This document shows, piece after piece, positions 1 to 64,000 of a stretch of DNA of 64,000 nucleotides. Every line of letters begins with the position of its first letter. Positions within the stretch are counted from its first letter, which is position 1. A program made the translations under genes and the position numbers. The stretch is from an uncultured Candidatus Rokubacteria bacterium (lineage in GTDB: Bacteria; Methylomirabilota; Methylomirabilia; Rokubacteriales; CSP1-6). Location of the stretch: positions 64,001 through 128,000 of the forward strand of contig CAWBMV010000034.1 in the NCBI GenBank assembly GCA_963789955.1, given 5' to 3'. Under the pieces are notes generated by a model. That model was not told the DNA's origin, searched no databases, and worked only from the letters and a program-made list of their open reading frames with translations.

Positions 1-1556
1 GCGCGGGCCCAGACACCAAAGCGCGGCGGCACCCTGGCCATCCGGACCTGGGATCCACCGCACTTCGACCCGTTCCAGACGATCTCGTACAAGACGCACA
101 TCGCGCTCAGCTTCACCCACAGCCGGCTGCTCCGGCACAAGGCGGGGCCGAGCGTCGTTCCCGGGACGTTCCCGATCGAGGGTGACCTGGCCGAGTCGTG
201 GACCCAGCCGAACGAGACGACGTACGTCTTCAAGCTGCGCAAGGGCGTCCGCTGGCACAACAAGCCGCCGGTCAATGGACGTGAGCTGACGGCCGACGAC
301 ATCGTCTTCAGCCTGAACCACTTCCTGACCGTCAAGGGCAACGCCAACGCTTACATGCTCAAGTCGGTCGACAAGGTCGAGGCGCTCGACAAGTACACGG
401 TGAAGTTCACGCTCAAGGAACCGTTCGTCTGGTTCCTCGACATGCTCGCGAACCCTCATGCGGTCGCGATCGTGGCCAAGGAAGTCGTCGAGAAGCACAG
501 CGGCGACCTCAAGAAGTGGGAATCGGTCATCGGCACCGGCCCCTGGATGCTCGACTCGTACCGCCCGAACGTCGGGCTCACGCTACGTGCGCAATCCGAG
601 CTACTTCCTGCCGGGCCTCCCGTACATCGAGCGCATCGAGGCGACGGTGGACGAGGACAACGCGTCGCGAATGGCGGCGTTTCTCAGCGGCAAGTACGAC
701 CTCGGCTGGGAATTTCCGGGCACGATCAATCGGGTCGATTGGGTGCAGATCAAGGACAAGCTCAAGCAAAGTAGACCGAAGCTCCAGACGGTCGAGTACC
801 CGTCGCCGGTGATGAGCCACATCTCGATGCGCACCGACCAGAAGCCGTTCAGTGACGAGCGAGTCCGCCAGGCCATGTCGTTGGCCATCGATCGCCAGGC
901 GATCATCGAATCGGTGTTCGAAGGTGTCGGCGCGGTCAACCCGGCGGTCCCGGCCGCGCTCCGGGAGTGGTCGATTCCGCTCGACAAGCTCGGCGAGGGC
1001 GCCAAGTACTACAAGTACGACCCGGCCGAGGCCAAGCGGCTGCTGGCCGCCGCCGGCTACCCGAACGGGTTTCCGGGAACGATGTGCTTCACGACGTACG
1101 GCTCCACGATCCTGGTCGACTCCATGCAGCTCGTGCAAAAGGATCTCAAGGCCGTCGGTATCGACGTCAAGATCGACCAGAAGGAGTACGGCGCCTACAT
1201 CGCGACCTGCTTCTACGGCAAGTTCGACTCGATGACATACGGACCGCAGACGGGCTTCCTCGAGCCCGACAACTTCCTGTTCGGCCAGTACTACCCGGAG
1301 GAGCTGAAGAACCAGAGCCACATCAACGACCCGGTGGTGGCCGACATGCTCGTGCGCCAGCGGCGGACGTTCGACGTGGCCAAGCGGCGCGAAATCATTT
1401 ACGACATCCAGCGCCACCTGGCCAAGAAGCAGTACTACGTGCAGATGCCGTCGGGCATCTACATCGGCGGTGTGGGAAGGCGCGCTCAAGAACTACGGGC
1501 CGAACATGGGCTACGACTACGGCGGGCGGCTCATGGCCGCGTGGCTCGATCGCTAG
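1..1556 (+). CDS. ABC transporter substrate-binding protein, family 5 (peptide/nickel); 5'-truncated by window edge, frameshifts near 585 and 1470
   Basis: LAESW..TYVFKLRKGVRWH, IGTGPW and PFSDERVRQAMSLAIDR motifs spread over three frames; ends ..LMAAWLDR* at 1554-1556. Confidence 0.9.
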
Positions 1557-1574
1557 CCGGATGTTCACCCGCTC

Positions 1575-2519
1575 GTGCTGAGGCGGTACCTCGCCAAGCG
1601 GCTGCTGGTCGCGATCCCGTCGCTGCTGATCGCGTCGCTGATCGTTTTCACGCTCCCGCGGCTGATCCCGGGCGACGTCGTGGTGCTCATGCTGGCCGAG
1701 AAGGCGTACGCGAAGGACCTCGACGAGCTCCGCGCCAAGCTCGGCCTCGACCGGCCCCTGCCGGTGCAGTACGTCGAGTGGCTGGGCCGGGTCGCGCGCG
1801 GTGATCTCGGCGAGTCGCTCTGGACCAAGCGGCCGGTGCTCGAGGAGATCGGCCAGCGCCTCCCCATCACGTTCGAGCTCGCCATGTTCGGGTTGTTCTT
1901 CGCGCTGCTGATCGCGATACCGGTCGGCCTCATTTCCGCCGCGCGCCAGGACACGATCCAGGACTACGTCGCCCGGAGCGCCGCGATCCTCGGGCTCTCG
2001 GTGCCCGGATTCTGGCTCGCGACGCTCTTGATCGTGCTGCCCGCGATCTGGTGGGGCTGGCGGCCCGTCTCCGGCTTCGTCGAGTTCTCGCGCGATCCGG
2101 TGGGCCACGTGACCCAGCTCCTGCTGCCGGCGCTGATCCTCGGGATCGCGACGGGCGCCGCGCTGATGCGCCTGACCCGGGGGATGCTGCTCGAAGTGCT
2201 GCGGCAGGACTACGTGCGCACGGCATGGGCGAAGGGGCTCTCCGAGCGCGTGATCGTCATGAAGCACGGCCTGCGGAACGCGATCATCCCGGTCGTGACT
2301 CTGCTCGGCACTCAGCTGCCGCAGGTGATCGGCGGCACCGTCATCATCGAGACCGTATTCGGGTTGCCCGGCATGAGCCGCTTCCTGTTCGACGCGATCA
2401 ACCAGCGCGACTATCCGGTGATTCAAGGCGTCAACCTCGTCGTCATCTCGCTGATCGTGCTGATCAACCTCACGATCGACGCGCTCTATGCGGTCCTCGA
2501 TCCGCGGATCCGGTATTAG
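1575..2519 (+). CDS. ABC transporter permease, DppB/OppB-like
   Basis: EAA loop DYVRTAWAKGLSERVIVMKHGLRNA; C-terminal LDPRIRY. Confidence 0.93.
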   Translation: MLRRYLAKRLLVAIPSLLIASLIVFTLPRLIPGDVVVLMLAEKAYAKDLDELRAKLGLDRPLPVQYVEWLGRVARGDLGESLWTKRPVLEEIGQRLPITFELAMFGLFFALLIAIPVGLISAARQDTIQDYVARSAAILGLSVPGFWLATLLIVLPAIWWGWRPVSGFVEFSRDPVGHVTQLLLPALILGIATGAALMRLTRGMLLEVLRQDYVRTAWAKGLSERVIVMKHGLRNAIIPVVTLLGTQLPQVIGGTVIIETVFGLPGMSRFLFDAINQRDYPVIQGVNLVVISLIVLINLTIDALYAVLDPRIRY

Positions 2520-2610
2520 TCGAGTGGGGCGGGCCAGAACGTGAGCACGCGCGTCGAGATCCCGCAGCAGGTCGCGCCGGCGAACGCGTCGCACGCGCGC
2601 GCGGCCGTTC

Positions 2611-3474
2611 GTGGCGGGGCAGCGTCGACACCTGCGAATGCTCGGAAGATTCGCACGACGCAAGCCGCTCGGCGCGATCGGCGCCGCCATCGTCGTCGCG
2701 CTGCTGGTCATGGCGGTGTTCGCCGAGCAGATCGCGCCGTACGGGTACGACGAGACGATTCGCGGCGCCCGCATGCAGTCGCCCTCGGCGACGTACTGGC
2801 TCGGCACCGACAACCTGTCCCGGGACATCTGGAGCCGCATCGTCTACGGCGCGCGCGTCTCGGTCACGGTCGGCTTCGCCACCGTCGGCCTGGCCGTCGT
2901 CCTCGCCACCACGGTCGGGGTCTCGAGCGGCTATTTCGGCGGAATGTACGACCTGGTGGTGCAGCGCGTCGTCGACGCGTGGCTCTCGTTTCCGTACCTC
3001 GTCATCGTCTTGTCGGTGATGGCGGTCCTGGGCCCCGGGCTCTTCAACGTCGTGCTCTCACTCGCGATCATCATCGCCGCCGTCAACTCGCGCGTGATCC
3101 GCGGCGCGACGATCACGGTCGCTCACGGGACGTACGTCGAGGCCGCGCGGGCGGTGGGCTGCGGGCACGCGCGCATCATCGTGCGCCACATCCTGCCGAA
3201 CGTCATCGCGACGATCATCATCCTGGCGACGATCGGCCTCGGCACCGCGATCCTGGCCGAGTCGGCGCTCTCGTTCCTCGGCTTCGGCGTGCCGCCGCCG
3301 TATCCGGCGTGGGGCGCGATGCTCTCGGGCTCCGGCCGGACGTACATGTTCCGCGCTCCGTGGATGGCCATCTGGCCCGGCGTCGCGATCTCGCTCGCCG
3401 TCTTCGGCTTCAACATGCTCGGCGACGCCCTACGCGACGTGCTCGATCCGCGGTTGCGTGGCAGTGCGAGGTGA
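2611..3474 (+). CDS. ABC transporter permease, DppC/OppC-like (start uncertain)
   Basis: LGTDNLSRDIWSRIVYGAR, YVEAARAVG..HILPN, GDALRDVLDPR. Confidence 0.92.
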   Translation: MAGQRRHLRMLGRFARRKPLGAIGAAIVVALLVMAVFAEQIAPYGYDETIRGARMQSPSATYWLGTDNLSRDIWSRIVYGARVSVTVGFATVGLAVVLATTVGVSSGYFGGMYDLVVQRVVDAWLSFPYLVIVLSVMAVLGPGLFNVVLSLAIIIAAVNSRVIRGATITVAHGTYVEAARAVGCGHARIIVRHILPNVIATIIILATIGLGTAILAESALSFLGFGVPPPYPAWGAMLSGSGRTYMFRAPWMAIWPGVAISLAVFGFNMLGDALRDVLDPRLRGSAR

Positions 3475-3544
3475 GCGCCGTCGAGGCGCGAGCCGAGCCC
3501 AATGATAAAAATGGAAATCACGGCTGCGCGTATCAACCATGAAC

Positions 3545-3573
3545 TTGACGTCCCTCCACCTCGGGAGTAGACA
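3545..3573 (+). promoter_or_regulatory. Possible sigma70-type promoter
   Basis: TTGACG-N17-TAGACA upstream of the structured 3580-3810 region. Confidence 0.4.
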
Positions 3574-3579
3574 GGAACT

Positions 3580-3812
3580 ACGGTGACGCGATCGGATGTC
3601 GCGCGCCGTCGTGGGCCCACGCGAATCCAGGAGGTGTTGTATGGAGCAGACACCACCGGACTTGTTAGCCGCGCCCCACGGAGCCTGCTAGCGGCTCCGA
3701 GCGGCGCCCGCGAGTTGCAGTAATCCACTCCCGACGCAAGTTGGGACGCGCAGCCCGGTCTGCGCAACATGAAAAGGGGAGTCCGTGGGCGAGCACGTCT
3801 CGCCCACGCCCC
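3580..3812 (+). ncRNA. Candidate structured RNA or leader containing an RBS-led 43-codon ORF with an internal TAG
   Basis: Several hairpins including a GCAA tetraloop, possible long-range pairing, terminal GC hairpin; family not recognised. Confidence 0.4.
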
Positions 3813-4866
3813 CGATACTCCCCGGTGCCTCGAGAAAGAACGCGGCCGCTTGCCCACTGACCTGTTCCTCGTCTCCTCGGCGTGGCCGTCGGATTCGCTC
3901 GCTCAGGTCGTGCCGCCCTCGTGCGCCCGCGGTGTTCTCCCGGCTCCTGCCATCACGCCGGACCGGGATGACCTGCTCGTGACGTTTCCAGAGTGGCGAC
4001 CCCGGCAGCCCGCTCACCGCCTGGTGCCGTCGCTCAGCGCGCTTGGCACGAGCCCGCTCGGCTTTCGCTTCGAGCTCTCGGCGTTCGCGGCCGGCGCTTG
4101 GTCGCCCTGGATCGCCGGCGCCACGGTGGGGCGAGCGGGATTCGCCGCGGGCACCGCGCGTTCGGCGACCCTCGTGTGCGAGATCGATGAGTTCATCGCG
4201 CACCCGCCGGCCGAGCGCGTCCGGATGGTCCTGCGCGCGAACGCCGACGGGCCGGCCGCCTCGCTATCCCCGTGGTGCGCGTCGTTGTCCTCGTGGAGTC
4301 CCGGAGGCGAAGAGTCGCTCGGCGCCGGCGGCGCCCGCCTGGTCGTTCCGGCGCTCAGCCAGATGGAGGAGGCCGCCACGATCCGACATCGCGTCTGCTC
4401 GCCGACGTGCGTGGCGATGGTGCTCGGGTACTACGGTCGTCGCGTGGCGGTCGCGGACCTCGCCCGCGAGATGTTCCAGCCTGAGCTGGATATTTATGGT
4501 GTGTGGCCGGCGGCGATACGGGCCGCGGGTCGCCTCGGGATCGGTGGCTACCTCCTGCGCTTTCCCGACTGGGGCGCCGCGGCGTGGTGTCTCGAGCGTG
4601 GCATGCCGGTGATCGCGTCGGTTCGCTACGGCCCGGGCGAGCTGAGCGATGCGGCGATCGCGGAAACGACGGGACATCTGCTCGTGCTGACGGGCTATGC
4701 CGGAGACGACGTGTTCGTCAACGACCCTGCCGCGCCCCGGGCCTCGGAGGTCGTGCGCCGCTATCGGCTCGACGAGCTCCGCCGGGTCTGGCTCACGCGC
4801 TCGGGCATCGGCTATGTGCTGTTCGGCGCGACCGCGCCACCGCGGGACGCCGCGCCCGGGCGTTGA
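3769..4866 (+). CDS. Peptidase C39-like (C39_2) family protein; true start possibly TTG near 3850
   Basis: SQM..VCSPTCVAMVL (catalytic Cys), GHLLVLTGY, VFVNDPAA. Confidence 0.8.
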   Translation: MKRGVRGRARLAHAPDTPRCLEKERGRLPTDLFLVSSAWPSDSLAQVVPPSCARGVLPAPAITPDRDDLLVTFPEWRPRQPAHRLVPSLSALGTSPLGFRFELSAFAAGAWSPWIAGATVGRAGFAAGTARSATLVCEIDEFIAHPPAERVRMVLRANADGPAASLSPWCASLSSWSPGGEESLGAGGARLVVPALSQMEEAATIRHRVCSPTCVAMVLGYYGRRVAVADLAREMFQPELDIYGVWPAAIRAAGRLGIGGYLLRFPDWGAAAWCLERGMPVIASVRYGPGELSDAAIAETTGHLLVLTGYAGDDVFVNDPAAPRASEVVRRYRLDELRRVWLTRSGIGYVLFGATAPPRDAAPGR

Positions 4867-4904
4867 GTGGTCCCACGTTCTGGGTGCGATACAATGCGAC
4901 GAGT

Positions 4905-5168
4905 ATGCGCAACAAGCTGACATACGGTGTCTTGCTCGTGGCGCTCGCGACGAGCGCGTGCGGCGCCGACAGCCGCGAGTGGATGAAGCTCGATTCAGCG
5001 TACACGACGGCGGAGTTCCGGCGTGACTTCCAGGAATGCACGGTCAAGGGCAAGCTCGACGACGACTGTATGAAGTCACGCGGCTGGGTCGCCGTCACTC
5101 CGCCCAAGGGCGAGCAGAAGAAGGAAGATCCGCTCTCGATGCCGGCCGGCCGCAGTCCTCGCCGCTAG
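4905..5168 (+). CDS. Small putative lipoprotein, 87 aa
   Basis: MRNKLTYGVLLVALATSAC lipobox; two further Cys (QEC..DCMKSRGW); TACAAT at 4890-4895. Confidence 0.7.
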   Translation: MRNKLTYGVLLVALATSACGADSREWMKLDSAYTTAEFRRDFQECTVKGKLDDDCMKSRGWVAVTPPKGEQKKEDPLSMPAGRSPRR

Positions 5169-5638
5169 ACGGCGCCGCTCTGCTCCTCCATCGGCATGTG
5201 ATCGGCCAGCCGCGAGGCGATGACGCGCACGCGGTCCAGCTCTTCCGAGTCGCCGGCACGTGAGGCGAGCCCTTCGGCGACGCGCATGCACTGCTCCACG
5301 GTCGAGCGATCGCCGAGCATCCCGAATGCCTCCGCTGCGTGCAGCACGCCGTTCAGTGAACGCTGCTGGCGAGCCCGGAAGAACGCGATCCAGTACGTCT
5401 CGCGCGCGCGCGCCGCGGCATCACGCGCGAGCCCGGGGAAGGCGGCGAGACGGAGCGAAGCGCTGGCGACGGTGAGGAGGCCGAGCCACCCGGGGTGGCT
5501 GAGCGCGGCCGAATACGCCTGTCGCCACGCGCGCACCGACTCGCCGGGGTCGCCGCTCAGCAGCGCCTGGTCCATGGCCTGAATGTGGGCTGTCCAGGGG
5601 CCGAGCGTCTCGACCTTGCCGAACATGGGTCGCGCCAT
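5165..5638 (-). CDS. Hypothetical helical protein, paralog of 5736-6308
   Basis: GGAGGT RBS before ATG 5638; shares W..AY.AAL..W.G..VA / AR..Y..A.FRAR..SL.GVL..A..F..LGDR..V.QC.RVA with its neighbour. Confidence 0.8.
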   Translation of the reverse strand: MARPMFGKVETLGPWTAHIQAMDQALLSGDPGESVRAWRQAYSAALSHPGWLGLLTVASASLRLAAFPGLARDAAARARETYWIAFFRARQQRSLNGVLHAAEAFGMLGDRSTVEQCMRVAEGLASRAGDSEELDRVRVIASRLADHMPMEEQSGAV

Positions 5639-5735
5639 CACTGCACCTCCGTCACGCCGTCCGCGTCGCGCGGCGCCTACCGTTTGTAAGAGCTCCATCG
5701 AATCATCCTCTGTGTGAAGTGAAGTGGGCACTGCA

Positions 5736-6308
5736 CTATGGGGTCAGATCCCCGTTTTCGATTCCCGCGGCGCTGGCAGCCCAGCGCTCCGTGAAGGCGC
5801 GGAGGTGCTCCGCGGCGTACGGATCTCTGGACTGGGCGACGACCCTCTGCGCGACGCGAATGCATTGCGCGACGACCTCACGGTCTCCGAGCTCGGCGAA
5901 GCGGTCGGCGGTGATCAGCACACCCGCGAGCGATCCTTCGCTCCGCGCCCGGAACAACGCCGTGAGATAGGCCTGGCGGGCCTTCGCGACCGAGGCTGCC
6001 CGGAATCCCGCCCGGGCCCCCAGGGCTCGATAGGTGTCCGCGACCGCCACCATGCCTTCCCAGTGACGGCTCTTCAGCGCGGCCGCGTAGGCGTCGCGCC
6101 ACAGCAGCTCGGCTCTAGTGAACTCATTTGCAGCCATGGCCTGCTCGACCTTGAGGAGCCGGGCCTGCCAGGCGAGCTGGGCCTCGGTCCCGATGGCGTG
6201 ATCGGCGAGGACATCTTTGACCGTCGCCGCCAACACCATCGGTCCGAGCGTCGAGACGATCGCTGGTAGAAACAAGCAGAGCCAGCGGCTCGACCAGAGG
6301 TCCTTCAT
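5736..6308 (-). CDS. Hypothetical helical protein with hydrophobic N-terminus, paralog of 5165-5638
   Basis: GGAGG RBS before ATG 6308 (MKDLWSS); shared motif with downstream gene. Confidence 0.8.
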   Translation of the reverse strand: MKDLWSSRWLCLFLPAIVSTLGPMVLAATVKDVLADHAIGTEAQLAWQARLLKVEQAMAANEFTRAELLWRDAYAAALKSRHWEGMVAVADTYRALGARAGFRAASVAKARQAYLTALFRARSEGSLAGVLITADRFAELGDREVVAQCIRVAQRVVAQSRDPYAAEHLRAFTERWAASAAGIENGDLTP

Positions 6309-6334
6309 AACGTCCTCCATGAACGCGGTGATAA

Positions 6335-6350
6335 CGCAAGGCCGATACCA
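6335..6350 (-). promoter_or_regulatory. sigma54 (-24/-12) promoter
   Basis: Minus strand TGGTATCGGCCTTGCG = GG-N10-GC with TGG and TTGC; divergent from a sigma54 activator. Confidence 0.7.
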
Positions 6351-6461
6351 TCCGGAAATCATCGTTAAAACAGAGTGTTATGAGCAACCGTTCGAACGGG
6401 ACGGACTTCCGCTGGTCAAGAGTTGAACACCGTACTGACCGGCGAGTAAGATGCGGGAACC

Positions 6462-9400
6462 ATGAAGCACCTGGCGGACCTGCTCGGTGAAAGTCCGGGC
6501 ATCCAGGCGATTCGTGATCAGATCGCGAGGCTCCTGACCCGGCAGCAGGATGCGCGCAGGCTGCCGCCGGTGCTCATCGAGGGCGAGACGGGGACCGGCA
6601 AGGGGCTCCTGGCCCGTGCGATTCATCGCGCGGGACCGCGACCCGACGGTCCTTTCGTCGACGTCAACTGCGCCGCAATTCCGGAAACTCTGCTCGAGGC
6701 CGAGATGTTTGGCTTCGAGAAAGGCGCGTTCACCGACGCCCGGCGCTCGAAGCCGGGCCTGCTTCAGACGGCCCATCGGGGGACGATCTTCCTCGACGAG
6801 GTCGGGCTTCTGTCCGAAGGGCTCCAGGCGAAGCTCCTCAAGGTACTCGAGGAGCGGAGCGTGCGCCGGCTCGGCAGCACGCGCGACGAGCCGATCGACG
6901 TCTGGATCCTCACCGCGACGAACGAGAATCTGAAGTCGGCGATCCAGGGGCGCCGCTTCCGGGAGGACCTCTACCACCGTCTCGCCGTGCTGACGCTCTC
7001 GCTGCCGCCGCTCCGCGAGCGCGGCGACGACATCCTCATGCTCGCCGAGCACTATCTCGGTCGAGCCTGCAACGACTACGGCGTGTCGGCGAAGACCCTG
7101 GCCGCCGACGCGCGGGCGGCGCTGCGCGCGTACCCGTGGCCGGGCAACGTCCGCGAGGTCGCCAACCTGATGGAGCGAGTCGCGCTGCTCTCGTCGGATC
7201 CGACCGTGACCGCGGACGCGCTCGGGCTGACGGCGGTCGCGCCGACGAAGGCTGCCGCCGCGGTCACGACACCAGCGGGATCGCCGAGCTCGCTCGACGA
7301 CGCGGTTCGCGACCGGGTGTCCGATGTGCTGAGTCAGACCGGCTGGAACATCTCGCGTACCGCGGCGCTGCTCGGAATCTCGCGAAACACCCTGAGGGCT
7401 CGCATCGACAAGTATGGGCTCCGCGTGGGCGAGGCACCGGCGCCGCCGCCACCAGCGCCGCGCCCCGAGCGGCGGCCGGCCCGCCGCGCTGAGCCGACTC
7501 AGGTCGCTCCCGATGAGGCGGCTGCTCCCGCGGTGGCTGCGCCGCCGCCCGCGCCGGCAGCGCTCGAGTGGGAGCGCCGCCGCGTCACGATGCTGCGCGC
7601 GTCGCTGCTCGCCCCGTCGGCGCCGGAAGCGCTCCTCCAGACCAATCGCGCGCTCGAGCTGTTGCTCGACAAGGTCCGCAGTTTCGGCGGCACGATCGAG
7701 GGTCGCGGACCGACCGGAATCGCCGCCGCGTTCGGCCTCGACCCGACGGAGGACGCGCCGAGCCGCGCGGCGCACGCCGCGATGGCCATCGTCAATGCCG
7801 TCACGCGCGCCCGGCAGGACGCCGGAACGGGTGCCGCCATCAAGGTCGGTGTCCATACGAGTCCGATTCTCGTCGGCCGGGGCACGGGCGTGCCCGAGCT
7901 CGATCTCGAAGGCAAGCAGGCCGCGCTGAGCGTGCTGAACACCTTGATCGGGCGCGGCGACGTCGACAGCGTGATGGTGAGCGAGGCGACGGCGCCGTTT
8001 CTCACGCGCGGATTCGAGTTGCGTGAGCTGGACGGCGAGGAGTACGGGCGCGGGCGCGTGTACACCCTCGTGGGGCGCGGGCGAATGGGCCCCGGTCAGG
8101 CCGGACGCGCCTCCACGTTCGTCGGGCGCAATCGCGAGCTCGAGCTCCTGTCGAGCCGCCTCGAGTCCGCGATGCGCGGCCGCGGGCAGATCGTCGGGAT
8201 CAGCGGCGAGGCGGGGATCGGCAAGTCGCGCTTGATCTTCGAGTTCCGCGAGAGCCTGACGGGCAAGGGGGTGACGTGTCTCGAAGGCCAGTGCCACTCG
8301 CACGGCACCGCGGTGCCCTATCTTCCGATCCTCGACCTGATCCGCGCGGCCTGCGGCATCGAAGAAGGCGACGCGCCCGGGGTCATGGCCGACAAGGCAC
8401 GCTCCACCCTCCTCGAGGCCGGCATGGACCTCCTGGAGACCGCGCCCTATGTTCTGCATCTCCTCGACATCGAACAGGACCCGGAGCGCTTTGCGGCAAT
8501 GACCCCCGACGTGACGAAGGCGCGGATCTTCGACACGCTCCGCCAGCTGACGTTGCGGAAGAGCCGGCAGGCGCCGCTGGTCATCGTGGTCGAGGACCTG
8601 CACTGGATCGACGGCACGTCCGAGGAGTACCTTGCGTCGCTCGCGGAGATTATCCAGGGAGCCCGCGTGCTCATGGTGTGCACGCACCGCGGCGGGTTCC
8701 GACCCTCCTGGATCGAGAAGTCGTATACGACGCAGGTCGCGCTCCAGCCGCTCGCCCCCGAGGAAAGCCTCCACATCGTGAGGTCGGTACTCGGCCCGGA
8801 CGAGCCGGCGGATGCCCTCTACGAGCTGATCGTGGTCAAGGCCGAAGGCAATCCGTTCTTCGTCGAAGAGCTCGCGCGGACCGTCCGCGAGCAGATCGGC
8901 GGCGCGACGCCGATGACGGTGCCCGACACGGTCGAGGAGGTCCTCGGCGGCCGTATCGATCGGCTCGCCCCTGAGGAACGGCGACTGCTCGAGGTCGCGG
9001 CGGTCGTCGGCAAGGACGTGCCGTTCGCGGTGGTCCACGCGGTGGCCGGGCTGACCGAAGACAAGGTCCGACGGATATTCGAGCGTCTCAAGAGCGCCGA
9101 ATTTCTCTACGAGACGAGCCCGGGGCCGGACACCGAGTACACGTTCAAGCACACCCTGACCCACGAGGTCGCGTACGAGCGACTCCTCCCGCAAGCGCGG
9201 CGCGCTCTGCACGCGCGGATCGTCCAGGCGATCGAACGCCTCTATGAGAATCGGCTGGTCGAACAGGTCGACCAGCTCGCCGATCATGCGCTGCGCGGCC
9301 ACGTGTGGGCCAAGGCCGTCGACTATCTGCGCCAGGCAGGGGCGCGCGCGGCGGCCCGCTCGGCGCACCGGGACGCGGTCACGCATCTCGAGCAAGCGCT

Positions 9401-10586
9401 CGTGGCGCTCGGACACTTACCCAAGGACCGCGCATGGACGGAGCAGGCGATCGACATCCGTCTGGATCTCCGGCTGGCGCTGCTCCCGATCGGCGAGCTC
9501 GAGCCGATTCTGGCGCATCTCCGGGAGGCCGAAGCCTTCGCCGACGAGCTGCAGGACCAGCACCGAATCGGCCGAGTGTCGGTCTACATGACCGGCCAGT
9601 ACTATCAGATGGGGCTGCACGAGCGCGCCATCGAGTATGGCAAGCGCACCCAGGCCATCAGCGAGTCCCTGCGCGACTTCAGTCTAGAAGTCGCGACGAA
9701 TGCGTACGTCGGACAGATCCATCTCGGACTCGGCGAGTACCGCTCGGCGACAGCGCTGTTCAGGAAGAACGTCGAAGCCATCGTGGGCGATCTGACGTAC
9801 GAGCGCTTCGGCCTGCCGCAGCTCCCTGCCGTGCATTCGCGGTACTGCCTCGTGCTGTGCTTGGCGGAGATGGGCGAGTTCGCTGAGGGCATCGTGCGCG
9901 GCCAGGAATCCATCCGGATCGCCGAGTCCATCGAGCAGCCGCTGAACCTCACCGCGGCCACCTCCGGACTTGGCAGGCTGTACTACCGCAAGGGCGACCT
10001 CGAGCGCGCCGTCCCCGTTCTCAGGCGGGCATTGGAGCTCAGCCGTACGTGGAATCTCCGGATCTGGTTCCCGCAGGTCGCGACCGCGCTCGGGTCGTGC
10101 TACTCCGCGATGGGACGGCTGACCGATGCGCTGCCCTTGCTGGAGGAAGCGGTCGGGGTTGGTGGCGCGATGCGGCTGTTGAGCGCCCAGGCGCCGGCCC
10201 TGACGGCCCTCGGCGAGGCGCACTTGCTCGCGGGCAAGCTCGCGCAGTCGTCCGAAACGGCTCAGTCCGCGCTGCTCGTGGCGCAGCAGAATGGCCGCCG
10301 CGGCCACGAGGCCTGGGCGCTGCGGCTTCTGGGCGAGCTCGCCCTGTGCCGGCCGGACGCGCCGCTTGCACGGGACCAGTTCACCCGGGCCCTCGCGCTC
10401 ACGACCGCGCTCGACATGCGACCTCTCAGCGCGCACTGCTACTTCGGACTCGGCCGCGCCCTTCGGATGGCGAACGACCACCAAGCCGCCGAACGGCACC
10501 TGGCGACGGCGGTCGATCTATTCCGCGAAATGGACATGGGCTTTTGGCTCGCCCAGGCTTCCACGGAGAAGGACAAGCGAATCTGA
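6462..10586 (+). CDS. sigma54-dependent activator (AAA+ and Fis HTH) fused to a degenerate class III cyclase-like domain, a second P-loop ATPase and TPR repeats
   Basis: GETGTGKG, GAFTDA, FLDEVG, WPGNVRE, NISRTAALLGISRNTLR; ERRRVTML; GEAGIGKS, VEDLHWID; TPR-like C-terminus. Confidence 0.92.
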   Translation: MKHLADLLGESPGIQAIRDQIARLLTRQQDARRLPPVLIEGETGTGKGLLARAIHRAGPRPDGPFVDVNCAAIPETLLEAEMFGFEKGAFTDARRSKPGLLQTAHRGTIFLDEVGLLSEGLQAKLLKVLEERSVRRLGSTRDEPIDVWILTATNENLKSAIQGRRFREDLYHRLAVLTLSLPPLRERGDDILMLAEHYLGRACNDYGVSAKTLAADARAALRAYPWPGNVREVANLMERVALLSSDPTVTADALGLTAVAPTKAAAAVTTPAGSPSSLDDAVRDRVSDVLSQTGWNISRTAALLGISRNTLRARIDKYGLRVGEAPAPPPPAPRPERRPARRAEPTQVAPDEAAAPAVAAPPPAPAALEWERRRVTMLRASLLAPSAPEALLQTNRALELLLDKVRSFGGTIEGRGPTGIAAAFGLDPTEDAPSRAAHAAMAIVNAVTRARQDAGTGAAIKVGVHTSPILVGRGTGVPELDLEGKQAALSVLNTLIGRGDVDSVMVSEATAPFLTRGFELRELDGEEYGRGRVYTLVGRGRMGPGQAGRASTFVGRNRELELLSSRLESAMRGRGQIVGISGEAGIGKSRLIFEFRESLTGKGVTCLEGQCHSHGTAVPYLPILDLIRAACGIEEGDAPGVMADKARSTLLEAGMDLLETAPYVLHLLDIEQDPERFAAMTPDVTKARIFDTLRQLTLRKSRQAPLVIVVEDLHWIDGTSEEYLASLAEIIQGARVLMVCTHRGGFRPSWIEKSYTTQVALQPLAPEESLHIVRSVLGPDEPADALYELIVVKAEGNPFFVEELARTVREQIGGATPMTVPDTVEEVLGGRIDRLAPEERRLLEVAAVVGKDVPFAVVHAVAGLTEDKVRRIFERLKSAEFLYETSPGPDTEYTFKHTLTHEVAYERLLPQARRALHARIVQAIERLYENRLVEQVDQLADHALRGHVWAKAVDYLRQAGARAAARSAHRDAVTHLEQALVALGHLPKDRAWTEQAIDIRLDLRLALLPIGELEPILAHLREAEAFADELQDQHRIGRVSVYMTGQYYQMGLHERAIEYGKRTQAISESLRDFSLEVATNAYVGQIHLGLGEYRSATALFRKNVEAIVGDLTYERFGLPQLPAVHSRYCLVLCLAEMGEFAEGIVRGQESIRIAESIEQPLNLTAATSGLGRLYYRKGDLERAVPVLRRALELSRTWNLRIWFPQVATALGSCYSAMGRLTDALPLLEEAVGVGGAMRLLSAQAPALTALGEAHLLAGKLAQSSETAQSALLVAQQNGRRGHEAWALRLLGELALCRPDAPLARDQFTRALALTTALDMRPLSAHCYFGLGRALRMANDHQAAERHLATAVDLFREMDMGFWLAQASTEKDKRI

Positions 10587-10615
10587 GCGCGTCTCGCGCG
10601 CGCTCGAGCGTCCCG

Positions 10616-10765
10616 CTACTTCGAGGGCTTGCGCACCTTCCCGCCGTATCGGCGCACGACCTTCTCCATCGCTCGCCGTAGCCTCTCGAGACCGGGCTTG
10701 CTCATCGGCCGCTTCACGTTGAAGGACACTCGGACTAGCTTGCCTCTCGGTTGAAGTCTCGGCAT
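10616..10765 (-). CDS. Basic microprotein C, 49 aa (below ORF-track cutoff)
   Basis: MPRLQPRGKLVRVSFNVKRPMSKPGLERLRRAMEKVVRRYGGKVRKPSK*; AGGAGGA RBS 7 nt upstream; paralog of 11017-11172. Confidence 0.85.
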   Translation of the reverse strand: MPRLQPRGKLVRVSFNVKRPMSKPGLERLRRAMEKVVRRYGGKVRKPSK

Positions 10766-10767
10766 CG

Positions 10768-10956
10768 TCACGTCCTCCTGGTCTTTCGGAGGGTGGGTCG
10801 CCGGCCGGCGACAGGTTCGACGACGAAGTCCTCGAGCTCGAAGCCGTGACGCCGTGCGAGCCAGACGAGCTCGAGCCGCAGCGCCTCGGCCTCGCGCGCG
10901 TCGAGCTCGCCCTGAATCTGGTATCGCTCACGACGCTCGGTGGATTTCGTCGTCAT
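10768..10956 (-). CDS. Microprotein B, 62 aa
   Basis: MTTKSTERRERYQIQGELDAREAEALRLELVWLARRHGFELEDFVVEPV..; GAGGT RBS; stop lies 2 nt before the next ATG. Confidence 0.75.
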   Translation of the reverse strand: MTTKSTERRERYQIQGELDAREAEALRLELVWLARRHGFELEDFVVEPVAGRRPTLRKTRRT

Positions 10957-10970
10957 CGCACTACCTCGCC

Positions 10971-11006
10971 GCGGCCGCCTCCCGACGGAGCATGGGAGAC
11001 GGCCGC
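10971..11006 (-). other. GC-rich stem-loop between microprotein genes A and B
   Basis: GCGGCCGCCTCCC..GGGAGACGGCCGC imperfect inverted repeat, no U-tract. Confidence 0.55.
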
Positions 11007-11016
11007 GCACTGGGCT

Positions 11017-11172
11017 CTAACGGGTTTTCTTCTTCTTCTTGATCTTGCCACCGTGCTTCTTCACGAACTTCTCGACTTCCGCCTGCAGCTTGGCCTTTGC
11101 TTTGGCGGTCTTCGGGCGCCTGACCGAAAACGACACCCGGACCTTCTGCCCCGACGGCTTGCTGGTAGGCAT
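11017..11172 (-). CDS. Lys-rich microprotein A, 51 aa (below ORF-track cutoff)
   Basis: MPTSKPSGQKVRVSFSVRRPKTAKAKAKLQAEVEKFVKKHGGKIKKKKKTR*; GAAGGAG RBS. Confidence 0.85.
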   Translation of the reverse strand: MPTSKPSGQKVRVSFSVRRPKTAKAKAKLQAEVEKFVKKHGGKIKKKKKTR

Positions 11173-11220
11173 TCAGCGATCTCCTTCGCATAACACATAA
11201 AATGTTCACGGCGTCCGCGG

Positions 11221-12285
11221 CTACGGCCGCGCGTCCTCGATTCCGTCGCCGAGATCGTCGGCATGAAAGATCCCCGCCAAGGTGTCGAGGTTACGGACCA
11301 TATAATAGTCCTCCGTCGCCTCATATTCGCCCCGGACATTCACGGGCCGGCCGAGCGCCAGCCGCACGTAGCTCGATGCCATGTTGTGGCGACCGACGAG
11401 GTCGTACAGGTTGGTGCTCATGCTGAAACGGCCCGCGTTGATCTCCGTCACGCACGGAACGCCGCGTGCGTCCTCCCGGACGTCGAAGCAGTAGATCCCG
11501 CACGCGCGCCGGTCCACGGCGCGCACGGCCGCCTCGCACACCGCCGCCACCCGAGGCTCGTTGACCGTCTTCGCGAGCGCCGCGACCGACGAGGTCCCCG
11601 GCTCACCGTCGAACGGGACGAGGCGCTCGAACGTTTTCGTGAGAACGAGAGTTCCCTCGTGCCACAGGCTCTGGCAGCTGAAATCGCGCCCGGGCAGATA
11701 CTCCGACAAGGTGAACTCGGCCGCGCGCACTCCGCGCATGCGTTCCCAGTACGCGATCCAGCTCCGCGCCTGCGCCGGCGTCTCCACCAGGAGGGCTCCG
11801 AGGCCCCCCTGCCCAGATCGGATCCGGCACCATATCTGTCGCGCGGGCGCCAGACGCCGGAAGAGTCGGGGAATATCGGCGAGCCGCCTCACTGCGTGCG
11901 TGACGGGCGTGGGCACACCGCGGGCCCGCAGGACCATCGCCAGCGCATACTTGTCCTGACACAGCTCGATGACCGACGTCCGCGGCAGGAACACGCGGCG
12001 TCCGAAGGCGAGTCGCGCGCGCCCGATCTGCTTGACGTCGGCGTCCGACGTCGGGATCAGCAGGTCGATCTTTTCGCGTCGAACGAGCGCCCGTAGCGCT
12101 CGAGCACGATCGCGATGCCGGCTCGGCGGGAGCAGATGCTTCGTGTCGGCGGCGGAGGCGCGCAGGGCGAAGCGATCGTCGTGGCAGCCGACGATCCTCG
12201 CCGCCGGCTCGCCGGCTCGCAAACTCCGGATCAGGTTCTCGGCCGGACCGGTTCCCGCGCCGGTCACGAGCAGGCGCGCGGTCAC
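11221..12285 (-). CDS. ATP-grasp domain protein (CarB-like / PylC-like single ATP-grasp)
   Basis: LLVTGAGTG pre-grasp domain, IDLLIPTSD, CQDKY, SEYLPGRDF, VTEINAGRF. Confidence 0.85.
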   Translation of the reverse strand: MTARLLVTGAGTGPAENLIRSLRAGEPAARIVGCHDDRFALRASAADTKHLLPPSRHRDRARALRALVRREKIDLLIPTSDADVKQIGRARLAFGRRVFLPRTSVIELCQDKYALAMVLRARGVPTPVTHAVRRLADIPRLFRRLAPARQIWCRIRSGQGGLGALLVETPAQARSWIAYWERMRGVRAAEFTLSEYLPGRDFSCQSLWHEGTLVLTKTFERLVPFDGEPGTSSVAALAKTVNEPRVAAVCEAAVRAVDRRACGIYCFDVREDARGVPCVTEINAGRFSMSTNLYDLVGRHNMASSYVRLALGRPVNVRGEYEATEDYYMVRNLDTLAGIFHADDLGDGIEDARP

Positions 12286-13664
12286 GAGCGTCCTGGCCGG
12301 GGCGAGATTCCGCGCCGGCGGAACGCGGCGAGGATGATCGCCCCATAGCGGCCGCCGAGGACGCGATCGGCGGCGATCATGTTCGCGACGACGCTAGAGT
12401 AAGGGAGACGCTCGTTGCCGCGCGGGCGGTCTCGGCCGGGAAAGTCGTCGACGGAAGTCCGCGCCCACGTCTTCGCGAGGAGACGACCGAAATCGTCGCG
12501 CGCGTCGAGCAGGGCCAGCCGGAATTCCTCCGGGGCCTTCGCGTAGTGGACGGCGAAGCTCCGGCGGAGCTGCCGGAATCGGCGATGGGTCACGGCCGGC
12601 GAGGCTCGATCGATGGCGATCGCGATGGCGCTCTTCGATTCCCTGGCCAATCCGGCCGGAATCGCGCCGCGCCGCACCAGGTACTGCTCGTAGATCTCGA
12701 CGAGGACGTCGAACGCGCCGCCGGTGAAGAGCTTGGAGAACGCGTGCGTGTCGTATTTCGCCTCGGCCGTTGCGACCGATGGCGACCAGATCGTGTCGGA
12801 GTTGAACGCGCTCCGGATCTGGGCACCGCGGCTCGCCTCTCCGAACCGCGAGAGCATGTTTCGTGAGAAGAGACGTCCGCGCGTGTTCGCGAGGAGGCGT
12901 CCGACGACGTGGTCGAAGTGCAGGCACGCGATCAACGCCACGAGGTCGGCGGCGCCTTCCTCGTGGGCGCGATACTCCAGCGTCTTCTTCGAGGCGGTCG
13001 GGTTACCGATGATGGATTTGAGGATCAGGTGTCCCGTCTCGTGCGCGACGACGTCGAAGTTCTCGCACAACCACGCCGGAGCGCTGCGCCGCCGGCCGCG
13101 GCGTCTCGGAAGGGAATAGCCGAACTCGAGAAAGCCCTCACCCGACCACGCGTTGTCGGTCTCGGCGCGCGGAATGAGCTCGAGGTGTCGGTGCTCGCGA
13201 TCTCGGAAGAACCAGACGATCCGGTGGCCGAGGTAGTGCTCCCAGATCTCGAGCACGCACCGGACGGTCGCGAACGCGTTGGCGGCCGAGAACGCCCGCG
13301 TGCCCACTCTGACGTGATCGAAGTGCCCGCGATGGGCCTTGACCGGCGGGTGACGCGGGTCTCCGGGCGGATAGGGCGGACGCCAGCGCGGATCGCCGAC
13401 GGCTGAATCCGAGTAGGGCAGCTTCCATTTGTACGGGCGGCGCCCATTGGTGTCGATCACGCGGATTCTCGAGTCCGACGGTCCTGGACCGATGGTACCC
13501 GGGCGCGAGGCGACGTGGACGGTCAGCGGCGCGGCGAAGCCCTCGACGCTGCTTGCCTGCTGATAGATTCGAAAACGGGTGCCCCGCGGATCGAAGCGGA
13601 ATCGAGCCGAGGGCTCCCCGTGTGGGCGTACCGAGCCTCGTCGAGACGATGATCGTCGTGCCAT
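12282..13664 (-). CDS. Gluzincin-type zinc metallopeptidase (M4/M36-like), no signal peptide
   Basis: DNAWSG, DVVAHETGH (HExxH), downstream HEEGAAD third ligand; 4-nt overlap with ATP-grasp gene. Confidence 0.78.
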   Translation of the reverse strand: MARRSSSRRGSVRPHGEPSARFRFDPRGTRFRIYQQASSVEGFAAPLTVHVASRPGTIGPGPSDSRIRVIDTNGRRPYKWKLPYSDSAVGDPRWRPPYPPGDPRHPPVKAHRGHFDHVRVGTRAFSAANAFATVRCVLEIWEHYLGHRIVWFFRDREHRHLELIPRAETDNAWSGEGFLEFGYSLPRRRGRRRSAPAWLCENFDVVAHETGHLILKSIIGNPTASKKTLEYRAHEEGAADLVALIACLHFDHVVGRLLANTRGRLFSRNMLSRFGEASRGAQIRSAFNSDTIWSPSVATAEAKYDTHAFSKLFTGGAFDVLVEIYEQYLVRRGAIPAGLARESKSAIAIAIDRASPAVTHRRFRQLRRSFAVHYAKAPEEFRLALLDARDDFGRLLAKTWARTSVDDFPGRDRPRGNERLPYSSVVANMIAADRVLGGRYGAIILAAFRRRGISPRPGRS

Positions 13665-13676
13665 GGCATCAATGCG

Positions 13677-13692
13677 GCGAACGTGGTGCCAA
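13677..13692 (-). promoter_or_regulatory. sigma54 (-24/-12) promoter candidate
   Basis: Minus strand TTGGCACCACGTTCGC = TGGCAC-N5-TCGC; predicted +1 near 13665, next to ATG 13664. Confidence 0.6.
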
Positions 13693-13729
13693 GCACGAAT
13701 CTAAGACAAAACGCCGCCCGCGTGCTACC

Positions 13730-14782
13730 TCATCGTGCGCGCAGCTGCAGGGCGTGACCGTCGAGATCGTGCAGCGCGATCGCCCGACGGAAACTGGGAG
13801 CCGCGTCGAAGATCGATATGATGGCCGGTCGGTCGGACATTTCGGAGGCCGCGGCCAGCTTGATCGCGGCTGCGTCGGCGTCGGTTATGACCAGGAGCGT
13901 GTGCCACCGGACGAGATCCTCGCCCATCGTGTCCCGCGGGTACGGCCGCCCATCGCGCGGCGCCAGATATTCGAGAAGCTCGAGCGCCGGGCCCTCGGCG
14001 GCGCGGAGCGTCGTGATCCTGAGCCGGGCGCCCGGCACGCTGCTCAGGCGTTCCTGCTCGGGCCCGGAGCTCTCGCTTCCGCCGGCAATCCGGAGGCCGA
14101 GCGTGTCGCGGTAGAGCTTCAGGCTCTTCTCGGTATCGCTCACGACGATCGCCGTGTGATCGATCCCGAGGAAGACGCGATCGCTCGGCCGCTGCCAGCG
14201 GGCGTCGCCCTTCCCGGCCGGAAACTGGAGAATCTCGAGCGCGTGGCCGTCCGGGTCCTTGAAGGAGAACGCGCGGATGCCGCCGGTGTTCGGATTCCAG
14301 TCCGGGAGCCGCTGGGGCTCCGGCGAGGTTTGTTCGACGCGATGGCGCCGAAGCCAGAGGTATGCCTGGTCCATGTCGTTGACGACGATCGCGATGTGCT
14401 GGAAGGACCGATCGTTGCTCTGCGCGTCGTCGGGAACAGGGCGCCCGTTGCGGCCGAGATACTCGACGAGCTCGATTCGCTCGGCGCCGAGCCGCATGGT
14501 GACGACTCGAACCCGGGCGCCGGTCACCCCGAGCAGCCGGTCGATCGACGGCCCGGACGTCTGGACGTCAGATACCGTGTCGAAGAAGAGTACGGTCGAA
14601 TAGAACGCGACCGATCGGTCCATGTCCGCAACCGGGATCGCCACGCCACCCACGGCGCTCACGGGGCTCGTGGGCGCGGGGTTGACCGTCGATCCCGCGC
14701 CCGACGGCGACATGTGAAGCGCCAGCGCCACGCCGAGCAAGGTGACCAGGAGTGCCGGCGCCAGCCGCAGTCGTGCGCTCAT
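13730..14782 (-). CDS. Exported two-domain VOC/glyoxalase family protein
   Basis: Signal peptide; VADMDRSVAFY, FQHIAIVV, FKDPDGHALE, IDHTAIVV, DLDGHAL. Confidence 0.88.
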   Translation of the reverse strand: MSARLRLAPALLVTLLGVALALHMSPSGAGSTVNPAPTSPVSAVGGVAIPVADMDRSVAFYSTVLFFDTVSDVQTSGPSIDRLLGVTGARVRVVTMRLGAERIELVEYLGRNGRPVPDDAQSNDRSFQHIAIVVNDMDQAYLWLRRHRVEQTSPEPQRLPDWNPNTGGIRAFSFKDPDGHALEILQFPAGKGDARWQRPSDRVFLGIDHTAIVVSDTEKSLKLYRDTLGLRIAGGSESSGPEQERLSSVPGARLRITTLRAAEGPALELLEYLAPRDGRPYPRDTMGEDLVRWHTLLVITDADAAAIKLAAASEMSDRPAIISIFDAAPSFRRAIALHDLDGHALQLRAR

Positions 14783-14938
14783 CGCGCGAGCCTCGGCGCG
14801 TTCGAGACGGCGAGGACGAGCGACATGAGCCGAGCCGAAGAAGGCCGCCGGCCGACATCATGAAGATGCCGGGGCCGGCGGCCGCCGCGAAGCTCCACCG
14901 ATGGGATGCTCACGATCTGGATCTCGGTTTCCACGCGA

Positions 14939-15281
14939 TCAGGCCGCGTGCTGCAGCGGCGGCTCTTCCACGTGAGCCGGCTTCACGACCAGGTCGTAGT
15001 CGAAGGGCATGCGCCGCGCGACGTCACGCCATACCGCGTCGGTCAGGTCCTCGTAGCCCGCGGGCGTTCTCAGAACGATCCGTCCGGGATGCCAGAGGGT
15101 CTTTCGGGACGACCTCGACTGCGAGAAGTGACTCGCCGTGGAGCCGTCGATTGACCGCATTGCGAATGTCGGCGCGCAGAGCATCGGCGCTGTCGCGCTG
15201 CCGGTCGGCGCGGATCCGCCAGACCAGCGGGACGGCCACCAGGGCCACCAGCACGATGATCGGAAACAGTGTGTTCAGCAT
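14939..15281 (-). CDS. Small membrane-anchored hypothetical protein (frameshift near 15100)
   Basis: GGAGG RBS; N-terminal TM helix; frames 15024..15281 and 14939..15184 join into one plausible protein. Confidence 0.6.
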
Positions 15282-15686
15282 GGTTCATCGCCTCCGCGCC
15301 TTCAGACGAGGAAAGGGCCCCCGGGATTCGTGAATCTTTCGCGACGCTCGCGGGATCTAAACTGGACGGGAGAGTCTGTCCGACTACGGAATCCGCTCGA
15401 TCGCCGAGATTTTCGACGGCGATCCGCCCTTCACACCGAACGGGTGCATCGCCCAGTCCTGGAGCGTCGCCGAGACCCGCAAGGATGGCACGAGCTGTCT
15501 CGGGCCTGAGGCGAGATCGTCGCGAGTTGACATCGTTGTAACATCCGACCGAACGCGGTAACCGACAATCCGTGTCCACAGTGCTGGCGCCTGGCCCGGA
15601 CTACCGCGGGCTCGACTGGGACGGGCGCCAGCGGACAGCACCGCGCCGGAACGACCGCAAAGCCCGCAGAGAAGGGGAGACTCGAC

Positions 15687-15962
15687 GTGAAGAAGTCCAA
15701 TCTGATCATCGCCTCGGCGGTGGCGGCGGCCTTCGCCCTGCCGCTCATCTCGGATGCCCAGGGCGGTCCCGCGCCGAAGCCGACGTTCGAATCCGAGAAG
15801 TGCTACGGCATCGCGAAAGCGGGCAAGAACGACTGCCAGACCGCCAACTCGTCCTGCGCCGGCACCTCGAAGCGCGACAGCCAGGGTGACGCGTGGATCT
15901 ACATGCCGGCGGGTGCCTGCGGCAAGGTCGTCGGCGGCAGCCTCATGCCCAAGCGGGCCTGA
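15687..15962 (+). CDS. bufA1: Bufferin-type RiPP precursor (DUF2282/BufA1)
   Basis: Signal peptide, then EKCYGIAKAGKNDC..SCAG..WIYMPAGAC four-Cys signature. Confidence 0.92.
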   Translation: MKKSNLIIASAVAAAFALPLISDAQGGPAPKPTFESEKCYGIAKAGKNDCQTANSSCAGTSKRDSQGDAWIYMPAGACGKVVGGSLMPKRA

Positions 15963-15994
15963 TCGATCTCGATGAACGGCGGGCGACAGGTGCC

Positions 15995-16870
15995 ATGATC
16001 GCGCGCGACGATCGCTTGGCAACGATTCCGGCTCGTGCCGGGATCGGCCTGCGGGCGCCGCACGTCGCCGAGGTCATGGCGACCCGGCCTGCCATCGCGT
16101 TCCTCGAAGTGCACACGGAGAACTATCTGGGCGGCGGACCGGCCGTTGCCGCGCTCGAGCGGCTGCGGCACGATTATCCGGTCTCGCTGCACGGAGTCGG
16201 CCTCTCGCTCGCAGGCGCCGATCCGCTGGACGATCGTCATCTGCTCCGCGTGAAAGGGCTGGTCGACCGGATCCAGCCCGCGCTCGTCTCGGAGCATCTC
16301 GCGTGGAGCGTCGGCGGCGGCGCCTATCTCAATCATCTGCTGCCGCTGCCGTACGACGCCGTTCGCCTCGAGGCGACGAGCCGGCGCATCGAGCGGATCC
16401 AGGAGACGCTCGGCCGCAGGATCCTCGTCGAGAACCCGGCACGCTATCTGCGCTTCCGCGGGTCACCCATTCCCGAGCCCGGGTTCCTCCTCGAGCTCAG
16501 TCGCCGGACCGGATGCGGCCTTTTGCTGGACATCAACAACGTCTACGTCAGCGCCCGCAACTTCGACGAGGATCCCGGCGAATACCTCGATGCCATGAAG
16601 GCCGGCGCGATCGGCGAGATTCATCTGGCCGGCCACGCCACGAACGACGCTGACGGCCGCGCGATCCTGATCGACGACCACGGCTCGCGCGTCGCCGAGG
16701 CGGTGTGGGGCCTCTATCGCGCCGCGCTCACGCAGCTCGGTCCGGTACCGACCTTGGTCGAGTGGGATACGAATCTGCCGGAGCTCGCCGTGCTGCTCGC
16801 CGAGGCGGAGCAGGCGGAGCGATCCTTGCGGCCAACCCAGAGTGGCGAAGACCGTGTCGTCGCCGCGTGA
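15995..16870 (+). CDS. bufB: MNIO (DUF692) family maturase
   Basis: GIGLRAPH, FLEVHTENY, LHGVGLSL, SEHLAW, LLLDINNVYVS, EIHLAGH, IDDHGS, EWD. Confidence 0.95.
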   Translation: MIARDDRLATIPARAGIGLRAPHVAEVMATRPAIAFLEVHTENYLGGGPAVAALERLRHDYPVSLHGVGLSLAGADPLDDRHLLRVKGLVDRIQPALVSEHLAWSVGGGAYLNHLLPLPYDAVRLEATSRRIERIQETLGRRILVENPARYLRFRGSPIPEPGFLLELSRRTGCGLLLDINNVYVSARNFDEDPGEYLDAMKAGAIGEIHLAGHATNDADGRAILIDDHGSRVAEAVWGLYRAALTQLGPVPTLVEWDTNLPELAVLLAEAEQAERSLRPTQSGEDRVVAA

Positions 16871-17642
16871 GCTCGAGCGTGACTTCGCGGCCGCATTGCT
16901 CGGCGGCCCCGAGGATCCGGTCGTCGCCGAGATCCAGGGCGACGGGCTCGATCCGGCGGCGCGACTCGCGATCTATCGCCACCACGTCTCGGCGAGCCTG
17001 ACCGAGGCGCTCGAGGCGACGTACCCGGTCGTCGTCCGGCTCGTCGACCGCCGCTTCTTCGCGTACGCGGCCGACCAGTTCATCCGCCGCCACCCGCCGG
17101 CGGGGCCGTGCCTCTTCGAGTACGGAGAGGCGCTCGCCGATTTTCTGGCGACGTTCCCGGCATCGCGGCACCTGGCCTATCTCCCCGACGTCGCCCGGCT
17201 CGAGTGGGCGCTCAATCGCGCGCTCCACGCCGAAGACGCCGTCGCGCTCGACCCGAGATGGTTGGCCGCGCTCCCGCCGGACGAGGTCGGCGGGGTGCGA
17301 CTGCGGCTCCATCCGTCTGTGTCGCTTCTGGAGTCGCCCTGGCCGATCGACCGAATCTGGCACGCGAATCAGCCGGACGCCGATCCGGACGCGACGGTGA
17401 GCCTCGACCAGGGCGGGGCGCGTCTCGAGGTCTATCGTCTCGAGGACGGCGTGGTGTTCCGGACGATCGCGGCGGATGCGTACGCCTTCCGGATCGCGCT
17501 GGCGTCCGATCTCGATCTGCAGAGCGCGGTAGGTGCGGCGCGGCGCGCCGACCCGAGCTTCAACCTGACCGATGCGCTGCGTGAGCTGCTGGACGACGGG
17601 CTCATCGTCGACGCGGTTTCGCCGACCAAGCGTCCATGCTGA
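16842..17642 (+). CDS. bufC: DUF2063/HvfC-like MNIO partner protein
   Basis: RLAIYR..LEATYPVV, YLPDVARLEWA, SPWPIDRIW; position after DUF692. Confidence 0.9.
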   Translation: MAKTVSSPRELERDFAAALLGGPEDPVVAEIQGDGLDPAARLAIYRHHVSASLTEALEATYPVVVRLVDRRFFAYAADQFIRRHPPAGPCLFEYGEALADFLATFPASRHLAYLPDVARLEWALNRALHAEDAVALDPRWLAALPPDEVGGVRLRLHPSVSLLESPWPIDRIWHANQPDADPDATVSLDQGGARLEVYRLEDGVVFRTIAADAYAFRIALASDLDLQSAVGAARRADPSFNLTDALRELLDDGLIVDAVSPTKRPC

Positions 17643-18090
17643 GCGCCACACGGGGACGGCGTCGTATCGCCGCGCTGATCGAGCTCCTCGGCCGCTTTCC
17701 GATCGCGATCGTTCAGTGTATGTTTCGTCTGGCGATCGCGGCGTCTTCCTGAGAGCCGGCCTGAACAAGATCGCCAGCTGGGAGCTGACGGTGCAGCTCT
17801 TCGCCGACGAGTACAAGGTGCCGGTCCTGGCGCCCGAGATTGCGGCTCGCATGGCGGCGACGTTCGAGATCGGCTGCTCGCTCCTCCTCATCGCCGGCCT
17901 GGCGACGCGGCTGGCGACGCTGCCGCTCCTCGGCATGATCATGACGATCCAGCTCTTCGTCTACCCGAGCGCCTACGCCGAGCATCTCACCTGGGCGTCG
18001 ATCCTGATCTTCCTGCTCACACAGGGAGCGGGCCCGTGGTCGCTCGATCGGCTGGTCGGGCTCGAGTCTGAAGAGACCGGGAGGGAATGA
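17636..18090 (+). CDS. bufD: DoxX family membrane protein (frameshifted near 17700-17740)
   Basis: FLRAGLNKI.SW..TVQLF.DEY.VP, GLATRLATLPLL, GAGPWSLD. Confidence 0.85.
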
Positions 18091-19942
18091 CGGTAGAGCC
18101 GGGACGTAATGTCGGCGCATCGGAAAAACTCACGGCGCCGGCGCTCCGTCCCTGGCAACGCCTCGGCGTCAAGCTCGCGTTGGCCTTTGCACTGCTGGCC
18201 CTGGTCACGGTCGGCCTGGTCGGCGCGCTGGTCTACGAGCGCCAGAAGCGCGAGGTCGAGGACACGGTCGGCACCCAGCTTCTCAACATCGCGAGGACCG
18301 CCGTCCTCCTCGTCGATCCGGCGGTTCACGCGGACGCCCAGGCGGCCATGTCGCGCGACTCGCCCGCGTACGCGCGCATCAAGAAGGCGCTGGTCGCGGT
18401 CGCAGACCGAGACGTTGCTCACCACTCCCATCAGGACCTTGACCGACTTCGATCCCGCGCGACGCTCGGCCAAGCTCGTCGTCGTGGGCGACGACTCGGC
18501 TTCGCCGGGCGAGATGGTGGCGGTCGCGCCGGAGATGATCGAGCCGCTCGGCTGGACGTTCGAGGACGGTGTGGCACGCTACACGCGTATCTACCGCAAC
18601 GCGAGCGGCGCGTGGATCACCGCGATCGCCCCGATCGTGGACAAGAAGGGCCGCACGACCGCCGTGCTCAGCATGGACTACCCGGTCGATCTCTACTTCG
18701 AGCGGCTGCGCGAGCTCCAGATCACGATCGTGCAGGCCTCGGTCGCCGGGGCCATCGCCGCACTGATCCTGGGTTTGCTCGTCGCTCGCCGCCTGACGCG
18801 CCCGATCAGCGCGCTCACCGACGGCGTCGCGCGCGTCGCCGCGGGCGATCTCGAGCCAGGAGCTTGCCGTGCGCTCACGCGACGAGATCGGTCAGCTGAC
18901 GCGCGCGTTCAACGAGATGGTCGGCGGGCTGCGGCAGCGCGATTTCATCCGGAACGCGTTCGGTCGGTACGTCTCGCCGGAAGTCGCGAAGACCTTGCTC
19001 GAGTCGCCGGAGGGGCTTCGGCTCGGCGGCCACAAGCGCGAGGTCACCGTGCTCATGTCCGACCTGCGCGGCTACACCCGGTTCGCGGAGCAGGGCGACC
19101 CGACGCGCGTCATGGAGGTGCTGAACGGCTACCTGGCGCGCATGGCTGATCTCGTCATCGCCCATGGGGGAACGATCAACGAGTTCATCGGCGACGCGAT
19201 CTTCGCGGTGTTCGGCGCGCCGCTGGACCAGCCCGATCACGCCGAGCGCGCGGCCGCCGCGGCGCTCGCGATGCAGGGCGCGATGGACGAGCTCAACCGC
19301 GGGCACGCGGCCCGTGGCTGGCCGCGCTTCGAGATGGGGATCGGCGTCAATACCGGCGAGGCGGTCGTCGGCAACATCGGCTCCGAGCAGCGCGCGAAAT
19401 ACGCCGTGGTCGGCGCCGCGGTGAACCTCGCGGCGCGGGTCGAGGGGTGCACCGTGGGCGGTCAGATCTTCGTGACCACCTCGACCCTCGAGCGCATCCG
19501 CGATCTCGCCGAGGTCGGCGAGCCGGTTCGCGTCGAGCTCAAGGGCATTGCCGAGCCGGTGCTGCTCTACGAGTTGCGGGCGATCGGCGGACGGTTCGCG
19601 CAGCGCCTCGCCGCCGCGGACATCGCCGGCGATCCGCTCGTCGACGCGCGGCTACCGCTCCAGGGCTGGATCGTCGAGGGCAAGCAGCTCGGCGGCGAGT
19701 TCTCGGGCACGGTGACCCGTCTCGGCCGCCGCTCGCTCGACGCGCTCCTCGCGGCCGATCTGGCGCCGCTCACGAACGTGAAGGTTCGCGTCAGCGCGCC
19801 CGACCTCGGCCAGGAGTCCGGCGATCTGTACGGCAAGGTCGTCGGCGTCACCGGAGAGTCCGCCACGCGCGTCACGAGCATCAGGCTGACGTCGGTGGAC
19901 CCGGCCGACCAGCAGCTTCTCGAGAAGCTCTGTTTGCCTTAG
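18087..19942 (+). CDS. Membrane adenylate/guanylate cyclase with periplasmic sensor, HAMP and C-terminal PilZ-like region (frameshifts near 18405 and 18860)
   Basis: TM helices, HAMP (LTRPISAL..DEIGQLTRAFNEM), VLMSDLRGYT, FIGDAIFAVFG, GAAVNLAARVE. Confidence 0.88.
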
Positions 19943-19975
19943 CGGTATCCTTGTTGGCGGGCGCGTGCCCGCACT

Positions 19976-20659
19976 ATGGCGACGACCAGCGATCCTCTCG
20001 CGACACTCGCGGCGCACGCCCTCGGCTTCGTCAGGGCCGGTGACGTCGTCGGCCTCGGCTCCGGCCGCGCGGCCGGCGCCTTTGTCCGCGCCCTGGCGGC
20101 GCGAGTGCGCGACGGTCTCAGGGTCCGGGGCGTGGCGACATCCGAGCAGACGGCGGGGCTCGCCCGCGAGCTCGGGATCGAGCTCGTCGGCCTCGAGGCC
20201 GAGATCGAGCTGACCGTCGACGGCGCCGACGAGGTCGACGGCCGGCTGGATCTCATCAAGGGCCACGGTGGAGCGCTGGTGCGGGAGCGGATCGTGGCCG
20301 CGGCGTCGCGGCGCCAGATCATCCTCGTCACATCGGAGAAGCTGGTCGAAACGCTCGGGACCCGCGGCGCGCTTCCGGTCGAGGTCATGCCGTTCGCGGT
20401 CCCCTTCTGCCGGCGACGCCTGGAGGATCTCGAGTTGAAGCCGACCTTGCGGATGCAGGACGAGCGCCCGTTCGTGACCGACAACTTCAACGTGATCTTC
20501 GACTGCGACACGGGTCCGATCGCCGATCCGGCCACGCTCGAGCAGAAGATCCGCGCCATCCCTGGTGTCATCGATACCGGGCTCTTCCTCGGCACCGCCC
20601 ACCTGGTCGTCGTCGCCGACGGCGACTCGATTCGTGAGCTCGTCAGGCGAGCACCGTGA
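19976..20659 (+). CDS. rpiA: Ribose-5-phosphate isomerase A
   Basis: VGLGSG, VDGADEVD..LIKGHGGALVRE, TDNFN. Confidence 0.95.
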   Translation: MATTSDPLATLAAHALGFVRAGDVVGLGSGRAAGAFVRALAARVRDGLRVRGVATSEQTAGLARELGIELVGLEAEIELTVDGADEVDGRLDLIKGHGGALVRERIVAAASRRQIILVTSEKLVETLGTRGALPVEVMPFAVPFCRRRLEDLELKPTLRMQDERPFVTDNFNVIFDCDTGPIADPATLEQKIRAIPGVIDTGLFLGTAHLVVVADGDSIRELVRRAP

Positions 20660-20913
20660 CCGCCGACACGTCGTTCAAGCTCCCCGGCGCCCTCGACACG
20701 GCCGTGCGCGCCGAGGTCGAAGCGTAGCGCGCCGGCGACAAGGTGCGACGGCTCTGGGCGCGGGACGCCAGCCTGTGGACGGGAGCGGACGAGGCTGCCT
20801 GGCTGGTCCAGGTGCTCCGCGAGCGTGGACGCCGTGTGCTCCGCGTGCATCTCGGGAGCGACGTGAAAGCCGGCCTGGCGCTGCTGCGCCGGGCCGTCGA
20901 GGCAAGTAGATAG
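20656..20913 (+). pseudogene. pgi: Internally deleted relic of glucose-6-phosphate isomerase (Tal/Pgi-type Pgi domain)
   Basis: N-terminal KVRRLWARDASLWTGADEAAWL joined directly to C-terminal QVLRERGRRVLRVHLG; in-frame TAG at 20725-20727. Confidence 0.7.
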
Positions 20914-20922
20914 GAGGACCGC

Positions 20923-21903
20923 ATGCAGCTCGGGATAGTGGGGCTCGGCCGGATGGGCGGGAACATGGCGCGTCGCCTGATGAAGGGCGGCCACGAGATC
21001 GTCGGCTACGCCGCGGACCCGGCCGGGGTCAAGGAGATCGGGCGCGAGGGCGGAACCGGCACGACCACGCTCGACGATTTCGTGCGCGCGCTCCGGCCGC
21101 CGCGCGTCGCATGGGTGATGGTGCCGGCCGGCGCCGCCACCGAGCAAGTCGTGACGGATCTCGCCAAGCGCATGGCGCCGGGCGACACGATCGTCGACGG
21201 CGGCAACTCGTTCTACAAGGACGACGTGCGGCGGATGAAGATGCTGCGACCGCAGCAGATCCACTACGTCGACGTCGGGACGAGCGGCGGCGTCTGGGGG
21301 CTCGAGCGCGGTTACTGCTTGATGATCGGCGGTGAGCGCGACGTCGTCGAGCGTCTGGCGCCGATCTTCAAGACGCTCTCGCCCGGGACCGGCAGCATTC
21401 CGCGTACTCCCGGGCGCGAGACGATGAGCGGCTCGGCCGAGCAGGGTTATCTCTACTGCGGCCCGTCGGGCGCCGGCCACTTCGTGAAGATGATCCACAA
21501 CGGCATCGAGTACGGCCTGATGCAGGCGTACGCCGAAGGGCTCGACATTCTAAAGAATGCGAGTGCGAAGACGCTCGATCCCGATCTGCGGTACGACCTG
21601 AACATCGCGGACGTCACCGAGGTCTGGCGCCGCGGCTCCGTCGTGAGCTCCTGGCTCCTGGACCTGACCGCGCAGGCGCTCGCCGAGAACCCGACCCTGT
21701 CGAACTACGAGGGTGTGGTCGCCGACTCGGGCGAGGGCCGGTGGACCGTGATGGCCGCGGTCGAGGAGGGTGTGCCGGCCGACGTGCTCTCGGCGTCGCT
21801 CTACGCGCGATTCCGCTCGCGTCAGGATCACACCTTCGCCGAAAAGGTGCTCTCGGCCATGCGGCAGAAGTTCGGCGGCCACGTCGAGCAAAAGTCCGGG
21901 TGA
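20923..21903 (+). CDS. gnd: 6-phosphogluconate dehydrogenase, decarboxylating (short type)
   Basis: [40 protein letters not shown]. Confidence 0.96.
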
Positions 21904-22919
21904 TTCTCGCCGGCGACGTCGGCGGCACGAAGACGGCGCTGGCGCTCTTCGACGTACGGCGGCGCGGGCTGGCGGTCGTTCGCGAAGGCGTCTTGCCGAG
22001 CCAGGGCTACGCCGCCCTCCAGGACGCGATCCGGCAGTTCCTCCTCGAAGGCCCGCGGGCCTCGATCGACGCGGCGTGCGTTGGCGTCGCCGGCCCGGTG
22101 ATCGACGGGCGCTGCGCGGCGACGAACCTGCCGTGGGTGGTCGACGAAGCCTCGCTGGCGGCATGCGTGTCGACGACTCGAGTCAAGCTCATCAACGATC
22201 TCGAGGCGGCCGGACACGGCGTGCTCGGACTCAAGCGCACGTCGCTGGCGACGCTCCAGGCCGGCCAGCCGCGCAAGGGCACGATGGCGCTGATCGCGGC
22301 CGGCACGGGGCTGGGTGAAGTTCTCCTCGTCTGGGACGGCCGGCGCCACCATGTGGTCAGCTCGGAAGGCGGCCACGCCGACTTCGCGCCGCGCACCGAC
22401 CTCGAGATCGACCTCTTCCGGTTTCTGCGCAAAGAGTTCGGGCGGGTCAGCTACGAGCGCGTCGTCTCCGGGCCCGGGCTCTACAACATCTATCGGTTCC
22501 TGCTCTCCATCGGCGGGGCCCCGGAGGCCGACTGGCTCCACTCGCGCATGGAGACCGGCGATCCGAGCGCGGTGATCGCCGAGGCGGCGCTCGACCATCG
22601 CGACCCCCGAGCCGTCCAGGCGCTCGACATGTTCGTGTCGATCTACGGCGCCGAGGCCGGCAATCTCGCCCTCAAGGCGCTCGCCGTCGAAGGCGTTCTG
22701 ATCGGCGGGGGGATCGCGCCGAAGATCCGGCCCAAGCTCGAAGACGGCACGTTCATGAGCGCCTTCCGCGACAAGGGAAGGCTCAGCGAGATGATGGCCG
22801 CGATCCCCGTGCACCTGGTGCTCGAGCCCCGCGCGGCCCTCCTCGGGGCGGCGGCCGTGGCCAGATCGCTCCTGTCCGGTCCGGCCCCGAGGCCCCGTGC
22901 CGGGCGGCGCACCTCCTAG
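21900..22919 (+). CDS. glk: Glucokinase
   Basis: [42 protein letters not shown]. Confidence 0.95.
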
Positions 22920-22977
22920 CCCCCGGCGCTCCTGCCGGGCTCGACGGCGTGTCCAGGCCTTGAGCACACGGAAAACC

Positions 22978-25620
<2,643 letters not shown>

Positions 25621-25808
25621 GCGACTCCGGATCTCACGGTAATATCTCCGGGACGGGCCTGCCGTGTCGCTCCCGGGGCGACGGGTGAAGCGTGGGGCCG
25701 CGGCCAGCGCCACAAGGCGGGGATTTCGGCCTCCGCGCCGGCTCCACGGATAGCCGCCGGTGTAACGCCCGGCCGGCAGGCCGAATTCGACCGGGGCGAG
25801 AGGCTCTC

Positions 25809-26426
25809 ATGACCCGACGCGTGGAGACGGCGCTCGTCGTCGGCGCCCCGCTGTTGCTCGCGATCCTCGAGATCTTCCATCCGCACCCTCACGACCTCTT
25901 CCGGCTCGATTTGAGCGCGTGGATGGCCGTGCACTATCTGCAGCTCTTGTTGTTCCCGCTGTCGGCGCTGGCCCTGATGCGGCTCGTCAGCGGCCGGCGA
26001 GGATTCGCGGCGGGCCTGTGCCGCGGCGCCGCGTTCGTCTTTGGCGTGACGTGGATTGCGTTCGACAGCGTCGCCGGCGTCGCGACCGGGATCTTGCTCC
26101 AGGCCGCCCAGGCCAGCGGCTCACCGGAGGCCTGGCGCGCCCCGGTGACGGCCATCTGGGCTCACCCGACCGTCGGCGGGGGCGCGACGCCGGATTCGGC
26201 GCCCCCGCTGCTGGCGGTCGCCGGGTCCCTGGCATGGGGGATCGGATGTCTGGCGGCGGCCTACACGCTTCGCCGCGCCGGCAGCTCGTGGATACCGGTC
26301 GGTCTGCTGGTGATCTCCTCGATGAGCTTCACCGTGTTCAAGACTCACGCGCCGCCCGGCGGTCCGATCGCGTTCGGCGCGCTCGCCGCCGCGGCCGCCT
26401 GGGTCCGCTGGAAGTCGCCCGACTAG
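25809..26426 (+). CDS. Hypothetical multi-pass membrane protein
   Basis: GAGAGG RBS; about six hydrophobic segments, several His. Confidence 0.7.
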   Translation: MTRRVETALVVGAPLLLAILEIFHPHPHDLFRLDLSAWMAVHYLQLLLFPLSALALMRLVSGRRGFAAGLCRGAAFVFGVTWIAFDSVAGVATGILLQAAQASGSPEAWRAPVTAIWAHPTVGGGATPDSAPPLLAVAGSLAWGIGCLAAAYTLRRAGSSWIPVGLLVISSMSFTVFKTHAPPGGPIAFGALAAAAAWVRWKSPD

Positions 26427-26435
26427 ATTTTCGCG

Positions 26436-27443
26436 TCAGACCTTGCCGTCGAGCGCGCGCTTGAGCTGATCGAGATGGTTGTCGTCGTGCCACGCCATCA
26501 ACGTGACGAAGTCGTTGATGGTGATCGGGCCGCGCGTGGCGTGGATGCCGGCGCGCTTCCATTGCTCTTGTGTGAGCGTGCGGAGCAGGGCGAGCGCCTC
26601 GTCGCGCCGTGCGCGGAACGCGGCCAGCGCGAGCTGCGCGTCGTTCCGGAGATACTGCCGCTCCTCGGCCCAGCGATCCGGTATGGTGGGATCGAACGCG
26701 AGCTTCGGATTGTCCATCGCCAGGATCATCCCGAACCGGCCGGTGAACATCTCCTCGACGTCGCGCAGGTGACAGATCGCTTCCTTCGCCGCCCAGTTCT
26801 TGCCGTCCGGCCGGCGCGACAGGATCGCGTCGTCGCGGCCGCGGATCGCCGCGGCGAGCTCGTCGGCGGTGCGGGCGAGTCGCCGCATCCGTTCGTCGGC
26901 CGGTAGCTTCGCGTATTCCTCCATCGTCGGCATCGTGACTCTCCCCCTGGTCTCGGGCACCAGCTGATGGAACAGGCTCGACTCGCGCTTGTAGAACCCC
27001 TGCGTATGATACGACTCCGGCAATCGCAGCCCGGTGTAGTCCACGTGATGCCCGACCTCGTGCAGCAAGGTCCGCAGATAGGATCGGAACGCGACGACGC
27101 GCTTCTTCTTGGCCGTGCGCATCCACAGCTGGATCTTCGGCTTGCGGCCCCGCTCCAAGGTGTAGAGGCCGTGGAGCTCGCCCCAGCGCGAGTGAGGACG
27201 CGCCGCGAGGACCTCGACGCGCACGTCCGGCAGCCCCATCGCCTCGGTGAGACCGGCGACCAGCTCGTGGCTCGCCCGCTCCGTCGCCGCCCGCTCCTCG
27301 GTGTTGAGCGCGGCTTCGAGCGCCGCGACGCGCGGATGGAGTGAGGTCGGGTCTTCGAGGCGGATCTCGATGAGGGCGTCGCTCTTGCGGTAGACGGCCT
27401 GCTGCGAGCGCGTGAGCCGTCCGTAGTAGGCGAACGGCGCCAC
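26436..27443 (-). CDS. HExxH metallopeptidase-like domain fused to DinB family domain
   Basis: TLLHEVGHHVD..HTQGF, then W..KE.ICHLRDVE..WHDDNHLDQL; single open frame. Confidence 0.75.
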   Translation of the reverse strand: MAPFAYYGRLTRSQQAVYRKSDALIEIRLEDPTSLHPRVAALEAALNTEERAATERASHELVAGLTEAMGLPDVRVEVLAARPHSRWGELHGLYTLERGRKPKIQLWMRTAKKKRVVAFRSYLRTLLHEVGHHVDYTGLRLPESYHTQGFYKRESSLFHQLVPETRGRVTMPTMEEYAKLPADERMRRLARTADELAAAIRGRDDAILSRRPDGKNWAAKEAICHLRDVEEMFTGRFGMILAMDNPKLAFDPTIPDRWAEERQYLRNDAQLALAAFRARRDEALALLRTLTQEQWKRAGIHATRGPITINDFVTLMAWHDDNHLDQLKRALDGKV

Positions 27444-28225
27444 TACTGGCCGGTGAAGCGGGGCTTTCTCTTTTCGAGAAACGCCTTCGCGCCCTCGATG
27501 CGGTCCTCGGTCGTCCTGAGGAGCGTCGCCAGATCGTTCTCGAGTCGAAGGCCGTCCTCGAGGGGCAGGCCGAGGCCCTTCACGACCGCTTCCTTGGCGT
27601 AGCGGAGCGCCACCGGCGCCTTCTCGGCGAGCGTCCGCGCCAGCGCCTGCGCGGCCGAATGCGCCTCGCCCGCCGGGACCACGCGCTCGACGAGCCCGAT
27701 CCGGAGCGCCTCGCGCGCGTCGATGCGCGCGCCGGTCAGGATCATCTCGAGCGCCTTGCCGCGGCCCACGAGCCGCGGTAACCGCTGCGTGCCGCCGCCG
27801 CCCGGGATGATCGCGAGGTTCACCTCGGTGAGCCCGAGCTGGGAGTCCTCGCTGGCGATCCGGATGTCGCACGCGAGCGCCAGCTCGAGGCCGCCCCCCA
27901 GCGCGAACCCGCGAATCGCGGCGATGATCGGCTGGCCGCAGCGATCCATCGCGGCGCGGAAGTCGACGCGCCGCCGGGCGTCCCTGAACTTGACGGGCAC
28001 CTGCGGCGCGACGAACTCGCGGATGTCGGCGCCCGCCGAAAACGCCCGGTCGCCCGCGCCGGTGACCACGACGACGCGCGCGTCACCGCCCTGCGCGATC
28101 TCGCCGAAGCAGGCGGTGAGCTCCTCGCGCATGCGCTCGTTCATCGCGTTGTGCACGTTGGGCCGGTTGAGCGTGATCGTCGCGATGCCGTCGGTCAGCT
28201 CGTAGCGAATCGCCTCGTAGGTCAC
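27443..28225 (-). CDS. Enoyl-CoA hydratase/isomerase
   Basis: ITLNRP, FSAGADI, ALGGGLELALACD, PGGGGTQRLPR. Confidence 0.93.
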   Translation of the reverse strand: MTYEAIRYELTDGIATITLNRPNVHNAMNERMREELTACFGEIAQGGDARVVVVTGAGDRAFSAGADIREFVAPQVPVKFRDARRRVDFRAAMDRCGQPIIAAIRGFALGGGLELALACDIRIASEDSQLGLTEVNLAIIPGGGGTQRLPRLVGRGKALEMILTGARIDAREALRIGLVERVVPAGEAHSAAQALARTLAEKAPVALRYAKEAVVKGLGLPLEDGLRLENDLATLLRTTEDRIEGAKAFLEKRKPRFTGQ

Positions 28226-29388
28226 TTGGCGCCTCCCGCCCGGCGGCACACGCCGCGCGCGGCGAGCCCGGCGATCTCGTCGTCGGTGTAGCCGAGCTCG
28301 TGGAGCACGGCGTCGGTGTGCTGGCCCAAGGTCGGCGCCGGGCCGGGATCTTGCGTGGGCGTCCCTCGAAAGGCGATCGGCTGTCCCATCATGCGCAGGC
28401 GCCCGACCTCGGGATGCTCGTACTCGCGGACCATGTCGTGGTGACGCACCGCCGGGTGATCGAGGAAGTCCAGCACGGTCTGGACCGGCGCCGCCGGGAT
28501 GTCGTGCTTGCCGAGCAGCTCGAGCCAGTACTCGCGCGGCTTCGACTTGAACTTGGCCTCGATCAGCGGCAAGAGCGCCTGGTTGTTCTCGAGCCGCGCG
28601 ATCCACGAGGCGAAGCGCGGATCGTCGGCCAGATGGTCGAGCTCGAGCGCCTTGCAGAGCTTCACCCAGAACGCCTGGTTGCCGACCGCGAGGAAGAACC
28701 AGGCGTCGTCGCCCGCCTGATAGAGGCGATAGGTCGGGTTGTCGCGGATCAACGTGGGCTTGCTCGGATAGTCGATGGCCACGCCCGCCTGGAGCGCCAG
28801 CACCCCGCGCAGCAGCGAGGTCTCCACGCGCTGGCCCCGCCCCGTCCGCTCGCGCGCGAAGAGCGCCGACAGGATGCCCTGGGTCGCCAGCGCCGCCGTG
28901 TAGTAGTCGGCCGGAGCGGTCCGCAGATAGACCGGCGGACCGCCGAAGCCCTGCAAGGTCATCAGGCCGCCCAGCGCCTGAAAGACCGGATCGAAGCCGG
29001 GCCGGTCGGAGTCGGGTCCGCTGGAGCCGAACGCCGTGACCGAGGAATAGATGAGCCGCGGATTGATCACGCTCAGCCGGTCGTAGCCGACCCCCAGACG
29101 CTCGGCGACACCGGGCCGCATGTTCTCCATGACGACGTCGGAGCGCTCGGCGAGCTGGTGGACGATCTGGCGGCCTTCGGGTGTCTTGAGGTTGACGGCG
29201 AGCGAGCGTTTGCCGCGATTCCAGCCGAAGAAGCCGGGCAGCTCGCGGAACGAATCGCCCTCGAGCGCCTCGACCTTGATGACCGCCGCCCCGAGGTCGG
29301 CCAGCTGCATCGCGGCGTAGGAGCCGGCGATGTAGCTGGTCAGGTCGACGATCTTGACACCGTCGAGCGGCGGCGGGGGCGTGGACAC
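28222..29388 (-). CDS. CaiB/BaiF family III CoA-transferase
   Basis: LADLGAAVIKVE, NRGKRS, ENMRPG, APTLGQHT. Confidence 0.93.
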   Translation of the reverse strand: MSTPPPPLDGVKIVDLTSYIAGSYAAMQLADLGAAVIKVEALEGDSFRELPGFFGWNRGKRSLAVNLKTPEGRQIVHQLAERSDVVMENMRPGVAERLGVGYDRLSVINPRLIYSSVTAFGSSGPDSDRPGFDPVFQALGGLMTLQGFGGPPVYLRTAPADYYTAALATQGILSALFARERTGRGQRVETSLLRGVLALQAGVAIDYPSKPTLIRDNPTYRLYQAGDDAWFFLAVGNQAFWVKLCKALELDHLADDPRFASWIARLENNQALLPLIEAKFKSKPREYWLELLGKHDIPAAPVQTVLDFLDHPAVRHHDMVREYEHPEVGRLRMMGQPIAFRGTPTQDPGPAPTLGQHTDAVLHELGYTDDEIAGLAARGVCRRAGGAK

Positions 29389-29407
29389 TGGACGGTTCTC
29401 GCCCCGG

Positions 29408-30526
29408 CTACCTCGCGGCGCGCCGGACGATCTGCTCGCGGTGGTAGTCGACGTCGCCGTACATCGCTTCGAGCGCCTTGGCGCGCTTGAAGTAGATGTG
29501 CAGGTCGTACTCCCAGGTGAAGCCGATGCCGCCGTGCACCTGGATCGCCTCGCCGCAGACCTTGCGCGACGCGTCGGCGACGTAGGCCTTCGCGACGGAC
29601 GCCGCGAGCTCGTGATCTTCCGCCTTCGCGTCGAGCGCCCAGGCCGCGTAGTACACGGCCGAGTAGGAGTTCTCGACCTCGAGGAGCATCTCGGAGCACT
29701 TGTGGCGGATCGCCTGGAAGGAGCCGATCGGCTGGCCGAACTGCTCGCGCACCTTGGCGTAGCCGACCGCCATGTCCAGGCACCGGCGCGCGGCGCCCAG
29801 CATCTCCGCCGCCGCGCCGACCGCGCCGCGACGCAGCAGGCCGCTCAGGAGCGACGCGGCCTGACCGGGAGCGCCGAGCACGGCGTCGCCGGCCACCGGC
29901 ACCTTGTCCAGCTCGAGATGAACCCAGCGCGTCGCCAGATCCATGCCCTGCACCGGCGAGAGCTTGAGCCCGGCCGCCGACGGATCGACGAGGAACAGCG
30001 ACGGGCCTTCGGGAGCGCGCGCCGGGATCAGCAGCACGTTGGCCACGTGGGCCCACGGCACGAAGCGCTTCGTCCCGGACAGGGTCCAGCCCTTCGACGA
30101 CTTCTCGGCCCGCGTCGTCACCGCCGCCGGATCCCAGTCGAGATCGCTGTCGAGGAACGCCAGGGTCGCGCGCGCGTCGCCGGTGGCGATCGCCGAGAGC
30201 CAGCGCTTCTTCTGCGCGTCGGTGCCGGCGGCCTCGACGGCGGCGGCCGCCAGGACGGTCGGGAAGTACGGGCCGGGATAGGCAGCGCGGCCGAGCTCCT
30301 CGAGCAGGATCGCGGTCTCGACCATGCCGAGCCCGCTGCCGCCGTACGCCTCGGGCAGGGAGAGCCCGAGCCAGCCGAGCTGGGCCATCTCCTTCCACAT
30401 CGACTCGCTCTCGCCGCGCGGATCGTCCCACAGCAGGCGAACGGTCGCCGGCTTGCAGTGCTCGTCGAGGAACGCACGCGCCGAGTTCTTCAGAAGCTGC
30501 TGGTCGGAGCTGAATGAGAAGTCCAT
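29408..30526 (-). CDS. Acyl-CoA dehydrogenase (short partner subunit)
   Basis: REQFGQPIGSFQAIRH, IQVHGGIGFTWE. Confidence 0.93.
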   Translation of the reverse strand: MDFSFSSDQQLLKNSARAFLDEHCKPATVRLLWDDPRGESESMWKEMAQLGWLGLSLPEAYGGSGLGMVETAILLEELGRAAYPGPYFPTVLAAAAVEAAGTDAQKKRWLSAIATGDARATLAFLDSDLDWDPAAVTTRAEKSSKGWTLSGTKRFVPWAHVANVLLIPARAPEGPSLFLVDPSAAGLKLSPVQGMDLATRWVHLELDKVPVAGDAVLGAPGQAASLLSGLLRRGAVGAAAEMLGAARRCLDMAVGYAKVREQFGQPIGSFQAIRHKCSEMLLEVENSYSAVYYAAWALDAKAEDHELAASVAKAYVADASRKVCGEAIQVHGGIGFTWEYDLHIYFKRAKALEAMYGDVDYHREQIVRRAAR

Positions 30527-30530
30527 GGCG

Positions 30531-31737
30531 TCAGGCCTTCATCCGGTCGGCGCGCACTTCTTTGGGCAGGCCGAGCACGCGCTCTCCGATGATGTTCTTC
30601 TGGATCTCGGACGAGCCCGAGTAGATCGTTCCCGCGCGCGACCAGAGAAACGCGGTCGCGAAGGTGCCGGGCTCGCCGGAGGAGGTATCGACCTCCTCGA
30701 ACTCCTCGCGCGCGACCATGAGCTGGCCGAACGGGCCGAGGATCTCGAGCGCGAGCTCGTAGTAGCGCTTCTCGAACTCGGTATACGACAGCTTCGTGAT
30801 CGACGACGCGGCGCCCGGCGTGTCACCTTTCTGCAGCGCCGAGAGCACGCGCAGCGCCGCGTAGCGCTGCACCTCGAGGTCGGCGTAGATGCGTCCCATC
30901 CGGGCGCGCACCGCCGGGTCCTCGATCAGCGGCTTGCCGCCGCGCTTGAGCTCCTTCGTGGCCTTCACGAGCTGGGCGAACGCGGTGACGTACCGCGTGA
31001 CCCGCCCCAGCGCGTTGCCGCCGCGCTCGAAGCCGAGCGTCGTCTGCGCGATCGCCCAGCCCTCGTTGATGTTCGCCGATCAGATCGGACTTGTCGGCGC
31101 GCGCGTTGGTCATGAAGACTTCGGAGAAGAGCGAGCTGCCGGTGATCTGCTTCAGCGGCCGCACCTCGACGCCGGGCTGGCGCATGTTGAGGAGCACGCA
31201 CGAGATGCCGTGGTGCTTGGCCACCTTCGCGTCGGTGCGGCAGAGCAGGATGCCCCAGTCGGCGATCGGGCCGCTCGAGGTCCAGATCTTCTGGCCGTTG
31301 ACGACGAAGTGATCGCCCTGGTCCTCGGCGCGCGTCTTGAGGCTCGCCAGGTCCGAGCCAGCGTTCGGCTCCGAGTAGAGCTGGCACCAGATCTCCTCGG
31401 CGGTCAGCATCTTCTTCAGATAGCGCTTCTTCTGCGCCTCGGTGCCGTGGACGATGATCGTCGGGCCGATGAAGCCGATGCCGAGGCCGTTGATGGCCGG
31501 CGGCGAGCTCACGCGCGCCATCTCGTCCTGGACGATCGCCTGCTGCATCGGCGTGGCGCCCCAGCCCCCGTACTCCTTGGGCCACAGCATCCCGACGTAG
31601 CCGGCTTCGTAGAGCTTGCGGTGCCACGCCTTCCGATCGTCGAGAGTCTTCAGCTCCTGCTTCGGGATGTTGCTCTCGAGCCAGCGACGGGTCGTGGCGC
31701 GGAATTCGCGATCTTCAGGCGAGTAGTTCAGATCCAT
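30531..31737 (-). CDS. Acyl-CoA dehydrogenase (frameshift near 31075)
   Basis: WCQLYSEPNAGSDLAS, NGQKIWTS, TIYSGSSEIQKNII; tandem with previous gene as in heteromeric ACADs. Confidence 0.9.
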
Positions 31738-31866
31738 CGGGTCGGCCTCCGCAGTGCGCGCTGCAGGCCGTCGCGGGGCTGGGCCCCGCCGGCCGAGGCG
31801 CGCTTTATACATTCGAACGCGGGTTCACGAACGAATGCACGTTTCTAGCACGCCGGCCCATGCGAA

Positions 31867-32676
31867 TCAACGCGCGGGGGCCGGCAGCCGGTAGATCGCG
31901 GTGTGGAGCACGTGGGCGATCGGGCGTCGCTCGCCGGCGACCAGGACCAGGTCGGCCTCGACGAACTGTTTGCCCTTCTTCTCGAAGAGCGAGCGCACCT
32001 TGCCACGCGTCGACAGGATCTCGCCGACCCTGGCGCCGCCGAGGTGGCGCACGACGCTGCCGACGTGGATCCACGGGCTCATCAGGACGTTCTGCGAGAG
32101 CGCCTTGTTGGCCTGGTCGAGGAAGAATCCGGGATGGACCCAGCCCCGCGTGCCGCGATAGAGCGCGAGCCCGTCGCTGACCCGGTCGAGGTACTCGGCG
32201 GCGCGCTCGTCGTCGTACGGATTGACCGGCGTGCCGAGCGCCGCGAGCCCGGCGAGATGCTCGCGGGTCGCCGGCGGCCGATCCGCCGGCAGCGGCGCCA
32301 CCGGGTACATGGCGAGGTTGACCGGCACCGGCGTGCCCGACGGCAGGGTCGCGGTCAAGGTCGCGCACTCGCCACCCACGGCGGTGGTCGCCGTGACCGT
32401 GGCGATGAGGCGCTTGGCATCGCGCTCGGTCACCACGCCGGCCAGGCGCACTTCTTCCCCGTCGTGGATCGGCTTCACGAACCGCACGTTCGCGGTCCCG
32501 CGCTCGAGCCACGCCGCGCCGAACGCCTCGACCAGCGGGTGGGTCAGGTACGCGTACACGGTCACGCCGGGCACGAGCGCGCCCCGGAAGCCGTACTGGC
32601 GCGCGATCTGCTCGTCGTGGATCTTGTTTTCGGAGCTCGAGGACGTGTTCCGGGCCTTGACGTGATACTCGGGCAA
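31867..32676 (-). CDS. Double hot-dog (MaoC-like) protein
   Basis: ENKIHDE..A.QYGFRGALVPG; second hot-dog-like half. Confidence 0.75.
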   Translation of the reverse strand: MPEYHVKARNTSSSSENKIHDEQIARQYGFRGALVPGVTVYAYLTHPLVEAFGAAWLERGTANVRFVKPIHDGEEVRLAGVVTERDAKRLIATVTATTAVGGECATLTATLPSGTPVPVNLAMYPVAPLPADRPPATREHLAGLAALGTPVNPYDDERAAEYLDRVSDGLALYRGTRGWVHPGFFLDQANKALSQNVLMSPWIHVGSVVRHLGGARVGEILSTRGKVRSLFEKKGKQFVEADLVLVAGERRPIAHVLHTAIYRLPAPAR

Positions 32677-32762
32677 GCGCTCCTGGCTATCCGTATGGGC
32701 CTCCTTCGCTATCCGCGCACGACCACCCTTGGGGTGGCGGCAAGTATATAATCAACCCGGTC

Positions 32763-33359
32763 ATGTCGCGCGGGCTCCTCATCCCCCTGGTCGTCATCGC
32801 GGTACTGGTCGTCGGCATCGGCATGTGGGCGGTGTCGGTCAACAATCAGCTCGTCGTGCTCGACCAGAACGTCGGCGAGAAGTGGGCGCAGGTGCAGAAC
32901 GTCTACCAGCGCCGCGCCGACCTCATTCCGAACCTCGTGGAGACCGTCAAGGGCTTCGCGGCGCAGGAGCGCACGGTGCTGGAAGAGGTCACGCGCGCGC
33001 GGGCCAGCGCGTCCTCGATCCAGCTCACGCCCGAGGCGCTCAACGACCCCAAGGCGCTCGAGAAGTTCCAGGCCGTACAGAACCAGCTCTCGGGCGCGTT
33101 GTCGCGCCTGCTGGTCACGGTCGAGAAATATCCCGACCTCAAATCCAACCAGAACTTCCTGGCTCTGCAGAGCCAGCTCGAAGGCACCGAGAACCGCATC
33201 ACCGTGGAGCGCCGCAACTTCAACCAGGCGGTCCGCGACTACAACACGCGCCTGCGACTCTTCCCGGGCTCGATCGTCGCGCGCTTCTCGGGCTATCAAC
33301 CCAAGGCATTCTTCGAGGCGGCGCCCGATGCGGCGACCGTCCCCAAGGTGAAGTTCTAG
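32763..33359 (+). CDS. lemA: LemA family protein
   Basis: YQRRADLIPNLVETVKG, YPDLKSNQNF..LEGTENRI. Confidence 0.95.
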   Translation: MSRGLLIPLVVIAVLVVGIGMWAVSVNNQLVVLDQNVGEKWAQVQNVYQRRADLIPNLVETVKGFAAQERTVLEEVTRARASASSIQLTPEALNDPKALEKFQAVQNQLSGALSRLLVTVEKYPDLKSNQNFLALQSQLEGTENRITVERRNFNQAVRDYNTRLRLFPGSIVARFSGYQPKAFFEAAPDAATVPKVKF

Positions 33360-33360
33360 T

Positions 33361-34114
33361 CTGCTTCTCGCGGTTGTCCTCGCCGTCGCCCTCGTTCTGC
33401 CGCCAGCGCCGACCGCCCGGCTGAACGACTACGCCGGTCTGCTGACCCCGGCCGAGCGCGAGCGGATCGAGTCCCTCCTGACCGAGCGCGAGCGGAGCCA
33501 CCGGAACCCAGATGGCGATCGCGGTGTTCACGTCGCTCGACGGCGAGAGCCTCGAGGACGTCGCGAACACGGCTCTTCCAGCAAGTGGCGCCTCGGTCAG
33601 AAGAAGCTCGACAACGGCGTGCTCCTCGTCGTGTTCGTGCAGGATCGAAAGCTGCGGCTCGAGGTGGGCTACGGGCTCGAAGGAGTGCTGCCCGACGCCG
33701 AGGCCTCGCAGATCATCCGCGGCGCGATCGCGCCCCGCTTCCGCGAGCAGCACTACGCGGCCGGGCTCGAGGCCGCGACGATCGCCGTGTACGAGCGGAT
33801 CAAGCCGGGCTCGACGCCGCCGGAAGAGCTCAAGCGCTGGGCCGATTCGTCGCAGCGGCGGCAGGGCAGCGGGCAGCCCGAATCTCTACCTGCTCGTCTT
33901 CCTTGCGCTCGCCGTGCTGACGGTCGGCGGGCTCGCGTGGGACGCGTCACACCAGCGCGGCTTCACCGCGAGCCGGCGCGGATGGACTTCCTCCGGAGGT
34001 CCGTGGTTCGGCGGCGGCGGCTGGGGCGGCGGCGGATTTGGCGGGGGCGGCGGTGGCGGGTTCTCGGGCGGCGGGGGCAGCTCGGGCGGCGGCGGCGCGA
34101 GCGGGAGCTGGTGA
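33361..34114 (+). CDS. TPM domain protein (YgcG-like) with Gly-rich tail; several frameshifts, start uncertain
   Basis: LNDYAGLL, RLEVGYGLEGVLPD, GGGSSGGGGASGSW. Confidence 0.85.
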
Positions 34115-34587
34115 TGGCGAAGCATCCGAGCTGGACGCGGCGCTTCTTGAGCGAGGCGGACTTCGACGCGATCACGCGCGCGATCAAAACGGCCGAGTCG
34201 CGAACCTCGGCGGAGATCCGGGTGCATCTCGAGCGCCGCGTGCCGCGGCGGCTCCTGGTCGGCCCCGTGCCCGACGTGATGACGCGGGCGCACCACGTGT
34301 TCCGTCACCTCGGCATGCACCGGACCGCCGAGCGCCACGGCGTGCTGATCTATGTCGCGGTCGAGGACCGGCGCCTCGCGATCGTCGGCGACGAGGGCAT
34401 ACACGGGCGCGTCGGAGATCCGCACTGGCACCGCGTGCGCGACCTGATGCTCGAGCGACTGCGAGCGAACGCGCCGCGCGAGGCGATCGAGCGCGCGGTC
34501 GAAGAGCTCGGCCGCGCGCTCGCCGAGCACTACCCGCGCCGGCCCGACGACAAGAACGAATTGACCGACGAGGTCAGCGTGTCGTGA
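34114..34587 (+). CDS. TPM domain protein
   Basis: AESRTSAEIRVH, GVLIYVA..IVGDEGI, NELTDEVS. Confidence 0.88.
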   Translation: MAKHPSWTRRFLSEADFDAITRAIKTAESRTSAEIRVHLERRVPRRLLVGPVPDVMTRAHHVFRHLGMHRTAERHGVLIYVAVEDRRLAIVGDEGIHGRVGDPHWHRVRDLMLERLRANAPREAIERAVEELGRALAEHYPRRPDDKNELTDEVSVS

Positions 34588-34613
34588 GGGGGCGACGGGT
34601 GTACTGTACGGGC

Positions 34614-34928
34614 ATGGTCACGCGCGTAGCCATCATCGGAGCCCTCGCCGTCATGCTCGGGCTATCGTCGGCGAGCGCTCAGGAATCGCGGCCCGCCGAG
34701 GGATCGGCGACCTTCGAGCTCAAACGCGAGGCGAAGCCGCGCCCCATCGTGCGCCCCGAGGCCGACCCCGGCCAGGCCACGCGTGATGCCGCGAGCGCGG
34801 CGGCCGAGTACGAGCAGAAGCAGCGCGACGAGGCCGTGATGCGCGAGCAGACTCGACCGGCGTTCCGGCGCCCGGATCTCGGTTACGACGTGACCAGCGG
34901 CATCCAGCAGCGCAACCTGCGCCGATGA
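34614..34928 (+). CDS. Small exported hypothetical protein
   Basis: Signal peptide ..SSASA|QE; ATGA overlap with next gene. Confidence 0.65.
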   Translation: MVTRVAIIGALAVMLGLSSASAQESRPAEGSATFELKREAKPRPIVRPEADPGQATRDAASAAAEYEQKQRDEAVMREQTRPAFRRPDLGYDVTSGIQQRNLRR

Positions 34929-36025
34929 CGCGCGACGACATTCCAACACCCGCGCTGTTGCTGGATCTCGATCGCTTCGAGCGGAATCTCCGCCGCATGG
35001 CGGCCCACGCGCGCGCATCCGGCAAAAATCTTCGGCCCCACGCGAAGACGCATCGCTGCCCGGAGATCGCCCGCCGTCAGGTGAGCGCCGGTGCCCTCGG
35101 GGTCGCGTGCGCGAAGCTCGGCGAGGCCGAAGTCATGGCGCGCGCCGGCGTTCGCGGGCTCCTGATCACGACCGAGGTCGTCTCGCCCGCCGCGATCCGC
35201 CGGCTCATGCGACTCGTCTCGGCCGCGCCCGATACGATGGTCGTGATCGACAACCCCGTCAACGTCGCGGATCTCGGCCGCGAGGCGGCGGCCGACGGCG
35301 TCACGGTCAACGTGCTCGTGGACGTCGACGTGGGAACGCGCCGCACCGGGATCGCCCCGGGAGAGCCCGCGCTCGCGCTGGCGCGTGCCGCGGTCGCCCA
35401 GCCGGCGCTCCGCTTCCGCGGGCTCCAGGGCTACGCGGGTCACTGCGCGCACGTCATGGGCTGGCAGGCGCGGCGCGAGGCCTCGCACGCGGCGCTCAAG
35501 CCGCTGATGGAGACGCGCGAGCTGATCGAGCGAGCGGGAATCCCGGTCGAGATCGTCGCCGGCGGCTCGACCGGCACCTTCGACATCGACATCGAGCTGC
35601 CCGGGCTCACGGAGCTCCAGGCCGGTTCGTACTGCGTGATGGACATCGACTACCGGCGGATCGGCGCGCAATCCGGCCCCGTGAACGGCAACTTCGAGAT
35701 GGCGCTCACCGTGATCACGACGGTGGTCAGCGTCCCGACGACCGATCGCGCGATGGTCGATGGCGGGCTCAAGGCCTTCTCGACCGACAAGCCGTTTCCG
35801 CCGGAATCGGTGGAACGGCCGGGTGTCGAGTTCTCGTTCGCGGGCGACGAGCACGGGCGGCTGACGATCACCGACCCGTCACGCGGTCCGAAGCTCGGCG
35901 AGCGCATCGAGTTCTTCCCGCCCCACTGCGACCCGACGATCAACCTCTACGATCGGATCTACGCGATGCGCGGCGACAAGGTCGAGGCGGTGTGGGACAT
36001 CGCCGCGCGCGGTCGCTCCGACTGA
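34925..36025 (+). CDS. DSD1/D-threonine aldolase family PLP enzyme
   Basis: TPALLLD, RPHAKTH, QGYAGH, GGSTGT, DEHG, PHCDPTINLYD. Confidence 0.92.
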   Translation: MTRDDIPTPALLLDLDRFERNLRRMAAHARASGKNLRPHAKTHRCPEIARRQVSAGALGVACAKLGEAEVMARAGVRGLLITTEVVSPAAIRRLMRLVSAAPDTMVVIDNPVNVADLGREAAADGVTVNVLVDVDVGTRRTGIAPGEPALALARAAVAQPALRFRGLQGYAGHCAHVMGWQARREASHAALKPLMETRELIERAGIPVEIVAGGSTGTFDIDIELPGLTELQAGSYCVMDIDYRRIGAQSGPVNGNFEMALTVITTVVSVPTTDRAMVDGGLKAFSTDKPFPPESVERPGVEFSFAGDEHGRLTITDPSRGPKLGERIEFFPPHCDPTINLYDRIYAMRGDKVEAVWDIAARGRSD

Positions 36026-36030
36026 TAGAT

Positions 36031-36146
36031 ATGGGGGGCCTCGAAGGGCCCCCCAAGCCCCCCGCGCTCGGAAGCGTCCCGGCGTAGCCGTGACGCTCCT
36101 CGAACTCGCGTTGCGTCTTCGGGGGCCTCGAAGGGCCCCAACCCCA
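36031..36146. repeat. REP-like palindromic repeat element between convergent genes
   Basis: Two copies of GGGGGCCTCGAAGGGCCCC(CC)AA (36033, 36121) flanking a third hairpin. Confidence 0.75.
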
Positions 36147-36151
36147 CGGCT

Positions 36152-36601
36152 TCAGGCGGCGGGACGATACGCGATCAGGTAGCGGTGCTCGCCCTCGAGC
36201 ACGACCTCGCCCCGCTGGTTCTTCAGGGCGACGCGCAGGGTCAGGAGGCCGGCCGAGCGCTTGCGCTCCAGGGCGACGACCTCGTGCTCGGGATAGATCG
36301 TGTCGCCGATGAGCGCCGGCCCGCGAAAGCGCGTGGTCTGCTCGACGAAGGCGACGATGGAGTCCTCGATCAACGGCGCCAGGGTCGAGGCGCCGACCGC
36401 AGTGAGCGACGCGAGCAGCAGGCCGTGGGCGAGGCGTCCGCCGTAGCGCGTCTTCTTCCCGTACTCTTCGTCGTAGTGGATCGGATGGTTGTCGCCGGTC
36501 ATGCCCGCGAAGAACATGAAGTGCGCGTCGGTCAAGGTCCGTGACGGACTCTTGAAGCGGTCGCCGACCGCGAAGTCCTCGAAGTAGCGCTGCGTCGTCA
36601 C
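36152..36601 (-). CDS. MaoC family dehydratase
   Basis: YFEDFAVGD, TGDNHPIHYD, AHGLL. Confidence 0.92.
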   Translation of the reverse strand: MTTQRYFEDFAVGDRFKSPSRTLTDAHFMFFAGMTGDNHPIHYDEEYGKKTRYGGRLAHGLLLASLTAVGASTLAPLIEDSIVAFVEQTTRFRGPALIGDTIYPEHEVVALERKRSAGLLTLRVALKNQRGEVVLEGEHRYLIAYRPAA

Positions 36602-37506
36602 CAGGCGTTCCAGAAGATCTCGCGAGCCTCCGAAGATTCTCGGGCGCGGAACATCTGCTCGCGTAGGCGCGCGGCGCCCGGAAATCCGCTGGCGTACCAG
36701 GCCAGGTGCTTCTTCAGCTGGATCTGCGCGGTGCGCGGCGGCAGCAGCGCCTCGATCAGCGCATCGTGCCGGCGGATGATCCGCGCACGTTCCTCGCGCG
36801 GCACCTCCGCGCCCCTGAAAATCCACGGCGCGCCGAACGTGCCGCGGCCGATCATGACGGCGGCGCAGCGGGTGGCCGCCACCATCGCCTCGGCGTCGGC
36901 GGCGGACCGCACGTCGCCGTTGCCGATCACCGGGATCGCGACCGCGTCGACGACGCTCGCGATGATCTCCCACGGCGCCCGGCCGCTGTACAGCTGCGAG
37001 CGCGTGCGCGGATGGACGGTGATCGCGTCGACCCCCTCGCTCTCGGCGATGCGGGCGATCTCCACGGCGTTCACGGTCCGGTCGTCCCAGCCGCCGCGGA
37101 TCTTGATCGTGAATTCGACACCGATCGCCTTGCGCATGGTGCGGAACACTACGGCGGCGCCGAGCGGATCGCGCATCAGGGCGGATCCCTGGCCCTTCGT
37201 GACGATCTTGGCCACCGGGCAGCCCATATTCAGATCGATCGCATCGGCGCCGGTGGCCTCGAGTCGTCGCGCGGCCTCGGCGAGCACGTCGGGGTCGGCG
37301 CCGAGCAGCTGGAGCGCGATCGGATGCTCCTCGGGCAGGAAGCGCGCGTACTCCGCCGTGCGCGCGCTCCCTTCCAGGAATCCGCGGGCGTCGATCTCCT
37401 CGCTGGTGAGGCGGCCGGCGCCGCACTCGCGCGCGATCAGCCTGAAGGGCGCGTTGGTCACCGCGGCCATCGGGGCCAGACGCAGATCGATCATGCCATC
37501 CAGCAT
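36598..37506 (-). CDS. tRNA-dihydrouridine synthase (DusB-like)
   Basis: LAPM, IDLNMGCP, KIRGGW, VHPRTR, GNGDV, KKHLAWY. Confidence 0.9.
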   Translation of the reverse strand: MLDGMIDLRLAPMAAVTNAPFRLIARECGAGRLTSEEIDARGFLEGSARTAEYARFLPEEHPIALQLLGADPDVLAEAARRLEATGADAIDLNMGCPVAKIVTKGQGSALMRDPLGAAVVFRTMRKAIGVEFTIKIRGGWDDRTVNAVEIARIAESEGVDAITVHPRTRSQLYSGRAPWEIIASVVDAVAIPVIGNGDVRSAADAEAMVAATRCAAVMIGRGTFGAPWIFRGAEVPREERARIIRRHDALIEALLPPRTAQIQLKKHLAWYASGFPGAARLREQMFRARESSEAREIFWNAW

Positions 37507-37523
37507 CTCACGGTGGGCGGGTG

Positions 37524-38193
37524 CTACTCCACGAGCGCGATCGCGCGGACAGGCGAGCCGTCGGCGCCCTCGAGCTTGAGCGGCAGCGCCATGAAGCGGC
37601 AGCGCGCGCGCGCCGATCTGGTCGAGGTTGGTCAGGTACTCGATCACGGTGATGCCGGCCGGAAAGAAGATCGCGTGCGTCGTGTACTCCGAGCGTCCCG
37701 GTCGGCGACGCGGCTCGGCGATCGTGTCGCGGATGCAGTGATCCGGAGGGTAGTCGTAGCCGACGGCCTTCGCACCGCGGGCGACGAGCCACTCGCAACC
37801 GCTCGGACCGGTCCACGGACCTTCCTTCCAGAACTGCTCCTTGTCGACGCCCATGCGCCGGGGCCAGTCCGTGCGCAGCAGCACGATGTCGCCGCGGCGT
37901 ACGTGGGCGGCGCGACGCTCGAGGTCCGCGGCGGTGACCTCGCCGTTGGCGCCGAGGTGCGTCAGATCGACCACCGCCGCGTCGCCGACCCACTGATCCA
38001 CCGGCATCGAGGCCATGTCGCGGCCGTCGACCAGGTAGTGCAGCGGCGCGTCGACGTGCGTGTAGGCGTGGCAGCTGATCGTCAGCACGGTGCTCTGCAG
38101 CGGATGGCCGGTGGCGTGCGCGGCCACGAGCTCGGGAGCCACTTTCCAGCGGAAGTGCGGCCGGATCGAGAAGCTCAGGTCAACGATTCGCAT
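37524..38193 (-). CDS. Cyclase (kynurenine formamidase-like) family protein; frameshift near 37605 fuses it to dus in the ORF track
   Basis: HAYTHVDAPLH, IEYLTNL, FMALPLKLEGADGSPVRAIA. Confidence 0.88.
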
Positions 38194-38198
38194 CGCGG

Positions 38199-38975
38199 TT
38201 ACCGTTCCGCGACGAGGACCGAGACCGGGAAGCCGTAGCGGATCTGTCCTTCCTCGAACCTCGGCTGGATGTCGAGCGCGTCGTCGGTGAGCGCCTCACG
38301 GAAGATCTTGCGGATCTTCTCGTCGTCACCGGGATGCGGGAACGACCGCCCGATCAAGGCCTCCATCTCGCCCTCGAGTCGATACGACGTCACCCGGGGC
38401 TCGGGCAGGCCGACCCGGGCGTAGAGGTCGCGGTGCTCTTCGACCGGCAGGGAGCGTACGTGCGAGGGATCGCGCAGCCGCTCCATCCGGTTGAACGCGT
38501 CGGCGCGCTTCACGTCCGGCGTGCTGTCGACGACCACGACCCGGCCCCCCGGGGTGGCGACCCGCTTCATCTCGCGCAGGACGGCGAGCGGGTCGAGAAA
38601 GTGATGGAACGCGAAACGTGAGGTCACGATCGAGAACGACGCGTCCGGCCACGGCAGCGGCAGCACGTCGCCCTGGCGCCACGTCACGTTCGTCAGGCCG
38701 AGCTGGGTGGAGTGGGCGCGCGCCCGATCGAGCATGGCCGGCGTGATGTCGATGCCGGTCGCGTGGCGGACGACTCGCGCGAAGGCGGCCACCACGAGCC
38801 CGGGGCCGCACGCGACGTCCAGCACCGTGTCCTCGGGCCCGGCGCCGCTGCACTCGACGATCAGGCGCAGCGCCGCCTCGTCGCGGATGCCGGGCGCGGT
38901 GGCGAACGGCGTCGCCTGCCGCGTGAACTGGTCGAGGATCTCGTTCTGATGCTCAGAGGGTTTGCTTGTAGGCAT
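38199..38975 (-). CDS. Class I SAM-dependent methyltransferase
   Basis: VLDVACGPG, FAFHHF, LRDPSHVR. Confidence 0.9.
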   Translation of the reverse strand: MPTSKPSEHQNEILDQFTRQATPFATAPGIRDEAALRLIVECSGAGPEDTVLDVACGPGLVVAAFARVVRHATGIDITPAMLDRARAHSTQLGLTNVTWRQGDVLPLPWPDASFSIVTSRFAFHHFLDPLAVLREMKRVATPGGRVVVVDSTPDVKRADAFNRMERLRDPSHVRSLPVEEHRDLYARVGLPEPRVTSYRLEGEMEALIGRSFPHPGDDEKIRKIFREALTDDALDIQPRFEEGQIRYGFPVSVLVAER

Positions 38976-40188
38976 GACCGCCCTTCATGATGACCTTCAA
39001 ATTGTCCTGGATCTGGAACACGCGCAGATTCCGGAGCGGGTCGCCGGCGACGACGATCAGGTCCGCGTATTTGCCGGGCTCGACGGTGCCGATCCGGTCG
39101 GACATGCGGAAGAGCGCGGCGTTGACCTTGGTGGCCGAGAGCAACACCTCCATCGGCTTCATCACCTGCGCCTTCAGCTCGAACTCGACGGCGCGCTGCA
39201 CCATCATGTCGCCCAGCAGATCGGAGCCCGATCCGATCTGGCAGCCGGCGCGGTAGGCGTAGGTCAGGCCCTGCACGGATTGCTCGCGCGCCAGATTGAT
39301 CTTCTGGATCTGATGGTCGCCGATGCCGTAGCGCTTGCCTTCGCGATAGATCATCTCGTAGGTGATCATCGTCGGCACCAGGAAGGCCCCGGCGTCCTTG
39401 ATCGCCTTCGCGGCCGCCTCGCGGATGAGGTTGCCGTGCTCGATCGAGCGCACGCCGGCCTCGATGGCGTTCCGCACCGCGGTGTCGGAGTAGGCGTGAG
39501 CCAGGACGTACTTGCCGACGGCGCGCGCCTCCTCGGCGGCGGCGCGCATCTCGGCGATCGTGAACTGCGTCGTATCGAGCTCGTCGGCCGGCGACATGGC
39601 GCCGCCCGAGGCCATGATCTTGATCTGGTCGACGTCGCGCCGCAGCTGCTCGCGCACGGCCTTGCGCACCTCGGCCTCGCCGTCGGCGATCGAGCCGATC
39701 ATGCCGATGCAGCAATCGATCGGCGCGACCCATTCCGAGCGCCGCCGCTTGTCGCCGTGGCCGCCGGTCTGCGAGATGTAGTTGCCGGAGACGAGCATCC
39801 GCGGCCCGGGATAGACCCCTTCGTTGATCGCTTCGCGAAATCCGTAGTCGGCGCCGCCGGCGTCGCGCACGGTCGTGAATCCCTGCATCAGGCACTCTTC
39901 GGCTCGACGCAGCGCCTTCGCGGCCAGGAGGCTCGGCGGCAGATAGCGATGCTGGTCGGTGATGTTGCCCTCGACCGCGCAGATGTGGACGTGCGCGTCG
40001 GTGAGCCCGGGCATCAGGGTCGCGCCGCGGCAGTCGAGCGTCGTCACCGGGCCGGGCAGCGGACCGACCTTCCCGTTCGGGAACACGTCCTTGATGCGAT
40101 CGTCCTCGACGACGACCGCGGCGCCCGGCATCGGGTCGGCGCCCGTACAGTCGATCAGCAGGGCGTTGGTGAAGACGGTCAGGCTCAT
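38953..40188 (-). CDS. Amidohydrolase family protein (Xaa-Pro dipeptidase-like)
   Basis: PGLTDAHVH, GFTTVRDAGG, TGGHGD, SIEHG, GSD. Confidence 0.92.
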   Translation of the reverse strand: MSLTVFTNALLIDCTGADPMPGAAVVVEDDRIKDVFPNGKVGPLPGPVTTLDCRGATLMPGLTDAHVHICAVEGNITDQHRYLPPSLLAAKALRRAEECLMQGFTTVRDAGGADYGFREAINEGVYPGPRMLVSGNYISQTGGHGDKRRRSEWVAPIDCCIGMIGSIADGEAEVRKAVREQLRRDVDQIKIMASGGAMSPADELDTTQFTIAEMRAAAEEARAVGKYVLAHAYSDTAVRNAIEAGVRSIEHGNLIREAAAKAIKDAGAFLVPTMITYEMIYREGKRYGIGDHQIQKINLAREQSVQGLTYAYRAGCQIGSGSDLLGDMMVQRAVEFELKAQVMKPMEVLLSATKVNAALFRMSDRIGTVEPGKYADLIVVAGDPLRNLRVFQIQDNLKVIMKGGHAYKQTL

Positions 40189-41716
40189 CGCGGGGTCACC
40201 TTCGCGTCGTACATCCAGACCTTCTCGTCGGCGCGCGGCGTCCACTCGACCTGGTTCGTCACGCCGTAGAGGTCGTGCTGCTGCCACAGAAAGACCCAGG
40301 GCGCCTCGTCACGGATCAGCCGCTGCAGCTCGGCGTACGCCTCGGCGCGCGCCTTCGGCTCCATCAAGGTCTGAGCCCGCGCGATCTTCTCGTCGATCGT
40401 CTTGTTGTTGCCGTACGACGAATAGGTCTGGTCGGCCAGGAAGAGCGGCTGGATCGTGCCCTGGCCGTAGAGCGCCGGGCCCCAGCCGAGGAAGAACATG
40501 TCGCCCGGTGTTGCGGTTCTTGATCTTGTCCAGGTGCGTGCCCCACTCGTTGACGACCACGTTCACCTTGAGCCCGACACGCTGGAGCTGGGCCGCGATC
40601 GCGAGCGACACGTCCTTGTCGAGCGGGTAGCGGCCGGACGGCGTATCGAGGGTCAGCTGGAGCTTCGTCGGGTCGACGCCGGCTTCCTTGAAGAGCGCCT
40701 GGGCACGGGCGGGGTCGTGCTTGTAGCACTCGGCCGGCGCGTAGTCGACGTTGGCGGGCGCCATCGGCCCGCACATGCGCGACGCGCGCCCCTTGAGCAC
40801 CTGCTTGATCAGCTCGTCGACGTCCACCGCGTGGTTCATCGCGCGGCGCACGCGGAGATCCTGCATCGGCCCGGGCTTCAGATTCACCAGCGCCAGATAG
40901 TTGATCCGCGAGGACACCGTCGAGCGCAGGGTCGACCGGCCGCTCTTCTCGATCGCCTCGACGGCGTGGGGCGGCACGTCCTTCATGATGTCGATCTCGC
41001 CGGAGAGCAGCGCCGCCATCCGCGCGCTGAACTCGGGGATGAAGCGGAAGGTCACGCGGCTGACGTCGGCGGGGCCCTGCCAGTAGTCGGGATTGCGCTC
41101 GACCACCAGGCGCTCGTCGCGCTTCCACTCGACGAAGCGGAACGGCCCGGTGCCGATCGGCTTCTCGGCGAGCTTCTGCGGCCCGAGCTCCTTGAGCGCC
41201 TTCGCCGGCATGATGAGCGAGTTCGTCGACGCGGCACTGTCGGCCAGGTTGGGCCAGGGCTGCTTGGTGACGAAGCGAACGGTGAAATCGTCGACGATCT
41301 GCACCTCTTTCACGAGGCCCCAGTACGCGGCACCGCGTGAAGTGGCTCTTGGTCGCCGGGTCGAGCGCGTAGTCGATCGTGGCCTTGACCGACTGCGCGG
41401 TGAACGGCTCGCCGTTGTGAAACTTGACGCCCTTGCGGAGCTTGAACTCCCAGGTGGTGTCGTTGACGATCTTCCAGCTCTCGGCCAGCATCGGCTTGGG
41501 CTTGAAGGTCTTCGCGTCACGGTCGAGCAGCCGATCGTAGATGTGCTCGAGCATGTTGTTGGTGGTCCAGTCCACGATCGTGACGGCGAGCATCGTCCGG
41601 GGCTCGGCGCCGAGGCCGACGACGATCTCCTTGCCGCGGCTCTGGGCTCCGGCCGGCGCCGAGCCCAGCAGGACGAGAGCGATCGCGACGGAACACAGCA
41701 CGGTCAGGCGGCGCAT
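40185..41716 (-). CDS. ABC substrate-binding protein, family 5 (frameshifts near 41335 and 40500)
   Basis: Signal peptide, LAESW..FKLRKGVKFHNG, IGTGPF, VRRAMNHAVD. Confidence 0.88.
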
Positions 41717-41739
41717 AGAGTCTCCTCTGCGAATCGGGA

Positions 41740-42324
41740 TCAGTTGAGCTCGTCCAGGGTGAGGCGGAAGCTCGGGACGAACGTCTCCAGGAAGTAGCGC
41801 ACCTCCGGCAGATCGAGCTCCTCGACACTCGCCCGCAAGCTCTTCTCGGCCTGCGCGAACTCGGGATTGCCCGCGCCGGTCTCCTCGAGGCACTTGAGAT
41901 AGGCGCAGAGCTTGTCGGCCGCGCGCACCAGGCGGCGATGGGTCTCATCCCGCGGGTCGGGTCGGAAGAACGATTCGTAGCCGGGCTTCAGCGCATCGGG
42001 GATCAGCGCGAAGAGCTTCTCCTTCGACGCCGCCTCGATCGCGTGATAGGCGCGATTGATCTCGGGATTGAATTCCTTGACCGGCGACGGAAGGTCACCG
42101 GTCAGCACCTCGCTGATGTCGTGGTAGAGCGCCAGGGTCGCCGCCCGCTCGGGGCTCACGTCGCCGCCGAAGAGCCGATTGCGGATGATCGCGAGGGCGT
42201 GCGCGATCTGCGCCACGCGCAGGCTGTGCTCCTGGATGTTCTCGGGATAGGTGCTGTGCATGAGGCCCCAGCGGCGGATGAACTTCATCCGCGACAGGTA
42301 CGCGAAGAAGTGGCTGGTGGACAT
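41740..42324 (-). CDS. yfbR: HD-family 5'-deoxynucleotidase
   Basis: SHFFAYLSRMKFI.RW.LM, ENIQEHS, YHDISEVLTGDLP.PVK, ADKLCAYLKC. Confidence 0.93.
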   Translation of the reverse strand: MSTSHFFAYLSRMKFIRRWGLMHSTYPENIQEHSLRVAQIAHALAIIRNRLFGGDVSPERAATLALYHDISEVLTGDLPSPVKEFNPEINRAYHAIEAASKEKLFALIPDALKPGYESFFRPDPRDETHRRLVRAADKLCAYLKCLEETGAGNPEFAQAEKSLRASVEELDLPEVRYFLETFVPSFRLTLDELN

Positions 42325-42325
42325 C

Positions 42326-43126
42326 TCAGACCCGGAGCTTCGGATCCAGGGTGTCGCGCAGCCAGTCGCCGAGCAGGTTGACGCCGAGCGCCGTCAGCGC
42401 GAGCGCGGCGCCGGGGAACGCGGCGAGCCACCACGCGACGTACAGAAAGTCGCGGCTCTCCGAGAGCATGCTCCCCCACGCGGGGGTCGGCGGCTGGACG
42501 CCGAAGCCGAGAAAGCTGATCGCCGCCTCGGCGACGATGAACGACGAGAACTGGAGGCTCGCGACCACGATGATCGACGGCGCGACGTTGGGCAGCACGT
42601 GACGGAACATGAGCCGGACGCGTCCCATGCCGAGCGCCGCCGCCGCCTGAACGTAGTCGCGCTGCTTCACGGAAAGCACCTCGCCGCGCACCACGCGAGC
42701 ATACACGACCCATCCGGCCGCCGAAAGGCTGAGGATGATGTTGCGCAGGCCGAGCCCGACGATGGCGTTGATCGTCATCGCGAGCAGGATGAACGGAAAC
42801 GAAAGCTGCACGTCGACGATGCGCATCAGCACGGTCGACGGCCAGCGCTCGACGAATCCGGCGACGAGACCGAGCAGCCCGCCGACGACGGCGGTGACGA
42901 CGACCGTGCAGCCGCCGATGAACAATGCGAGACGCGCGCCGAACAGCAGGCGGGCGAGGAGATCGCGGCCGAGCTGATCGGTGCCCAGCGGATGACCGGC
43001 CGCGCCCGGCGGCTTGAGGCTCTCGGAGAATTCGGTCCGCAGCGGATCGTGCGGCGCCAGCCACGGCGCCAGGAGGGCCGAGAGGACCGCGGCCAGGGTC
43101 AGGCTGATCCCGAGCCACTTCTTCAT
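42326..43126 (-). CDS. ABC permease, DppC-like
   Basis: LGTDQLGRD, HVLPN, LLGDWLRD.LDP. Confidence 0.93.
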   Translation of the reverse strand: MKKWLGISLTLAAVLSALLAPWLAPHDPLRTEFSESLKPPGAAGHPLGTDQLGRDLLARLLFGARLALFIGGCTVVVTAVVGGLLGLVAGFVERWPSTVLMRIVDVQLSFPFILLAMTINAIVGLGLRNIILSLSAAGWVVYARVVRGEVLSVKQRDYVQAAAALGMGRVRLMFRHVLPNVAPSIIVVASLQFSSFIVAEAAISFLGFGVQPPTPAWGSMLSESRDFLYVAWWLAAFPGAALALTALGVNLLGDWLRDTLDPKLRV

Positions 43127-43154
43127 GGGCGGGGTTCGTTCATCGCGCGATCAC

Positions 43155-44072
43155 TCATTGCAGACGCACACGCGGGTCGAGCCAGCCGTAGAGCAGGTCG
43201 ACGGCGAGGTTGACCAGCGTGTACATCAGCGAGATGAAAAAGACGGCGGCCAGGACGACGGGGAAATCGCGGTTGAGGAGCGCCTGGACGGTGAGCCGGC
43301 CGAGCCCGGGCCACGCGAAGATCGTCTCGGTGATCACCGCGCCACCGAGCACCTGGCCGGCCTCGAGCCCGGCGAGCGTGACGATCGGGATCGCCGAGTT
43401 GCGCAAGGTGTGCTTGCCGATCACGCGGCCCTCGCCGAGCCCCTTGGCGCGCGCGGTCAGGACGTAGTCTTCGCCGAGCGCGTCGAGCACCGCCGAGCGC
43501 GTGAGGCGCGCGATCCGCGCCGAGTAGAACGCGGCCAGCACGATCGAGGGCATCACGAGATGCGCGAGGCCCCCCATGCCGCCGGTCGGCAGCCAGCGGA
43601 GCTGTACCGAGAACAGATAGATGAGGAGGAGCCCGAGCCAGAAGCCGGGCGTCGCCTGGCCCAGCACCGTCGAGATCGTCCCGACGTGATCGAGCACGCT
43701 GTCGCGACGCACCGCCGAGACCACGCCGAGCGGCACCGCGACGACGACGGTGAGCAGCAACGACGTGCCGGCCAGGAGCAAGGTCGCCGGCAGTCGCTCG
43801 AGCACGAGGCCCAGCGCGTCCCGGCGGTAGCGGAGCGACTCGCCGAAGTCGCCGCGCAGTGCGCCGCCGACGAAGCGCGCGTACTGCAACGGCAGGGGAT
43901 CGTTGAAGCCCAGACGCTGACGGAACTCGTTCACGTCCTTGGCCTGAATGTCCATGGGCATGAAGAGCAGGACGGGATCGCCGGCGAGGCGCACCATGAA
44001 GAAGACCGCCGTGAGGGACAGAAAAACCACGAGCGCCGTCTGGGCGAGACGGGAGACGACGTAGGCCCGCAT
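43155..44072 (-). CDS. ABC permease, DppB-like
   Basis: DYVLTARAKGL..HTLRN, ETIFAWPGLG. Confidence 0.93.
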   Translation of the reverse strand: MRAYVVSRLAQTALVVFLSLTAVFFMVRLAGDPVLLFMPMDIQAKDVNEFRQRLGFNDPLPLQYARFVGGALRGDFGESLRYRRDALGLVLERLPATLLLAGTSLLLTVVVAVPLGVVSAVRRDSVLDHVGTISTVLGQATPGFWLGLLLIYLFSVQLRWLPTGGMGGLAHLVMPSIVLAAFYSARIARLTRSAVLDALGEDYVLTARAKGLGEGRVIGKHTLRNSAIPIVTLAGLEAGQVLGGAVITETIFAWPGLGRLTVQALLNRDFPVVLAAVFFISLMYTLVNLAVDLLYGWLDPRVRLQ

Positions 44073-44127
44073 GGGCCTACAGTTGTATCACGGTGCTACG
44101 CGTGACCCGGCCGGCGGCGGCCGTCGC

Positions 44128-44529
44128 TCAGCAGGCGCGCTCGGGGACCCAGTAAGGCTGGTAGTAGCCCCCGGTGTACGAGCGGGACTCGTAGTGCCCC
44201 TCGACCCACACCGCGTCGTAGTTGTAGTAGGACGGGACCCACACGTTCTCGGCGTAGCTCTGGGGCACCCACGTGTACGCCCAGTAGCCCTGGACCACAC
44301 ACCGCTGCGGCGCGGCGAAGTAGACCGGCTGCGGGACGACGACAACCGGCGCCACCGGGCGGCGTGTGAAGTTCGGCCGCTGGGAATGTTGGATCTGCCC
44401 CGGCTGGTTCTTACCCTGACGGAAGTCGGTGTTGTTCTTGAAGGTGACGGTCACGTCGGCGGCGTGGGCGCCGACCGGAATTCCGGCAACCAGCACGGTC
44501 AGCAGCGGCAGAACGGCCAGGAGTTTCAT
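44128..44529 (-). CDS. Exported hypothetical protein with W-V-x-G-Y/H-W type repeats
   Basis: GGAGG RBS, signal peptide, VQGYW / WVPSYY / WVEGHY repeats. Confidence 0.75.
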   Translation of the reverse strand: MKLLAVLPLLTVLVAGIPVGAHAADVTVTFKNNTDFRQGKNQPGQIQHSQRPNFTRRPVAPVVVVPQPVYFAAPQRCVVQGYWAYTWVPQSYAENVWVPSYYNYDAVWVEGHYESRSYTGGYYQPYWVPERAC

Positions 44530-44620
44530 GTCGCGTCCTCCATACCTTCTGTACGTTCTGACTGCGCCCTGCGGGTTTCTATTTACTTCGACGATCCCGC
44601 CGGGCGCGGCGGGCGAAGCG

Positions 44621-45580
44621 TCACCAGCGCGACGCTTCCTCGAGGGTGCGGCGGTACCACGGGGCGTCGGGGAAGGTGATCGGGCGGATCGCGGGCAAGG
44701 TCACGCCCGCCTCACGATAGGCGCGCACGAAGGCCGCGCCGGCCTCGGGCTTGCCGACCCCGCCGACGGCGCGGGTCAGCCCCTCGGCCACCTCGCCATT
44801 CCGATCGAAGGCCGCGAGCTCCTTGCCGAGGCCGCTGGCCTCGAGCATGGCGCGGTAGAACGGCAAGGTGAGATAGCGCGCGAGCTCACCGCGGAAGGCG
44901 GCGAGGGCCGCCGGCGCGTCGTCCGAGATCGCGAGCGGCACGGCCGCGACGATCTCGAAGCCGTCCAGGGTCTTGCCCGCGCGCGCTCGACCGCGGCCGA
45001 GCGCCGGCACCGCGACGTCTCGTACGTAGTCGGGCGAGCAGAGCCAGAGGACGACGCCGTCGGCGATCTCGCCGGCGAGCTCGAGCATCTTCTTCGACAG
45101 CGCCGCGAGATAGATCGGCGGCGCCGGCGGCCGCTCGGGCACCGCGAGACTCCAGTTGACCTTGTAGTGCCGGCCTTCGAAGGCCGCGGTGCCGCCGAGC
45201 GCGCCGCGGAGGACGGCGACGTACTCTCGCGTCACGGCGAGCGGCTCGCGCAGGGTGAGTCCGAGCGAGGCCTCCATGCTGACCTTGTGGCTCACGCCGA
45301 TGCCCAGCGTGAATCTCCCGCCGCTGATTTCCGAGAGCGTGAGCGCCGCCTGAGCCATCGCGACGGGGTGACGCGGGTAGATCGGGACGACGCCGTTGCC
45401 CAGCCCGAGGCGCGTCGTCGCGGCGCCGTAGGCGCCGAGCACGAGGAACGAATCACGCCCGGAGCCGTGGGTCACCCACGCGCTGTCGTAGCCGAGCGCC
45501 TCGGCGCGTCGCGCGAGGTCGACGCCGGCCGCGAGGTCGCGCCCCGGATTGAGGAAGGCCGCGCGCTTCAGTGGGGCCAC
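44621..45580 (-). CDS. LLM class flavin-dependent oxidoreductase
   Basis: AEALGYDSAWV, SGGRFTLGIGVSH, PIYLAAL..LAGEIADG. Confidence 0.92.
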   Translation of the reverse strand: MAPLKRAAFLNPGRDLAAGVDLARRAEALGYDSAWVTHGSGRDSFLVLGAYGAATTRLGLGNGVVPIYPRHPVAMAQAALTLSEISGGRFTLGIGVSHKVSMEASLGLTLREPLAVTREYVAVLRGALGGTAAFEGRHYKVNWSLAVPERPPAPPIYLAALSKKMLELAGEIADGVVLWLCSPDYVRDVAVPALGRGRARAGKTLDGFEIVAAVPLAISDDAPAALAAFRGELARYLTLPFYRAMLEASGLGKELAAFDRNGEVAEGLTRAVGGVGKPEAGAAFVRAYREAGVTLPAIRPITFPDAPWYRRTLEEASRW

Positions 45581-45581
45581 G

Positions 45582-45854
45582 TCAGTCGCGGATCCAGGAC
45601 TCGGCGAGCGGGATCGGCGCCTGGCGCGCCCGGGCGCGGAGCGGGATCACGTTGGAGCCGCGAGCCGCGCTCGGCGCCAGCCGCAGGAGCCCTTCCACTT
45701 CGGCGCGGCGGTAGAGCCGCTGGCGCTTGATCCCCTGGCGGTAGCTGCGCAGCACGCCGCGGCTCACGTAGGCGTAGAGCGTCGCCGGCTTCACGCCGAG
45801 CAGGCGCGAGGCCTCCTTGACCGTCAGGTACTCCTCACCGTTCACGCTGACCAT
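45582..45854 (-). CDS. HTH_17 (excisionase/BldC-like) DNA-binding protein
   Basis: YLTVKEASRLLGVKPATLYAYVSRGVL; GGAGG RBS. Confidence 0.88.
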   Translation of the reverse strand: MVSVNGEEYLTVKEASRLLGVKPATLYAYVSRGVLRSYRQGIKRQRLYRRAEVEGLLRLAPSAARGSNVIPLRARARQAPIPLAESWIRD

Positions 45855-45910
45855 CGCGTTTCGCCTCCGACGCTAGCAGGACCGGCCGGTCTCGTCCAGG
45901 GTCCGCTGGT

Positions 45911-45960
45911 CGAGTCAATCTAAATCAAGTATAATCAATACTGATCAACTAGAGTCAGCG
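45911..45960. promoter_or_regulatory. 10-bp-phased TCAA direct-repeat array (probable operator)
   Basis: TCAA at 45915, 45925, 45935, 45945 and TCAG at 45955; overlaps TATAAT at 45930. Confidence 0.7.
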
Positions 45961-45992
45961 GCGCAGCAGCGGACCAACGGAAGGAGGCGGCG

Positions 45993-47189
45993 ATGGAGAC
46001 GGGGTGGAAGGCGGGGCTCGAGGACGTCATCGCGGCGCGGTCGGGGATCTGCCAGGTCGACGGCGAGCGCGGGAAGCTCTACTACCGGGGCTACGAGATC
46101 GCCGATCTGGCCGGCGCGCTCTCGTTCGAGGACGTGACGGCGCTCCTCTGGCGCGGCGAGCTGCCCTCCGCCGCCGAGTCGGCCGACTTCGCCTCGCGGC
46201 TCGAGGCGGCGAGAGGCCTCCCGGCACCCGTGGCGGATCTGCTCCAGACCCTGCCGCGCGATGCGCATCCGCTCGACGCGCTGCGCACCGCCGTCTCGCT
46301 GGCCGCGACCCGCGACCCCGACGTGCGCTCGAACGAGCCCGACGCCAATCTGCGCAAGGCGTTCCGGCTGATGACCCTGGTGCCGGAGACGGTCGCCGCC
46401 TGGCAGCGGATCCGTACCGGCCGGACGCCCGTGTCAGCGCCGGGCGCCACGTCCCACGCGGCGTACTTCCTGGAGCTCCTCGACGGCAAGGCGCCCTCGC
46501 GCGAGGTCGCGCGCGTTCTGGATCTGGTGCTCACCCTGCACGCCGATCACGAGCTCAACGCCTCGACGTTCGCGGCGCGGGTCGGCGTCGCGACCCTCAC
46601 CGATCTCCATGCGGCCATCGTGGCGGCGGTCGCGACCCTGAAGGGTCCGCGGCACGGCGGCGCCAACGAGGACGTGCTCGCGATGCTGCTCGAGATCGGC
46701 GAGCCGTCGCGCGCGGAGCGCTACATCGAGTCGCGCCTCGGCGCCCGGGCGGGGCTCTCCAGGCAGGAGCGCGGCAACCCCCGGGTGCGCGTGCCCGGGT
46801 TCGGTCATCGCGTGTACAAGGTGGACGACGCGCGGGCGCGGGTGCTGCGCGGCATGGCCAAGTCGATGGCGGAGGCGACCGGCCGGGAGAAGCTCTTCGA
46901 GGTGGCCGAGCGCGTCTACGACGCGATGCGGGCCCGGACGAGCTTGCCGGTCAACGTCGACTTCTTCTCGGCGGTGGTCTACGACGCGCTCGGCATCCCG
47001 CCGGACTTCTGCACGTCGATCTTCGCCGTCGGGCGCGTCGCGGGCTGGTGCGCGCACGCGCTGGAGCAGTACGCGGACAATCGGCTCATCCGGCCGCGCG
47101 CCGACTACATCGGCGCGGCGCCGCGGCCGCTCGCGGCCGATCAGCGACGGAAGACCGAGACCTCCATGGCGTCGTCGTCGAAGTCGTAG
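45993..47189 (+). CDS. Citrate/2-methylcitrate synthase family protein
   Basis: GLEDV, LYYRGY, HADHELNASTF, GPRHGGA, GFGHRVY, NVDF. Confidence 0.93.
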   Translation: METGWKAGLEDVIAARSGICQVDGERGKLYYRGYEIADLAGALSFEDVTALLWRGELPSAAESADFASRLEAARGLPAPVADLLQTLPRDAHPLDALRTAVSLAATRDPDVRSNEPDANLRKAFRLMTLVPETVAAWQRIRTGRTPVSAPGATSHAAYFLELLDGKAPSREVARVLDLVLTLHADHELNASTFAARVGVATLTDLHAAIVAAVATLKGPRHGGANEDVLAMLLEIGEPSRAERYIESRLGARAGLSRQERGNPRVRVPGFGHRVYKVDDARARVLRGMAKSMAEATGREKLFEVAERVYDAMRARTSLPVNVDFFSAVVYDALGIPPDFCTSIFAVGRVAGWCAHALEQYADNRLIRPRADYIGAAPRPLAADQRRKTETSMASSSKS

Positions 47190-47698
47190 TCGCGACTGTC
47201 GTAGCGGCCGCCGGTCCGCACGTACTCGAGATACGGCGCCACCTCGCGGCGCGCGATGCCGGTGTTGTCGGCCACGATGACCGCGCCGGGCACGAGCTTG
47301 GGCTCGAGCTGGCGCAGATAGTCGAGATAGTCTTCTTTCTCGGCGTCGATGAACGCGAAATCGAAGCGGCCGGGCAGGAGCGGGATGACCCGGAGCGCGT
47401 CGCCGGCGACGACCTTCACCCGGCGGGCGAGGCCGGCCTCTTCGACGTTCGCTCGCACGAGATACGCCAGGAACGGATTCGCCTCGATGCACGTGAGCCG
47501 TCCGCGCGGCGGCATCGAGCCGGCGATCAGGATCGCCGAGTAGCCGAGCAGGGAGCCGAGCTCGATCGCGCGTGTCGGCCGGTGGCGGTCGAGAAGCCGC
47601 CGCAGCACGCGGCCCTTGGCCCGCCCGACGTTCGGGATGTGCCAGGACGTCGTGGCGCGGTCCATCAGCGCCAGCATCCGGCGGGCTTGCTTCGTCAC
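47141..47698 (-). CDS. O-methyltransferase (Methyltransf_3-like)
   Basis: IELGSLLGYSA, FDFAFIDAEK..Y, VIVADN. Confidence 0.9.
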   Translation of the reverse strand: MTKQARRMLALMDRATTSWHIPNVGRAKGRVLRRLLDRHRPTRAIELGSLLGYSAILIAGSMPPRGRLTCIEANPFLAYLVRANVEEAGLARRVKVVAGDALRVIPLLPGRFDFAFIDAEKEDYLDYLRQLEPKLVPGAVIVADNTGIARREVAPYLEYVRTGGRYDSRDYDFDDDAMEVSVFRR

Positions 47699-48648
47699 GC
47701 GCGCGTAGCCGGGACGCGACCCGCGACCGTGTCGGGCACCGGGTAGCGTCGCGTCGACTTTCCCGCCTTGACGATCTGGCCGGGAAGCGCCCGGCCGACG
47801 ATGTCCTGGACTCGCCGCGACACCGCGATCAGCCGATCCAGATCGATCCCGGTCTCGACGCCCATCGCGGCGAGGCAGTGCACGAGATCTTCGCTGCACA
47901 CGTTGCCCGAGGCGCCCGGCGCGAACGGGCAGCCACCCAGACCGCCGATCGAGCAGTCGAGATTCGTGACGCCGTACTCCATGGCCGCCAGGATGTTAGG
48001 AATCGCCATCGCGCGCGTGTCGTGCGTGTGGAGCGTCCACTCGGTCCCCGGGAACTTCGGCACGAGGTGCTCGAGCACGCGCGCGACCTGACGCGGGTTG
48101 GCCATCCCGGTGGTGTCGGCGAGGCCGATGGCGCGCGCGCCCATGTCGGCCAGGCGGCGCACCACGCTCTCGAGCTGCGCGAGCGGCACGTCGCCTTCGA
48201 ACGGACAGCCGAACGACGTCGAGATGCCGCAGGCCACCGGCACCTTCGCGCGCTCGGCCACCTGCATGACCGCGCGCAGCTTTGCCATCGATTCCGCGAT
48301 CGTCATGTTGACGTTGGCCAGGTTGTGGCTCTCGCTGGCCGAGACCACGGTATGGATCGCGTCGACGCCGGCGTCGACCGCGCGCACCGCGCCCTTGTCG
48401 TTGGGCACGAGCGCCGCATAGCGCGTGCCCGGCCGACGCGTGATGCCCGCCATGACCTGCTCGGCGTCGCGCAGCTGCGGGACCACTTTCGGGTGCACGA
48501 AGGACGTGACCTCGATCCGAGGGACGCCCGCGGCCGACAGGAGATTCACGACCTCGATCTTCTGCTCGGTCGGGATGAAATCGGGCTCGATCTGGAACCC
48601 ATCGCGGGTCCCCACTTCGCAGATCGTGACACGCGCCGGCAGCTTCAT
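47695..48648 (-). CDS. Hydroxymethylglutaryl-CoA lyase family protein
   Basis: EVGTRDGFQ, SFVHPK.VPQL, LADTTG, HTHDTR, GGLGGCPFAPGASGN. Confidence 0.93.
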   Translation of the reverse strand: MKLPARVTICEVGTRDGFQIEPDFIPTEQKIEVVNLLSAAGVPRIEVTSFVHPKVVPQLRDAEQVMAGITRRPGTRYAALVPNDKGAVRAVDAGVDAIHTVVSASESHNLANVNMTIAESMAKLRAVMQVAERAKVPVACGISTSFGCPFEGDVPLAQLESVVRRLADMGARAIGLADTTGMANPRQVARVLEHLVPKFPGTEWTLHTHDTRAMAIPNILAAMEYGVTNLDCSIGGLGGCPFAPGASGNVCSEDLVHCLAAMGVETGIDLDRLIAVSRRVQDIVGRALPGQIVKAGKSTRRYPVPDTVAGRVPATRA

Positions 48649-48730
48649 AGCGTCCTCCAGACCTCCGGGTGTGGAAACTGTAGCATGGCGGGCGCCGAAC
48701 CCATCGACGCAGGACCGCGAGTCCTCCACG

Positions 48731-49743
48731 CTATTCGAGGACGCGATCGATGCGGGGAATCAGATCACGGGGGATGTCAAGATTGATCGCGCGAGCCACC
48801 CTCGCGTTGACGACAAACTCAACGCGGTTGTTCGCCTCGATCGGGATGTCTCCGGGCCGGACGCCGCGGATGACCTTGTCGAGGATGCGGGCCGCCTGGC
48901 GACCCGATTCGTGCAGGTTGGCTCCGTAGCTCGCGAGACCCCCGCGCTCCACGTAGAAGTGGTGTGGAACATCGTCGGAAGGTGAAGCCGTGAGGAAGTC
49001 TCGACGACGAAGCCCGGGATGTTCGAGCGTCACCGCGAACGGCGCCAGGATCGCTTGCACGTCATGTCTTGCGCAGCTGCTCGAAGGTGCGCTGGGCGTC
49101 ACCCTGGGTGCGGAGATCTCTCTCGACGAGCGCGATCCCGAGCGTCCGGCTCGCCTCGCGGTACGCCTTGAGCTCGAGGGCGGAGACCGCGTTGCCCCCG
49201 TCGTACGCAAACAGCACACGCTTGAGCGCAGGGACCAGAGCCCGGAAGAGCTCTAGCCGCTTGGGAGACAGCTCCACGTCTTCACTGGTCACGCCGGTCA
49301 GGTTCCCGCCGGGCCTCGCGTAGCTGCGGACAGCTCCGAGCGTCACCGGATCGACCGCCGCGACGAAGATGATCGGCGTCTTCGGCGCGATTTCCGTGGC
49401 CGCGTTGAGGGCGGACGTCGAGCCGAGCACGAGCACGTCCACACCTTGCTGAATGAACTCCCGAGTGACCGTCGGCAGGGCTCCGAAGTCACCCCGGGTG
49501 AATCGAACGCCGAGAACGAAATCATCATGTTCGCGGTAGCCGAGCTCCACCAATCCGTTCCTGAGCCCGACCAGTTGCAGGGGTTGGCCCCCACGCCTCC
49601 GAGACGCCACCGATGCGAACGGGGCGGCGCAGCTGAGCCGCTGCAGTGGATGGCCACGGCGGCGCGCCCGACAACAGGGCGAGCAAGAGCACAAGAGCGG
49701 CGCCGCGGCGATCTGAGCGACGCCGGAAGCCGGGCGCTGTCAC
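48731..49743 (-). CDS. ABC_sub_bind-type substrate-binding protein (about four frameshifts)
   Basis: GLVELGY, DPV..G...ARPGGNLTG, KRLELF, GGLASYG, DKVIRG..PGDIPIE. Confidence 0.8.
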
Positions 49744-49752
49744 GTCGTCGGT

Positions 49753-50344
49753 CTAACGCTTCGGCGCGTGCTCACGCGCTGCTTTGAGCAGGACCTCCGT
49801 CGGGAAGACGCCCATGTCTTCGCCGATCCACCGAGCACGCACGATGCCGTTGGCGTCGACGAGAAAGAAGGCGCGCTTGGAGACGAGAGTCCTTCATCTC
49901 GGGATAGTCGTTCTTGCCGGTCGTATGACCGTAGACGACACCGTAGGCGCGCGTGGCCGTCATCGCGCGATCGCTCAGGAGTGGAAACGGCAGCTTGAGC
50001 GAGTCGGCGAATGCCTTCTGAGAGAAGACGTTGTCGGTGCTGATTCCGAGGATCTGGACACCAGCGGCCCGAAACTTTTCGTAGTCGACCTTCCTGGCCG
50101 ACAGGTTGTCCGCTCAGGCCGGCGCGAAGTCGGCGCCGTAGAACTCGATCAGCACCGTCTGCTTGCCCAAAAACTGGCTCAGCTTCATCGTGCCGCCGGT
50201 CGTCGCCGGCAGCTCGAAGTCGGGCGCTCGTTCCCCGATCTCGATGGCCTCGAGCGTCGCTGCGCCAAACACGCCGGCGACGATAGCGCCGACGAGCAGG
50301 ACGCCGATAGTGACGAGGAGCCGTTGCCTGAAACGCGTGACCAT
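49753..50344 (-). CDS. Peroxiredoxin/AhpC-TSA family selenoprotein (Sec at TGA 50114-50116; frameshift near 49890)
   Basis: GERAPDFEL..FYGADFAPA-TGA-ADNL continues in frame into ILGISTD..FPLLSD; SECIS-like hairpin. Confidence 0.82.
50084..50102 (-). promoter_or_regulatory. Bacterial SECIS-like hairpin
   Basis: GUCGGCC-AGGAA-GGUCGAC starting after an 11-nt spacer from UGA. Confidence 0.7.
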
Positions 50345-50410
50345 GCTGTGGCAGTTCTCCGCGAAAACCTGTTGGTGGACTCGATCCCGAGGGCGTTTCC
50401 ACCGATCTCG

Positions 50411-51584
50411 TCAGTAGCTCCGCGGCATCCCGAGCACGTGCTCGCCGACGTACGCGAGCACGAGGTTGTTGTTGACCGGCGCCGTCTTGTAGAGCCGGCA
50501 CTCCCGGAACTTCCGCTCGACGTCGTACTCCTCGGCGTAGCCGTAGCCGCCGTGACAGTCGATGCACGCGTTGCCGGCTTCCCACGCCGCCTCCGCCCCG
50601 AGGTACTTCGCCATGTTGGCCTCGCCGCCGCACGGCTGGCCGCCGTCGAAGAGCGACCGCCGCCTTGTCGCGCATGAGCTGCGCGGCGTCGGTCGAGACG
50701 TGGGCCTTGGCGATCGCGAACTGCACGCCCTGGTTGGCGCCGATCGGCTTGCCGAAGATGACGCGCTGGTTCGAGTACGCGACCGCTTTCTCGGTGAACC
50801 AGCGCGCGTCGCCGAGCGAGTCCGAGGCGACCAGGATTCGCTCGGCGTTCATCCCGTCCAGGATGTAGGAGAAGCCCTTGCCCTCCTGGCCGATCAGGCT
50901 GGTGGCCGGGATCTCGACGTTGTCGAAGAACAGCGCGTTGGTCGAGTGGTTCATCATCATCCGGAGCGGCCGAACCTCGAAGCCCTTGAGGTTGCGGATG
51001 TCGATCAGGAACACCGACAGCCCATCGGTCTTCCGTTTCACCTGGTCGACCGGCGTCGTGCGCGCGAGCAGCAGCATCAGATCGGACTGGAGCACGCGCG
51101 AGATGAACATCTTCTGGCCGTTGACGACGTAGCGGTCGCCCTTGCGAATCGCCGTGGTCTGGAGCTTCGTGGTGTCCGAGCCCGAGTTCGGCTCCGTCAC
51201 GCCGAAGGCCTGCAGGCGCAGCGCGCCGGTCGCGATCTTCGGCAGATACTCGCGCTTCTGCGCCTCGGAGCCGTGCCGCAGCACGGTGCCCATGATGTAC
51301 ATCTGGGCGTGACAGGCTCCCGCGTTGCCGCCGGAGTAGTTGATCGTCTCGAGGATCAGCCCGCCCTCGCGGATCCCGAGCCCGGCCCCGCCGTACTCTT
51401 GCGGGATCAGCGCCGCGAGGTAGCCCGCCTCGGTGAGCTCGGTGACGAACTTGTCCGGGTACTCGCGGCGGCTGTCGAGGTCGCGCCAGTACTCGCCGGG
51501 ATACCGCTTGCAGATCTCCAGCACGCCCGCGCGGAGCGCGCGCTGCTCTTCGGTGAGGGAGAGCTCGATCGACGCCATCGTCAC
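50411..51584 (-). CDS. Acyl-CoA dehydrogenase (frameshift near 50655)
   Basis: [44 protein letters not shown]. Confidence 0.92.
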
Positions 51585-52378
51585 TTCCCCTTGAACTCTG
51601 GTTTGCGCTTCTCGTTAAAGGCGCGGACACCCTCGAGGCGGTCCTCGGTCACGACCGTCGCATTGTAGGCCTCGATCGCGAGGATCATCGCGGTGTCGAG
51701 GTCGGTCTCGGCGCCGTAGGCGATGGCCTTCTTCGCCTGGCGCACCGCGATCGGACCGTTCTTCGCGATCGTCGCGGCGATCTGGGTGGCGGTGGCGCGC
51801 GCTTGCCCGGCCGGGACCAGGTGGTTCACCAGGCCCGCCGCCTTGGCCTCGTCCGCCTTCATGCGCCGCCCCGTGAAGATCAGCTCCTTCGCCAGCGGCG
51901 CGCCCACGATCCGCGGCAGGAGCTGCGTGCCGCCGATGCCCGGGAAGATGCCGAGCGTCGTCTCCGGCACGCCGAAGACGGCGGTCTCGCCGGCGACGAT
52001 GAAATCCGAGAGGATCGCCAGCTCGCAGCCGCCCGCAAGCGCGAAGCCCTCCACCGCGGCGATCACCGGCACCGGACAGCGGAGCACGCGAAACGCCGCC
52101 TGCTCGAAGATCACGTGCTGCGCGCGCCACGCCTCGTCGGTCATGGCGTTGCGCTCCTTGAGATCGCCGCCGGCGCAGAAGGCCCGATCGCCGGCGCCGG
52201 TGAAGACGATCGCGCGCACGTCCGGGTCGCGCTGGAATCCGTCGAAGCACGCGAGCAGGTCCTCGCCCATCGCGGTGTTCATCGCGTTCATCTGCTCCGG
52301 GCGATTCAGGGTCACCGTGACGACCCGGGCGTCGTCCGAGCGCGTGACGAGCAGATGGCGGTAGCTCGCGGCGCTCAC
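51581..52378 (-). CDS. Enoyl-CoA hydratase/isomerase
   Basis: [32 protein letters not shown]. Confidence 0.92.
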
Positions 52379-53566
52379 TGGATGACGCCTTTGCTCTTGA
52401 GGCTTCGCACGTCGTCGAGCGTGTAGCCGAGCCAGGTGAGGACGTCGCCGCTGTGCTCGCCGAGGAGCGGAGGCACGCGGCGCACCGCCGGCCGCACGCC
52501 GTCCCACGTGAGCGGCAGGCCGATGCTCCGGTAGTCGGGCAGGCGCGGGTGGGCGGCGCGGACGACGACGCCGCTCTCGCGCGTCTGCGGCTCCTCGAGC
52601 ATCTGGTCGACGTTCAGGATCGGAGAGGCCGGCACGCCGGCGACGCGAAGCGCCTCGACGAGCTCGGCCGCTTTGCGCTGCCGCGTGCGGGCCGAGAGCG
52701 CCTCGACGAGCGCGCCGCGATTGGTCACCCGGGAAGGGTTGTCCTTGAACCGCGCGTCTTGGGCGAGCTCGGGGCAGCCGAGCGCCGCCGCGAGCTTCGC
52801 GAACAGCGCGTCGGAGCCCGCGCCGATCATCGCGAAACCGTCGGCCGTCGGGAAGGCCTGATAGGGCGCGATCATCGCGGTGCCGGAGCCCTGCGCCTGC
52901 GGCACGGCGCCCGAGGCCATGTAGCCCATGGCGTGGTAGGACATCCACATCAGAGCGGTCTCGAAGAGCGCGGTCGTCACCTCGATCGCGCGCCCGGTCG
53001 CATCGCGCTGGCGAAGCGCGGCGACGATTCCGAGCGCCGCCCACATGCCGGTGCCCATGTCGACGATCGACGTCCCCACGCGCGCCGGCTCCTGATCGGG
53101 ATGGCCGTTGACCGACATCAAGCCGCTGTAGGCCTGCATCAGCGGATCGTACCCGGGCAAGTGGCTGAGCGGTCCGCGGGCGCCGAACGCGGTGATCGAG
53201 CAGTACACGACTCTCGGGTTGATGCGCGAGGCCCCGGCGAAGTCGAGCCCAAGCTCGTCGATGGCGCCCGGTCGGAGGCTCTGGACGAACACGTCGGCGC
53301 GGCCGACCAGACGGTGCAGAACCTCGAGCCCGCCTGGCGACTTCAGGTCGAGGGCCAGGCTTTTCTTGTTGCGATTCAACGAGATGAAGGTGGCGCTCTC
53401 GCGGCCCCAGTACGGGCGGGGCCCAGGCCCTGGCGTCGTCCCCGCGGCCGGGCCGCTCGATCTTGACGACCTCGGCCCCCATATCTCCAAGGGTTTGCGT
53501 GCAGAACGGCCCCGCCACGTTCTGGGTCAGGTCCGCGACGACGATGCCCTCCAAGGGGTGCGCCAC
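52375..53566 (-). CDS. CaiB/BaiF CoA-transferase (frameshift near 53420)
   Basis: [38 protein letters not shown]. Confidence 0.9.
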
Positions 53567-53681
53567 GCCAGGAGTCTATCACCGCGCAGGCGCTCGAAAA
53601 CCGGCGGCTCCCCGCCCTTTTCGGAGGTGTCCGGACTGTTTGGCACCTGCCGGAGCCCCGCGTTAGAATCGATTCAACCCC

Positions 53682-55448
53682 ATGGCTCCAAACGCTGATG
53701 ACTTGGCGAAACGCGTCGCGGCACTGAGTGAACACCTGTCGACTCTCGCTGGCACGCTTGCCCAGGCTACTCAGCAGCTGCAGGGAGGAACCGTCCCGAG
53801 CGAGGCGCTCGTCGACGAAATCACCAAAGTCCGCACGGATTTCCTCGAAGTTCGTCAGCGTGTCATGGAGACCGCGCGCTCGCTTTCGATCAACCTCCCG
53901 GCCATCTCGGAAATCGATAGCCTGAGGACGCTCGAGCCGTTGCTCGACGCCGTTGTTCAAGCGCTGGCGGCCGAGGAAAAGCGGGCGGCCCTATCGGAGG
54001 CACGCACCCGGGTCATGGCGGTACTGGACCGGGTCGTGACGATCAGCCATTCGGATGGTCCGAACTTCGCGGCGCTGGTCCAGTGCCTGGTGAAGGCCAA
54101 GGAGATCCGCCAGGCCGCTCAGGACCCCAAGGCGTTCGACTCCGAGCAAGCCCCCGCGTTTCTGGACAACATCCCGGCGTTCGCCGCCTTGCTGTCGATC
54201 ATCGAAGGACGCGACGCTCTCGACGACGACAAGTTCGCCGTTCTGGACGAGGCGGTGACCACGGCCTTCGGGCGGACTCTTGCGGTCGCGGCGGCCCGCG
54301 GCAAGCTCACGATTGGCGCGGCCAAGGCCCCCGCTCCTGCACCGGTCGTGGAGCGCGCAACCCCACCGGCCCCAAAGGAGCCGGCGCCTCGCCCCGCGGC
54401 CCCCGCGCCGGCGGCGCCAGCTCGGACAGGGGTGCTCACGTCCACACCGGCTCCAGTTCCCGCGGCAGCTCCCGCGCGGAACATCATCATCACGGAGACG
54501 CGCGACGAACCCCTCGACGCCGTCCAGGCGCGCGAGTCGAGCCCGGCCCAGCCGGCGCAACCGGCCGAGCAGGCGCCGCACGACGAGGCGGCGCAGTGGT
54601 GGGTGTCGGCGTGGGCGCGCTGGACGAAGTGGAAGGGCACGCTCGCCTTCGACGCCGCCGTCAAGGAAGAGCTCGGCAAGTTCAACTACGTCCTCAGCGT
54701 CCCGATCCAGAAGAGCACGGACTACGAGGAAGGCCTGCTCGCGTACGGGTACTCGATCCTCCTCGATCACATCGAGCACCGGTTCTCCGGCTTCGTGAAC
54801 AAGGCACTGAACAGCCTCAAGACGTTCCAGCCCGGCGCGGCCGGCGCGCAGCGATCGGTCGGCGCGCACCTCTACAACGTGCTCGTGAGCGAGGGGCGCC
54901 TGGCGGAGATCTATCCCGAGTTCGTCAAGAACGTGATGCTCGCGGCCGTCCCCGAGCCCGGTCTCTGGACCCACGCGCGCATTCTCGAGTCGACGACCGA
55001 GACGCGGATCTTCACCCATCCGAGCAACCGGATCGGCGATCCCGAGCACAATTCTCAGCGGCTGACGCAGGAGCGGCAGCGCTTCGCCGACCATCGCTTC
55101 CCCGTCGTGGTGGCGCCGATCACGGCGCGGTTCTTCGCGATCGCCGCCGATCTACGCGAGCCGCGGTCGATCGACGTGAAGCTGGTGGACGGGCGCAGCG
55201 ACTCCGATCACGCGTGGCTCTTGACCATGCCGCCGGTCGGCCGGGCCGATCTGAAGTCGGAGATGCTGCGGCTCTTCCCGGAAGGAACCTCGGTGCCGGG
55301 GCTGGGACGGGACTACGCGACGTTGTGGGTGGCGGTGTTCAACCCGGATCCGACCACTGAGAAGAAGTACGAGCTGACCTTGAGCCTCAAGCAGTCAGCC
55401 GCGACCAAGCAGTCGGCCGGAACCTTCCGCTCGGCGCGGACCGCCTGA
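53682..55448 (+). CDS. Hypothetical 588-aa two-domain protein with Pro/Ala linker
   Basis: Long ORF with genome-typical codon use; helical N-terminal domain, linker, alpha/beta C-terminal domain; family not recognised. Confidence 0.8.
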   Translation: MAPNADDLAKRVAALSEHLSTLAGTLAQATQQLQGGTVPSEALVDEITKVRTDFLEVRQRVMETARSLSINLPAISEIDSLRTLEPLLDAVVQALAAEEKRAALSEARTRVMAVLDRVVTISHSDGPNFAALVQCLVKAKEIRQAAQDPKAFDSEQAPAFLDNIPAFAALLSIIEGRDALDDDKFAVLDEAVTTAFGRTLAVAAARGKLTIGAAKAPAPAPVVERATPPAPKEPAPRPAAPAPAAPARTGVLTSTPAPVPAAAPARNIIITETRDEPLDAVQARESSPAQPAQPAEQAPHDEAAQWWVSAWARWTKWKGTLAFDAAVKEELGKFNYVLSVPIQKSTDYEEGLLAYGYSILLDHIEHRFSGFVNKALNSLKTFQPGAAGAQRSVGAHLYNVLVSEGRLAEIYPEFVKNVMLAAVPEPGLWTHARILESTTETRIFTHPSNRIGDPEHNSQRLTQERQRFADHRFPVVVAPITARFFAIAADLREPRSIDVKLVDGRSDSDHAWLLTMPPVGRADLKSEMLRLFPEGTSVPGLGRDYATLWVAVFNPDPTTEKKYELTLSLKQSAATKQSAGTFRSARTA

Positions 55449-55450
55449 GC

Positions 55451-55864
55451 TCAGGACTTCGAGGGTTCGGCCGCCTTCGGCTGCTCCGCGAGCTTCGCTG
55501 ACTCCACAGGCTTGGCGTGGTCGGCCTGGCGCGGCTGGTCCCCAGGCCCGGAGCGATCGAACGGGCTCCGCCGCGGCGTGATGCCGAGCTTCGCAGCGAT
55601 CTGTCCCATCGCCTGAGCGATCTCGTCCTTCTCGAGCCGGAGCAGGTGGTTCTCCCGCTTCAGCTCCTCGATGTCCTTGTGAAGCTTGTCGACTTCCTTC
55701 TGTGCTGAGGCGCCCGCGTGGTGGTCGCCCGCGATCAGCTCGGGCAAGAGACTGAAAATCTGGCGCGTCTCCTCGATCCACTTCGCGACTCGCTCTCGCG
55801 CTTCAGCAGCGGATGTAGGGTCCATGACCATCCTCGTCTGCTCCGGGGCGCGGTCCGTCGCCAC
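55451..55864 (-). CDS. Hypothetical coiled-coil protein
   Basis: Heptad stretch KEVDKLHKDIEELKRENHLLRLEKDEI. Confidence 0.7.
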   Translation of the reverse strand: MATDRAPEQTRMVMDPTSAAEARERVAKWIEETRQIFSLLPELIAGDHHAGASAQKEVDKLHKDIEELKRENHLLRLEKDEIAQAMGQIAAKLGITPRRSPFDRSGPGDQPRQADHAKPVESAKLAEQPKAAEPSKS

Positions 55865-55981
55865 ATGTCATTGGCCGGAAGGCCGACGGCAGCCTGCTAG
55901 CCCGTGGGGATTGCAACACTCGTAGGATAGCAGCCTAGCATCGGCGTTCTGAAATTAGCAATCGAGCGCCCGACCGGGCGG

Positions 55982-56536
55982 TCAGGGCGTCGCTGGGGCG
56001 GCCAGGACGGCTTCGATAAACTGGCGTCCCTTTGGACTATCCCAGGGTTTGGGCCCGGTGGCCCGCCCGACCAGACGGCCCTGGCGGTCCACGATGTATA
56101 CGGTCGGCGGCCCCCACACCCCGTAGACCTTCCCGGTCACGTCGCCGCTCTCGTCGATCAGGACCGGGGCGACGTAGCCGCGCTCCTTGACGGTCTGCCG
56201 AACCTTGTCGGGAGCTTCCCGGAAGTCGATGAGGAGAACTTCGAGACCCTTACCTTTGTAGTCCTGGTAGAGCTTCTGGACGGGAGGCAACTCCTCCCGG
56301 CAGGTGGGTCACCACGTGGCCCAGAAGAAGAGCATCACGACCTTGCCTCGATAGTCCGCGAGGCTAACCGTCTTTCCAGCCAGATCCGGGAGCGAGAACG
56401 CCGGCGCCGCCTTGGGAGGCGTGTACGGCTGCACCTGCACGCTCTCGAAGTCCGGCGGAGCGGCCGCCCATGGGGAAACGGTCGACGACGCGACCAGGGC
56501 CAGAGCGAGGACTGCGACCGGCAAGAGTGACCTCAT
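55982..56536 (-). CDS. TlpA/ResA-like thiol-disulfide oxidoreductase, selenoprotein (UxxC; TGA 56309-56311)
   Basis: [38 protein letters not shown] in frame; [12 protein letters not shown]. Confidence 0.9.
56281..56299 (-). promoter_or_regulatory. Bacterial SECIS-like hairpin
   Basis: CGGGAGG-AGUUG-CCUCCCG starting after a 9-nt spacer from UGA. Confidence 0.72.
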
Positions 56537-56569
56537 GTGCGCAGCGTACCGCATGACGCCAGCCCGCGG

Positions 56570-58924
56570 CTATTTCCGCCCGCGAATCGCCCGCACGACA
56601 CGCTCGGGCGTGATCGGCTGCTCCGTGAGCATCACGCCGAGCGGTGCCAGCGCATCGTTGACGGCGTTGAGGATCGCGGCGGGCGCGCCGGTCGCGCCCG
56701 CTTCGCCGGCGCCCTTGAACCCGCCGGCGATTCCCGGCGCCGGCGTCTCGATGTGGTGGGTCTCGATCGGCGGGACGTCGGCGAAGGTCGGCACGGCGTA
56801 GTCCATCAACGTCGCCGACAGCAGCTGCCCGGCGTCGTCGTAGACGCAGTGCTCCTTGAGCACGCCGCCGAGGCCCTGCGCGATCCCGCCGGCGATCTGG
56901 CCCTCGACGAGCGCGGGATTGACGATGCGCCCGCAGTCGTCCACCGCCACATAGCGCAGCACGCGCACCTGACCCGTCTCGACGTCGATCTCGACGACGG
57001 CGAGGTGGGCGCCGTTGGTGAAAGTCCACGCTCCGGGGTTCGTATAGTGCACGGTCGCCTCGAGGCTCGGCTCGACCCCGCGGAGCTCGTTCGACCGGAA
57101 GTGCGCGGCGCGCGCGAGCTCGGCGTAGCTCAGCCCGCGTTCGGGGCTCCCACGGACGGCGGCGCGGCCTCCGCCGAGCTCGATGTCGGCGGCATGCGCC
57201 TCGAGCAGCGCCGCCGCGACGGTTCGGATGCGCTCGCCCAGCGCCCGCGCGGCGAGCAACGTCGCGCTTCCGCCGATCGGCATGCCGCGGCTCGCCCAGG
57301 TGCCTCCGCCGTACGGCACGACGGCGGTGTCCCCCGAAAACACCGCCACGTCGTCGAGCGGAACATCGAGCTCGTCGGCGATGATCTGCGCGAGCGCCGT
57401 GTGGGTGCCCTGGCCCTGGTTGGTGACGCCGACGAGGGCCGTGACGGCGCCACCCGGCTCGAGCCGCACGGTCGTTCCCTCCTGGCCCGAGATCGGCGCG
57501 CCCCCGACGCCGTAGAACTGGGCGCCCGGGCCGGTGAGCTCGACGAAGCAGGCGAGCCCGATTCCCACGTGGCGCCCTCCGGCGCGCGCGGCCTTCTGTT
57601 CCCGCCGCAGCCGATCGTAGTCGGCGGCCTCCAGGAGTCGCGCCAGCGCGGCTTGATAGCTGCCGCTGTCGAAGACGTTGCCGGCCGCCGAGGTGTAGGG
57701 AAGATCTTCGGGGTTCACCAGATTTCGGCGGCGCGCCTCGGCCGGATCGAGCCCGAGGTCGCGCGCGACGAGATCGACCATGCTCTCGGTCACCGCGGTG
57801 GCGATCGGATGTCCCACCGCGCGGTATTGCGAGGTGACGACCTTGTTCTGCGCCACCACGCGCAGGGCCGCGTCGTAGTTCCGCACGCGGTACGGGTCCG
57901 GGCAGTAGCCGCAGCACCTGGCCGCCCTCGACGACGCTCGAGCGCGGATACGCCGAGTACGGGCCGACCGCGGCGGTGATGCTCGCGCGCATCGCGGTCA
58001 GGACGCCATGGCCGTCGGCCGCGACCTCGATACGGATCGTCTGCTCGCGCGCGTGGATGTCGGACAGGAACGACTCGCGCCGGCTCGCGACGAACTTCAC
58101 GGGGCGGCCGAGCGTCAAGGCGAGGGCGCAGGCGGCCATGTCGTCCTGATAGACGTGGATCTTGATGCCGAAGCTCCCGCCGACGTCGGGCGCGATGACG
58201 CGCACGCGCTGCTCGCGAAGGCCGAACAGGTCCGCGAGCACCGCCTGCATCATGTGCGGCACCTGTGTGGAGATCCACACCGTGAGCGCGCGCGTGGCGG
58301 GCTCGTAGTCGGCGAGCAGGCTTCGCGGCTCGAGCGGCACGCCGGTGTGCCGGCCCGTCGTGAACGTGCGCTCCCAGACGCGCGCTCCGGCGGCGAAGGC
58401 GCGCTCCACGTCGCCCGCGGTGAGCCGCGTCTCGTAGAGCACGTTGTCGCCGAGCTCGGGGTGGATCAGCGGCGCGCCGGGCGCGAGCGCCGCGTCCGGC
58501 GAGAGCACCGCGGGCAGCGGCTCGTACTCGACGCCGATCAGCGCCGCGGCGTCGTCGGCCGCCGCGCGGGTCTCGGCGGCGATCGCGACGATCGGCTCGC
58601 CGACGTAGCGCACGCGGTCGACGGCGAGCGGCACGCATGGCGCCGGTCTTCATGCCCTTGTAGTGCAGGAGCACGCCGCGGTAGGGCTTGCAGAGCTTCG
58701 CGGCGTCGTCGCCGGTCAACACGGCCGACGACGCCGGGCGCGCGGCGGGCGCGGTCGAGGTCGACACGGACGAGGCGCGCGTGGGCGTGCAGGCTGCGAA
58801 CGAAGGCCGCGTGGACCATGCGGGGCAAGGTCACGTCGTCGACGTAGCGGCCGCGGCCGGTCAGCAGGCGGGGGTCGTCGCCGCGTTTGACGCGCGCTCC
58901 GATTCGGCCCGCCGGCGCCGGCAC
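56570..58924 (-). CDS. Xanthine dehydrogenase/CoxL-family molybdopterin-binding subunit (frameshifts near 58730, 58635, 57895)
   Basis: [50 protein letters not shown]. Confidence 0.9.
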
Positions 58925-59018
58925 GGGCGGAATCTATCACGATTGACACTCGCGGACCGCCCCCCTATCATCGGCGCGTTTCGAGACTGTTCACACCGCG
59001 CTCTCGACGGAGGTAGTC

Positions 59019-60242
59019 ATGCATCGACGCCAGTTCCTGACGACCGCAACGGCCGGCGCGACGTTCCTGGCCTTCCCCGCGGTGCTGCGGGCGCAGAGCA
59101 AGGATCCGCTCCGCATCGGCTTTCCGCTGCCGCTCACGGGCACCTTCGCCGCGATCGCCGCCGACATGCAGCGGGGCGCCCAGCTCGCGATGGAACGAGC
59201 TCAACGCGAAGGGCGGCGTCATGGGCCGCAAGGTCGAGGTCCTCTTCCGCGACGACGAGCTCAAGCCGGCGGTCGGCGCCCAGCGGACGAAGGAGCTGAT
59301 CGAGAACGAGAAGGTCGACTTCGTGGTCGGCGGGCTCGCCGCCCACGTGCAGATGGCGATCAACGAGCAGACCAAGGCCGCCAGGCAAGCTCTACATCTC
59401 GGTGAGCCAGTCCGACGAGATCAGCGCCAAGCCCGACACGAGCCCGCTCACGTTCCACGAGGCGCTCAACCCGACGCATCACCGGCCGCGCCGTCGGCGA
59501 ACGTTGGGCATGAAGAACCTCGGCAAGAAGTGGTGGATCGTCTACGCCGACTACGCGTGGGGCAAGCAGAACAACGCCGTGTTCACCGCCGTCGCGCCGA
59601 AGGCCGGCGGCACGGTGCTCGGCAGCACCCCGTATCCGCTCGGCAAGCCCGAGTTCTCGGCGCACCTGCCGAAGATCCAGGCCGCGAAGCCCGAGGTGAT
59701 CTCGCGGTGACCCCGGGCGCCGACGCGGTCCCCTTCCTCAAGCAGGCGATCAGCTTCGGCCTCAAGAAGGAGACGAAGATCGTCGTGCCGCTGCACTTCC
59801 TCGACTACACCAAGGAGGGCGGCGCCGACGTCTTCGCGGACATCTACGGCGCGACCAACTTCTACCGGGAGCTGGCCGAGACCATGCCCGCAGGCCAAGC
59901 GGTACGTCGACGCGTTACAGAAGAAGTTCAACAGGCTGCCCGACGCCTACTCGGGCTACGGCTACAGCGGCATCATGGAAGTCGCGCGCGGCGTCGAGCT
60001 GGCCAAGTCGACCGACTCCGACGCGGTGGCCAACGCGCTCCGCAAGAACCCCGTCTACGACCACTACAAGGGCAAGCAGTGGTGGCGGGCGTGCGACAAC
60101 AAGTCCTTCCAGGACCTCTGGATCGTCAAGGGCGGCGCTCGCAGCAGGTCAAGGGCGAGTGGGGCTTCTTCGACATCGTCGGCCAAGGTCGCCGGCCGAC
60201 GAGGAGCTCGACCGGACCTGCGCCGAGAAGGGTTTCGCCTAG
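59019..60242 (+). CDS. Branched-chain amino acid ABC substrate-binding protein with Tat signal (many frameshifts)
   Basis: MHRRQFL..PAVLRAQ, PLTG, DDELKP, ADYAWG. Confidence 0.8.
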
Positions 60243-60247
60243 CGCGC

Positions 60248-61137
60248 GTGCTCGACATCTCGCTGCGGCGCTCGCCGCCCAGGTCTTCACCGGCCTCGTC
60301 GCTGGGCGGCATCTTCGTCCTGATGGCGATCGGGCTCTCGCTGATCTTCGGGCTGATGACGGTGGTGAACTTCGCCCACGGCGTCCTTCTACATGCTGGG
60401 CGCCTACGTCGCGTTCACTCCTGCTCGGGCTGACCAAGAGCTTCTGGGCCGCGCTGATCCTGGCCCCGCTCGTGGTGGGCGCGCTCGGCTTCCTGGTCGA
60501 GCGCTTCCTGATCCGCCGGCTCTACGGCCGCAGCCCGGACGATCCGCTCCTGCTGACGTTCGGGCTGTCCCTCGGCCATGGTCGAGGCCGTGAAGCTCGT
60601 CTGGGGCAAGATCGGTCTCACCGTCGACCCGCCGCAAGCAGCTGGCCGGCGCCGTCGACCTCGGCTTCATGGACTTCCCCGTCTATCGGCTCTTCGTCAT
60701 CGCGGTGACCGCCGCTCGTGCTGGTCGGCGCTCTGGCTGTTCCTCGAGAAGACCAACGTCGGGCTCATCATCCGCGCGGGCTCGCGCGACGCGCTGATGG
60801 TGCGGGCCCTCGGCCTCGATCTCGGCCGGGTCTGGTTCCTCGTCTTCGGCATCGGGATCGGCATGGCCGGTCTGGCCGGCGTGCTGGCGGGCCCGATGCG
60901 CGGCGTCTACGCCGAGATGGGCGTCGAGATCATCATCGACTGGTTCGTGGTCGTGGTGGTGGGAGGCATGGGCAGTCTTCTCGGCGCGATCGTCGCCGGG
61001 CTGCTGATCGGCGAGATCGTGAGCCTCACGACGTTCTTCGCGCCCAGGCTCGCCGAGCTGTGATCTTCGTCGTGATGGCGATCGTGCTGCTGGTGCGGCC
61101 GAGCGGACTCTTCGGCGAGGCGGGGCTGGCCGAGTGA
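60248..61137 (+). CDS. LivH-like permease (many frameshifts)
   Basis: AIGLSLIFGLM.VVNFAHG, GLIIRAG, VVVVGGMGS. Confidence 0.8.
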
Positions 61138-62098
61138 TGCGCGCGGTCCGCACCGTCGCGGCGTGGGTGGCGGTCCACCCCGTGGCGTCCTTCGTCGTGT
61201 TCTTCGCGGTCTTTCCGTTCCTCGTCCCGTACCAGTCGCTCGCCACGCAGGTGCTGATCTTACGGGCTCTTCGCGCTGGGCTTCAACCTGCTCTACGGCT
61301 ACACCGGGCTCCTCTCGTTCGGCCACGCGGCGTACTACGGGCTCGGCGCCTACGGCACCGGCATCGCGCTGGCCAAGCTCAAGCTGACGTCGCTGCTGGC
61401 TGGCGCTCGGCCTCGGGCTGTCGGCGGCGATCGTCGGCGGCGCGCTGGTGGGATTCTTCTGCCTGCGCCGCCGCGGCATCTACTTCGCGATGCTGACGCT
61501 GGCCTTCGCCCAGATGCTCTACTTCATCGCCTTCCACGCCGCCGACCTGACCGGCGGCGACGACGGGCTGCGCGGGATCCCGCTGCATCCGCTCGGGCTG
61601 TTCGGCCTGTCGCTGTCGCTCCGCACGCCGCTGGCCTTCTATTTCTTCGCCTACGCGCTCGTCGTCCTCGCGGTCGCCGCCCTCAAGCGCATCCTCGATT
61701 CCCCGTTCGGCGCCGTGCTGCAGGCGATCCGCGAGAACAGCGATCGCGCCATGGCCTGCGGCTACGACATCAACCGGATCAAGCTGCTGTCGTTCGTCTT
61801 CTCCGCGCTGTTCGCCGGGCTCGCCGGCGCGCTCGACGCGCTGCGGCTCACCGTCGTGCCGGTCGACTCCTTGTACTGGACGACGTCCGGGCAGGTCGTG
61901 ATCATGACCCTGCTCGGAGGCGCCGGGACGTTCTTCGGACCCTTCGTCGGCGCCGCCACCTTCCTGATCCTGGCCGACCGCCTGAGCCTCGTGATCGAGG
62001 CCTGGCCGCTCGTGATCGGCATCGTCTTCATGGCGTTCGTCCTCTTCCTGCCCCGGGGAATCTGGGGCACGTTGACGGCGCGCGGGATCGAGCGATGA
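61137..62098 (+). CDS. LivM-like permease (frameshifted)
   Basis: GYTGLLSFGHA, IYFAMLTLAFAQM, TGGDDG, SPFG..LQAIREN. Confidence 0.85.
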
Positions 62099-63282
62099 GC
62101 GAGATCCAGCGCGCCGTCGTCGAGCGCGCCGAGCGGCTGACGCGAGAGCGGATCGCGCCGCGGGCCAACGAGTACGACGCCGCCGCGGCCAATCCGATCG
62201 AGAGCTGGCGCGACCTCTGGAGCGAGGGCTTTCTGGCCGGCGCGATCCCCGTGAGCCACGGTGGTCTCGGCCTCGACATGGCGACCTACATCGCGGTCAT
62301 CCGCGCGCTCGCCCGCGGCTGCGCCAGCACCGCCATGACCGTGCACATGCACTCGACGGTCATGCGATTCATCGACGCGGTCGGCACCGCGGCGCAGAAG
62401 GAACGCTATTTCGGCGAGGTCGTGCGCCACGGCAAGCTCTTCGGCAGCTGGGGCAGCGAGCCGGCGGTGAGCCTCTCGCGCGCGTTGCTCATGGAAACGG
62501 TGATTCGCCGCGACGGCGCCGGCTACGTGATCGACGGCGTGAAGCATTTCTGCACGATGGCGCTCGGCGCCGCGCACTACATGGTCTGGTGCGCGCTCGA
62601 CGGCGGCACCGACATGGCCAAGTCGCTCCAGCTCGCGCTGGTGCCAGCCGACGCGCCGGGAATCACCACCGACGGCAAGTGGGACACCCTGGGCATGCGC
62701 GCCACCTTCAGCCCGTCGGTGACGTTCACCGGAGTCCGCGTGCCCGGCGACGGCATGCTCGGCGATCCCGGCGCCGCGGTGCAGGTGGGTGTCATCGAGA
62801 GCTTCGCGCTCGGCTACGCGGCGGTGTACCTGGGCATCGCCGAGTCGGCGCTGGCCTTCGCGCTCGACTACGCCAAGAAGCGCGTCGTGAAGCCCGAGAA
62901 CATCGCGGTCGCCGCGGATCCGACCGTCCAGCGCCACATCGGCGAGCTGGCGGCACAGCTCGATGCCGCCGCGCTCGTCCTGGCCGATTCGGCCGCACGG
63001 TGGGACGGCGCGGATCTCGCCGAGCTCGGGCCGCTCGCCAACCGCGCCAAGTATCTGACGACCGAAGTCGGTCTCCATGTCACGTCGAAGGTCATTCAGG
63101 TCGTGGGCGGTCGCGGCGCCTACAAGGAATTTCCCGCCGAGCGCGCGTTTCGCGATCTCAGGACCTGCACCTTGATGCCGCCGACCGTCGATCGCATGCT
63201 GGAGGCGATCGGCAAGAGCGTGCTCGGCCTGGACACCGCGATGTTCAACGTCTCCGGACGCAAGCCCGCCGCCGGCCGCTGA
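62095..63282 (+). CDS. Acyl-CoA dehydrogenase-like flavoprotein
   Basis: GCASTAM.VHMH, GVKHFCT, WDTLGMRAT.S, ERAFRD. Confidence 0.88.
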   Translation: MSEIQRAVVERAERLTRERIAPRANEYDAAAANPIESWRDLWSEGFLAGAIPVSHGGLGLDMATYIAVIRALARGCASTAMTVHMHSTVMRFIDAVGTAAQKERYFGEVVRHGKLFGSWGSEPAVSLSRALLMETVIRRDGAGYVIDGVKHFCTMALGAAHYMVWCALDGGTDMAKSLQLALVPADAPGITTDGKWDTLGMRATFSPSVTFTGVRVPGDGMLGDPGAAVQVGVIESFALGYAAVYLGIAESALAFALDYAKKRVVKPENIAVAADPTVQRHIGELAAQLDAAALVLADSAARWDGADLAELGPLANRAKYLTTEVGLHVTSKVIQVVGGRGAYKEFPAERAFRDLRTCTLMPPTVDRMLEAIGKSVLGLDTAMFNVSGRKPAAGR

Positions 63283-63371
63283 CCAGGCCCCCCGAAATAC
63301 TCCGCCGATAGGGTCCGTCCAATGAGCCAGAGGGAAAGGCAAAGAAGTTGGCCCCCTCGGGAGGGACCGGC

Positions 63372-63764
63372 ATGAAAAAGATAACGATTCTCGCGCTCTT
63401 GGTGGCGCTACTCGTTCCCGGCGCGGCGTTCGCAGGACCCTCGACCGACGCGGCGCTCGGACTCGGCGCCTTTGCCGTCTTCAACCAGATCATTGCGGGT
63501 ACCGGCGTCTTCGGCGTGTTCGCACCGCCGGCGCCCCGTCCAGTCATCCTGCCGGCGCCGCCGCCGCCCGTGGCACCGCCGGTGATCGTGCACGAGTACC
63601 GTCCGGTCTACGTGCAGCCGCCGGTCTACGTGCGGCCGCCCGTCTACTACGCACCGCCGGTTCACCGCGTGTATCACGCGCCGGCGCGCGTCATCGTCAA
63701 GGAACGTGTTGTCGTGCCGGGTCACGCGTGGCGAGGCCACCCCGGCCGTGGTCGTAACTGGTAG
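63372..63764 (+). CDS. Exported Pro-rich hypothetical protein
   Basis: GGAGG RBS, MKKITILALL signal, GPSTDAALGLGAFAVFNQI, PPVY repeats. Confidence 0.75.
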   Translation: MKKITILALLVALLVPGAAFAGPSTDAALGLGAFAVFNQIIAGTGVFGVFAPPAPRPVILPAPPPPVAPPVIVHEYRPVYVQPPVYVRPPVYYAPPVHRVYHAPARVIVKERVVVPGHAWRGHPGRGRNW

Positions 63765-63802
63765 CCGCTGATAGCTGAGCGTTCGTCCGCCGGGACGCCG
63801 AC

Positions 63803-64000
63803 CTAGATTTCGAGGAATCGCTGCTGAATGGTCGGGTCCCGGCGGAGCTGTTCCGGAGTGCCCTCGAACTGGATCTGCCCCTGGTCCATCACGTACACCC
63901 GATGCGAGAGCGCGAGCGCCACTTCGAGTGTCTGCTCGACCAGGAGGATCGTCGTGCCCCGCCGGTTGATCGCCGCCAGGATCTCCGTGAGGTTCTGAAC
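63803..64000 (-). CDS. LivF-like ABC ATPase, C-terminal fragment (cut by window edge)
   Basis: GTTILLVEQ..ALALSHRVYVMDQGQI.FEGTP.. Confidence 0.85.
   Translation of the reverse strand, partial: VQNLTEILAAINRRGTTILLVEQTLEVALALSHRVYVMDQGQIQFEGTPEQLRRDPTIQQRFLEI

What the first reader, a model, noticed from the sequence alone, without database searches (positions are those of the whole stretch)
10616..13692. Metallopeptidase + ATP-grasp + three microproteins: candidate undescribed peptide-modification system
Seen: five co-oriented, tightly packed minus-strand genes. They encode a signal-less HExxH..E peptidase overlapping (4 nt) a single-domain ATP-grasp gene, then three genes of 51, 62 and 49 aa, each with a clear RBS. 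Two of these are absent from the ORF track. Known: ATP-grasp ligase + protease + short peptide is the layout of graspetide and peptide-ligase RiPP clusters, and ligase/peptidase pairs also act as reversible tagging systems. Inference: the microproteins are substrates or carriers. They do not resemble the D/E-S/T repeat cores of known graspetides, so this may be a different system.
Basis: partly seen in the sequence, partly recalled or inferred. Interest (0 to 1): 0.78.

Follow-up and report, generated by a model that had tools for sequence, protein, structure and literature searches.

The report
Ligase–microprotein cassette with matched sensor
In uncultured soil bacteria and in Bradyrhizobium, an unstudied amide-forming enzyme and two kinds of tiny proteins sit tail to tail with a large NLR-like sensor gene and are swapped between strains together with its sensing end, which suggests that the cell makes a modified small protein that its own sensor reads.

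Summary
All five genes are real. The core is an ATP-grasp ligase of an uncharacterised clade (not graspetide or RimK), a variable Lys-rich microprotein (A; the third ORF, C, is its paralogue), a conserved Glu-bearing microprotein (B), and a convergent cyclase–STAND–TPR gene at 6462–10586. In 80 genome loci, a microprotein lay beside the ligase in 76 of 76 with enough flank, the STAND gene in 68 of 72, and any peptidase in 40 of 71 (several unrelated families). The window's STAND gene is a mosaic. Codons 1–900 are 89–95% identical to a close relative's, but the TPR end is 42–55% identical and was replaced in one ~4.5-kb block with the microproteins, ligase and peptidase. Other loci switch at residues 839–915. 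The same peptidase family also serves a sister STAND–YcaO–TfuA system. Best reading (0.5): the ligase modifies A, with B as adaptor, and the matched TPR reads the product and drives sigma-54 transcription or cyclic-nucleotide synthesis. Substrate, chemistry and binding are inferred, not shown. Physical linkage alone could explain the co-exchange.

The parts
12282..13664 (-). Thermolysin-like (M4/M36 fold) zinc peptidase without signal peptide; optional, exchangeable partner
   Evidence: No Pfam, NCBIfam or PDB sequence hit. AlphaFold model pTM 0.83; Foldseek best hits are M36 and M4 proteases, E 9e-5 to 1e-3. Atlas first hit is an M4-like cluster, score 0.98. Zinc motif invariant in 15 of 15.
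11221..12285 (-). Stand-alone ATP-grasp amide ligase of an uncharacterised clade (PRK12767/PylC-like N-terminal domain)
   Evidence: Best NCBIfam PRK12767.1-1, 75.9 bits against cut-off 218; Pfam PylC-like_N E 0.006. D111-K112, E195, D268, G285, R286 invariant in 31 of 31; E281 and N283 in 90% or more (their catalytic roles are recalled). Best solved relative 2pn1, E 3e-7.
11017..11172 (-). Microprotein A, 51 aa: Lys-rich, strand-helix-strand pattern, fast-evolving; candidate substrate
   Evidence: A-type ORF in 73 of 76 loci with >=600 nt downstream; only Met1 invariant in 52 aligned members; mean 17.8% Lys against 3.6% in the genome's proteins.
10768..10956 (-). Microprotein B, 62 aa: conserved LD-x4-E-x-L-x-L-E-x-R-R-L-A helix; candidate adaptor or carrier of the ligase
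   Evidence: 68 of 76 loci; first Glu in 149 of 150 and second in 145 of 150 database hits; model: one helix (20-37) between extended segments; weak profile match to A, probability 67%, E 5e-5.
10616..10765 (-). Microprotein C, 49 aa: paralogue of A
   Evidence: 43% identical to A over 49 aa.
6462..10586 (+). 1374-aa sigma-54 activator + HTH + degenerate cyclase-like domain + STAND NTPase (AAA_16) + TPR; convergent with the cassette; candidate sensor and effector
   Evidence: Pfam. A convergent STAND-TPR gene lies within 3.5 kb in 68 of 72 loci with >=1.5 kb downstream.
9160..13735 (.). Exchanged block (edges approximate): TPR-coding end of the STAND gene + C, B, A + ligase + peptidase
   Evidence: DNA identity to L029 is 84-96% per 150 nt over 6462-9161, 57-68% over 9162-10511, 67-69% in ligase and peptidase, and 87-90% from 13737; switch at residue 915, permutation p 0.0005.
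6336..6350 (-). Sigma-54 (-24/-12)-like site, 42 nt upstream of the divergent 190-aa gene; likely target of the activator domain
   Evidence: At most 3 mismatches to a recalled consensus in 15 of 17 loci, 12 of them at nearly the same offset, against 148 of 920 random windows; most loci are close kin.
5736..6308 (-). Uncharacterised 190-aa protein with hydrophobic N-terminus; candidate output gene
   Evidence: Family present beside the STAND gene in 17 of 26 loci; no Pfam hit for the family members scanned; N-terminal hydropathy 2.19.
5165..5638 (-). Paralogue of the 190-aa protein (157 aa from ATG; 188 aa from GTG 5731)
   Evidence: Same cluster; no Pfam hit.

Best explanation
A ligand-making cassette with its own cognate intracellular receptor. 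Shown by comparison: ligase, A and B stay together and end tail to tail with a cyclase-STAND-TPR gene; the TPR end is exchanged between strains together with the cassette; peptidases of unrelated families come and go; the STAND output is either a sigma-54 activator (with a dead cyclase) or an intact-looking cyclase. Inferred: (1) the ligase uses ATP to activate a carboxylate and forms an amide on microprotein A, most likely on a Lys side chain or the N-terminus; (2) B, conserved, single-copy and often weakly initiated, is the ligase's adaptor or acyl carrier through its invariant Glu helix; (3) the peptidase releases, trims or destroys the modified product; (4) the matched TPR binds the product, the STAND domain oligomerises and switches on sigma-54 transcription of the divergent 190-aa gene pair, or cyclic-nucleotide synthesis.
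For: Co-occurrence: A or B in 76 of 76, STAND in 68 of 72, any peptidase in 40 of 71 loci; 15 STAND-like ORFs in 6.8 Mb, so adjacency by chance is about 1% (my estimate). The link survives changes of STAND lineage: neighbours need 5 label changes on the STAND tree, 3 forced by starred branches, and STAND type switches on several ligase branches. Mosaic: window against L060 89-95% before residue 900 and 42-55% after, ligase 57%; against L046 54-72% before, 51-74% after, ligase 71%, A 60%. Among 29 pairs with N-part identity >=0.79, the 23 without the window keep TPR identity 0.69-0.92 and the 6 with it fall to 0.44-0.49. In 5 of 30 sequences with discordant partners the ligase follows the TPR partner in 5 of 5, with switches at residues 839-915. 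A tracks the TPR (partial r 0.61), not the N-part (0.06). Sister system: same peptidase family (41-42% identity) with STAND, YcaO, TfuA and a repeat-tailed protein; YcaO or TfuA in 26 of 40 metagenome loci with >=3 kb upstream, STAND or cyclase in 18 of 24 with >=6 kb. A prefers Lys over Arg (median K/(K+R) 0.61 against 0.43 in 22 small basic ORFs). All 30 sigma-54-type neighbours lack the cyclase GDG motif and 26 cyclase-type neighbours keep it.
Against: No reaction or binding is shown. The TPR end is physically next to the cassette, so shared exchange can be hitch-hiking, and crossovers may cluster at 839-915 only because that is the nearest conserved stretch; after controlling for ligase identity the A-TPR correlation is 0.16. 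The 5 discordant sequences are at most 3-4 events (window and L060 are one), and pairs of kin are not independent. A has no conserved acceptor residue, and some members are acidic or have 2 Lys. The nearest outgroup ligases sit among sugar-pathway genes. 31 of 71 loci have no scored peptidase, and 4 of 72 have no STAND neighbour. A and B profiles were built from these same loci (reversed-sequence control 0 of 6393). 6 of the 13 'other peptidase' calls rest on a HExxH motif or clustering, not on a Pfam hit.
Confidence: 0.5

Rival explanations
1. Guard model: A (or an A-B dimer) binds the TPR and keeps the STAND off; ligase and peptidase are writer and eraser of a reversible tag, and loss or cleavage of A under stress or infection releases the switch.
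For: Same co-exchange data. A and B share a strand-helix-strand pattern that looks like a folded unit rather than leader plus core. The peptidase is cytoplasmic and dispensable.
Against: The sister system has a repeat-tailed, precursor-like protein, which fits a released ligand better. No PADLOC model matches the cassette genes. No orthologue on plasmids or viral contigs (best 35%).
Confidence: 0.2
2. The ligase makes a small-molecule amide (on an amino sugar, amino acid or polyamine); A and B are accessory subunits, and the TPR senses the small molecule.
For: The ligase is nearest to PRK12767/PylC-like enzymes, and its outgroup lies among epimerase, glycosyltransferase and methyltransferase genes. 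A has no conserved reactive residue.
Against: No sugar or small-molecule enzyme family recurs across the clade among the listed neighbour clusters. Repeated recruitment of unrelated peptidases and the fast divergence and duplication of A fit a peptide substrate better.
Confidence: 0.15
3. Linkage only: ligase, microproteins and peptidase form a self-contained modified-peptide cassette; the STAND gene is a regulator or a favoured insertion neighbour whose variable TPR end is carried along by recombination.
For: Adjacent DNA moves together; STAND genes are multi-copy in these genomes; partial correlation of A and TPR given the ligase is only 0.16; 4 of 72 loci lack the STAND.
Against: Tail-to-tail order is kept from Rokubacteria to cultured Bradyrhizobium and to Burkholderiales records, with different STAND lineages. 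The conserved sigma-54 site points away from the cassette (15 of 17 at the divergent gene; 6 of 24, scattered, at the cassette), so simple transcriptional control does not explain the link. A second modifying chemistry is tied to STAND genes too.
Confidence: 0.12
4. A graspetide cluster with atypical precursors.
For: Layout of ligase, protease and short ORFs; PMC8939145 (section 6, part 3) reports graspetide-clade ligases beside unrelated peptidases.
Against: No graspetide-ligase model among the NCBIfam matches of 31 members; A has 6.7% Asp+Glu and GG in 11 of 52; B has no conserved Ser, Thr or Lys.
Confidence: 0.03

Closest known systems
Graspetide clusters, and the peptidase-linked branches 7 and 8 of Makarova et al. 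2022 (PMC8939145; abstract, passages, section 6 part 3, sections 7 and 12 read; supplements not opened)
   Same: Stand-alone ATP-grasp enzyme beside short ORFs; in branches 7 and 8, peptidases of several unrelated families.
   Different: That set was collected with MdnB/MdnC queries; this ligase is PRK12767/PylC-like. Branches 7 and 8 had no predicted precursors; here two microprotein families are constant. No STAND partner is named in the passages read. Its supplementary tables could hold related loci.
Cyclase-STAND + YcaO + TfuA + thermolysin-like peptidase + repeat-tailed protein
   Same: Same peptidase family, a STAND-TPR gene, an ATP-dependent modifying enzyme and a small candidate substrate.
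   Different: Thioamide-forming enzymes instead of an ATP-grasp; mostly co-oriented instead of convergent; 176-199-aa repeat-tailed protein instead of microproteins (no A or B match in 80 loci).
Staphylococcus aureus agr locus (PMC8768832, passages read)
   Same: Logic only: processing enzyme, peptide and receptor part (agrBDC) are in linkage with each other and are exchanged as a block, unlinked to the output gene.
   Different: No homology. Here the receptor is a cytoplasmic STAND-TPR protein, no exporter or histidine kinase belongs to the conserved core, and the breakpoint lies inside the receptor gene between NTPase and TPR.
PylC / PRK12767 'carbamoyl phosphate synthase-like' ATP-grasp enzymes (PDB 2pn1)
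   Same: Closest sequence family: N-terminal domain and ATP-grasp core.
   Different: Far below cut-off (75.9 against 218 bits); those homologues lie in sugar-pathway clusters without microproteins. That PylC acylates a lysine side chain is recalled.
RimK/RimB and LysX/LysW ligase systems (functions recalled)
   Same: ATP-grasp acting on a small protein, with a peptidase as partner.
   Different: RimK family 17.5 bits against cut-off 143, LysX 19.3 against 276; B's conserved Glu residues are internal, not C-terminal.
SWACOS-clade STAND NTPases (clade named in PMC7159879, passage; its definition is recalled)
   Same: Cyclase(-like) domain + STAND + TPR.
   Different: No ATP-grasp or YcaO partner is mentioned in that paper's main text (0 occurrences).

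Membership tests
Graspetides | Ligase of the MdnB/MdnC (RimK-related) clade | tested here: not met
   31 of 31 members match PRK12767 models best; RimK family best E 9e-7, in the window 17.5 bits against cut-off 143; no peptide-maturase model among 22 families listed. No tree with MdnB/C was built.
Graspetides | Precursor with leader motif or GG site and a core of conserved Ser/Thr/Lys and Asp/Glu | tested here: not met
   A: only Met1 invariant, 6.7% Asp+Glu, GG in 11 of 52. B: conserved Asp and Glu but no conserved Ser, Thr or Lys.
Graspetides | Lactone or lactam cross-links formed | not testable with these tools
   Needs mass spectrometry.
RimK/LysX ligases | Score above the curated family cut-off | tested here: not met
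   17.5 of 143.4 and 19.3 of 275.6 bits.
Pheganomycin-type peptide ligase clusters | PGM1-like ligase with its C-terminal domain (recalled) | tested here: inconclusive
   No such Pfam family among the 3 matches at E<=1; no direct comparison with PGM1.
ATP-grasp superfamily | ATP-grasp core with ATP- and metal-binding residues | tested here: met
   Profile matches 2pn1, LysX and RimK chains; DK, EYLPG, D268 and E-x-N conserved; the usual second Lys appears replaced by Arg154 (recalled comparison).
Thermolysin-like peptidases (M4/M36) | HExxH + downstream Glu on a thermolysin fold | tested here: met
   identity to solved members 9-12%, TM by target 0.55-0.65 for the top eight.
Thermolysin-like peptidases (M4/M36) | Secreted with signal peptide and propeptide | tested here: not met
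   N-terminal hydropathy -0.01 to 1.61 in 15 members, against 2.19 for a hydrophobic neighbour; a proxy, not a signal-peptide predictor.
Cyclase-STAND-TPR (SWACOS-like) | Cyclase(-like) domain, STAND NTPase, C-terminal TPR | tested here: met
   Pfam AAA_16, TPR, weak Guanylate_cyc E 0.005 in the window; E 5e-24 in L078.
agr-like peptide signalling | Peptide, processing enzyme and sensor part inherited as one block | tested here: met
   linkage alone is not excluded.
agr-like peptide signalling | Exported peptide and membrane histidine kinase | tested here: not met
   No transporter or kinase in the conserved core; A lacks a hydrophobic N-terminus in 51 of 52.
Known anti-phage STAND systems | Match to curated defence models | tested here: inconclusive
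   No PADLOC match for peptidase, ligase, A, B or C; only generic sigma-54 AAA and TPR matches for the STAND protein (library of 2023).
STAS / anti-anti-sigma domain (for B) | Full STAS domain | tested here: inconclusive
   B profile matches SpoIIAA over 21 positions only, E 0.09; B family members are 42-114 aa, median 61.

The most novel reading that the evidence does not exclude
A bacterial NLR-like (STAND-TPR) receptor comes with its own ligand factory. An ATP-grasp enzyme modifies a Lys-rich microprotein, the receptor's TPR end reads that product strain-specifically, and ligand genes plus TPR end are swapped as one specificity block. With the YcaO-TfuA sister, this would define a class of systems in which interchangeable peptide-modifying chemistries feed STAND receptors.
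Probability: 0.35. Interest if true: 0.88.

Novelty: categorically new. Interest (0 to 1): 0.76.

Why it matters
Cyclase-STAND-TPR genes are multi-copy in these soil bacteria (15 STAND-like ORFs in this genome), and what activates them is, to my knowledge, unknown. This locus names a candidate ligand, its maker and the matching sensor end, and it occurs in cultured Bradyrhizobium, so the question becomes testable. It also gives a first role to an unannotated ATP-grasp clade and two unannotated microprotein families, and may show new amide chemistry on folded microproteins.

Tried and rejected
Complex prediction of ligase + A + B with B as partner gave 'no answer': score 0.35 against 0.38 with the ligase replaced; no evidence either way. 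Fold search with the B model: best Z 3.5, nothing significant. Profile searches of A and B against solved structures: nothing meaningful. Atlas for B: only unnamed clusters below 0.9. B as a STAS fragment: not supported. B as the shadow of an opposite-strand gene: rejected; it does not overlap the STAND gene in the window, and the antisense frame sharing its third codon position has stops in 47 of 65 loci. Programmed A-B frameshift fusion: rejected as the rule; the frame offset is +1 in 28, +2 in 25 and 0 in 9 of 65 loci (3 undetermined), and the +1 clade has a start codon. Two in-frame fusions (L077, P0333) may be indel artefacts. Sigma-54 control of the cassette: a good site at 13691-13677 is not conserved. 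Plasmids: no match at E 1e-20. Viral contigs: 14 distant homologues, none with A, B, peptidase or STAND. RNA: contigs from 4 metatranscriptome runs cover the region (one 557-nt contig spans 10691-11247 with 1 difference), but DNA in the libraries is not excluded and no silent control was laid, so transcription is not shown. Literature: no description found; the library lacks most subscription papers, and Iyer et al. 2009 on amidoligases was not held, so it may cover this clade. No earlier scan finding by sequence, place or the first word sets.
Full report
Observation. The five minus-strand ORFs exist as described: peptidase 13664-12282, ATP-grasp 12285-11221 with a 4-nt overlap, and microproteins A (51 aa), B (62 aa) and C (49 aa), each with a Shine-Dalgarno-like word. 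A and C are paralogues (43%). The nearest named homologues of the ligase are from Rokubacteria (Methylomirabilota).

The enzymes. The peptidase has no Pfam, NCBIfam or PDB sequence match. Its model (pTM 0.83) matches M36 and M4 proteases, its zinc motif is invariant in 15 of 15 orthologues, and it has no hydrophobic N-terminus. The ligase is closest to PRK12767/PylC-like ATP-grasp enzymes but far below their cut-off, and further from RimK and LysX. Residues that I recall as ATP- and metal-binding are conserved in 31 members, so it is probably active. In 61 genomes its matches fall into two groups: 26 places at 46-100% identity, and distant matches at 51 bits or less. The best distant one (L159) and 14 viral homologues (24-35%) have no microprotein, peptidase or STAND match; the three such loci whose neighbours I scanned hold sugar-pathway genes or a methyltransferase, and L159 is a polysaccharide cluster.

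The microproteins. B is conserved and coding (codon-position identity 0.62/0.69/0.46). Its profile finds 473 clusters, and the 150 listed are all small stand-alone proteins, with a Glu in 149 of 150. In 61 genomes all 24 strong B matches lie at ligase loci. A is far more variable (only Met1 invariant in 52) and Lys-rich (17.8% against 3.6% genome-wide). It usually has a strong ribosome-binding site and is duplicated in the window, L106, L115 and L117. A and B share a strand-helix-strand pattern (profile match 67%, E 5e-5; B model). B often starts weakly: in 20 of 22 loci of the clade that includes Bradyrhizobium it opens at a TTG in the +1 frame inside A, 18 of 22 with GGAG upstream (a 23rd locus was not parsed). 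I read A as abundant substrate and B as adaptor; this is inference.

What stays together. A scan of species-level genomes confirmed 190 relatives, of which the best 80 were returned. They include Rokubacteria, cultured Bradyrhizobium, and Burkholderiales and Gammaproteobacteria records; several are close kin, and single records with other phylum labels nest inside Rokubacteria branches, so I do not count them as extra phyla. A or B lay beside the ligase in 76 of 76 loci with >=600 nt downstream, a convergent STAND-TPR gene in 68 of 72 with >=1.5 kb, the M4-like peptidase in 28 of 71 with >=1.5 kb upstream, and any peptidase in 40 of 71. Other peptidases were S8 in 5 loci and a beta-lactamase-family (S12) protein in 2 (Pfam for 6 of these 7), and HExxH proteins judged by motif or clustering in 6. 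On the ligase tree S8 appears on three separate branches, and none of the scored peptidase classes was found in the 23-member clade with Bradyrhizobium (3 of these have short upstream flanks). Of 69 STAND neighbours, 30 carry a sigma-54 activator motif and lack the cyclase GDG motif, 26 keep GDG, and 13 are partial or other. They do not form one clade (5 changes, 3 forced; FastTree, 3 rows skipped).

The mosaic. The window's STAND protein is 89-95% identical to that of L060 up to residue 900 and 42-55% beyond, while their ligases share 57%. Against L046 the pattern inverts: 54-72% before, 51-74% after, ligase 71%, A 60%. At DNA level the window matches L029 at 84-96% up to 9161, 57-69% from 9162 through the cassette, and 87-90% again from 13737. 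So a block of about 4.5 kb holding the TPR end, C, B, A, ligase and peptidase was replaced in place. Among 29 pairs with N-part identity of 0.79 or more, the 23 without the window keep TPR identity 0.69-0.92, so faster TPR drift does not explain the drop. Of 30 full-length sigma-54-type loci, 5 have discordant N-part and TPR partners; the ligase follows the TPR partner in all 5, with switches at residues 839-915. These are at most 3-4 events. Linkage and crossover in the nearest conserved stretch could give the same picture, and A-TPR similarity adds little once ligase similarity is controlled (partial r 0.16). The logic resembles the agrBDC block (PMC8768832, passages) without homology.

Output. 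A sigma-54-like site sits 42 nt upstream of the divergent 190-aa gene, with at most 3 mismatches in 15 of 17 loci against 148 of 920 random windows. Upstream of the cassette such sites are scattered, 6 of 24. The activator domain therefore most likely drives the divergent genes, not the cassette.

Sister system. Three relatives carry the peptidase (41-42% identity) without this ligase, in the order STAND, YcaO, TfuA, peptidase, repeat-tailed protein. In 80 metagenome loci fetched with a query led by that form, YcaO or TfuA lay in 26 of 40 with >=3 kb upstream and STAND or cyclase in 18 of 24 with >=6 kb; none had the ligase, A or B; many had neither system. Earlier AI notes in this scan describe that sister (seen after I had found it); they are not independent evidence. 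Two unrelated modifying chemistries sharing a peptidase family and a STAND partner is the best argument that the ligase acts on a peptide.

Mechanism. Most likely (0.5): the ligase, helped by B, forms an amide on A; a peptidase, where present, releases or clears the product; the matched TPR reads it and the STAND domain switches on transcription or cyclic-nucleotide synthesis. Rivals are a guard model (0.2), a small-molecule product (0.15), linkage only (0.12) and a graspetide (0.03). Co-occurrence, co-exchange, folds and motifs are shown; substrate, bond, binding and direction of the signal are not.

Novelty. It fails the graspetide and RimK tests, matches no PADLOC model for the cassette genes, its Bradyrhizobium A proteins are annotated 'hypothetical', and nine literature searches found no description. 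The library is incomplete; Iyer et al. 2009 was not held and the supplements of PMC8939145 were not opened. I rate it categorically new as an arrangement built from known kinds of parts, on comparative evidence only. Interest 0.76.

Noticed in passing
L156:529-9425, L157:6721-14490, L158:6904-14367; metagenome loci among L162-L241: Sister system: cyclase or sigma-54 STAND, YcaO, TfuA, the same M4-like peptidase family, and a 176-199-aa protein ending in tandem short repeats.
   Followed up: partly
L078:8124-8475 and 21 other loci of that clade: B is an overlapping gene that starts at a TTG in the +1 frame inside A. A uses TTT, ATT or CTT at that codon in 22 of 22 loci, with GGAG upstream in 18; annotation pipelines may miss it.
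   Followed up: yes
window 13677-13691 (-): Sigma-54-like site (2 mismatches) whose predicted start falls at the peptidase ATG, which has no clear ribosome-binding site; possible leaderless mRNA; not conserved in relatives.
   Followed up: partly
L117:6554-6935 (= L044 region upstream of the ligase): Three 41-aa A-like paralogues, one on the opposite strand, lie upstream of the most divergent ligase (45%); B overlaps the ligase end and no STAND neighbour was found.
   Followed up: partly
L110 (about 700-1500 nt upstream of the ligase): A and B are on the strand opposite to the ligase and still converge on a TPR-coding fragment: the microproteins stayed with the sensor end after a rearrangement.
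   Followed up: partly
L112:6809-7780, L119:8139-9293, L115:8619-9509: HExxH metallopeptidases with signal-peptide-like N-termini sit between ligase and STAND, so in some variants processing may be extracellular.
   Followed up: no
L077 (after the ligase) and protein P0333: In-frame A-B fusions; each may be an indel in a low-complexity stretch.
   Followed up: partly
window 4793-6308 (-): Two paralogous uncharacterised genes (190 and 157 aa) and a small conserved gene behind a conserved sigma-54-like site; a family member also lies beside the STAND gene at YcaO locus L156 (judged by sequence look).
   Followed up: partly
window 13730-14782 (-): Two-domain glyoxalase/VOC gene, co-oriented but outside the exchanged block and present in 6 of 26 loci; probably a bystander.
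   Followed up: partly
window 15687-18090 (+): Short Cys-rich secreted-looking ORF followed by three genes that look like the DUF692 / DUF2063 / DoxX cluster (names recalled, not scanned).
   Followed up: no
L023:3811-6812 (-): Radical-SAM-like gene and a 546-aa unknown gene upstream of the ligase on the other strand (judged by motif, not scanned).
   Followed up: no
L200, L203, L210, L213, L220, L231, L232, L236, L237: The M4-like peptidase family also occurs without either modifying system, in varied neighbourhoods.
   Followed up: partly
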